NCBI GenBank assembly: GCA_002269645.1 | Contig: NIVC01001979.1 | Location: 124,001-188,000, forward strand | Direction of reading: 5' to 3' | Source of the DNA: Macrostomum lignano | Lineage: Eukaryota | DNA: 64,000 bases | Part shown: one piece after another, positions 1 through 64,000 of the stretch | How positions within the stretch are numbered: position 1 is the stretch's first letter | Layout: each line of letters begins with the position of its first letter | Notes under the pieces: model-generated | What the model saw: the letters and a program-made list of their open reading frames with translations, nothing else | Databases searched by the model: none | What the model was told of the DNA's origin: nothing | Program-made: the position numbers and the translations under genes

Positions 1-1072
1 CAAAGAATAATAGTTTTTAGCAAAAACAGTTACTTTAGAGTTTAGTGAAACTCTTATAATTTTTTAAGAATATTTTCTCTAAAAAATGTAGTACTCAAGC
101 TACTTTACACTTAAAGTAAAACTTTTTAATTTACGTTGGCATAGAATTGAAAAACTAGAAATTTCATTTTTTAGCACATGGGCCATGATTTGCATTATTA
201 CTTATTTTTATAGCTGGCATGCGCTTGCGCACTGCTCCAAAAATGTGCGCACACATTTTCCTAGGTACCCCCAAGCGAGAATTCCATCCTGGCTACCCAT
301 GTGTAATACAGATGATTGATGATATAGACTATAGTGTGCAATATAGGGCAATGTTCAACATAGCATAGCAAATATAAAAAAGATAGGGCCTAAAATGTAG
401 GCCTCTACATTTAAAATAAAAACCATTCATACTGTTACTGTGAAAAACACAATGTTTAAAAGGTTAAGTTAAAAATAAACATTTCTACTATTTCATTACA
501 TTTGAAAAAAATTTAATAAATATAACACCTAGAATAGATTTTAGAATAAAAGAGCAAAATACCTAGAGTAGATTAAAATGTTATGATTTTAAAATCCTGA
601 CGAGTTACAAATCAAAGAACCAGTTAAAATGGGGCTTTATGCCCTAGTTTTTAGGTTTTAGTTTTCTTTAATTTGCTATTGAGCTCGAAAAATTTTTCTT
701 AGGCCCTAACTACTGTCTTGACGTACGTAAGCAAGGTGTTTAAGCTAAGTTTATCCACGAATTTTTTATCACAGCTTGTAAAAATTGTAATGCCTCGAAA
801 AGTTTTGCTAGGATTGGCTAGGATAGGATGAGGGTCCTTATCACTTATTCTGTTACTAGCTTTAATCCCGTCAATCCAACTCTAACTACGAGCCGCGTAA
901 ATGCTCATATTGTTGAACTAGATGATGATGATTGACTACTACTGACGTCCGTATCAAACTAAAATGCAAGAAATTAGTTCAAAATATATGTTCTACGTAG
1001 AGCAGTAAAACTAAACAAACAACCTTTGTTATTCTTATTGATTGATTTGCGATAAACTACCATAGCTAAAAA

Positions 1073-1106
1073 GGTCTCTTACTGAGAAGACTCAATTTAT
1101 TGCATG
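1073..1106 (+). other. Spliced-leader (SL) exon-like sequence, dispersed copy
   Basis: GGTCTCTTACTGAGAAGACTCAATTTATTGCATG matches the recalled Macrostomum SL (..CGGTCTCTTACTGCGAAGACTCAATTTATTGCATG) with 1 mismatch. It ends in ATG as flatworm SLs do and is followed by TTAG rather than a GT donor. Confidence 0.75.
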
Positions 1107-1366
1107 TTAGCTATAACTCTCACGCCCAGTAGCGATGTCCAGGTTTGTCGCTCCTGAGCCCGGACCTCAGGCAGGGTCCATATGAGCCTTTTCATATTGC
1201 TTGTTCTTGTTCTGGAACCAGATCAAATTTGTAAAGTATTACTTTTTGTCGCCTAAACTAAAGGGATATTCTTGCTATAAGTTACACGAGCTAGTTATTG
1301 AATGGCAAGAAGAATTAGAAGAGAGTTTAAAATTATGCAATTACATTACATTACATTACAACGACG

Positions 1367-3900
1367 CTAGGGTCGGGGGGCGCTGGCGCGCACACGATTG
1401 CGAAAAAGAGGGGCAGGGCAGGTCGCAGCAGTCTGGGGAGTCAGTCCAATTGCCTCCAGGTCGGCAACAAGTGTCAGCTCCCGGAGCGTCTGGGTCCGCC
1501 CTTGGCCGCGACGGAACCGTTCGGTCGGCGGGTGCAGAACGGCCAGTCTGAGCGGGTTGTCGTCGCCGCGGGCGAACCGCCGCAGGCAGTGTCCCAGCAG
1601 CAGGTTGCGGTGCATTGCGTCCAGGGCCCGTTTGCGCATGGTTGTCATCGGGACAGCCTCCATGCCGTAGAGAATTGGATCGGCTCTACAGGCGCGGAAC
1701 AGGTGGATCTTCAGGTCGTCCCACGCTCCGGAGGTGAAGATCGGCCTGAGGTGGTGTATGGCGCGCCAGGCCTGGGTCCTCCTGTCCGCGATGATCGCCT
1801 CTGGGCTCATCACGAGGGTGCCTAGGTAGCGGAAGTCGCTGCACGTTGAGATGGCCTCGCCGTTGGGCAGGGTCAGCGGTGGGGCATTGTCAGCACCCAC
1901 ATGCAGCACCTCTGTCTTGCCTGCGTTAATCTGCAGGCCGATCCGTCGAGCGCCTTCCTCGGAGAGTCGAGTAAGAGCGTGCTGAGCTGCTACAGTGTCT
2001 CGGCACAGCAGCGCGATGTCATCAGCTGTCATCTCTGGAGTCAACGAACGCCTTGGAGTTGTGGTACAGGTCCATAACTGCCGTCACCAGGGTGTCGGGG
2101 ACGCCGCACTGAGCCAGAAGCCAGGCTAAAGCCGCCCTGCTCACAGAGTCGAAGGCCTTCCGGAAGTCAACGAAGACGATAGACACGGCTCGAAGACGAG
2201 TCTTGCAGGTTTCGACAATGCACTGAATGGCACAATCTGCTCCGTGGTGGATCTGCCTGGCCTGAAGCCGCTTTGGAGCTCGAGCGGCAGCGAGTTCAGG
2301 ACAGGAAGGAGCCGATTGCGCAACACTGCGTTCAGCAGCTTCGGCAGCGTGCACTCCAGTGCGATGCCGCGTTGGTTCTCAAGGCTCGTGGAGGCGCCCT
2401 TCTTCGGGATGGAGACAATTCTTGAAGTACGCCAGAGGAAAGCGGCCGTGGCAGCTGGGTCGCCGCCGAGACAGCAGTACTTGTTCAGGATGCTAGTAAT
2501 GCTGTCTGTGAGCTCTGGCAACTTCAGAACCCTGGGAGGCACTCGGTCGACTCCAGAGGCAGCGTCAGCGCGCATGCTCTTCAGCGCCTTGGTAACTTCC
2601 GCGGCGGTGATCGAGCCGGTGTAGAAGTCGCCATGCTGGGCTGGGGTGAAGCCGGCGGTGGGGAGAAAGGGAGACGTCGGGGAGGGGGCATTTAAAACTT
2701 GCCGGTAGTGGTCGACAAGCAGGCTCTTTCTTTGCTCGGTGAACTCATCGCCAACGACTGTGGTCGGACGAGGTCCTGTGAGGCGGTTGATTGCTCGCCA
2801 GGCAGCGATGTGCCGGCAGTTGTCGGTGGCGGTCTTGATTTCATGGACCACCTCCTCAATAAACACTTCAGTTCGTTGGGCGTACGTCACCTGCAGGTTG
2901 TCTCTGGCAAGTCTAGCCTGGTCGCTGTCTTCGCCGTAACGCGCAGCGGCGCTCTGTGCAGAGCGTCTGGCAGTGGCGATCACGGGGTCGCAGTCCCAAA
3001 GTGCCCTTGGCTGGTGTCCTATTTGTCTAGGCAGAACTGACGCTGCCGACCCGACGGCACTCGCAAAGGCCTCAGCTGTCTCAGTGATTGCGGGTCTCGC
3101 GTTGGAGAGCTCGGTCAGGAAGGCAGTGCGAGTCTCTGGGTTCCTCAGGTCTGCCCAGAGAGGCTTCGGCGGGGGGGGGCGTCTGAATCTCGTCCAAGAG
3201 AGGTTTAGTTCGCAGGCAACCAAGCTGTGGTCGGAAGCGACGCATCTGGGGCGGATGTTGATCACTCTGCGCACCCTAGAACGCATTGGGAAAAGGCAGA
3301 GGATCCAGTCCAGCCTTTTCGTTCTGCCGTTTGGGCCGAAGAAAGTCAGGAAGCTCCGCACCGGAGCTTCGCGAGCCGCTGCCGTAAAGAGCCATTCACT
3401 CCGACGAGGTTCCTAGACTGGATGAAGGTCTCCAGGAGGGCGGAGTTGGCGTTGGGCACGCCCCAGTTGTTCTTCACCAGGCGGCCATCAGGGGGCAGGG
3501 GCGCATTGAAGTCTCCAGCCACAAATATAAGGTCGCGAGCCGGGATTGAGTCCAGGAGGTGGCCAAGCCTGTCGTACAGGTCTTCAGTCTCGGCGGGGTC
3601 CTCGCTGGTCCTGGGGGCAGTGGGGGCGTAGATGCAGGCGACGTGCAACCGTCGGTTGCCTACGGAGAAAGTCACGTGGCCGAGTCGGTTTGTCAGGAAG
3701 CTGATGTTCAGCAGGGCTCTGGGTGCTGCTGGCGAGAGTAAAAAGCCAATGCCTCCTGTGCCACTGAGCGAGGCGGGCGCAGCTTTGAACCGCCACCCGA
3801 GGCCCAGATCGGCGCTCTCGTCAGTGGCCCTGCTATGCTCCTGAACTGCCAGGATGGAGATCTGCAGGTCGGAGGCCAGGCGAGCTAGCTCCTGCAGCCG
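1367..3900 (-). pseudogene. APE endonuclease-reverse transcriptase ORF of the RTE element (frameshifted; central RT segment deleted near 2040)
   Basis: ORF pieces 3346-3675, 2141-3361, 2022-2354 and 1367-2044 are collinear parts of one APE-RT polyprotein. The QGD-containing RT motif is missing between 'SKAFV' and 'ADDIA'. Confidence 0.85.
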
Positions 3901-4224
3901 CAGCTTGACAGGCAGATGGTGGGCCTGGCACCTGGGGATCTCTTCGTCGCTAGCATGTGCAGTGCGGGGGGGTCACACTTGGATGGATGTCTGGCCCTCT
4001 CGGCTCCGGCTGGGCAGGCTGCGAGTCCGGGTGAGGGCGGTGGCGGCGGGCAGCAGCACGAAGCTCCTTGCGCCGAGCATTGAAGCGCTGTTTGCGGCGC
4101 TCAGAAGCAGTCGGTGAGTCGCCAGCTTAGTTGCCGCACAGCCCGAGGGCGGCAACACCGTTGGCACCTGGCCCGCAGGAACGGCCGGAGGTGGGCGGCT
4201 CTAATTTACAATTGCTCAGAGTAA

Positions 4225-4268
4225 CATGCAATGAATTGAGTCTTCGCAGTAAGAGACCGTCTTTATGG
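4225..4268 (-). other. Complete 44-nt SL exon forming the 5' end of the RTE copy
   Basis: Minus strand reads CCATAAAGACGGTCTCTTACTGCGAAGACTCAATTCATTGCATG, 2 mismatches to the recalled SL CCGTAAAGACGGTCTCTTACTGCGAAGACTCAATTTATTGCATG. It is joined directly to the element body with no GT donor. Confidence 0.8.
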
Positions 4269-4419
4269 TCTCTTCTCTACCGTCTTCACGGTCTCTAAAA
4301 TTATGCAAGTGAGGCTGTTAAGGCAGTCAAACATTCAACAAAATTAAATATATTTATACTACTTTTTTATTGGAAGATCCGAACCGATTCTGGTTCTGGA
4401 ATTGGTAATGTGAAAAGTC

Positions 4420-4712
4420 TACATGAGAATTTCCCGCCGAGATTTGCCACGTGCATTTTGCCCGCGAGTGAATTGCCCGCAGAACTTTGCCCACAATGCT
4501 TTTTTCCTGCAACGTATTTAGCCACGCGGCAGATTTTGTCTGCGTTGCCTCCCAATGCTTTAGTATTCTTAAGCAGTTATACCATCGATCTAGGTTTTGA
4601 TCGGGTAAATCTCCCTCATTGAATTCTAAGCATTGTAGGCAAACCTCGGCGGGCAAATCTCCTGGCGGGCACATCTCGGCGGGAAAAATTTGTTTGCGGG
4701 CAATTCGACAAA
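4420..4712. repeat. Imperfect palindromic (MITE-like) segment
   Basis: Motifs GAATTGCCCGC and TTCCCGCCGAGAT at 4424-4480 recur as reverse complements at 4645-4710. Confidence 0.45.
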
Positions 4713-5009
4713 CAGGTGACAAAACGGTGTCGCCGTCACTGTCGTGACTGTCGGGGCGGCAACTGAGCTGGAGACCCACAGTGGACGCCGAAGTGAGCTG
4801 GACTCTGCGCGCCGCCGGCAGCGCTTTAATTTTTGGCGCTAGGAGCTCCGCACCGGAGCCCCGAGGGCCAGCACCTCCACCCCAACCGGCAACCCGCCGC
4901 AATGCACGCGCAAGCAAAACAGACGCAGAGACGAGCCGACCAACCAACACTTTTGGCCCAGATTCGGCTCGCCAACTTTTAACACCCGCGCACCCTGATC
5001 AGTCACCCG

Positions 5010-5460
5010 CTGTAGGCTGCAGCTGGAGCTGACCCGGTTGGCGGCCGACTGCTGGGCATCTCAGTTCTGGCTGTCCAAGAGCATCGCAGGAGCACGGACG
5101 AAAGCGCAGGCCTGGGCCTCGGTGGCGGCCTTGAATTGGCTTCGGGGGTGTTGGCTTCCTGCCCTCGCCCGCCGCTTCCAATGCAAAGCCCTGCTGGACA
5201 TCCGGCCGGTTTCCCCTCTTAAGCGCCTTGGTCAAGCGGCTTTTGCCCTGAAGGACAGGCGCGCCTGCATGTTGTCTGCGTGTATGCCCCGATAGCCCCT
5301 TGCACCAGCAAGAATCCCGCAGAGACTGAGGTCCTCTACGATACCCTGGTCACCTGCTGGATCTAATTCCATCCCGCGATATCTTGTTTTCGTTGTCGGT
5401 GACTTCAATGCGCCTTTGCCGGCTGATGGCCGCCTGGTGAAGAATTTCTCAAGAATTACC
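5010..5460 (+). mobile_element. Degenerate fragment of a related RTE element (APE domain)
   Basis: Frameshifted homology to the 1341-4295 element (..LAVQEH.., LHVVCVYAP, VVGDFNAPLPADGRLVKN). Confidence 0.75.
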
Positions 5461-6293
5461 GATCGCCAAGTCTGCCTATCTGTCCAGCTTCACCCAGGCA
5501 AGGACCACTAGATGTTACCGTTGTATCAGGACGTAACAGTCTTCTTAAATATTGCAAAAATATTTGAGGGCCTGTCTGTTTGAAGCATCAGCTAAATGTT
5601 ACGAGCGCTAGAAATAAAAGAGAAATATTCGCTCACGCCAGTGCGGTTGCACTCCTGAAAGCAGGCAGAGAGACCAAAGGAACATATGCGTGACGGAAAT
5701 TTCCAATCAACCTCTTTCCCCAGCAGAAAAAATTAAAGATGTGACACAAAATTTGAAGCTGGGAATACAAAAATAATCTCTACACATCATGCATGAATAC
5801 GCAAATGTCTATTTGCGCCTCCAAAATGCCTTGAAAATGCACAACCCATACCATTTATTTAGCTTACATTTATACTCGTACAAGTAAATTAATTCAAGGA
5901 ATCACATGTAGCTATATATAATACACGTTCGCACTCGTGCAAAAGGTCAATAAGCATTTGCCTTCAATTTTGCTGAATCATTTTAATTCACCGCATTCTC
6001 AATAGTATCTGTAGGGCCGGGCCAGTTCTCCGCATGGTCGAATATAAAGAAACAACTAAAATTTCAACGAAGAAGTGGCAAAAATTCGCAAAACGCCTAA
6101 GGTGCGTGACCTATCTTGTGAGCCTGTAGGACCATAAGGCGAATCTCCCAGCAGACTGCACTCAGTTCGGATCGATATAAAAGCTAGGGAATGTTCAACT
6201 AGGACGTGTCGGAATCAAACTTTTAATACTTCGGGAAGCCAGCTGCACCTTTGTTAATTTGATTTCTAGCTAGCACGCCAGGATCGAGGCAGA

Positions 6294-15212
<8,919 letters not shown>

Positions 15213-15379
15213 GCAAGCTTTGAGCACAATAGCCGATTGTGACTTCTCTGACTTGGACAGTGAAATACAGTCTATAAGCTGTTAATTTCCAAATATGATC
15301 TCTGACGCAAAATGTTCTGAGTCCCTCTTAAAACTTCATTTTTAATTTTTATAACGTAATTTAGCTCCTGGCACTACCC

Positions 15380-15826
15380 CACCTGTATCCTCAGCTGTCT
15401 GTCACCTCTACCACACCTGTATCCTCAGCTGTCTGTCACCTCTACCACACCTGTATCCTCAGCTGTCTGTCACCTCTACCCCACCTGTATCCTCAGCTGT
15501 CTGTCACCTCTACCACACCTGTATCCTCAGCTGTCTGTCACCTCTACCTCACCTGTATCCTCAGCTGTCTGTCACCTCTACCTCACCTGTATCCTCAGCT
15601 GTCTGTCACCTCTACCTCACCTGTATCCTCAGCTGTCTGTCACCTCTACCACACCTGTATCCTCAGCTGTCTGTCACCTCTACCACACCTGTATCCTCAG
15701 CTGTCTGTCACCTCTACCTCACCTGTATCCTCAGCTGTCTGTCACCTCTACCTCACCTGTATCCTCAGCTGTCTGTCACCTCTACCACACCTGTATCCTC
15801 AGCTGTCTGTCACCTCTACCTCACCT
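15380..15826. repeat. 34-bp minisatellite CACCTGTATCCTCAGCTGTCTGTCACCTCTACCW
   Basis: About 13 near-identical tandem units. Confidence 0.95.
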
Positions 15827-15880
15827 TTTCTGTAACCCAAAGCCACATACAGCTCTGCATATTTTCAGAGTTCAGGCGCC

Positions 15881-17317
15881 ATGAGAATTTCACTGAGTCT
15901 GGCCTCGCTTCTGCTTGTACTCGTAATTGCAACGGCGGTGGTACATGCGCAGGAGGACTCTACTCGCCTTGTCCGCAAACGAAGGCGTCTCGACCAACTG
16001 GCCCGCGTACTGAGCGCTGCCACGGGCCAGAGCTACGCGAGTTACGTCGGCTACGGAAACTACTGCGGCAAAGAGGGCAGCGGACAGCCGGTCGATAAAA
16101 TTGACGCGTGAGTGTGGCACGAACGCATGATTAGGGTGCGTGTAGCTTTACTGGATTAATAGCCGAGTGTATATAGAGTTAATATTGGGTAAGATTGGGT
16201 CTAATACGTGTCTCTGTGATGTTCTGTCGGATAAATACCTGTCTAGATGGTGTTCTGTTGGATAAATACCTGTCTAGATGGTGTTCTGTTGGATAAATAC
16301 CTGTCTAGATGATGTTCTGTTGGATAAATACCTGTCTAGATGATGTTCTGTTGGATGAATACCTGTCTAGATGGTGTTCTGTCGGATAAATACCTGTCTA
16401 GATGGTGTTCTGTTGGATAAATACCTGTCTAGATGGTGTTCTGTTGGATAAATACCTGTCTAGATGGTGTTCTGTTGGATAAATACCTGTCTAGATGGTG
16501 TTGGTGTTCTGTTGGATAAATACCTGTCTAGATGATGTTCTGTTGGATAAATACCTGTCTAGATGGTGTTCTGTTGGATAAATACCTGTCTAGATGGTGT
16601 TCTGTTGGATAAATACCTGTCTAGATGTGTTCTGTTGGATAAATACCTGTCTAGATGGTGCCCAGCTTGATAAATGCATGTGCTCAACTCATCATCGAAT
16701 GCATCGACAATTCCAGCTGCTGCTTACAGCACGATCACTGCTACGACAGACTGAACGCCAAAGACAAAAGGAACCAGTGCGGCTTCTTGTTCGGCACGTA
16801 CATAACAGCGTACTCGTACCAGAATGCGGACAACGGGCTGATACTCTGCGGTAAGAATTCAGAGGCAGCTCTGCGGTAAACCCGCCTGACTCTCGCGTCA
16901 GAACCCCTGGTTCGACCCACATTCATTTGGGTTGTTTGTGCATGAAAATTGTCCTGCGGGTTGTTTACGTGTTATTAAAACCCCCTTTGTGTGCACCCTT
17001 TGTGAGCGGTGTATTAGAGCGTGCCTGCGTACAGCACACCGGAAAGAAAGCAGAATCCTGCCACTGAACTGCTGTTCCATCCTCAGTGATCCTTCAAATT
17101 TTCAGTTGACAACGGCAAAACTGCCAAATCCAAGTGCAAGCGAGAGCTGTGCCGGTGCGACCTGGAGTTCGTGCGCTGCCTCCAGCCAGTCCAGCACCTG
17201 TACAACACGGCCAACTTAAAACGCCAGAAGGCGCAGCGAGTTATGGCGGGGATTGTGGAAAAAACTGGACGGCTGTTTAGAAATGCGAAGGACACGATTT
17301 TGTCCTGGATTGGTTGA
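15881..17317 (+). CDS. Secreted phospholipase A2, copy 2; exons 15881-16107, 16717-16850, 17106-17317
   Basis: Signal peptide, RKRRR site, YGNYCGKEG, CCLQHDHCY and LCRCD. Same intron positions and phases as copy 1. 10 Cys. Ends ..DTILSWIG-stop. Confidence 0.92.
16221..16660. repeat. 31-bp minisatellite GTTCTGTTGGATAAATACCTGTCTAGATGGT (PLA2-2 intron 1)
   Basis: Tandem units. Confidence 0.95.
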
Positions 17318-17504
17318 AGCTGGTTGACAACTGGCAAAATTTTCTGCATAGCATAACCAGATGCCGATGGTTGAACAAAACTTTACAAATAAATAAATCC
17401 TTGCTACTCGGAGACACTTATAATTACTTATAAAACCATAGTACTTGACTTATTGTACTTGGATTATGGGGTTAAAAATACACACACACATTCAGCCAAA
17501 ACAT

Positions 17505-20500
17505 TCTGCAAGCAAACATCCTGCAGACACAAGCATCTATCCTGCAGACACAAGCATCTATCCTGCAGACACAAGCATCTATCCTGCAGACGCAAACATC
17601 CTGCAGACGCAAAAATCCTGCAGACGCAAACATCCTGCAGACACAAGCATCCTGCAGACACAAGCATCTATCCTCCAGACACAAACATCCTGCAGACGCA
17701 AACATCTATCCTCCAGACACAAACATCCTGCAGACGCAAACATCCTGCAGACACAAACATCCTGCAGACACAAACATCCTGCAGACACAAGCATCTATCC
17801 TGCAGACGCAAACATCCTGCAGACACAAACATCCTGCAGACACAAACATCCTGCAGACACAAACATCCTGCAGACACAAGCATCTATCCTGCAGACTTTT
17901 TTTATTAGAGGCAGGGGGTGTGTGCACCCTGGTGCACTTTAAGCGACATAGGCACACAACCGGCGAGAGGCATTACTGCCCATTCTGCCGACTCCCCTGA
18001 GCAGGCATACAAACGCGCGGATACGTACGCAGGCACACACTCACACAGGAGTGTACAGCGGCCCTAACTTTATATTATCGTTAGGCATGTACACTTCACT
18101 GCGCCTTGGGGGGTTGGCTCTCAAGGCCGTTAATTGCACGAGCAGAGCCAAGCCGAGATTCCAATTCAGCCCCAAATTAATGTGACTGCACTTGGAATCG
18201 AGCCTGGGTCGCTGGCACACCAGAGCCTGCGCTACCGCTGGGCTACGGCCCCCCTATATCCTGCAAACACAAACATCCTGCAGACACAAACATCCTGCAG
18301 ACACAAACATCCTGCAGACACAAACATCCTGCAGACACAAACATCCTGCAGACACAAACATCCTGCAGACACAAACATCCTGCAGACACGAACATCCTGC
18401 AGACACAAACATCCTGCAGACACAAACATCCTGCAGACACAAACATCCTGCAGACACAAGCATCCTGCAGACACAAGCATCCTGCAGACACAAACATCCT
18501 GCAGACACAAACATCCTGCAGACACAAGCATCCTGCAGACACAAACATCCTGCAGACACAAACATCCTGCAGACACAAACATCCTGCAGACACAAACATC
18601 CTGCAGACACAAACATCCTGCAGACACAAACATCCTGCAGACGCAAACATCCTGCAGACACAAACATCCTGCAGACACAAACATCCTGCAGACACGAACA
18701 TCCTGCAGACACAAACATCCTGCAGACACAAACATCCTGCAGACACAAACATCCTGCAGACGCAAACATCCTGCAGACACAAACATCCTGCAGACACAAA
18801 CATCCTGCAGACACAAACATCCTGCAGACACGAACATCCTGCAGACACAAACATCCTGCAGACACAAACATCCTGCAGACACAAACATCCTGCAGACACA
18901 AACATCCTGCAGACACAAACATCCTGCAGACACAAGCATCCTGCAGACACAAACATCCTGCAGACACAAACATCCTGCAGACACAAGCATCCTGCAGACA
19001 CAAACATCCTGCAGACACAAGCATCCTGCAGACACAAACATCCTGCAGACACAAACATCCTGCAGACACAAACATCCTGCAGACACAAACATCCTGCAGA
19101 CACAAGCATCCTGCAGACACAAGCATCCTGCAGACACAAGCATCCTGCAGACACAAGCATCCTGCAGACACAAACATCCTGCAGACACAAGCATCCTGCA
19201 GACACAAAAATCCTGCAGACACAAACATCCTGCAGACACAAAAATCCTGCAGACACAAACATCCTGCAGACACAAACATCCTGCAGACACAAGCATCCTG
19301 CAGACACAAGCATCCTGCAGACACAAACATCCTGCAGACACAAACATCCTGCAGACACAAGCATCCTGCAGACACAAAAATCCTGCAGACACAAACATCC
19401 TGCAGACACAAAAATCCTGCAGACACAAACATCCTGCAGACACAAACATCCTGCAGACACAAGCATCCTGCAGACACAAGCATCCTGCAGACACAAACAT
19501 CCTGCAGACACAAACATCCTGCAGACACAAGCATCCTGCAGACACAAAAATCCTGCAGACACAAACATCCTGCAGACACAAACATCCTGCAGACACAAGC
19601 ATCCTGCAGACACAAGCATCCTGCAGACACAAACATCCTGCAGACACAAACATCCTGCAGACACAAACATCCTGCAGACACAAACATCCTGCAGACACAA
19701 GCATCCTGCAGACACAAACATCCTGCAGACACAAGCATCCTGCAGACACAAGCATCCTGCAGACACAAACATCCTGCAGACACAAACATCCTGCAGACAC
19801 AAACATCCTGCAGACACAAGCATCCTGCAGACACAAGCATCCTGCAGACACAAACATCCTGCAGACACAAACATCCTGCAGACACAAACATCCTGCAGAC
19901 ACAAGCATCCTGCAGACACAAACATCCTGCAGACACAAGCATCCTGCAGACACAAGCATCCTGCAGACACAAACATCCTGCAGACACAAACATCCTGCAG
20001 ACACAAGCATCCTGCAGACACAAACATCCTGCAGACACAAACATCCTGCAGACACAAACATCCTGCAGACACAAACATCCTGCAGACACAAGCATCCTGC
20101 AGACACAAACATCCTGCAGACACAAACATCCTGCAGACACAAACATCCTGCAGACACAAACATCCTGCAGACACAAACATCCTGCAGACACAAGCATCCT
20201 GCAGACACAAACATCCTGCAGACAAAAACATCCTGCAGACACAAGCATCCTGCAGACACAAACATCCTGCAGACACAAGCATCCTGCAGACACAAGCATC
20301 CTGCAGACACAAACATCCTGCAGACACAAGCATCCTGCAGACACAAGCATCCTGCAGACACAAACATCCTGCAGACACAAACATCCTGCAGACACAAACA
20401 TCCTGCAGACACAAACATCCTGCAGACACAAGCATCCTGCAGACACAAACATCCTGCAGACACAAACATCCTGCAGACACAAACATCCTGCAGACACAAA

Positions 20501-22175
20501 CATCCTGCAGACACAAACATCCTGCAGACACAAGCATCCTGCAGACACAAACATCCTGCAGACACAAACATCCTGCAGACACAAGCATCCTGCAGACACA
20601 AACATCCTGCAGACACAAACATCCTGCAGACACAAACATCCTGCAGACACAAACATCCTGCAGACACAAGCATCCTGCAGACACAAACATCCTGCAGACA
20701 CAAACATCCTGCAGACACAAACATCCTGCAGACACAAACATCCTGCAGACACAAACATCCTGCAGACACAAGCATCCTGCAGACACAAACATCCTGCAGA
20801 CACAAACATCCTGCAGACACAAACATCCTGCAGACACAAACATCCTGCAGACACAAACATCCTGCAGACACAAACATCCTGCAGACACAAACATCCTGCA
20901 GACACAAGCATCCTGCAGACACAAACATCCTGCAGACACAAACATCCTGCAGACACAAACATCCTGCAGACACAAACATCCTGCAGACACAAACATCCTG
21001 CAGACACAAACATCCTGCAGACACAAACATCCTGCAGACACAAGCATCCTGCAGACACAAACATCCTGCAGACACAAACATCCTGCAGACACAAACATCC
21101 TGCAGACACAAACATCCTGCAGACACAAGCATCCTGCAGACACAAACATCCTGCAGACACAAACATCCTGCAGACACAAACATCCTGCAGACACAAACAT
21201 CCTGCAGACACAAGCATCCTGCAGACACAAACATCCTGCAGACACAAAAATCCTGCAGACACAAACATCCTGCAGACACAAACATCCTGCAGACACAAAC
21301 ATCCTGCAGACACAAACATCCTGCAGACACAAACATCCTGCAGACACAAGCATCCTGCAGACACAAACATCCTGCAGACACAAACATCCTGCAGACACAA
21401 ACATCCTGCAGACACAAACATCCTGCAGACACAAGCATCCTGCAGACACAAACATCCTGCAGACACAAACATCCTGCAGACACAAACATCCTGCAGACAC
21501 AAACATCCTGCAGACACAAACATCCTGCAGACACAAACATCCTGCAGACACAAACATCCTGCAGACACAAACATCCTGCAGACACAAACATCCTGCAGAC
21601 ACAAACATCCTGCAGACACAAACATCCTGCAGACACAAACATCCTGCAGACACAAACATCCTGCAGACACAAGCATCCTGCAGACACAAACATCCTGCAG
21701 ACACAAACATCCTGCAGACACAAACATCCTGCAGACACAAACATCCTGCAGACACAAGCATCCTGCAGACACAAACATCCTGCAGACACAAACATCCTGC
21801 AGACACAAACATCCTGCAGACACAAACATCCTGCAGACACAAACATCCTGCAGACACAAGCATCCTGCAGACACAAACATCCTGCAGACACAAACATCCT
21901 GCAGACACAAACATCCTGCAGACACAAACATCCTGCAGACACAAACATCCTGCAGACACAAACATCCTGCAGACACAAACATCCTGCAGACACAAACATC
22001 CTGCAGACACAAACATCCTGCAGACACAAGCATCCTGCAGACGCAAACATCCTCTAGACACAAACATCCTGCAGACACAAGCATCTATCCTCCAGACACA
22101 AACATCCTGCAGACGCAAATATCCTGCAGACACAAACATCCTGCAGACACAAAAATCCTGCAGACACAAGCATCC
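17505..22175. repeat. 17-bp satellite ACATCCTGCAGACACAA (~4.3 kb)
   Basis: Hundreds of tandem units with A/G variants, interrupted once by a SINE. It explains the ~1300-aa pseudo-ORFs with a 17-aa period. Confidence 0.98.
17897..18256 (-). mobile_element. tRNA-derived SINE (~360 bp)
   Basis: Minus-strand head GGGGCCGTAGCCCAGCGGTAGCGC..CCAGGCTCGATTCC (A and B boxes) and a TAATAAAAAAA tail. 12-bp TSD TATCCTGCAGAC / TATCCTGCAAAC at 17885-17896 and 18257-18268. Confidence 0.82.
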
Positions 22176-22542
22176 TGCTTCACAATCACAATCTAATATA
22201 CTAAAATGGTTTGTCGGTAGGTATCTTCGCATAACTAAAAATTCTCATTCACCCAAAAATTTGAATTCCCTCAAATGTTTAAACTACACTGTTTAAGCAA
22301 GAAAGAAGAAGCAAGCAAAGCACGTCTCAGACTCAGTCTATTAGAAATGCATCTGGCACACTGATGAGGGGCCTTCGGGCCATAGACATGACCGGGCGGG
22401 AAGCGCTGGGCCCCAGGGGGCGAAGGCAAAGTTCTGCACGATTTTATTAATACTGAATTCGCTTAGTCCCAGCACAGCCGCAGAGGGACGTCAGAAAAAG
22501 AAGTCAACACAGCCGATTTATCTCAGCTCTGCACCCTCGCTA

Positions 22543-23922
22543 ATGGCAGCAGCGGGCAGGGCGACGGCGTCGGGCAGGTCGTCAATCGACAGTCGTTCGT
22601 TTCCAAAATTCCAGCCGATGCCGTCGAACGCGAACAACAGAGGCTGGCAGAGGCAGCAGCAGTCCACGCAGCAACAGGCGCCGCCGACTCAGGCTGGCGG
22701 GCAGCACTGCGGCCGCTCGCACTCTGTCAAGCAGCAGAACCTCTGCCCAGGCCAGCAGGACGATGACTCCGACGCCAGGCAGGTCTGCTGCTCCGCGCAC
22801 CCCAACGTGGCCGGCTGCTGCTCGGCCAGACCGCCCGCCCTGCCGCTTGGGGCCGCCGGCTACTCGGCCTGCCAGCGGCCCTACAAGCCGCCGCCGCCAC
22901 TCGGCGGCAACTGCGGCCGCGCCGTACCGCTGGCCTCGCTAACCAGAATCTACAGGCCCGAGGATGAGCAGCCGAGTGCCGAGGAGAGCGCCGGTGGCCC
23001 TGACTGGGAGACGGACGGCGGCGAGGGCCAGACGGCCACCGCGACGGCCACCGCCACCACGGGGGTGCGCACCGATGACGCGGCGACCGCAGGCACCGGG
23101 GCAGCTGACGAAGGCGCCGACCTGGTGGCTACGCACAGCTGTCCGGTGAGCTCGGCCAGTCCGGAGTCCCGCCAGGGCTGCTGCCGAAGGCCGCCTGGCC
23201 AGACGCCACCGCTGTCGCAACTGCAGGTCCTCATCCAGCAGCCACCGCAGCCTCAGCTGGAAGCCGCTCCTGCCAACGCCAACCAGACGGACGCGGCCAA
23301 GCCCGACAATGCCCGGCGACACAGGCGCCGCCGGCTGTTCTTTCCGTCGCTCTCCCGACGCAAGAAGCAAACAGCTGACGGCGGCAGCGGCGGCGGGCAG
23401 AGAAAGCGCTCAACAACTGAACCACCGCCGACACAGCCGCCGCCATCGGAGCCGCAACTGACTCAGCCGGTGCAGGAACTGCAGCAACCGCGGGTGCAGC
23501 AGCAGCAGCAGCGACAGAGACAGCAGAGCATCTCAATGCGGACGGCCCCGTTGTCATCCAGCCGCCCGTGGTGGCAGCATCAGCAGCACAATCAGTACCA
23601 GCAGCGCCACAGCAAGCAGAGCCAGCAGCCGCTGTTTTTGCAGTCGCTGTCCTCTCCGGCACCGCTGGGAGATTCGACAATCTACGCCTGCGGCAGCGGC
23701 GGCGGCGGCGGCGGCGGCGCTTCCCGCCGTACGCCAGACTTCGAACAAGAGACGGAGCGCAGTCCGCCACGGCTGCACCCCTGCCAGCGCCACCGTGTGC
23801 AGCAGCAGCAGCAGCAGCTCACCAACCGAGGCCCCTTTTCTGGCCTGGTCCGGTCAAGGGACAGCTTCTCTGCCCAGCACTACTACAGCAGCCGAAGCAG
23901 CTCGGCCTCTGACTTGTATTGA
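22543..23922 (+). CDS. Unassigned 459-aa low-complexity Q/P/S/G-rich ORF
   Basis: Long, GC-rich ORF not derived from tandem repeats, with an ATG start and a basic NLS-like patch (RRHRRRRLFFPSLSRRKK). No recognisable domain. Confidence 0.45.
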   Translation: MAAAGRATASGRSSIDSRSFPKFQPMPSNANNRGWQRQQQSTQQQAPPTQAGGQHCGRSHSVKQQNLCPGQQDDDSDARQVCCSAHPNVAGCCSARPPALPLGAAGYSACQRPYKPPPPLGGNCGRAVPLASLTRIYRPEDEQPSAEESAGGPDWETDGGEGQTATATATATTGVRTDDAATAGTGAADEGADLVATHSCPVSSASPESRQGCCRRPPGQTPPLSQLQVLIQQPPQPQLEAAPANANQTDAAKPDNARRHRRRRLFFPSLSRRKKQTADGGSGGGQRKRSTTEPPPTQPPPSEPQLTQPVQELQQPRVQQQQQRQRQQSISMRTAPLSSSRPWWQHQQHNQYQQRHSKQSQQPLFLQSLSSPAPLGDSTIYACGSGGGGGGGASRRTPDFEQETERSPPRLHPCQRHRVQQQQQQLTNRGPFSGLVRSRDSFSAQHYYSSRSSSASDLY

Positions 23923-24436
23923 AGCACTGAATGAGATTGAAACAATCGAAATAGACTTTTTGAGTTGTTGCAATTTTTTTCAAAGTCCCGATGTTGAATT
24001 TACTTTTTTGAGTCGCTTTTCGTGTGTGTCCGCCTTGTTTTGCAGCTCGATACGCCTCCATCTCCATTCTCCCCTATGCTCAGAGAGCAACTTTTTTAAA
24101 GCTGGGCTAATAATCTCAGAAACAAAAGAATAGCAAACCCAGAGAACGCTTTAATAGCGATGCCCTCGCTTTCATTTGCGATGTTGCCCTGCAGTGAGTT
24201 CAACTTTTTGCCTAATTCATTTTCACAATTTTATTTTCTCTCGAATAAAACAAAGGAGAAATTACGTGTACAATTTTCAAAACGGCCTTCTGGATGGCTG
24301 GGATTGAAATGTGCAATTTATTGCTAACAGATGGGGCTGTGGAGCCACTGAGATATCTAGTATTGGCTTAAATCAATGAGAAAGTAAGTTTGGAGTCCTC
24401 CCCCAGCTTTTTGGACTGTCACCCTTTGCTGTTCAG

Positions 24437-25930
24437 TTGGGCTGCAAACCCCTCTTGGTTTTATTAGGCTGCAAACCCCTCTTGGTTTTATTAGGCTGCC
24501 AACCCCTCTTGGTTTTATTAGGCTGCAAACCCCTCTTGGTTTTATTAGGCTGCAAACCCCTCTTGGTTTTATTAGGCTGCAAACCCCTCTTGGTTTTATT
24601 AGGCTGCAAACCCCTCTTGGTTTTATTAGGCTGCAAAACCCTCTTGGTTTTATTAGGCTGCAAACCCCTCTTGGTTTTATTAGGCTGCAAAACCCTCTTG
24701 GTTTTATTAGGCTGCCAACCCCTCTTGGTTTTATTAGGCTGCAAACCCCTCTTGGTTTTATTAGGCTGCAAACCCCTCTTGGTTTTATTAGGCTGCAAAC
24801 CCCTCTTGGTTTTATTAGGCTGCAAAACCCTCTTGGTTTTATTAGGCTGCAAACCCCTCTTGGTTTTATTAGGCTGCAAAACCCTCTTGGTTTTATTAGG
24901 CTGCCAACCCTTCTTGGTATCATTGGGCTGCCAACCCCTCCCGGTTTTATTGGGTTGCCAGCCCCTCTTGGTATCATTGGGCTGCCAACCCCTCCCGGTT
25001 TTATTGGGCTGCCAACCCCTCCCGGTTTTATTGGGCTGCCAGCCCCTCCCTGTTTTATTGGGCTGCCAACCCCTCCCGGTTTTATTGGGCTGCCAACCCC
25101 TCCCGGTTTTATTGGGCTGCCAGCCCCTCCCGGTTTTATTGGGCTGCCAACCCCTCCCGGTTTTATTGGGCTGCCGAACCGGGGGCCCATCACAAGCTCG
25201 AAAAATCACATCGTCGAAAAGCATCCACCATCATAAGCTCGAAAAATCACATCGTCGAAAAGTTTAGCAACCACTATCACAAGCTCGAAAAGTCATAAGC
25301 TCGAAAAATCATATCGTCGAAAAGGTTAGCAACCACCATCACAAGCTTGAATAGGGTTAGGGTTAGAGCTTGCGCCTTAGGGTTAGAGTTTAGGGTTAGG
25401 GTCGGGGTTAGAACTAGTGCCTTTAAGCTAGGGTTTAGGGTTAGGTTAGGGTTGGGGTTAGGGTTATGGTTCAGGGTTAGGCTAGGGTACTCGTGAATAG
25501 GGTTAGGGTTAGGGCCTTGGGGTTAGGGTTAGAGCTTGTGTCTTTTCGAGCTTGTGATGGTGGTTGCTAAATCAGTTTCGAGTTTAAAATGATTGTGATT
25601 ATGATTTTTCGAGTTTGTGACTTTTCGAGCTTGTGATGGAGCCTTGTTTTCGACGATGTGATTTTTCGAGCTTATGATGGCGACCCGCCGAACCCTCTCG
25701 GTTTTATTAGGCTGCAAATCCCTCTTGGTTTATTGGGCTGCAAACCCCTCTTGGTTTTATTGGGCTGCCAACCCCTCCCAGTTTTATTGGGCTGCCAACC
25801 CCTCCCGGTTTTATTGGGCTGCCAACCCCTCCCAGTTTTATTGGGCTGCCAACCCCTCCCGGTTTTATTGGGCTGCCAGCCCCTCCCGGTTTGATTGGGC
25901 TGCCAACCCCTCCCTGTTTATTGGGCTGCT
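24437..25930. repeat. 27-bp minisatellite GGCTGCAAACCCCTCTTGGTTTTATTA, split by a MITE
   Basis: Tandem units at 24437-25180 and 25695-25930. Two unit variants are segregated along the array. Confidence 0.95.
25181..25686. mobile_element. Non-autonomous palindromic DNA element (MITE) with a telomere-like (TTAGGG)n core, copy 1
   Basis: Inverted arms CCATCACAAGCTCGAAAAATCACATCGTCGAAAA / reverse complement. 8-bp TSD GCCGAACC at 25173-25180 and 25687-25694. Confidence 0.8.
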
Positions 25931-27485
25931 ACCCCATGTTTTATTGGCCTGCAACTCTGCAACGTATATACTGGGCTGCTTGACTTAGCCGCAGAGACCT
26001 GCAGTGCCACCCCTTCTGCGTTTTAACAAACACTTTGCCTACAAGCCAGAAGTAAACAAGAAGGCAGTTCAAATTACAGTCTGTGACAGACATGACTACA
26101 GCAAACGGAGTCGCGGAGGTACATAATTCTACAGTCATAAGCGCGTCAGATGACTGTATCTGAGGCTCTGAGGCCCAGAGAGTGCTAAATCATAATTTAT
26201 TAGTTCAGAATATTAAAGAGGAAGAGATAAAGAGGAACTCTGTGACATAACTGGTGCATATAGCTGCTATAATTAATAATCGAAAATAACAATAATATTA
26301 ATAATAATAATAGTAATATCTCGCACTGGTTTAAACAAAGAACAGTTATAGTTTTTCCAGTTCGTTGTATGTGCATGCTAGTGTTAAAATTATAATAAAT
26401 TAAAAATAGTTCTTGGATTAAGGCAATTAGAGGAAAGAGGGAGAACAAAGTGCGCTTTCAAAGAAAAAAAACTGTCTAATCTCGGTACTAACGGAAGAAT
26501 AAAGTTGCTTTATTGTCATTAAACGGGACCCATGTACGGGGACGAAGAATACAATGCGAAAAAATTAAAAGAGAAAAGGACAGAAAAGAAGAAAAAAACG
26601 CAAATGAAAAAATGGTTCAATTGACGCTGAGCAATGGACTACACATAGATGAGATATCGTCAGCAATGCTTTCCTTGCAACCAAATGTGCTTTAAAAGGA
26701 TATTGTAAAGTTTTCGATGCTTTTTGATGAAAAAATTTCTACCTGCCCATAAAAAATATCAAATAAATAGAGATCGACATGCGCTTTTCGTCTACTAACA
26801 GTAAACTAGCGCATTAAAAAACTTTTTCGATGCTCGAGAAACTATTCGTTGGCTCGAAGTGTCGCAGTTGTACAACAGGAAAAATCGGTTCGAATGGGAG
26901 AACTGACAGACAACCTGCTTCCAGTGGCCAGTGAAAGCTTTAGATGAGATTTCACGGTTTAACACTCGCACTGTCGCACAAAACGTTTCCACTCCAGACT
27001 CTTGCATTGGTACTACACGGCTGAGTTTGAGATTGCAATCTGAGTTCAGCCAGGAAGTGATCGGTCAAGCAGAAATTAACACCGTTTTTATGACGCTTTT
27101 ATGACTTATGAGGCGGGATAAAACCTGCTTTTAATACAACAAAAAAGGAAACGAAGAGTTGAAGAAAGTGCAAAAATCCGGATGGTGACAAGGAATGAGC
27201 CGTTAGCAAAAAAATTGCTTGACAACCAGCGGATTAATGATTGAAGTTCGAGTGACTATCAATAAGAACAATAACTTCAATGATGTGCCAACCACCTGGT
27301 TTTCGCTTTTTAGTTAAAAAAACGCTGGATGACTTTGCGAGCATTATGGAGAATGAAATATTTCCACCAATATTTGCAACAAAGGAAATCGAGGATTCAG
27401 AAAATATTGTTTGAAAATTTGTTTCAAAGGAGTACAAATAACCTCTTTTCTGCATCCGGGGTTCGAATTTTTAACAGATACCATT

Positions 27486-27850
27486 GGAAACCCGATTGGA
27501 ACCTGCTTGGAAACCCACCGGAACCTGTTTGGAAACCCACCGGAACCTGTTTGGAAACCCACCAGAACCTTTTTGGAAACCCGATTGGAACCTGTTTGGA
27601 AACCCGATTGGAACCTTTTTGGAAACCCGATTGGAACCTGTTTGGAAACCCGATTGGAACCTGTTTGGAAACCCGATTGGAACCTGTTTGGAAACCCGAT
27701 TGGAACCTGTTTGGAAACCCGATTGGAACCTGTTTGGAAACCCGATTGGAACCTGTTTGGAAACCCGATTGGAACCTGTTTGGAAACCCACCGGAACCTG
27801 TTTGGAAACCCACCGGAACCTGTTTGGAAACCCACCGGAACCTGTTTGGA
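27486..27850. repeat. 22-23-bp minisatellite GGAACCTGTTTGGAAACCCGATT
   Basis: Tandem units just downstream of the synaptotagmin stop codon. Confidence 0.95.
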
Positions 27851-27958
27851 AATCACAGAGACGTCATTTCAGCTGCGCCCACAACAATCCATTGCTGTCC
27901 CCAAATTTCCAAGAACTTTTCACAGTTCGTCACGGTCGCGGAGTTCCAGCCAGGGGGT

Positions 27959-29209
27959 TCAGGACTTCTCCGGCATCTCCTGCAGCGTGTGCCACTGGGC
28001 GATGGGCCGCCTGGGATTGGCCAGCATGTCCGACCAATGGCGCAGCTCGGCCTGCGTGGCCGTGCAGCCCAGCACGACGCGGCCAATCGGCTCGCTGGTG
28101 CCGATGCGGTCGTAGTCAACCACCGTGACGATGAGCGTCACCTTCTGGATCTGCTCGAACGGAACTTCGAAGGTAAACGACTCGTTATAATAAGGGTTCA
28201 ACGTGCACTTCTTAATAGTGGTCTTCTTCTTCTTCAACCGCTTGCCGTTCATCATCAGCGACAGTTTGACGTACGGATCCGACAGGCCGCCGACGTCCAT
28301 CTTCTTGAGGTTCTTGGCCTCCAGGATCACGATGGTCAGCTTGCCGGCCGTGGGCACGTAGCGCAGCGAGAAGCAGATGTCGCCGAGCTTGTTGCTCTTG
28401 TCGTCCTCGCTCTCCGGCGGATCGACGTCTTTCCACTCTTCGATGACGCGGGCGAGGTCCATGCAGCCGAGGGGCAGCTTGATCAGGCCGATCTGGTCGT
28501 GCTTGGAGAACCTGTCGAAGTCGTAGATGGCAAACACCAGCGTCTTCGAGGGCACGTCGGCGTACGGCACCTTGAAGACGAAGGTCTCGTTGAACACCGG
28601 GTTGAGCGTCTTGCGGTGCACCTTGGTCTCGAATTTCTTCTTCTTGTCCGGCAGGATGTACGTCTTCACGTAGGGGTCCGAGGTGCCGCCCATGTCCATG
28701 GCCGGCAGGTCCGCGGCTTGGATGACGCCCACGGACAGCTCGCCCTTCTGGAAGTCGTAGTCCAGCGAGTACTGCAGCTTGCCCAGCTTTTCCGCCTCCT
28801 TCTCCTCGGCTCCTTCGTTGTCCTCCATCGCGTCGGCCAGCTCCTCCATGTCCGGCTGCACTTTCTCTTTGCCGAGCTCGCCGCCAAGCAGCTGCACATT
28901 CTTCATGTCCACCGCGCCTTTGCCCTTCTTGCCGTCTTTGCCGCCCTTCTTCTTGCCTTTGCAGATGCAGCGGCGGCAAATGCAGAACAGAATGAGCAGC
29001 ACAAGCAGCGCCGCGCCCACCAGGATGGCCACCACGGCCGCCTTCGACATGTGCATCTTCTCCGATAGGAAGTCCAGCGCTACATTCGCCTGCTTCAGCG
29101 CCTTCTCACTGTTGCTCTTCTCTGTGGAGCCCGGCGTGCCTTCGCCGCCTCCGCTGGGAGTCGTGCCGTCATCGCCGTCTGCCGGCTTGCCCGCCGTCTC
29201 CTTGGTCAT
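27959..29209 (-). CDS. SYT1: Synaptotagmin-1-like, single-exon CDS (416 aa from ATG 29209)
   Basis: N-terminal TM followed by a Cys cluster and lysine-rich linker. C2A ([21 protein letters not shown]), C2B ([23 protein letters not shown]) and C-terminal [10 protein letters not shown]. Confidence 0.96.
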
Positions 29210-30339
29210 CGCCTTATGGTTCGGGTATGCGGAATCGCTCGCTGGCAGGGGGTTTTTGCTCCGCTGAGATCTGGGATCGGGGCTGAGCTGGGGGGGATGC
29301 GGCAGTTGGGCCAATATTTAACGTAAAAGCCCGGCCGAGCTGCGGACTCCGGTGGTCACCGCGCGCGGCCCAAGCAAATCGATTGCCGATTCCCCCGCCG
29401 CCCCACCCTCCACCCCCGCCAGCGCCATCTGCCCCTCTCCGCTGCCGCATCCCCTCGCCACCCCACCCTTCGGTCCCGACCACCAGCAGCAGCGCCAACC
29501 TCAATTCCGCTGCTCAGTTGCCCCCGGCAACCCGCGGGATCCAGCAGGAGCGGATCGATACTGAAGGGGCCTCCGCTCCCCACCACCTCCAGTCTGCCAA
29601 CCCCGCGAGCCTGTAGGAGGGTCGGAGGGGATGAGGGAAACAAGCTTGGCTCTTCCCATTCCTGGCCCTCCCCCCACCAGCGCCTGCAGCTCTGGGAGCT
29701 GAGTTGGAAACGGTTGGCTGGGAGGAAGAGAACTCTCTTTCTAGTTTTTTTCACTAGGGGGGATTTGGGAGGATTTAGGAGAATAGGAAATGCGGCTGGC
29801 AGTCCGCTGGGGGGGATGAGTGCAGCGGAGGGGAGGGCGGCTCTGCAGGCCGGCGGGGTCGATGTGTCCGGAGGCCAGAGGCGGACCAAGAAACACAAGG
29901 AGCTATTGAGGCCTCTAATTTTAGACTTTTGGCTTAGCCCTGGAGCTGCTCCATTCTCCCCACTTCTCCCACCAACCCTCCTTCGCTCTGGGCTCTCTCT
30001 CACACACTAGCAGCTAAGCCTCAGAGGCATCTGCGCTCTCCCTCTCTCCTCCCCTCTCTCACTCTGCCGTGCTGCCCTATTAAGCAATAGGGCTACGCAG
30101 GGCTGCAGTGCGCACACAATTGACAGAGCAGATTGGAACTGGCCAACTGTGTAGAGGCTATGGAAGTGGGACTGAGTCTGAGAGATCACAGTGTGTCTCT
30201 TCTGCCTGTCATACAGATCAAACAGACGTATTTTAGCAACTAATAATTCAATGGTTCTGGATGCTAGTGAACAAATTGTGGCAAGTGATGGATCGAAAAT
30301 ATTGCCACTTATAAGCGTCCAGCCAGGAAAGTGGGGGTC

Positions 30340-30847
30340 AGAGAGTGGATAGTGGCGGATCAGAGAGTGGATAGTGGCGGATCAGAGAGTGGATAGTGGT
30401 GGATCAGAGAGTGGATAGTGGCGGATCAGAGAGTGGATAGTGGCGGATCAGAGAGTGAATAGTGGCGGATCAGAGAGTGGATAGTGGCGGATCAGAGAGT
30501 GGATAGTGGCGGATCAGAGAGTGGATAGTGGCGGATCAGAGAGTGGATAGTGGCGGATCAGAGAGTGGATAGTGGCGGATCAGAGAGTGGATAGTGGCGG
30601 ATCAGAGAGTGGATAGTGGCGGATCAGAGTGGATAGTGGCGGATCAGAGAGTGGATAGTGGCGGATCAGAGTGGATAGTGGCGATCAGAGAGTGGATAGT
30701 GGCGGATCAGAGAGTGGATAGTGGCGGATCAGAGTGGATAGTGGCGATCAGAGAGTGGATAGTGGCGGATCAGAGAGTGAATAGTGGCGGATCAGAGTGG
30801 ATAGTGGCGGATCAGAGAGTGGATAGTGGCGGATCAGAGAGTGGATA
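30340..30847. repeat. 22-bp minisatellite GGATCAGAGAGTGGATAGTGGC
   Basis: Tandem units. Confidence 0.95.
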
Positions 30848-31669
30848 GCAGCAGCAGACCAAGGAGGTGACAGTCAGCCATAAGATCCAACAAGCCAATG
30901 CCCAATCCCATTATCCAGTAAGCAAGCAAAGTACACGCCAGACTTTCATCTCGGTGCAACTCAAGCTCTCCATCAGACAGAAGTGGCAAACCAAATCAGC
31001 CTGGGAAGAAACTGGTCCCCCCGCCAGGGCCTGCAAATCCAAGATAAGCAGGTCCCGCAGCAGCAGCAGCCATGAATATCGCCATCAATTTGCTGCTTGT
31101 ATCGGCTCCCTGAAATTCTCTTCCCAAAAACTGGCAATTTTATATACTGACGAATTTCCGCAGTTCCGAAAAAATGGGAAACATGTTTGATGCAGGGACC
31201 GCGTGCTGCAGAAGAGAGAAACCAGCATGATTGCTTAGACGACAGGGAGTTCACGGACAGACAGACAGTCAGCTGGTATGGAACTGGTATTAGCCAAGCA
31301 GAAAACTCTGCACTTGGCTGGATTTCCCCTGGGAGACTGTCGTAGGGGATGGGATTGAGTTAGCGGTGCCTACTGCCGGCCAGGAGGGTCTCCCAGGAGA
31401 CGAGATGGATGGCGACAGGTTTGGCCATGGATGCACGGACTCTAACGAGATGACAGTGCAAGCTGTTTAGTGCAACCGAGTCTGCCGAGCCATCAATTAT
31501 GGCATAAATCAATTACGAGAGATGAATAAATAGAACGTTTCGATTCTATTATAATACTTCAATTTGCAAGAAATTTCGGTTTATTTTCACATGTATTCAC
31601 AACATTGAGTTATCGATATTTTTCCGCGATTCGAATGTTTACAATAATAAGCACGTATATTAAACAGAA

Positions 31670-32022
31670 AGCAGGTGATAGCAGCACAATTAAGGACCAG
31701 AAGCAGGTGGTAGAGGCACAATTAAGGACCAGAAGCAGGTGATAGCAGCACAATTAAGGACCAGAAGCAGGTGGTAGAGGCACAATTAAGGACCAGAAGC
31801 AGGTGGTAGAGGCACAATTCAGGACCAGAAGCAGGTGGTAGAGGCACAATTAAGGACCAGAAGCAGGTGGTAGAGGCACAATTAAGGACCAGAAGCAGGT
31901 GGTAGAGGCACAATTCAGGACCAGAAGCAGGTGGTAGAGGCACAATTCAGGACCAGAAGCAGGTGGTAGAGGCACAATTAAGGACCAGAAGCAGGTGGTA
32001 GAGGCACAATTCAGGACCAGAA
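31670..32022. repeat. 32-bp minisatellite CACAATTAAGGACCAGAAGCAGGTGGTAGAGG
   Basis: Tandem units. Confidence 0.93.
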
Positions 32023-32075
32023 GTACTCGATAATCATCAGCAGCCCGGGCAGTGCAGCTCGCAAGCCCAATCAAA

Positions 32076-32291
32076 TCAGCAGCCGCATTCCCTCAGCAGC
32101 AGGCCCGACCGTGTCAAGCCGGACGGCCGGTGGCCGCGAGCCCGGACAGCGTGACAGGCCAGACAGGCCAGGCAGATCATGGCCGGGTACAGCAGCGGCA
32201 GGCTGGCCAGCCCGGAGCCAGGCGGGGTGTCGGCCAGCCACACAGCCGCAAAGCAGAACAGGAAGATGAGCAGCTTGTCGGAGTTGCGCAT
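32076..32291 (-). CDS. Putative small hydrophobic protein or exon (71 aa, MRNSDKLLIFLFCFAAVWL..)
   Basis: GC3-rich codons, two hydrophobic stretches, and a TTTTTTAATATAG acceptor ~19 nt upstream of the ATG. No homology recognised. Confidence 0.35.
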   Translation of the reverse strand: MRNSDKLLIFLFCFAAVWLADTPPGSGLASLPLLYPAMICLACLACHAVRARGHRPSGLTRSGLLLRECGC

Positions 32292-32624
32292 TAAGCTAGC
32301 CGGCAAGCGCCTATATTAAAAAACAGTATAGCTGTTGACTCAAGGCCGGAAAGGAGCAGAAAATCTGCATTTTCTGCCGCCGGTAACGCTGCCGTTAAAT
32401 TAATAATGCAACACACAAGCTGGGTTTAGAGGGTCTCCGTGCCCCAGCAACTATTAGTGCTAGTGCAACATGGGTCTCCTGCTCTCGCAGTGAATTGGCT
32501 GCTTTCTCTGCGCTGCCAGCAGAGAAATCCGATGCCTCGGGGGGAGACCGGCTGCGAGCGAGAAATTTCTGCCAGGTAAAGAAACCCGACGACTCAGGTG
32601 GCAGACACACCCGAAGGCTTAAAT

Positions 32625-33050
32625 ACTCTCACAGAATGGCAGCTGCCCCACCCGAAGGCTTAAATACTCTCACAGAATGGCAACTGCCTCACCTGAAGGC
32701 TTAAATACCCTCACAGAATGGCAACTGCCTCACCTGAAGGCTTAAATACCCTCACAGAATGGCAGCTGCCTCACCTGAAGGCTTAAATACCCTCACAGAA
32801 TGGCAACTGCCTCACCTGAAGGCTTAAATACTCTCACAGAATGGCAGCTGCCTCACCTGAAGGCTTAAATACCCTCACAGAATGGCAACTGCCTCACCTG
32901 AAGGCTTAAATACCCTCACAGAATGGCAACTGCCTCACCTGAAGGCTTAAATACTCTCACAGAATGGCAACTGCCTCACCTGAAGGCTTAAATACCCTCA
33001 CAGAATGGCAACTGCCTCACCTGAAGGCTTAAATACAGAATGGCAGCTGC
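32625..33050. repeat. 41-bp minisatellite GAAGGCTTAAATACCCTCACAGAATGGCAACTGCCTCACCT
   Basis: About 10 tandem units. Confidence 0.95.
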
Positions 33051-33474
33051 CACATCTGGACAAGAATATAAAAAAGAAACTTCGACAAAAATTAATGTTA
33101 AATTTGTTGCAAGAGAAAATCTTTACCCGAAAAATATTTCTTGTCGATTCGTTCGTTCAAGCTTAAACATTTATTATTTTCAATTTATGTTGTTAAATAA
33201 TAAGCTGAACACCGGATTGCTACTTATAGTAGCTAATTAGAATTTGCAAACTGCCGACAGTCAAATGCATATATATGAACTGCAATATAGCAAGTGGACA
33301 GGTAAGCAGGCATATTTAATCTCATAATTGCAGAAAAAAGTTTAATAAAGTTCATTTAACCAAGCAAGTTTAATTAAAGTAGGCAAAAAACGCTAGATTT
33401 AAGCTACCAATTCGGTTAATTATTGCTTTTAGTAGACTACTGACAATTTCTTGCCTACTGAAGAGATTCGAGTT

Positions 33475-34030
33475 TTGCTCCTAGAAGAAGAAATTCAACA
33501 GTTGTGCTCCTAGAAGAAGACATTCAATAGTTGTGCTCCTAGAAGAAGACATTCAACAGTTGTGCTCCTAGAAGAAGACACTTAACAGTTGCGCTCCTAG
33601 AAGAAGACACTCAACAGTTGTGCTCCTAGAAGAAGACACTTAACAGTTGCGCTCCTAGAAGAAGACACTCAACAGTTGTGCTCCTAGAAGAAGACACTTA
33701 ACAGTTGCGCTCCTAGAAGAAGACACTCAACAGTTGTGCTCCTAGAAGAAGACACTTAACAGTTGCGCTCCTAGAAGAAGACATTCAACAGTATTGCTCC
33801 TAGAAGACATTCACCAGTTGCGCTCCTAGAAGAAGACATTCAACAGTTGTGCTCCTAGAAGACACTCAACAGTTGTGCTCCTAGAAGAAGACACTTAACA
33901 GTTGTGCTCCTAGAAGAAGACACTTAACAGTTGTGCTCCTAGAAGAAGACATTCAACAGTATTGCTCCTAGAAGACATTCACCAGTTGCGCTCCTAGAAG
34001 AAGACATTCAACAGTTGTGCTCCTAGAGGA
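33475..34030. repeat. 29-bp minisatellite CTCCTAGAAGAAGACACTCAACAGTTGTG
   Basis: Tandem units. Confidence 0.95.
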
Positions 34031-34103
34031 GATTCGACAGTCCTGCTACTAAAAGAACCCCGGCAGAAAGCGCAGTGAAACACACGAGAGCCGCAGCAAC
34101 CAA

Positions 34104-36117
34104 TCACCGAGTCAGCTTGGCAGCCGCCCGATCCTGAGCCAGCTGGAAGGCACGCAGCCGGTGCAGCCAGGCTGACCAGGCCGGCAGCAGCTGGTCGACG
34201 CCCAGCCGAAGGCAGGCGGCCGGCGAGCCGTCCGGATAGGCATAGACCAGAATAGCCGAATCAACTGGCGGCAAGCTATCCTCGTTGCCATGACAACAGC
34301 GCCGCATTTGATTAAGCGCGCCCAGATACGAGGCCAACTGCAGCGGCGCATCGTAGGCATCTTTCAGGCCAGCAATTTTGCGTTCGTGCGCCGTTTTCCA
34401 TTCGATCAGCAGCTCCGGCCGCTGCCTTCCGCTGTTGACGTCGCCTTCGTCTGGGCGCAGTCGAGCCAGGCAATCAAGTCGGCCTTTGTAGCCCAGCTGC
34501 TGGTGGACCACCAGCGCCTCCTGCGACTGCACGGATTCAACTGTACGCAGAATCTGTAGGGTTTGCAGATATATGGGGTACAATTTTGCAGAAAGAATTG
34601 CGAGCAGAATATGTGCTATAACATGAGGGGTCTTTGTTTAGTGCAGAAGATTCACATCCCTGAGTCTTTGTACATTTAGGAGATTCCCATCATATAGTCT
34701 TTGTCCGGTGGAGATTCCTGCTATATAGTCTTTGTCCAGTGGAGATTCCTGTCATATAGTCTTTGTCCAGTGGAGATTCCTGTCATATAGTCTTTGTCCA
34801 GTGGAGATTCCTGTCATATAGTCTTTGTCCAGTGGAGATTCCTGTCATATATTCTCTGTCCAGTGGAGATTCTTGTCATATAGTCTCTGTCCAGTGGAGA
34901 TTCCTGTCATATATTCTCTGTCCAGTGGAGATTCCTGTCATATAGTCTTTGTCCAGTGGAGATTCCTGTCATATAGTCTTTGTCCAGTGGAGATTCCTGT
35001 CATATAGTCTTTGTCCAGTGGAGATTCCTGTCATATATTCTCTGTCCAGTGGAGATTCTTGTCATATAGTCTCTGTCCAGTGGAGATTCTTGTCATATAG
35101 TCTTTGTCCGGACTATTCATATAGTCTTTGTCCAGTTAAGGATATTCGCGTCATTTAGTCTTTATTCCAGTTGACTATATTGACTAGATTAGGGGTCTTT
35201 TTCAAATAAAAGAGAAACGCTAGGCGTCGTAGTCATTTTTGAGTGACGGTAGGTCTCGATGTTAGCGATGCGGTGTGTATCTAAGTGATAATTATGACTC
35301 GATAGTCTATTGAAGGTGCTAAAGAATATTTGATTTGGTGAATGTCTCATGAGGTCCTTAGTTGATGGGTGTCACCGAGTCCTCGTATTTCACAGCAGCG
35401 ATTAAAGGCTCTAGTTAAACGAAAAAATAATCAGCCCCATACATGCGCAACCTCCAAATTTCGGTCGGCCGTGCGACTTAGTTTTAACAAAAATGCGACG
35501 TAGTTTTTGGCCAAAAATGCGACTTACATGTAAAAAACCCGAAAGCAAAATTAACGCAACTTTGGGTAAACGGCAGGAGTAACTATGACTGTCTTATAAA
35601 GCCTCGTCAGCTACTTAGTACTACTACTCTGTTTTTTCGGGTCGGCATTTTTGCGACTTCCTTGGTTGGCCGCCAAATCGGTCGGCCGGATCGGCCAACT
35701 CGGCCGACTGTTGCGCATGTATGATCAGCCCCCAGCCAGACTCACTGGCAGCACAGATTGAAAGAAGCCGGCCACTTCAGCCTCTGGCTGGGCGTCGCCA
35801 GACTCCAGATAGCTCCAGATGCTGCGGTGCAGCTGCGTGCCAGCCGACAGCAACCCGGCCCTGTAACGGGCGAATCCTTCGGGCCCGAGAGCCTCCTGCT
35901 TCTTGCGCAACCACCGAGCGAGAGCGATGGCGCTTTCTGGCGGCCGGGTCCTGTCCAGCACGGTGGTGACGCTGGGCAGACTGGCCGACTGTCCGTCAGT
36001 GTCCGACTGCGGTGGCACCGCTGCGCCTAGAAATGGATAGTCCTCGGTGCCAGTTGAGCACAGCGACCGTCGGCTGCTGCTCAAGCAAACGGCGCGGATT
36101 AACCGAGAGAGAATCAT
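34104..36117 (-). CDS. MGME1: Mitochondrial genome maintenance exonuclease 1 (PD-(D/E)XK); exons 36117-35746 and 34553-34104, 273 aa
   Basis: Arg/Ser-rich transit-like N-terminus, LPSVTTVL, GYKGRLDCLA, IEWKT, DAPLQLASYLGALN and VYAYPDGSPA. Phase-0 GT-AG intron. Confidence 0.9.
34690..35135. repeat. 31-bp minisatellite GTCCAGTGGAGATTCCTGTCATATAGTCTTT (MGME1 intron)
   Basis: Tandem units. Confidence 0.95.
35564..35619 (+). pseudogene. Short 28S rRNA-derived fragment (R2 / I-PpoI target region)
   Basis: GGGTAAACGGCAGGAGTAACTATGACTGTCTTA-TAAA-GCCTCGTCAGCTACTTAGT compared with conserved 28S GGGTAAACGGCGGGAGTAACTATGACTCTCTTAAGGTAGCCAAATGCCTCGTCATCTAATTAGT. Confidence 0.75.
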
Positions 36118-36789
36118 GAATTAGAAAGCAATCTAGAAGAGGTAAAAGCAGTCAAAGACTTCCAGGAAAGAATACAACTTGCATCACTTGCAACGCCAAC
36201 TTATATAAACAAAAAAGCTATTAATTTTTTATACAACTGGAGCTCTCCTGCTCCACCTAACAAAAAATTGCTCCATGGCACATTTGCATATAAGCAAAAT
36301 TTAGTACAAAATAGTTTTAGTAGAGACATTATAATATAATTTAAGAGTTTATTCTCTAACTGGGCCTCTTACCTATTAATTCATATCTTTACACCAAATC
36401 ACTACCCATCCAACATCCAATTTTATTGCCTTATTTGGTGCTATAGACTTTTGTCGCCTACTGCTGCCATGTAAATTTTCAGTGGCATTTGAACTGATAT
36501 TTACAAGCCAGTCAAAATACCTTCATAAGCTCCTCCTACTAATAGTAATCAGCTAAGCAAATCAACATACCTAATTATGGGTGTCAAAACTTTGGTGTCT
36601 ACCACTTGAACGACTGTGCTGCTAAATGACTGCTTGACTACGATTACGACTACCCTCCCCCAGACTTGAGACCCCAGCAGCCAGAGTAAAACAGGAGAAA
36701 TTCATTGTGGTTTGTTTACACGATTTTTCTAAATTATTTGTGCAAACACAACGCCGGCAGAAATTCAAAGTTAAAACTGCCCCACTTCA

Positions 36790-39700
36790 TTGGTGTCAGC
36801 AAATCATCTAATCTACCAACCTACTTCTCTACCCCACCTCACTGGTAGACAGCTAAGTGGGATAACGAAATGCCGAGACCCCTTCAACAAGTCATTCAAA
36901 TGTTACGTTATGGCTTCTACTATTTCTATGGCTGCGAACGCAACAGCCAATGCTGCAGGTCCCAGCAATTTAATAACAAGACAAACATATGATGAGATGA
37001 TTTGCATGGTGACCAAAGAGGTATGACGGCGACTGGAGCAGACCAGCCTGGGCCAGCCGCAACACCATCATCATATATCACTACAACCTATCCTGCAGTT
37101 GTCAGGATGGAGCTGCCAGATAATCTAATGTGTGATGAGTTTAAACAACAATTGTCTGAATGCTTTATGCATATGGCTGACATGCTAGAGTACTGGGAGC
37201 AGTTCCAATACTGCCAGCAAAACAAGAACACTAGCCTGGTTCAGCAAGTAGCACCGCCACCAGCGAGACATGTCCGGGTTCTTGAGGATGATGACAGTCA
37301 GATGCCCACTGGGATGCAACATGACAGTACGAGGGGCACTACAGAAGTTTTTAGCTACACCTCAACTGTTTGTCCTATCAGATTAATTTTCATAGGCTTA
37401 CCTAGGACAATATATATGACCATGATGAATAAAATTTCACACAAATATCTTGCAGCATTTAGCCGCTAGAGCCAGATAACTTCAGCACCTCTGCCCACTT
37501 TCCAGTGGAGCTCATGGAACTGAATCGCGAGCACTTTGTGCCATGCTCTTCTATGATTATTGCAGCAGCCTTGATTACCGCCAGTGCCACGAAAGGCTGT
37601 CAGCGGCTTTCCCAGAAGCTGCTCTATCACTTGCGACCATCAGCAACTGGTTCTGTGAGTTTTGTTGTGGCCGAGACTCATTGGAAGATGAGGAGCGTAC
37701 AGGCCGACCTTCAACCGCCACAACACCAGTAACAGTGGCTTGTGTTTGCCAGCTGGTAGAAGCTGACCAGCGGATAACCTACAAAGAGATCGAGGCATCT
37801 CTGGGCATCCATTTGCCGGCCATTGCCAAAATCCTCCACGACCATATCGGCTTGCGCAAGCTGACCAGTCGTTGGGTGCCCCACCTGCTAAAGCCTGAGC
37901 AGAAGAGGGTCGACTGGTGCCACCAGATGCTGCAGAAGTACAGCGATGGAGCGTCTAAGGTGGTCGCCAACATCATAACATGCGACGAGACTTGGGTTTA
38001 TTGCTACGAGCCAGAGCACAAGTGCCAGTCGCAGGTGTGGGCGTTTCCAGACGAGGTGCCGCCAACGAAGGTTGTGCGAGGCAGGAGCACCGGCAAGCAA
38101 ATGGTCGCAACTTTTTTCTGTTGCTCAGGTCATGTGGCGACTGTGCGGCTGCTGGACCAGTGCAGGGTGACTGCGGCCCGGTATACCGGCATCTGCTTGC
38201 CACAGGTCATTCACAGCCTGAGCAGGACGCGTCCGAAGTCAGGTGTCCGAGGCCTGATGCTGCATTAGGACAACCCGAGCGCTCACACGGCTCAGGCAAC
38301 ACAGCAGTTCCTGCAGACTCAGGGACTGCAGCTGACCAGTCATCCACCATACTCGCCTGATCTGGCACTGTGACTTTTTTGTTCACTAAAGTTAAGGACT
38401 CGCTGCGTGGTTGCCGATTTTCGACTGCAGAGGAGGCTGCTGATGCATTTGACAAGATGGTGGAAGGGGTGTTGACTTCTGAGTGGCACCACTGCTTCGT
38501 CAACTGGTTTGAGAGGATGAGGCGCTGCATCCAGACTGGTGGAGAATTTGAGAAGCTGTGAAAATTTCAGCTTCATAGCTGCTTCCGTTTAGACGTAGCT
38601 AAAAACTTTTGTAGTGCCCCTCGTAAGTCATCTTGGCTGAGAAAAACTGGTTGCATGAAGTGATGGATCAATAAGCCAAGACTCTACAAAAGCAGCGGCG
38701 AATCCTGGAGACTTTGAGTAATGAGATGTGAGAGTTCTACTCATAGGGATCACGCGACAATGACAACCCGGAGCCATGGGAACCTGTTTGCCACCAGCCA
38801 CGGGACTCCTGGAGCAGCGCAAGCGATGTCTGGTGCCCTCAACTCCTTGCTACAGTGCCAATGGAAGCGCCCAATTCACAATACCCAGCACACGAATGGT
38901 GTCGCATCAACAGTTCTATCAACTTCAGCAACCACAAACAGTAGCAATCCACCACCAATAGGAGGTCAACATCAACAGTAGCAGCAGCAGCAGCAGCAGT
39001 CAAGTTGGGGATAGGGGGGCACCATTCACGTGTCGAACATTGGGTCCCTGTATGCCGACATGCAGCCACCATACCTAATGACTGCAATGGCTACTAATTG
39101 CCCCCCATATAGGCAGAGCATAACAGAGACAGAGGCAGAGTCAGAGTCACAGGCACAGAAGCAGAAGCCGACTTGAATAGCCTAGAGCTTAGGAGCATAC
39201 TGTGGCTTTGCAGAGGTGCGGACAAAGCCAACACCTGATGCGGCCAGCGACGCCGATGCCGCGCCCATACCACAGTAGACAAACCCAGGAAAGAGCCTGG
39301 ACAAGTACTCCGTATCCTGCAGATCAACTGCAATGGTCTCAGAGCCCGTCACATAGAGTTGTCCACGTGGCTCTACCAGGAGAAGCCTGTCGCGGTACTG
39401 GTGCAGGAATTGAAGCTCATGCCAGACCAGAGCTACAACCCGCCGACCAGGTACTGTGTTGCCACCCAATGCGATGGCGTCACCAAAACGACACAGAAAC
39501 AAGCCGACCAACCCACAAGCAGCTCCCCACAAGAGCCGAGACAGACGATGCGGATGGATCGAAACCAAGGCCGGTTCCTAGGCCAGGGGGCCGACATGTG
39601 ACGTGTCCAAAATGCCAACTGCGGTGGCCCGCCAACAAAACCGAGTGGTGCGGCGGCTGCCGAAGCGGCCACGCATGCTCCCGCTGCAACGAACCACAGA

Positions 39701-42290
39701 CGAATGACAGGGGCGGCCAGCGTGACAACAGGGATAGCCCACACAACCAAGCCCACGGAGGAACACTTATCTTGGTCCACTGCGATGTCCCATGCGAGAC
39801 GATCCCGCCACCCTGATTGCAGCGCATGGGCATTTTGAGCCTACAGTCAAGTTTCTGTTAGAGAAGGGATCACATGACAACATCCTAGGCTTTGAGTTCC
39901 TGGAAAAGTATAGCAACTCACTGGACCTTGCAGCTGGGATGTTGTTCTTCAAGGACAGCAATGCCACACCACTTTGCTACATGCGAACTGAAGCTACCAC
40001 GTGCAGAATTTATACGGCTGAGAGCACAACCATGCCGCCACTATTGTCAGCCTGAATAAAAATCAAATTAGCAAAAGGATGAGAAGAAAATCAAGGGACA
40101 CCTGCCGTGATTGAGCTGCTAAAGCGGGCCCAACGCAAAGATGATGTGCAGCACCTACATGCTGGCCCTGCCTTAATATCTATGGTGAACAGAGAAGGCG
40201 CTATTGAAATGATTAACCAAGGTACAACATTGATTAAAGTGCAAGCAAATCCACTTGTCGGGATAGCAAGACCACTTTGACTGCCCAAATTAAAATGATT
40301 CCCACTGCTGAAGCCAGAAGCTTTAGTCAATCAGGTCCAAGATGAAGACCCTGACACTTGGATCAAGGAGATTGACATTGGCAAAGACCTGTTTAGTGAC
40401 TAGCATGCTCAAGTCATTGAGCTATTGAAGAAGTACAAGACCATCTTCTCCCAAGGTCACCTACAACATTGTGCTAAAGGACAGAGATCCTGTACATTTG
40501 CTGACACGAAGGATTCAGCCCAAGGTGTATCAGCTGCTTGACGATCTACTTGCCAAGGAAGTGATTCAACCAAGCTTCTCTAGCTACAACACCCCGCTGG
40601 TGATCATCCCAAAGAAGGATGGCAGCCTGAGAATTGTACAAGACTTCAGGAGTCTGAATCAGAAACAGGTATAATAAATTTTATGGTTAGACAAGCATTA
40701 TATAGTTTTTATATGAACAAATATGGATTATAAACAATCTTTTAACCAAGATCTTATCTAAAAATAGAGAATCCTGATACATTTTTTAAAACTGACGGTC
40801 GTTTTTTGAAACAAACGACTGTCAGTCAACGACCGTCATTTAAGAAAAAACGTGCAACACAGTTAAAGTTATCTAGTAAAATGTAATAATTGTTTGTAAC
40901 CGTTTATCTAGCTATTGTTTACTACAATTAATGAGTAATTGAGACAAAAACTTGCCTGATTCGCAGGAATCTTAAACTTAAGTTAAAAAGTTGGACACAT
41001 AAACTTTCACCAAAAACGACCGTCATTGAAAGTTTCTCTCTACTAGATCAACACAGTAAGACAAATGACTTTAGAATGTATCTCATCTCAATCTAGAGGT
41101 CACGCCCATTAATATAGAACTCACAAAGTCTCAATTTAGTTTGTCTTTTGTATGATTATTGATTATTATTTGCTCCAACCCAACGACCGTCATCTCGTGG
41201 AATTACCCGAGTACTTTCTATACCCAATACCAAATATCCAAGAAGCATTCCCCAGCCTCAAAGGAAGCTAGCTATTTAGCACATTCAATTTAAATAGCAG
41301 CTACTATCAGATTCCTCTGCATCTAGAAGACCAAGACCTGACTGCTTTCGCCATATGCTACACTGCAAACAATTCGCCTACAATGTTATGCCTATAGAAT
41401 TAAGCTCAGCACTAGCCAGTTTCATGTGACTCATGAATGCTATGCTCAATGGGATTGCTTACAAAAGTGCAATGGCCTATCTGGATGATGTCATTTATTC
41501 TGAGAAATTCACTGACTATCTACAATATATGTAAGAAGTTTTCGAATGAATACAGGAAGCTAATCTAAAGTTCAAAGGCAAGAAGTGCCACCTATTTTGG
41601 GCAAGTCTAAATTATCTGGGACATATAATAACTTAGGATGAATCAAGACTGACCTAGCAAAGATTGAGGCAATTCAAACCTGGCCGAAACCAAGAATGGC
41701 CCATCAACTTAAAAGCTTTGTCTGCACATGCACTTATTTATTATGCTAAATTTGTACCTGGCTATGCAGAACTTGCAGCTCTGCTCCACAATCTAATTAA
41801 AAAGAAAATCTGCAACTTCAATTGTTTATGGGGAAAAGCCTAACAAGATGCATTTAACCAGCTTAAGGCAGCTATAACTTAGATATCAGTGCTCACATAT
41901 CTGCAGTTCACTGAGGAATGAGGATCCTGGGGTAATATTTGTCTTATACATGGATGCTTTTGCAACCAAAATCAGAGCCTACCTGAGCCAATGCTAAGCT
42001 AACAAAGAAGAGTGCCCAATTGGCTATTCTTCCCAGCAACTCAAACTGGCCGAGGCCCAATATCCAATTATCAGATATCCTGTTATCTAATATCCGAGGC
42101 CCAACACTCCAAGGATTCAAGGATGAATGCATGGAGGAGGCTCAACATGAGGTAACTGATGAGGACCAAAGTAAACAGCCAGCCATGATATCTGGCACAG
42201 TGGTGCTAAAGGTCCACAATAGCAGCCACCCTAGCCCTCCACTGAGCAAGAAACTATCAACCTGCCAGAATCAACTTATTAGTGTTTAGG
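36790..42290 (+). mobile_element. Decayed Gypsy-type LTR retrotransposon internal region (gag-pro-RT-RNase H remnants)
   Basis: PBS-like TGGTGTCAG at ~36791, Cys-rich gag segment and protease-region ILGFEFL. RT motifs SSYNTPLVIIPKKDGSLRIVQDFRSLN and YLDD (~41480). Many stops. Interrupted by a mariner and an AT-rich insert (~40670-41210). No LTR pair found. Confidence 0.8.
37330..38623 (+). mobile_element. Mariner (DD34D) transposon, full length 1294 bp, inactive
   Basis: 28-bp TIRs CGAGGGGCACTACAGAAGTTTTTAGCTA (1 mismatch) and TA TSD. WVPHLL, TCDETW, H*DN and HPPYSPDLA motifs, with frameshifts and a stop. Confidence 0.96.
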
Positions 42291-44579
42291 CCTATCACAT
42301 CTATAGGTTTTTTGTCTTTTTGATAGCTTTTGATATGCAACTAGGCCTATGGGTTTTTTGAAAAGTATTCCAATAGGGCTAATCAATAAATTATATAATA
42401 ATCAATTAGATAGCTTTATTAGGAAATAATGATTGACAAATATTTTTTATAATATTGCCATGGCCATATAGGATGGCATTTTTATAATTTTAAAGGCCAA
42501 GGATATAAATTAAATATGTAAAATATTGTTAAAATTTAATACAATAGGTGAAAAGGGCCTAGCAATAGGATTTCTAGTTTTAGCATATGGCCATGGCCCA
42601 TAAGGAGTCTATATAGAATCAAAGCTTATTTGCCTTTTAATTATGAATATGACAATAGATCTATAATTATATATGCTTATGATTTAATTTTATGTTATGT
42701 TCTATCCTGAAATTAGCATTAGATTAAAGACCAGTGGGCCACATATTTAACTTAGCTTGAAGTGGTAAGGTCAAAACTATAACATAAGCAATTGTCAACT
42801 CAACCATGCAATATCAGCTTTGTCAACTGTTAGTTTCAATGGGTGCCAGTCAATTCGTCTTGCGCATTTTTTCCAGAATTATTTATGTAAACGCAGACGA
42901 ATGGCGGCAGACCAATCAACTGGAAACCGTTTTAATTAGGTTAAGATGTCTAGGTTTATGTTTTAATAATGGATTACTTGAGACTTATTTACAGATGAAT
43001 CTAATAAATTTGCTTTGGATCATTGGCTAAAATGAAGTTGAAATTATATAAAATAGAATATTTCGAATGCGATTTAAACAAAATATATTATTTATGAATG
43101 AAATTATGAGCTAAGCTGTTCAAGCGAGCTCCAAGGATCAAGGTTGAGGCGCGGCCAGCGGCCCGTGCGCGAGCCGTTTGCACGTTTTTATTAATTTTGA
43201 ATTTGCGCAAACCTTCTGGGAAAATGCAAATAACAAGAAAATAATTGCAAAACGCTTGCATTTTAAATATACTCAAAAACATTGAAAAGTCGCCACCTTT
43301 GAGAGTTCACAGTAAATTCTAGCTAAGAAATCACTTTTGAATGACGCAACTTGCGCACGCGACACAGAGTTGGGCTGGATGAGGCACCCGTGTCAGCAGT
43401 TTATACGCGAATTCAGCACAATTTTAGGTACGATAAACATGCATATCCTGCATGCTGGTTGCCTTTACTGCATGCTGGATACTCGTACATATTGCCTGCA
43501 CAATGACAAACAAACTAGTACCGTCTAAATTCAATATTGTAGCCTAATCACAACTGAATAGTATTGCTTTCTATTCGTTAATAAAAAACGGGAGTTAAAT
43601 ACATTTCACTGTACAGAGTTAGTTATTCCTAAAGCAACTTTCGATACATCATCAATTTTGAATATGCTTAATTTTGAGTACAAGTGCCAGCAGCAGGCTT
43701 GTTTGAGCTGACTGCGATCCCTAAAATACAGATATGGATATTAGATATGACTTAGGGGCCTAGCCTAGATAGATGGATCGTCAGAATATCATTAAAATAG
43801 ATCATATCATCATCGTTAGGCCTACTACCTGGTTCTGCCACACTGACTAGACTTAGACTAGACTAGAGTCTAGACCTATTCTATTGGTATAGAAAAATTA
43901 AAATCAAACTTGATGGGGTTGGGAAGCACATTGATCATTAAATATAGGCCTACCAAATAAATCAAGTTTTAATGCATGGGGATAATAATAAGCTTTTAAT
44001 ATCAAAGCATTTTATTTTTAAAACCAAACAAAAAGTAAATGGTTAATTTCTAGCATAAAAAGTTCATTAGGCTAGGCCTACATTTATAAAACAAGAATGT
44101 TTTGACTAAATTCTCATTTTTGTTATTTAAATTTTGTTTTTGCCCCTAAATTATTGTGGCCATAATCATAGATATTTTGTATCTAGACTTTTCTTTCCTG
44201 CAAACATTTATTTTATCAAAGGTTATATTATTATAATTATGATATATCTATATTTATATAGCATTAGGTAAGATTATGTTATTTAACCATTTTCATATTA
44301 TAGTTCTAAAAAATTATAAAATTTAATGGTTACTTATAATATAAATCTATGTTTATATGCTAGTTTTGTTAATTAATATTTGTTGCCTTGGATAGGTAAT
44401 TAACATGGTTAAATAATCTATGACCAAATTGGCTTAGGGGTAAAATAGTCTACAGGTGAAATTGTTTTAAATGCGAAATTTCCATAGCTAACATAGCTTA
44501 AGGGAATAATGACCAGTTATTTTTTAATATGTTTGCTAATTTGCTTTGTTTTTTTTACCCAAGAAACAAATTTTTTAGA

Positions 44580-45890
44580 TGCAGAATTATATACCCTTTA
44601 TACCCTCCCTATATTCTCCCTGTACCTTCCATACCCTTCATATACCCATCTTTATCTCTCTACATCCTCCATACCCCTTCCCTATACCCTAATGCTCTCT
44701 ATATACCCTCTGTACACTCCATACCTTCCTATACTCTCTATACTCTCCCTATATCTATCTATACCCTCCATACTCTCTATACTTTCCCTATACCCATTTA
44801 TACCCTCCCTATATACCTTCTCTGTACCTCCATACCCTCGCTATACCCTCCATACCCTTCCTATACCCTCCATACCCTTCCTATACCTTCCATACCCTCC
44901 ATACTTTTTCTATACCCACCCATGGCCTCCCTGTACCCTCTATGCCCTCCATATACCCTCAATACTCTCCCTATACCCTCCATACCCTTCTATACCCATT
45001 CATACCCTCCATATACCCTCCATACCATCCCTATACCCTCCATACCATTCCTATACCCTCCATACCATCCCTATACCCTCCATACCATCCCTATACTCTC
45101 CTTATAACCTCTCCATACCCTCCATACCCTCCATACTTTTTCTATACCCACCCATGGCCTCCCTGTACCCTCTATGCCCTCCATATACCCTCAATACTCT
45201 CCCTATACCCTCCATACCCTTCTATACCCATTCATACCCTCCATATACCCTCCATACCATCCCTATACCCTCCATGCCCTCCCTATACTCTCCATACAAT
45301 CCTGCTTTTCCTATACTTCTCCTTCCCGCGTTATACTTTTCCCTATCCAGCCTCTACTATCCCCTCTTTCCACCTCCAGCGCCTCCCCCTCTCTAGCCCC
45401 TACCCTCTCTTCCTTTACTTTCCAGCCCCCATCCTCTACTCCCCTCCAGCGCCCACCCTCTTCTCCCATCAGCCCCCACCCTCTCCTCCACTCCAGCGCC
45501 CTCCCTCTCCTCCACTCCAGCGCCCTCCCTCTCCTCCACTCCAGCGCCCTCTCTCTCCTCCACTCCAGCGCCCTCCCTCTCCTCCACTCCAGCGCCCTCC
45601 CTCTCCTCCACTCCAGCGCCCTCCCTCTCCTCCAGTCCAGCGCCCTCCCTCTCCTCCACTCCAGCGCCCTCCCTCTCCTCCACTCCAGCGCCCTCCCTCT
45701 CCTCCACTCCAGCGCCCTCCCTCTCCTCCACTCCAGCGCCCTCCCTCTCCTCCAGTCCAGCGCCCTCCCTCTCCTCCAGTCCAGCGCCCTCCCTCTCCTC
45801 CACTCCAGCGCCCTCCCTCTCCTCCAGTCCAGCGCCCTCCCTCTCCTCCACTCCAGGGCCCTCCCTCTCCTCCACTTCAGCGCCCACCCT
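44580..45890. repeat. ATACCCTCC-type low-complexity tract and 24-bp CTCCTCCACTCCAGCGCCCTCCCT repeat in the left arm (mirrored at ~51700-53000)
   Basis: Tandem units; source of the spurious LQRPPSPP and GVEEREGA ORFs. Confidence 0.9.
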
Positions 45891-46989
45891 CTACTCTCCT
45901 TGGTTATGCCTTTGTTACGCTCTTCCCTCCTCTCTGTTTTACTTACTGTGTCATGCATAACCCGTCTGCTACAGTGTTTTTAAATAGCCTTTTATACCCT
46001 CCTCTTTCCCTAGCCCCTCCTCCCCGGCGGCTCCCCTTCTCGTAGCTCTGCTAATAAAATCGTAATTCTTCTTCTCTTCAGAATAATTTGCCCAGCTGCG
46101 AACTGTGATGGTGCATACCGGGTACTCGCAATTTAAAAAGCGTATGCTTCTTACTGATTTAATTCCGACGCAACCAAGCAAATCGTTTACTTTCAAGTCC
46201 GTGCATTTTTCTTGTGTTTAACTTTTCACCGTTCGGCGTTAATGCCGTGTGGCGTTGGTGTAATACTATCGCGAAATTCAATTTCCAATGTCATTATATA
46301 ACTATTGTCGCTTTTCTGTATTACAACTATATACTATACTTCTGCATTTATTGACGTAACATTGTGCCAATAATGTCACATTGTGTGGCCCCAATATGAA
46401 TCTGTTGCTGAATGCAACTTATAGCGCAATGACCATTTTAATCGCTTGAAATACATTGTAATGTAATACTGTATCGCTTTTGGCAATCGAAACGAGACTT
46501 TAGCCAGACTCCTCACTGATCCAAATGCTCCTCAAGCAAAGGTACGAGTATATGGAAAGCAGACTGAGCTCCGCAGACTTAGTATATTTGATCTTCGGAT
46601 CGCGGATAGAACCAAGGAAATCTTGGTACGTAAATAAAATTGGAGTCACTTTTCCTACTTCCACTTTCCCTGCTCTTTCCCTGACCACAGTCTGTGCCCC
46701 AGGCTTAAGTTAGACCAACGCAAAATACTAACCTGAATAGGAAGCAAGCAACTCACTTCCCACTCTAGTCTTTTTCTGCCACTGTTGTCTCTGTTGATCT
46801 CGTATGGCGTCCTATTTGAATTGGCGCAAGTCTCGTTTACATAGTCGAAAGCAATACTGGCGCCAATTATTTATGTCGATCAAGTTTCCTAGAGAATGAT
46901 TTGTTGATAACTGTATATTCGCTGTCTTAGAGCTGCACGCTGTGTTTAACCATTAATTTGTCGTAGAGGAGCTGATGAAGGGAGGCGTT

Positions 46990-47900
46990 GGGGCGGACCT
47001 TTTGGAGGGGCGGAGCTGATGGGGGCGGTAGCGGTGGAGCTTTTGGAGGGGCGGAGCTGATGGGGGCGGTAGGGGCGGAGCTGATGGGGGGCGGTAGGGG
47101 CGGAGCTGATGGGGGCGGTAGGGGTGGAGCTGATGGGGGGCGGTAGGGGCGGAGCTGATGGGGGGCGGTAGGGGTGGAGCTGATGGGGGGCGGTAGGGGC
47201 GGAGCTGATGGGGGCGGTAGGGGCGGAGCTGATGGGGGCGGTAGGGGCGGAGCTGATGGGGGGCGGTAGGGGTGGAGCTGATGGGGGGGCGGTAGGGGCG
47301 GAGCTGATGGGGGGCGGTAGGGGCGGAGCTGATGGGGGGCGGTAGGGGCGGAGCTGATGGGGGGCGGTAGGGGCGGAGCTGATGGGGGCGGTAGGGGCGG
47401 AGCTGATGGGGGGCGGTAGGGGCGGAGCTGATGGGGGCGGTAGGGGCGGAGCTGATGGGGGCGGTAGGGGTGGAGCTGATTGGGGGCGGTAGGGGTGGAG
47501 CTGATGGGGGGCGGTAGGGGTGGAGCTGATGGGGGCGGTAGCGGCGGAGCTGATGGGGGGCGGTAGCGGCGGAGCTGATGAGGGGCGGTAGGGGCGGAGC
47601 TGATGGGGGGCGGTAGGGGCGGAGCTGATGGGGGGCGGTAGCGGCGGAGCTGATGGGGGGCGGTAGGGGCGGAGCTGATGGGGGGCGGTAGCGGCGGAGC
47701 TGATGGGGGGCGGTATTGGTGGAGCTGATGGGGGGCGGTAGGGGCGGAGCTGATGGGGGGCGGTAGGGGCGGCGCTGATGGGGGCGGTAGTGGTGGAGCT
47801 GATGGGGGGCGGTAGGGGTGGAGCTGATGGGGGGCGGTAGCGGCGGAGCTGATGGGGGGCGGTAGCGGCGGAGCTGATGGGGGGCGGTAGGGGCGGAGCC
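46990..47900. repeat. G-rich ~25-bp repeat GGGGCGGAGCTGATGGGGGCGGTA (C-rich mirror at ~49895-50590)
   Basis: Tandem units with recurrent G4-G7 runs. Confidence 0.95.
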
Positions 47901-49091
47901 CTACGTGTGCGTGTATTCGAGCTACGCTGGTAGTGTAGTTGTTTGTCTAGTATAGTTTATACATGCGTATACTGTATGTACATGTAGTCTCACAATCCCA
48001 GCAAAAGCTAGACATTTTATTTCTTTGGTTAGTAATCGTGGGGATAATAGATCCACATGCAGCTATATCGTCATTCAGTCAAGTTTTGAACCCAGATATA
48101 CAAAATACTCGTATCTTGTCAGTCAAGTTGAGAATCCCCACTGACAAAGCAACATTGAAAAAAGTCGCCACTCTATGCGCCAGTGAGCTAGCTTCTAGCT
48201 TGGACTAATCTGAAATAAAAGATACGAGAAAACTGAGGCGTAGCTTTAATCCGTCCAACTCTCGCACACCGCGATCCCCTTCCCCCACTTCATTCCTCAA
48301 CCCAAGTCGTCTTGTGGCGTAATGCTATAAGTTGCGTCACTCGCAAGATTGAGAGACAGTGCAGAGACAGTCGAAGCTTCTAGGGACGGAACTTACGGAG
48401 GGGGAGGCCGGTAGAGGCGGACTTGTGGGAGGGAGGAGTTTGAGGGAGGGAGGACTTCTCACTCACAATTCAACCCTCGAGTTACGCAAATAAGTCGCCG
48501 CGAGTGAATCAATATAAACGTCAGTCGAGCAAAATCAACACAATTATTTTTTTGCAATATGCAGTTAGAATCACAAATGCTTAAGAACGATCCCTCGCAT
48601 GCTGAAGTGCGGCGACTTTGCGGGGCATCCCCAGGATGAGGCGGCGCAGAAAATTCTCAGGCTTTATTTTTAGTGTGTTTTAGCCATATTTAGACGGCCA
48701 CTCCGACATGGTACATGTAATTGGATTGAGCCTTGAAAGTACTCAGCAACATTATACATAAAGTGGCGCACAATGAATTAAGACCACCTAACACAAATTC
48801 GAACTTTTAGTTTCATAACCTTCACAGATTGCGGAAGCATTTAATCTAATCAGTTATAGATAACCGTGGTATCAATCAGTAAAATTATAGTTATGTGTTG
48901 TGTAATTACTCACAATTGAGTCTGTTTAATTGAAGTCCTTATCTCACAATCGAATTTGATAAGTCACACAGTAATGAGACCACTTAATTAATTGGGCTAA
49001 AAGGTGCTACAACAGTGGCCCTGCTGATTCCAAAGTCCAAAACATCCAAGTCCAAGTCCAAAACATCAAATTCAATACAACCCAAGCAAAA

Positions 49092-49690
49092 ATGATCTCG
49101 AACTCTCCTAGAATGGGAAAGGCAAAGCTCTATCGCCTGAATCGTGTAGGAAAATCAGGGCCCTGTTCGACCAAGGAGTTTCCCAGCGTGCCAAAGTCAC
49201 GTACGCGCATCCAGCAGCAAGCATTCAGGCGCCTCAGCAGCACTGGCAGCACAGGCTGTGCCTCAAGACCTGGCGGGCACCGAAAACTGACCACCGACTG
49301 GATCGACGAATTGTGCGAATGCCCGAGTCCAACCGTCGGCTAACCGCTGTGGACATCAGCCGTGAACTTCAGGTGTCCAGCTGCACCCCATGACTGTCCG
49401 CCGCCGTCTGGTAGCTGCCGGACTGCATGGCCGCATTGCTAGGAAGAAGCCATTCATCTCCGACAAAAACCGGAAGCGGCGCTTGAACTGGGCGAAGCAA
49501 CATGCAAGCTCTACACCCCAGGACTGGGGCCAAGGTCATCTGAAGTGATGAGAGCAAATTTTCCCGCACTGGTTCTGATGGTCGCCGGTATGTGCTGCCA
49601 GTTTCAGCAGGACAACGATCCGAAGCTTGCTGAGAACAACATCCGCACCATGGACTGGCAATCCAATTGAGAATCTGTGCAACTGGGTCG
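49092..49690 (+). pseudogene. Internally deleted Tc1-type (DD34E) transposase remnant
   Basis: TVRRRLVAAGLHGRIARKKPFISDKNRKRRLNWAK, KVI*SDESKF, FQQDNDPK and NPIENL in shifting frames. Confidence 0.82.
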
Positions 49691-52600
49691 AGCGGGACTG
49701 GGTTCATAACTTGACCGAATGACGATATAGCTGCATGTGGATCTAATATCCCCACGATTACTAACCAAAGAAATAAAATGTCTAGCTTTTGCTGGGATTG
49801 TGAGACTACATGTACATACAGTATACGCATGTATAAACTATACTAGACAAACAACTACACTACCAGCGTAGCTCGAATACACGCACACGTAGGGCTCCGC
49901 CCCTACCGCCCCCCATCAGCTCCGCCGCTACCGCCCCCCATCAGCTCCACCCCTACCGCCCCCCATCAGCTCCACCACTACCGCCCCCATCAGCGCCGCC
50001 CCTACCGCCCCCATCAGCTCCGCCCCTACCGCCCCCCATCAGCTCCACCAATACCGCCCCCATCAGCTCCGCCGCTACCGCCCCCCATCAGCTCCGCCCC
50101 TACCGCCCCCCATCAGCTCCGCCGCTACCGCCCCCATCAGCTCCGCCCCTACCGCCCCCATCAGCTCCGCCCCTACCGCCCCTCATCAGCTCCGCCGCTA
50201 CCGCCCCCATCAGCTCCGCCGCTACCGCCCCCATCAGCTCCACCCCTACCGCCCCCAATCAGCTCCGCCCCTACCGCCCCCATCAGCTCCGCCCCTACCG
50301 CCCCCATCAGCTCCGCCCCTACCGCCCCCCATCAGCTCCGCCCCTACCGCCCCCCATCAGCTCCGCCCCTACCGCCCCCCATCAGCTCCGCCCCTACCGC
50401 CCCCCATCAGCTCCGCCCCTACCGCCCCCCATCAGCTCCGCCCCTACCGCCCCCATCAGCTCCACCCCTACCGCCCCCATCAGCTCCGCCCCTACCGCCC
50501 CCATCAGCTCCGCCCCTACCGCCCCCATCAGCTCCGCCCCTCCAAAAGCTCCACCGCTACCGCCCCATCAGCTCCGCCCCTCCAAAAGGTCCGCCCCAAC
50601 GCCTCCCTTCATCAGCTCCTCTACGACAAAGTAATGGTTAAACACAGCGTGCAGCTCTAAGACAGCGAATATACAGTTATCAACAAATCATTCTCTAGGA
50701 AACTTGATCGACATAAATAATTGGCGCCAGTATTGCTTTCGACTATGTAAACGAGACTTGCGCCAATTCAAATAGGACGCCATACGAGATCAACAGAGAC
50801 AACAGTGGCAGAAAAAGACTAGAGTGGGAAGTGAGTTGCTTGCTTCCTATTCAGGTTAGTATTTTGCGTTGGTCTAACTTAAGCCTGGGGCACAGACTGT
50901 GGTCAGGGAAAGAGCAGGGAAAGTGGAAGTAGGAAAAGTGACTCCAATTTTATTTACGTACCAAGATTTCCTTGGTTCTATCCGCGATCCGAAGATCAAA
51001 TATACTAAGTCTGCGGAGCTCAGTCTGCTTTCCATATACTCGTACCTTTGCTTGAGGAGCATTTGGATCAGTGAGGAGTCTGGCTAAAGTCTCGTTTCGA
51101 TTGCCAAAAGCGATACAGTATTACATTACAATGTATTTCAAGCGATTAAAATGGTCATTGCGCTATAAGTTGCATTCAGCAACAGATTCATATTGGGGCC
51201 ACACAATGTGACATTATTGGCACAATGTTACGTCAATAAATGCAGAAGTATAGTATATAGTTGTAATACAGAAAAGCGACAATAGTTATATAATGACATT
51301 GGAAATTGAATTTCGCGATAGTATTACACCAACGCCACACGGCATTAACGCCGAACGGTGAAAAGTTAAACACAAGAAAAATGCACGGACTTGAAAGTAA
51401 ACGATTTGCTTGGTTGCGTCGGAATTAAATCAGTAAGAAGCATACGCTTTTTAAATTGCGAGTACCCGGTATGCACCATCACAGTTCGCAGCTGGGCAAA
51501 TTATTCTGAAGAGAAGAAGAATTACGATTTTATTAGCAGAGCTACGAGAAGGGGAGCCGCCGGGGGGGAGGGGCTAGGGAAAGAGGAGGGTATAAAAGGC
51601 TATTTAAAAACACTGTAGCAGACGGGTTATGCATGACACAGTAAGTAAAACAGAGAGGAGGGAAGAGCGTAACAAAGGCATAACCAAGGAGAGTAGAGGG
51701 TGGGCGCTGAAGTGGAGGAGAGGGAGGGCCCTGGAGTGGAGGAGAGGGAGGGCGCTGGACTGGAGGAGAGGGAGGGCGCTGGAGTGGAGGAGAGGGAGGG
51801 CGCTGGACTGGAGGAGAGGGAGGGCGCTGGAGTGGAGGAGAGGGAGGGCGCTGGAGTGGAGGAGAGGGAGGGCGCTGGAGTGGAGGAGAGGGAGGGCGCT
51901 GGAGTGGAGGAGAGGGAGGGCGCTGGAGTGGAGGAGAGGGAGGGCGCTGGACTGGAGGAGAGGGAGGGCGCTGGAGTGGAGGAGAGGGAGGGCGCTGGAG
52001 TGGAGGAGAGGGAGGGCGCTGGAGTGGAGGAGAGAGAGGGCGCTGGAGTGGAGGAGAGGGAGGGCGCTGGAGTGGAGGAGAGGGAGGGCGCTGGAGTGGA
52101 GGAGAGGGTGGGGGCTGATGGGAGAAGAGGGTGGGCGCTGGAGGGAGTAGAGGATGGGGGCTGGAAAGTAAAGGAAGAGAGGGTAGGGGCTAGAGAGGGG
52201 GAGGCGCTGGAGGTGGAAAGAGGGGATAGTAGAGGCTGGATAGGGAAAAGTATAACGCGGGAAGGAGAAGTATAGGAAAAGCAGGATTGTATGGAGAGTA
52301 TAGGGAGGGCATGGAGGGTATAGGGATGGTATGGAGGGTATATGGAGGGTATGAATGGGTATAGAAGGGTATGGAGGGTATAGGGAGAGTATTGAGGGTA
52401 TATGGAGGGCATAGAGGGTACAGGGAGGCCATGGGTGGGTATAGAAAAAGTATGGAGGGTATGGAGGGTATGGAGAGGTTATAAGGAGAGTATAGGGATG
52501 GTATGGAGGGTATAGGGATGGTATGGAGGGTATAGGAATGGTATGGAGGGTATAGGGATGGTATGGAGGGTATATGGAGGGTATGAATGGGTATAGAAGG

Positions 52601-55492
52601 GTATGGAGGGTATAGGGAGAGTATTGAGGGTATATGGAGGGCATAGAGGGTACAGGGAGGCCATGGGTGGGTATAGAAAAAGTATGGAGGGTATGGAAGG
52701 TATAGGAAGGGTATGGAGGGTATAGGAAGGGTATGGAGGGTATAGCGAGGGTATGGAGGTACAGAGAAGGTATATAGGGAGGGTATAAATGGGTATAGGG
52801 AAAGTATAGAGAGTATGGAGGGTATAGATAGATATAGGGAGAGTATAGAGAGTATAGGAAGGTATGGAGTGTACAGAGGGTATATAGAGAGCATTAGGGT
52901 ATAGGGAAGGGGTATGGAGGATGTAGAGAGATAAAGATGGGTATATGAAGGGTATGGAAGGTACAGGGAGAATATAGGGAGGGTATAAAGGGTATATAAT
53001 TCTGCATCTAAAAAATTTGTTTCTTGGGTAAAAAAAACAAAGCAAATTAGCAAACATATTAAAAAATAACTGGTCATTATTCCCTTAAGCTATGTTAGCT
53101 ATGGAAATTTCGCATTTAAAACAATTTCACCTGTAGACTATTTTACCCCTAAGCCAATTTGGTCATAGATTATTTAACCATGTTAATTACCTATCCAAGG
53201 CAACAAATATTAATTAACAAAACTAGCATATAAACATAGATTTATATTATAAGTAACCATTAAATTTTATAATTTTTTAGAACTATAATATGAAAATGGT
53301 TAAATAACATAATCTTACCTAATGCTATATAAATATAGATATATCATAATTATAATAATATAACCTTTGATAAAATAAATGTTTGCAGGAAAGAAAAGTC
53401 TAGATACAAAATATCTATGATTATGGCCACAATAATTTAGGGGCAAAAACAAAATTTAAATAACAAAAATGAGAATTTAGTCAAAACATTCTTGTTTTAT
53501 AAATGTAGGCCTAGCCTAATGAACTTTTTATGCTAGAAATTAACCATTTACTTTTTGTTTGGTTTTAAAAATAAAATGCTTTGATATTAAAAGCTTATTA
53601 TTATCCCCATGCATTAAAACTTGATTTATTTGGTAGGCCTATATTTAATGATCAATGTGCTTCCCAACCCCATCAAGTTTGATTTTAATTTTTCTATACC
53701 AATAGAATAGGTCTAGACTCTAGTCTAGTCTAAGTCTAGTCAGTGTGGCAGAACCAGGTAGTAGGCCTAACGATGATGATATGATCTATTTTAATGATAT
53801 TCTGACGATCCATCTATCTAGGCTAGGCCCCTAAGTCATATCTAATATCCATATCTGTATTTTAGGGATCGCAGTCAGCTCAAACAAGCCTGCTGCTGGC
53901 ACTTGTACTCAAAATTAAGCATATTCAAAATTGATGATGTATCGAAAGTTGCTTTAGGAATAACTAACTCTGTACAGTGAAATGTATTTAACTCCCGTTT
54001 TTTATTAACGAATAGAAAGCAATACTATTCAGTTGTGATTAGGCTACAATATTGAATTTAGACGGTACTAGTTTGTTTGTCATTGTGCAGGCAATATGTA
54101 CGAGTATCCAGCATGCAGTAAAGGCAACCAGCATGCAGGATATGCATGTTTATCGTACCTAAAATTGTGCTGAATTCGCGTATAAACTGCTGACACGGGT
54201 GGATGAGGAGAGGTTGGGAAGAGCGGAGGGCGAAGATTGGATGGATAGAAGCTTTCGCCGGGTTTTCATTGTTTTTAAGCATTTTTAAATATCAAAATGG
54301 TTAGCCAGGTGATGACGCTGGTCGAAAGACACTGCTCACTGGGACAAAGGGTGGCAAATTTTGAATGTTGCTGAGTATATGCACACGTGCACAGTATATG
54401 TCTTATTTAAGAAGTTATAGATCTAATGTTTTAATTCATAACATTTCGCTATAGCTTGCAGCATCTTCAGGCTAGAAGTAAAAACGGTGAGTGCTTAAAA
54501 GTTTAAAATATTAATTGGATTCAGCTTCACCACAAAGTTGTAAGTACACTCCTGCAGCCCCTTCTTCCGCCGACTCGATCATGTATGAATGTACATGTAC
54601 CTTAACCTCACGTACACCAACCGCCTTACTCCCTCGCTACCAAAGTTTTAACCAATCACAGCGCGACTAGCCGACTAGCTACAGTAGGCATGTTCAGTCT
54701 CGTCACTTTTTAAAGCGATGCCGGTCATGCAGTCCAAGGCGGGTCAATGTCTATCTGTTCATACGTTACGTGCATGTGTGCTGCGTGACTTCAGCCAGTG
54801 CAGTTGGATTTAGGGGAGGTGCACAGCTGGGCCGCCCTCCCCCCGTTGAGTTAGAATTTTTTAATTTTTTTATATGGAAAATACACATTATCGCTCGTGT
54901 ACATGTACATATACATGTACCTTAGTAATCTGCGCCCCCCATACAAAATTTTCTGGATTCGCACCTGACTTTAGCTCTAAATATAAGCAAATCTCAATTA
55001 TACCTCGATCCCTTGCTTACGAGGGAAATTACATCAGCTTCATTGACATATCGATTCGTATTACTCTAACGATATTTTTATTGAACTTGTACTCATAATT
55101 TTTTAAATTTTGTCCTATGCTTCAATTGCAATATCAGCAATAACATTAACTACAGTACATGTTATACAGTGTACGCCAAGCTTATTTACATTTAGCTAGT
55201 CAATATATTATATAATTATGAATTAAATTATGAATGAAAAGTAGGGTATTTTTATTTTTTACAACACAAATATATCTCAACTCGTCTTTGTTAGAGAACA
55301 CAAAAAATTAATTTTTACACGTATATAAATACAACAGTACACAGTGTACTTCAGTTATACCACTGATGTACATTTACGAAGTATGTGCAACAAAATGTTT
55401 AAAGTGAATTTTTCTATACATTTAGTTAATCTTTTTTACAAATTAGTTAGTGACGTTCATGCCATGGATAATTGTGCATCCGTTTCACCAGA

Positions 55493-58398
55493 TCACTGCT
55501 GACCACCAAGATGATTAACCATGACTGACAGGCCAACAATAAGACCAACGACGATAATAAACGGCAGCCAGGTAAGGACGAGGCGAGGCCAGCTGCAATT
55601 TTTGTTTCGAAAAAATAATAAGTTTCTTTATTGGAATTGAATAAACAATCAATAACTCACTCACCTAACGTAGCGACAGTGCAGTGTAAAGAGAAAAAAG
55701 ATGCGGACCATGTTCCACGTCTTGCAGCCGGAGTACTCCATCTTGTTAAGCGCCATGGCCACATGACTGTGACAGTTGTCGCAGAATAAATTGTGCTGCA
55801 GATGGTTTGCGTAAGAATTTCACTGTGAAATTTGATGCTGGGTGAAATTCTCTGCCCAGATCATAGTCTGCTCTCCCGCACTGCACCCAGGTCATAGAGT
55901 CTGCTCTCCCGCACTGCACCCAGGTCATGGAGTCTGCTCTCCTGCACTGCACCCAGGTCATAGAGTCTGCTCTCCTGCACTGCACGCAGGTCATAGAGTC
56001 TGCTCTCCTGCACTGCACCCAGGTCATAGAGTCTGCTCTCCTGCACTGCACCCAGGTCATGGAGTCTGCTCTCCTGCACTGCACCCAGGTCATAGAGTCT
56101 GCTCTCCCGCACTGCACCCAGGTCATGGAGTCTGCTCTCCTGCACTGCACCCAGGTCATGGAGTCTGCTCTCCTGCACTGCACCCAGGTCATAGAGTCTG
56201 CTCTCCTGCACTGCACCCAGGTCATGGAGTCTGCTCTCCCGCACTGCACCCAGGTCATAGAGTCTGCTCTCCCGCACTGCACCCAGGTCATGGAGTCTGC
56301 TCTCCTGCACTGCACCCAGGTCATAGAGTCTGCTCTCCTGCACTGCACCCAGGTCATAGAGTCTGCTCTCCTGCACTGCACCCAGGTCATAGAGTCTGCT
56401 CTCCCGCACTGCACCCAGGTCATAGAGTCTGCTCTCCTGCACTGCACCCAGGTCACAGAGTCTGCTCTCCCCCGCTGATATTCTGCTTTCTGCTCTGCTC
56501 TGCTATTGCTCCCAGTTCACCAGAGTCTGCCTACCCGTAACTAAATTCAAAATAGACTACTTAAAAAGCACTCAGATAAAGCAATAAACACATATAGCTA
56601 ATCCATACCATGCGACCCTTGTAGACCTCGCTAGCATCATAGACAGCCCTGTCATAGACATCCCGTCCAACAGAGTCGATGTCCAGCTGCCAGTACTTGT
56701 AGGGCCAGCCAAAAGCCATCTGGTCCTCGCTTACTTCATATGGGCCAGCAAAATCGCGAACAACTCCAGCACTGGTGCAAATGCCCAGGTGGCCAATGAG
56801 GGGAATCAGCCAGCTGTGGCAGTGGTGGAGAGGAGTTCATTCATGAATGCATTTCTTCCTTGCACTAATATATCTATCCCACTAATCCCATATTAGTTTT
56901 TAGCTTTGTTAATTTAAACCTATTGTTGGAATTTCTTCATTTCAAATTTTTATAGCTGTAGTAACTACTTATTATAGTAATTCAACAATCAATATAGGCA
57001 GGTTACTTATTGCTGTTTATTTTTGGGATCTCCCCATCAAATGTACCTACCCAAATGTATAACTATTTTAGGATCTTGGTTGGCAATGGATTTCTACATA
57101 TTGACTGTATTTGGAGACTTTTATTGGCATAAAGTTACTTTTGAAGGAAGCTATAAGACTTCTGCTAATAAATAGTAGTCATAATATTATTATAAAACTG
57201 AATTATTTTTTAGAAAAAAGTGCTTATTTTCACTTCGATTTTTGGAAGTATAAATAACTCTTAAGTCATTTTATACAGAATTTTAACACATATACCATGC
57301 AAAAAGAATTAGAAAAAATTATCAAGCAGTTTTTCTATAATATGCATTCAAAGTCAGGCAACTTTATACATGTAAGGACTCTAGTAAGATGTTTAAAAAA
57401 AGAAATTTCTAACTTTATTATCTAATCTATTGTTAGAACCTAATGAAATAAGTGTTTTGATACTTCATTTATGAAATTTGGTCAAATAATCTGAAGTCAT
57501 AGCATTTTAGGGCCTTATAGCCAGGATGGAATCTTTGCATGACAATTTTAGAACAAAAAGTTACATGCAATTTTTGCACAAGTTTTTTAGCCTAAACTGC
57601 ATAATTTTTTTGCACTTGAATTTTTGAGCAACTTTTTTACAATGTTTCATTTAAGTTTAAATAAAACTTGAAAAATAAATTTTATAATTCTATTTTTAAG
57701 TTTCATAGTTCTTAGTGGCTTTGTTTTTAATATGCAATAACTTTGTTTTACTGTAACAAGTGCAATATTCAACATTTTCAAATAAAATTATGCAAGATTT
57801 CTTAGAACAATAAGCTGTAAGATGTAAACCTTTTAAAGTTGCGCAAGTTTGCCAGAAATGTGCACACAACTGCGCAAGTTTTTGTCAGCATGCACGGAAT
57901 GTGTCTAGGATTTTGTACAAAAATTCCATTCTGGCCTTATAGGAAAAATATAATTATTGTACATTATTGTCCTGAACGAACCAAAATAAAAAATGAGACT
58001 AAAAATGCTAAAAAAATTTATTACTTAACCAAATTTCACAAATGAGGTATCAAAATACATGTCACTATGACTAAGTTTTAACAGACAAAAAATTGGTAAA
58101 AAATCAAATTTTAAATTTTAATTCTTTCAATATTTTGCTGGAGTGGAGTTGCTACCATTATAAAAATTGTCATTGACATTAGTAACAGCAGTAGAACTGA
58201 AGAAAACCCCTAGTAATACTTAGTAGCAGCATACGTTGTCAGCATTCTGCTAAAACTAAAGTCATGCGTAGCATACCTAATACAAGGGAGTGGAGTCCAA
58301 ACAACACAATGAGGATAGCGATGTTTCGAAGGATTTATTCTTTTTTCCATTTGGTCTTTCTTCGTTTCGGCTGGTTCTGATTCTGATTTCTGCTGCAT
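55493..58398 (-). CDS. TMEM222: Transmembrane protein 222; exons 58398-58277, 56813-56609, 55795-55665, 55592-55493 (185 aa)
   Basis: RYPHCVVWTPLP, WLIPLIGHLGICTSAGVVRDFAGPY, MAFGWPYKYWQL, HNLFCDNCHSHVAMALN and C-terminal TM. GT-AG introns with consistent phases (2, 0, 2). Confidence 0.94.
55860..56470. repeat. 33-bp minisatellite CTGCACTGCACCCAGGTCATAGAGTCTGCTCTC (TMEM222 intron 2)
   Basis: About 18 tandem units. Confidence 0.96.
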
Positions 58399-59046
58399 AA
58401 AGTACAATCAGATCAAAGACAACTGTTTAAGTAACCACAGTTTATAATTTGTAAATTTGTCAACGTTACGGATTGTAAAGAAAAATTGTATTCTTGAACC
58501 CTAAGGCCGCTTGCTTGTTTACATTACAGTTTTGTTCACAATTGAAAAATATTGAAATCTATTAATTTTCAACAATTATGATTGAAAAAATAAACCGGAA
58601 TTATATTCAGAGGTTAAAAAATAAACTCTTTTTGTTTAAATGTTTTACAGTCTTGACTCGGCACAATGGCCCCTTTTTCATGACGCTATCTTCCAAGAAG
58701 AAAAGCAGTATAGCTATTTAACTTTGTTGAATGTTTGACTGCTTAACAGCTTCACTTTGCACAATGTTTCACTTTTCTACTTGGCTATTGCCATTAAATA
58801 TTAAATTTTTTTCGCACGCATATCCCGATCTAGTTTAGGAGAAAAAAGTTATACTTTACAAATTGGATCTGGTTCTAGAACCAGAACAAGCAAACATGAA
58901 AAGACCCATATCGTGAGACTTAAGTGTCGGCAATTGAGGTTTCTTATCGTGCTAGTCGCAGCGTCATTTTATTTAGCGGAATATCTTACGTTAAATAAAA
59001 AGGCAGAGTGATTTAGGCTATCAAAATGCAACAATGATGAAAAATA

Positions 59047-59277
59047 CAGTGGCAAATCATGGGGGTCAAGCGGCTGACCCGGAGAAAACTGGGGGTCATG
59101 ATCGAGCCCTGAAAAAAAAACAGAAAAAGTGTTCGTTTGCCCTATAATTCTTAATTATAGTTATATTGCTTGAAAAGTGAACTCGCGATCACTGGCGAAT
59201 CCAATTATGAGGGGGCCGTGTTAAGGGTGTCGGGTGAACCCCCCCCCCCAGAAAAAAACCTGGTAGATCCACCACTG
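59047..59277. mobile_element. Possible short MITE
   Basis: Imperfect termini CAGTGGCAAATC..GATCCACCACTG; no matching TSD. Confidence 0.3.
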
Positions 59278-61703
59278 AACAAATAATCAAAAATCATTAT
59301 ATTTACTGTATGCAAAGTGATGAGGACGCACTTTTTCGCAAATTCCACGCTAGCACATGGGCTCTAAACTTGCTAGCCTACTAACAGCAGCTGCTATGGG
59401 CATTTTTCTCCATTTTCTCTAAATTTTCATAGAATTCATACTAATTATATGATCTTGCCATACTAATAGTTATAATAACATAGGCGCGGCTTTTGGGTCA
59501 TAAATCATCGCGTTTGAAGCTGGTCTGACAGCCACCTGCGCCTCACTCAGTGCTGAGACTGGCGCCAGACGGTCTGAGGGGATGCGGGCGGTAGCTTTTT
59601 TCTCATCATTTTGACAGGCCATCAAGATTTGTGAGGTGCTTTAACAGCTATGCGTTTTACCCATAAAAGTACGTTGGGATTAGCGATTAGCGATTTCTCT
59701 TTATTATCTTCACTTTCTACTTAATAAGAGCTAATTTCTAATGTTTCTAATTTTTTCATTAATTTTTGTCATTCCTACGCGACAGGTCATAAATCAATAT
59801 GTAGCGATTTTGATTGATTTATGACCGCACCTGTCGTATTTTTATGGCCCCGAGGGAACTGATAGGATCTCTTGGTCACGTGAGTTTGGGTGGCAACAGA
59901 AAATTCGACGTGCGTTATAACAAATAGGCTCAGCCAATCAGAATCGAGGTGTTCCATTATAACAAATTGCGGTCCAGTTGGCGGCTATTTAAACCGGTGT
60001 TTTTGGCCCACTTGGACTCCAACCGTTGCACTCTCGGGACACTCTCTGGACCATTGCGCTCCACCCGGTTCCACTTCTGGTTCCCGGAGCTCTTGATCCC
60101 CGGATCGCGGCTCCCCCCGTCACCATCAAGGACGAATTCCCCCGGTCGTCAGCAGCGAACATCAAAGTAAAGATCATCACCTGCTAGCTATCTGCGAAGA
60201 TTGTGACATCAGCACCATCCCGGGTCTACAGCTGCGAAGCACTAAGCCGATTCGGTCACTGTGGATTACCTGCATGGTCTCCGGCTGTTGAGTTTCTGAT
60301 TGGTTGGGTGAGAGGCTACCTAGACTTGCTTGATTGGGTGATTCCTTATCTGTCCCCTATTTCAGCAGCTGGATTAGGCGCACACTTTTGTTCATTTTGT
60401 TCAACAGGCAGAAATCACTAATTAATAATACTGTTCGTAGTCTGAAACTCCAATTCAATCTGAGGTGTGAAGTGAATCAGTGAGAAGGTTAAATCTGAGA
60501 GTTATTTTTATCGGTTTTATTTCTTTGTTCGCCGATGGCTCAGATGAGTAGCTAAGCTAGTAGGCGCCGGTCACAGTGGACCAATGGCAAGGCGGTTCTC
60601 AGTCGGTCAATCTATCAAATCAGTGAGCAAAATTGCCAATAGTGCAAAATCGGCGCTAGAGATGTACTCTGTGCACTCTAGGTTTGTCAAGTGGCTCGGG
60701 TAATGAATCATGCGGTCTCTGAGGTTCGAGTTAGTCTATCATCAGCGCTACGAGAGGCTAGTTGGCGCGTTGAAGGCCAAAAGTACAATTCCTCGTATTT
60801 AGCAATGTAATAGTATATGTAGCTACCCCATAATCTCGAGTCTCGCCACTGCAAGAATCCCCTGCACAAGTCTCCTCTGTGTCTGCATTGCCAATGCGAT
60901 CTTAGTCCCAGCAGTGTCCCTTAACATCGGCTATGACTTCGAGATTGACAGCAAAAAGACACTAGTTGGCAGGTAAGTGCTAAGCCCCCTCTAGTCGGAA
61001 GCCCGATTTCGAAAGTTCCGGTTTGGTGAGCCAGAACGCACGGGCTGGTGGCAGCGGGTTAGCTAATCTGCGGATTGGGTAATCTCTACCTTCAAAACTC
61101 TCCCTGCTTGTCTCTCGCTGTCCCTCTCTTAGCTATAGGACCTAAACTGCTCGCCACAGATCAAGCTTCTTGGGGCTGACCATCTGACAGGAGTGGGGGG
61201 CCAGGACTCTAACTGATTTATTTCTGAGACCTGAGGCCCGAAGGCTTCCCCACAAGGGGGCCGAAAGGTCGAAACCATCAAAAGGTACTAATATTACTTG
61301 TATTCCTCATCAATACTTATTGACAAAATTGCGATTCCTGTTTTTTCACTGATTATTTAACATAGCAATATTTTAACCAATGAACATGTAGTAGCGCGCT
61401 ACATGTATACCATCTTTATTTCTCTCATCCAAAGCTCCTTACTCCCTAGAGTCTTAAGGCTCTCCTGCCTGCTGTTCTTGGAGCATGAAGACAATGATAT
61501 GATGCAAAACAGTGTTACATTAATACACACGAAAGTAATTAATACGGAACGTATGATGGATCGAATTAATGCTAAAATGCAAAGATATTGGAATAGTTTA
61601 TAGGATAAGGCCTACCACTGTTAGGTTCTGAGTTATATACACGTACATACGGGCGTACTCGCGTGCATTTTTCAAACATACAGTTAAGTTCAGTACTTTA
61701 GCA

Positions 61704-61917
61704 GGGGCCCATCACAAGCTCGAAAAATCACATCGTCGAAAAGGTTAACAACCACCATCACAAGCTCGAATAGGGTTAGGGTTAGAGCTTGTGCTTAGGG
61801 GTAGGGTTTAGGGTTAGGTTAGGGTTGGGGTTAGGGTTAGAGCTTGTGATTTTTTGAGCTTGTGATGGTGGTTGCTAGACTTTTCGACGATGTGATTTTT
61901 CGAGCTTGTGATGGTGG
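61704..61917. mobile_element. Telomere-core palindromic MITE, copy 2
   Basis: Same arms and TTAGGG-like core as 25181-25686. 8-bp TSD CTTTAGCA at 61696-61703 and 61918-61925. Confidence 0.82.
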
Positions 61918-62463
61918 CTTTAGCACGTAAAATCCTAGAAAAATGCATGGGTTACAATTTCTACACAAAGTACATGTATTAGACTTCTTGCGTATCTTAC
62001 AGTATGCGCGTTTTTGCAATGCCTCAGTGCGGATCAGATATCGGAGCTTGCATATGTTTACGTGTACGTGACGAAATGATGTCGTTCTGAATTCAACTCT
62101 AATTGCTAAATATCCATAAGCTAGTGTTGAGATAGTCAGATAGCAGTTAGATTCCCTTACATCAGGGGTTGACAAACTTATTTACCTCAAGGGTCAGCTA
62201 AATAATCAGCTCACGGCTGCGGGCCAGATAGATGCGAGAGAAGAGGAGAAGGAATAGTAGATGGAAGAGGAAAGAGAAGATGAGAGATAACAGAAAGTGA
62301 GAAGGGAGAGGCGAGAGAGGTGTTTTCGTAGAAATCTATCCGCAGCTTGTTTTTTCACATTTCTCTAATAACAATTGACCCGTATACAACTGCCTGAACA
62401 AGTAATTTTTAAGTATGAACAATCGCATTCTGTTAAGGTAATGATAATTGTTAATGATAACAA

Positions 62464-63290
62464 TTGGACTTCCTTGAGCCATCCTCCGGGGTGCTTCAGG
62501 GAGATACGCTTGCGCCGTTCCTGTTGGTCCTGGTGCTTGACTGGATGCTGCGGACCGCTCTCCCTTCTACCGACGACGGCTTTCTGCTGCAGCGACGCGT
62601 GGGTCGACGCCAACCGGAGAGGCGGCTCAGCGTGCTTGCCTGCTCCGACGGTCTCGTCATGTTGTCGTCGACCGTCGAGGGCGCCCAGCACCAGCTGGAC
62701 CGGCTGGTGAGCGTTTCAGCGAGTGTTGGCCTGGTGGTCAACACTCAGAAGACCGCGTGCTCTGCATGCCTGCCGGACGACATCAAAGCAACTATTTTGT
62801 GCGGACAGGTGACGAGGCTTCCCCGCTGTCAACAGTTTGTCTACCTCGGCGGTCTGGTGCCTGGCGTTTGCGAGGACCTGCGACGCCGCCGTGGACTTGC
62901 CTGGGCTGCCTTCCGTTCCGTGAGGGTCGTCCTGCAGTCTGAGACCCTGCCTGATCGCTAGAGGGCGGCGCTGTTTCAGGCGGTGATCGAGACCGTCCTG
63001 TTGTACAACGCCGAGACCTGGACGCTGACGGATTCGCTCGAACAACTGGTCGATGCGGCGCACGCTGGCCTGCTGCGCGCCGCCTTCAAGATCGGCTACG
63101 AGCGAGTCACCAATGCGGCACTCTATCGCTGCACCGGCCCAGCGAACTGTTGCGCCATCGGCGACTCCAGCTGGTAGGCCTTATTATCCAAGCTGAGTCG
63201 TAGTGCCCGCTGCCGGTGCAGGAGGTGCTGTTGCTCACGCTGCAGGCACCCTACCGGCGGGTGATGCCGGCGCCCCGGACACTGCCGGCG
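62464..63290 (+). mobile_element. 5'-truncated, degenerate RTE-clade LINE fragment (RT C-terminal half)
   Basis: GVLQGDTLAPFL, a mutated YADD region, VGLVVNTQKT, FVYLGG and IETVLLYNAETWTL. Confidence 0.85.
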
Positions 63291-64000
63291 GTGCGCCCTA
63301 TACTGTATAATTTCTGCTAATCACGGTAGCTACGAATATTTGCAATAATTGGTGCAATTGGCATTTTAAAAAATTACAATTTAATTCATCGTTAGTCTGC
63401 TCGCGTGTGAACGAATAAATGAAAGTACGAGCTACATCATAGCTTTAAAAAAACAACTCAAACCAGGCAGTCAGTTGCCAGTCAGCTGAGAGAGGAGTGT
63501 GTTAATTTTATTCCTCGCTTGCTCACCCGTAGGTATGGTGGGAAGGCGCTCCCACCCGCGGGATCGGGGGGGGGCACTCCTTGTCGCGTGCCCAATCCCC
63601 GCTCGCCTCCCGAACCATAAGGCTTCCTCTAACGGAAGGGGGGTTGGCCAAAGCCTCTCACTTTTCCCTGAATTTGTTTTGCTTCATCATTTCAGTCCCG
63701 GCTGCTCAGCTCGGCCTGTCCCTACCTGCCCGCCTTCAGCCAGAGCCATGGCCAAGCTGCCGGAGTCTCCTCAGCGCCTGCAAGCCCAGCCAAGAAGCCG
63801 GTCGTTCAGCGCCTCCCGGGCCTCCTCCCTGCTGGACATGCTCGGCCGGCGCCGATCGAGGATGTTTTCTAAGAAACGCCGGGCTTCGCCCAGGCCAGCG
63901 GATCAGGAAAAGGGTCAGCAGCGGCACAAGCTGACCATCCCACTGCAGATAGTCATCAGCGAGCTGTGCACTGATCGAACTGGTGCCGAGTTCGAAGTTC

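What the first reader, a model, noticed from the sequence alone, without database searches (positions are those of the whole stretch)
1341..4308. LINE retrotransposon apparently retroposed from an SL-trans-spliced RNA
Seen: inside a clean 13-bp TSD, the RTE element begins with a complete 44-nt sequence (4268-4225) ending in TTGCATG and fused to the element body without a GT donor. Knowledge (recalled, not searched): this matches the Macrostomum lignano spliced leader, and flatworm SLs end in AUG. Inference: the element's RNA was SL-trans-spliced and then reverse transcribed end to end. A family that does this routinely could gain a cap and a defined 5' end from read-through transcripts and may not need its own promoter. 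The alternative is that the family has permanently captured SL as its 5' UTR. The SL AUG opens only a 3-codon uORF (ATG TTA CTC TGA), so it is not the ORF start.
Basis: partly seen in the sequence, partly recalled or inferred. Interest (0 to 1): 0.82.

Follow-up and report, generated by a model that had tools for sequence, protein, structure and literature searches.

The report
Spliced-leader-capped RTE retrotransposon copy
One copy of a flatworm jumping gene carries the host's 44-base spliced-leader tag at its front end, inside its insertion scars, so it was copied into DNA from an RNA the host's trans-splicing machinery had already processed; this is a clean example of something already suspected in parasitic flatworms.

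Summary
Window 4295-1341 (minus strand) is one insertion flanked by a perfect 13-bp target-site duplication. A paralogous repeat at 58688-58911 crosses the same site uninterrupted, with one copy of the duplicated sequence. Reading 5' to 3', the insert has four parts:
- A 44-base sequence matching the published Macrostomum lignano spliced leader (SL) at 42 of 44 positions, with the same two ends.
- An RTE-type LINE body (endonuclease plus reverse transcriptase) with three frameshifts and a roughly 190-bp deletion.
- A 26-base 3' UTR ending in (TGTAA)4.

The SL stops exactly at its exon end (ATG) and continues TTACTC. A true SL RNA gene recovered from a metagenome continues GTAAG. The 27 extra bases are made of pieces of the SL's own 5' hairpin, which looks like snap-back or template switching when reverse transcriptase reached the end of an SL-headed RNA.

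The best reading is full-length retrotransposition of an SL-trans-spliced RTE RNA. The window cannot show whether the SL was gained in this generation or inherited from an SL-headed parent.

The same interpretation has already been offered for SL-bearing transposon loci in Schistosoma and other parasitic flatworms, and Hydra transposon transcripts carry SL. This is therefore a new, unusually clean member of a known kind.

The parts
4296..4308 (-). 5' copy of the 13-bp target-site duplication, TTGCATAATTTTA
   Evidence: The paralogue at 58688-58911 has one copy.
4269..4295 (-). 27-nt 5' filler, GAGACCGTGAAGACGGTAGAGAAGAGA. It contains a direct partial copy of SL nt 1-13 (4291-4279). Its last six bases, AAGAGA (4274-4269), extend the SL 5' hairpin into a 10-bp palindrome.
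   Evidence: 12/13 match to the SL, reached by 0 of 2000 shuffles; palindrome count; the modelled cDNA 3' end folds into a self-primed hairpin; the 51-nt region has z = -4.5.
4225..4268 (-). Complete spliced-leader exon (44 nt), 42/44 to the M. lignano SL, ending in ATG
   Evidence: literature.
4118..4224 (-). Post-junction leader starting TTACTCTGAGC. It contains the 3-codon uORF from the SL AUG (stop TGA at 4218-4216) and no other upstream ATG. The start codon of the element is not identifiable.
3364..4117 (-). N-terminal region, including the DSQPAQPEPR motif at 4027-3998, and the apurinic-type endonuclease domain. There is a frameshift inside a C7 run at about 3975-3969.
   Evidence: Pfam Exo_endo_phos; tblastn HSPs.
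1370..3363 (-). Linker, reverse-transcriptase domain and C-terminal region. Frameshifts lie at about 3362 and 2232. A deletion of about 63 codons lies between 2037 and 2026. No in-frame stop occurs in the aligned parts.
   Evidence: Pfam RVT_1, truncated at profile position 100.
1341..1369 (-). Stop codon TAG (1369-1367) and a 26-nt 3' UTR, CGTCGT(TGTAA)4. There is no poly(A).
   Evidence: RTE clade hallmark according to PMC1291365.
1328..1340 (-). 3' copy of the 13-bp target-site duplication
58688..58911 (+). Paralogous copy of the ~231-bp host repeat into which the element inserted. It serves as an empty-site analogue and is 77% identical to 4378-4309 plus 1340-1180.

Best explanation
A source copy of this RTE-type LINE was transcribed. 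(Shown steps and inferred steps are marked in brackets.)

1. The host spliceosome trans-spliced the 44/45-nt spliced leader, with its cap, onto an acceptor lying at or next to the start of the element's ORF. This removed whatever 5' UTR or upstream read-through sequence there was (inferred).
2. RTE endonuclease and reverse transcriptase, made from this RNA or supplied in trans, nicked the target at TTGCATAATTTTA inside a ~231-bp host repeat. It primed reverse transcription on the (TGTAA)n tail (inferred from the standard target-primed mechanism).
3. Reverse transcription ran to the last base of the SL (shown: the SL is complete).
4. At the RNA's end, the cDNA 3' terminus, which is complementary to the SL's own 5' hairpin, folded back or switched template. 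This added 27 bases made of SL-hairpin pieces (inferred from the sequence).
5. Second-strand cleavage 13 bp away produced the TSD (shown).

The new copy carries SL in place of an acceptor, so it cannot be trans-spliced at that site again. It is now also disabled by three frameshifts and an RT deletion.
For: - Single insertion: perfect 13-bp TSD. A paralogous repeat crosses the site with one TSD copy. GC is 61% inside the element against about 43% in the flank.
- SL identity: 42/44 to the published M. lignano SL with identical ends.
- Exon only: the SL is followed by TTACTC, not GTAAG as in the SL RNA gene (L007). No SL-intron or SL-gene upstream sequence occurs anywhere in the window. Metatranscriptome mRNAs L004, L005, L006 and L008 show the same SL ending in ATG joined to unrelated exons.
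- The template's 5' end was the SL's 5' end: the filler contains SL nt 1-13 at 12/13 (0 of 2000 shuffles reach this). AAGAGA extends the SL hairpin to a 10-bp palindrome. The modelled cDNA end folds into a 3'-paired hairpin.
- Junction position: the SL AUG lies 66.7 codon-equivalents upstream of the conserved DSxPAxPEPR motif. In eight intact relatives the start codon lies 51-68 codons upstream of it (motif at residue 52-69), and three of those were fetched and carry 96-466 nt of contig sequence upstream of the called start. So a 5' UTR is missing exactly up to the ORF start, as trans-splicing acceptors usually leave it.
- The SL is not an old shared feature: a 67%-related RTE 5' fragment in the same window (4713-5504) has no significant SL remnant at the equivalent place.
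- The body looks young: 0 stops in 907 aligned codons. This is compatible with an SL that was canonical at insertion and has since taken two transitions.
Against: - Only one copy of the family was available. No unspliced master with an acceptor AG before TTACTCTGAGC was seen, and no RNA data were available.
- As it stands, the SL-headed RNA has a stop four codons after the SL AUG and no other identifiable start. It therefore looks like a poor messenger for the element's own protein, which sits awkwardly with cis-preference.
- The exact origin of the 27-nt filler is not resolved. A simple one-step snap-back predicts only its last 6 bases.
- The filler could instead come from a 5'-extended SL RNA, if the M. 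lignano SL gene has that sequence upstream. The related gene in L007 does not, but it does have a partial GCCGTAAA duplication upstream.
Confidence: 0.6

Rival explanations
1. Inherited (captured) SL. Trans-splicing happened once in an ancestor. The SL has since been part of the family's 5' end. Each new RNA starts at or near SL nucleotide 1, driven by an internal promoter or by some other 5'-end definition.
For: - The anatomy of a single copy cannot separate this from splicing in the current generation.
- LINE internal promoters that start at nucleotide 1 are well known (general knowledge).
- A retroposed SL-headed copy has lost its acceptor, so any further propagation of SL-headed copies would have to work this way.
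Against: - The SL is still 42/44 canonical, and both changes are transitions.
- The 67%-related RTE fragment shows no SL at the equivalent site, so any capture is recent.
- The filler abuts the TSD directly, so the RNA's 5' end was at the SL. This model therefore requires very precise initiation from a leader of only about 100 nt.
- No promoter evidence was obtainable.
Confidence: 0.25
2. No splicing of the RTE RNA took place. During target-primed reverse transcription the enzyme reached the 5' end of an RTE RNA (full-length or truncated) and jumped onto another template. That template was a free SL exon intermediate or the 5' end of some SL-headed mRNA. The result would be a chimera like the U6/L1 chimeric retrocopies of mammals.
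For: The 27-nt filler shows that template switching or snap-back did occur at this 5' end. LINE reverse transcriptases are known to jump templates (general knowledge).
Against: - The junction is exactly at the SL exon's last base, with no SL intron and no foreign mRNA sequence between SL and RTE.
- A jump into an SL RNA or an SL-mRNA would rarely land on that base.
- Free SL exon is a transient, scarce intermediate.
- The junction coincides with the expected ORF start, as trans-splice acceptors do.
Confidence: 0.06
3. Assembly artefact: a chimeric join of cDNA-like or mis-assembled repeat reads. This is the caveat raised for the Schistosoma cases.
For: - The genome is highly repetitive, and one frameshift lies in a C7 run, which hints at long-read indel errors.
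- Boroni et al. raise this caveat for S. mansoni.
Against: An artefact would not produce a perfect TSD, a matching empty-site paralogue and a properly tailed 3' end.
Confidence: 0.03
4. Site-specific insertion of a LINE into an SL RNA gene, as with NeSL-1, SLACS or CZAR. In that case the SL would be flanking host DNA.
For: SL and LINE are adjacent.
Against: - The SL lies inside the TSD.
- The flanks are an unrelated ~231-bp repeat with an empty paralogue.
- No SL intron or SL-gene upstream sequence is present.
- The SL exon is intact rather than split.
Confidence: 0.01

Closest known systems
SL-bearing transposon loci in parasitic flatworms (Boroni et al. 2018, PMC5832876; the 2025 MBE survey of 24 species, PMC12582326)
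   Same: Genomic SL exon sequence is fused to LINE or LTR elements. [quoted passage not shown]
   Different: In those papers the loci were by-products discarded from SL-gene searches. They are described as mostly partial leaders, and the passages read give no boundary analysis. One paper allows that they are assembly chimeras. Here the SL is complete, lies inside a TSD with an empty-site paralogue, carries a 5' snap-back signature, and is in a free-living macrostomid.
DinoSL-tagged retrogenes of dinoflagellates (PMC6050394, PMC12014239)
   Same: A DNA-encoded spliced leader at the 5' end marks a copy as reverse transcribed from a trans-spliced RNA.
   Different: Those are host genes, often with stacked truncated relic leaders from repeated recycling. 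Here the tagged RNA is the retrotransposon itself. The extra upstream piece is a 5' fragment of the SL, not a 3' relic.
SL on transposon transcripts in Hydra (PMC12220107)
   Same: Host SL trans-splicing acts on transposable-element RNAs. About 30% of TE Iso-Seq reads carry an SL.
   Different: That is RNA-level evidence only. It does not show that SL-headed RNAs were re-integrated.
RTE clade LINEs: RTE-1 of C. elegans, and SR2 and SR3 of Schistosoma (PMC1291365)
   Same: - About 3.2 kb with a single ~1040-1066-aa ORF carrying endonuclease and RT.
- A very short 3' UTR of AT-rich pentamer repeats.
- A 10-13-bp TSD.
- An unclear or unusual translation start.
   Different: The described members have their own 5' UTR. 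This copy has the host SL in its place. RT phylogeny was not run here.
U6/L1 chimeric retrocopies (own knowledge, not searched)
   Same: A small nuclear RNA sequence is found at the 5' end of a LINE-derived insertion inside one TSD.
   Different: Those arise by template switching, contain the whole snRNA, and join at variable LINE positions. Here only the spliced exon is present, and it is joined at its exact 3' end.

Membership tests
RTE clade non-LTR retrotransposon | Single large ORF with an N-terminal apurinic-type endonuclease followed by reverse transcriptase | tested here: met
   Pfam Exo_endo_phos plus RVT_1 on the conceptual protein. Colinear with 1037-1060-aa single-ORF relatives.
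RTE clade non-LTR retrotransposon | Very short 3' UTR made of AT-rich 3-5-mer repeats, with no poly(A) | tested here: met
   The 3' UTR is 26 nt, CGTCGT(TGTAA)4, directly abutting the TSD. Criterion taken from PMC1291365.
RTE clade non-LTR retrotransposon | Length of about 3.2 kb, with no separate gag-like ORF1, RNase H or zinc-knuckle domain | tested here: met
   2955 bp plus a ~190-bp internal deletion. Only two Pfam domains were found. This is negative evidence only.
RTE clade non-LTR retrotransposon | RT or EN phylogeny places it with RTE-1, BovB and SR2/SR3 | not tested
The closest hits are unnamed metagenome proteins.
Retrocopy of an SL-trans-spliced RNA | Complete SL exon that ends at the exon/donor boundary, with no SL intron and no SL-gene flanks | tested here: met
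Retrocopy of an SL-trans-spliced RNA | SL and downstream sequence lie inside one target-site duplication, and the site is empty elsewhere | tested here: met
Retrocopy of an SL-trans-spliced RNA | A source locus with an outron and AG acceptor at the junction, and SL-junction reads in RNA | not testable with these tools
The protein database holds no near-identical copies.
SL RNA gene | SL exon followed by a GTAAG donor, an Sm-like site and two further hairpins | tested here: not met
   L007 shows the real gene layout. Both SL copies in the window lack all of it.
SL-gene-specific LINE (NeSL-1, SLACS, CZAR type) | Element inserted within an SL RNA gene, with the flanks being the two gene halves | tested here: not met
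   The flanks are a ~231-bp dispersed repeat. There is no SL-gene sequence in the window.
Template-switch chimera (U6/L1 type) | Whole small RNA, including its 3' part, joined to the LINE at an arbitrary position | tested here: not met
   Only the spliced exon is present, joined at its exact 3' end and at the expected ORF start.

The most novel reading that the evidence does not exclude
This Macrostomum RTE lineage has no 5' UTR, promoter or start context of its own. It depends on host SL trans-splicing of read-through transcripts to obtain a cap, a defined 5' end and possibly the initiating AUG. The acceptor sits exactly at the ORF start, and neither RTE 5' region in the window has an ATG of its own upstream of the conserved N-terminal motif. 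SL-headed copies would then be the normal product of the family rather than an accident.
Probability: 0.12. Interest if true: 0.7.

Novelty: new member of a known kind. Interest (0 to 1): 0.4.

Why it matters
- It gives a boundary-resolved example of what earlier flatworm surveys only suspected: host SL trans-splicing acts on LINE RNA, and the spliced RNA can complete retrotransposition. The example has a complete leader, a TSD, an empty site and a 5' snap-back.
- Such copies are natural time-stamps of retroposition.
- They confound SL RNA gene finders and trans-splice-site mapping, because SL reads map end to end at these loci.
- They raise a testable question: do some LINEs use the host SL in place of their own 5' UTR and promoter?
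- The filler suggests how a LINE reverse transcriptase behaves at a structured 5' end.

Tried and rejected
- The third occurrence of the TSD 13-mer at 57783-57795 was checked as a possible empty site. Its flanks are unrelated. The real empty-site analogue is at 58688-58911.
- I looked for a degenerate SL upstream of the related RTE fragment (4309-4712). The score was 29 against shuffles of 23 ± 3.7, so it is not significant.
- I tested whether the 73 nt after the second SL (1107-1179) resemble the leader after the first SL. They do not. A match to RTE#2 at 4801-4867 is marginal (4 of 300 shuffles), and a peptide hint (APEPGP against PEPRGP) is not significant.
- The 5' ends of five related metagenome elements (L001-L003, L009, L010) carry no SL. 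They come from other organisms and say nothing about this family.
- The protein database has no copy closer than 64% identity, so family 5' ends could not be collected.
- Rfam finds no family in the window or in L007. The SL pattern is absent from viral contigs.
- A search for a TSD for the second SL unit gave only chance-level 10-mer matches.
- SL AUG as ORF start: it is in the frame that matches the RTE#2 N-terminus. However, two stops within 9 codons, against 0 in 907 aligned codons, argue that this stretch was not coding in that frame.
Full report
**What is there.** On the minus strand the sequence reads as follows:
- flank
- TTGCATAATTTTA (4308-4296)
- 27 nt, GAGACCGTGAAGACGGTAGAGAAGAGA (4295-4269)
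- CCATAAAGACGGTCTCTTACTGCGAAGACTCAATTCATTGCATG (4268-4225)
- TTACTCTGAGC..., about 2.86 kb of GC-rich coding sequence
- TAG (1369-1367)
- CGTCGT(TGTAA)4 (1366-1341)
- TTGCATAATTTTA (1340-1328)
- flank

GC is about 61% inside the element and about 43% in the 2-kb bin holding the 3' flank.

**Is it one insertion?**
- The 13-mer is perfect on both sides. It is AT-rich and occurs a third time at 57783-57795 in an unrelated context, so the repeat alone is not decisive.
- The two flanks together (4378-4309 plus 1340-1180) form a ~231-bp dispersed repeat. A second copy lies at 58688-58911.
- That copy aligns continuously across the insertion point at 77% identity and holds a single TTGCACAATGTT.
- Everything between the two 13-mers, including the 27 nt and the leader, therefore arrived in one event.

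**Is it the spliced leader?**
- The M. lignano consensus is CCGTAAAGACGGTCTCTTACTGCGAAGACTCAATTTATTGCATG (PMC5173321). The 35-nt core is in PMC8629364. M. cliftonense and M. hystrix have the same leader (PMC10468722 supplement).
- The window sequence matches 42/44 with the same first and last base. Both differences are transitions.
- A metagenome scan with the leader found five contigs.
- Four of them are transcripts with the leader at their 5' end, joined after ATG to unrelated exons.
- The fifth (L007) is a genuine SL RNA gene. It has GCCGTAAAG...TTGCATG followed by GTAAG, an Sm-like U-rich site and further hairpins.
- In the window the leader is followed by TTACTC. Neither the SL intron nor the SL-gene upstream sequence occurs anywhere in the 64 kb.
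- Only the spliced exon is present, which is the product of splicing and not a gene fragment.

**The 27 extra bases.**
- Bases 4291-4279 (CCGTGAAGACGGT) are a direct copy of SL nt 1-13 at 12/13. None of 2000 shuffles reaches this.
- With the four bases before it, the 17-mer at 4295-4279 repeats 4272-4256 at 15/17.
- The six bases just 5' of the leader (AAGAGA, 4274-4269) are the reverse complement of SL TCTCTT. They extend the leader's natural 4-bp hairpin (CCGT/ACGG) to a 10-bp palindrome.
- The 3' end of a cDNA copied from the leader folds into a hairpin whose last four bases are paired, in 70% of the ensemble. Extending that end would write exactly AAGAGA upstream of CCGT on the sense strand.
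- I read the filler as snap-back and/or template switching when the reverse transcriptase ran off the end of an SL-headed RNA.
- The full path that made all 27 nt is not resolved. A templated origin from a 5'-extended SL RNA cannot be excluded without the species' SL gene.

**The element.**
- The conceptual protein has Exo_endo_phos and RVT_1 domains.
- It is colinear at 54-59% identity with unnamed 1037-1060-aa single-ORF proteins on 3.3-3.9-kb marine metagenome contigs.
- With the pentamer-repeat 3' UTR and the 13-bp TSD, it meets the structural hallmarks of the RTE clade as listed in PMC1291365. RT phylogeny was not run.
- Defects, by region: a frameshift inside a C7 run at the N-terminus/endonuclease boundary (about 3975-3969); a frameshift at about 3362; a frameshift at about 2232; and loss of about 63 codons of RT between 2037 and 2026.
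- There is no in-frame stop in 907 aligned codons, so the copy is young. Some indels may be long-read errors.

**Where the leader is joined.**
- The conserved N-terminal motif DSxPAxPEPR starts at residue 52-69 in eight intact relatives. In this copy the SL AUG lies 66.7 codon-equivalents upstream of it.
- The three relatives whose contigs were fetched have 96-466 nt of contig sequence upstream of their called start codons. This copy has none.
- The leader has therefore replaced the whole 5' UTR right up to the expected ORF start, which is where trans-splice acceptors typically lie.
- The SL AUG is followed by TTA CTC TGA and a second stop at codon 9. With zero stops elsewhere, these are unlikely to be decay, so the 3-codon uORF was probably already in the RNA.
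- There is no ATG between the junction and 4080, and that one is out of the coding frame. The start of translation is unknown. RTE elements are known for unclear initiation.

**Other SL and RTE sequence in the window.**
- A 5' fragment of a 67%-related RTE lies on the plus strand at about 4713-5504. It shows no significant SL remnant upstream, so the leader is not an old shared feature of this RTE group.
- A second exon-only SL copy lies at 1060-1106 on the plus strand. Its 3' 33 nt match with one mismatch, its 5' end is degenerate, and it again ends at ATG without GTAAG.
- What that second SL heads could not be identified. After 73 nt it runs into the ~231-bp repeat.
- Two exon-only leaders in 64 kb suggest that such retrocopies are not rare in this genome.

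**Mechanism and rivals.**
- Best reading (0.6): the RNA template of this very copy had been SL-trans-spliced and was reverse transcribed in full by target-primed reverse transcription.
- Main rival (0.25): the leader was gained the same way in a recent ancestor and has been inherited since.
- Template jumping without splicing (0.06), misassembly (0.03) and insertion into an SL gene (0.01) fit poorly.

**Known or new?**
- Boroni et al. 2018 reported six SL exons merged to transposable elements in S. mansoni. They suggested 'trans-spliced retro-transcribed elements' while allowing for assembly chimeras.
- A 2025 survey of parasitic flatworms discarded 597 SL-like loci associated mainly with LTR and LINE elements, and gave the same explanation.
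- Hydra Iso-Seq shows SL on about 30% of TE reads.
- Dinoflagellate retrogenes are routinely recognised by a DNA-encoded leader.
- I found no report for Macrostomum.
- The finding is thus a clean new example of a known kind, not a new kind.

**Limits.** No other copy of the family, no RNA data and no raw reads were reachable. Whether the family does this routinely, or needs it, remains open.

Noticed in passing
window 1060-1106 (+), with 1107-1179 downstream: A second exon-only spliced-leader copy, CCATAGCTAAAAAGGTCTCTTACTGAGAAGACTCAATTTATTGCATG, followed by TTAGCTATAAC and not GTAAG. It heads an unidentified 73-nt segment that ends where the ~231-bp repeat begins. It is probably another retrocopy of a trans-spliced RNA.
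   Followed up: partly
window about 4713-5504 (+): A 5' fragment of a second RTE-like element, 67% identical to the first and heavily decayed. It is cut off at about 5504. No ATG occurs between about 4557 and 4902.
   Followed up: partly
window 4422-4501 versus 4628-4671, and 4638-4687: Just upstream of the second RTE fragment, an inverted duplication of its extreme 5' part has arms of 27-44 bp (82-85% identity) and a ~126-nt spacer. A 14-nt tandem repeat, GGCAAATCTCGGCG x3.4, also lies here. This may be another 5' snap-back product.
   Followed up: partly
window 1180-1340 plus 4309-4378 (possibly to about 4427), and 58688-58911: A ~231-bp dispersed AT-rich repeat with two copies in the window. 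The copy that hosts the RTE insertion appears to have ~45-bp terminal inverted repeats, so it is MITE-like.
   Followed up: partly
window 6639-7960: A 1.3-kb minisatellite with a 23-nt unit, AATGAAATGGCGCCTCTCTCTCA, in about 56 copies at 78% matches.
   Followed up: no
window 6294-6506 (+): First exon of a secreted phospholipase A2-like gene. It has a signal peptide and a YGNYCGPGG motif. The Pfam Phospholip_A2_1 match has E = 7e-7, just under the gathering score for this partial exon.
   Followed up: partly
window 62482-63138 (+): A fragment of a different reverse transcriptase (36% identity to the RTE relatives; weak RVT_1 match), from another LINE family.
   Followed up: no
L007 615-735 (JGI metagenome contig Ga0302322_100095745): A complete Macrostomum-type SL RNA gene in an environmental metagenome, with the 45-nt exon, GTAAG, an Sm-like site and three hairpins. 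GCCGTAAA is duplicated 15 nt upstream of the transcription start. Four SL-headed mRNAs come from another sample (Ga0316592). No Rfam model detects this SL RNA.
   Followed up: partly
3' ends of window 1400-1370, L001, L002 and L003: The RTE relatives from marine metagenomes share a conserved GTGTGCGCGC motif near the stop codon with the window element. It may be the 3' recognition site of the reverse transcriptase.
   Followed up: no
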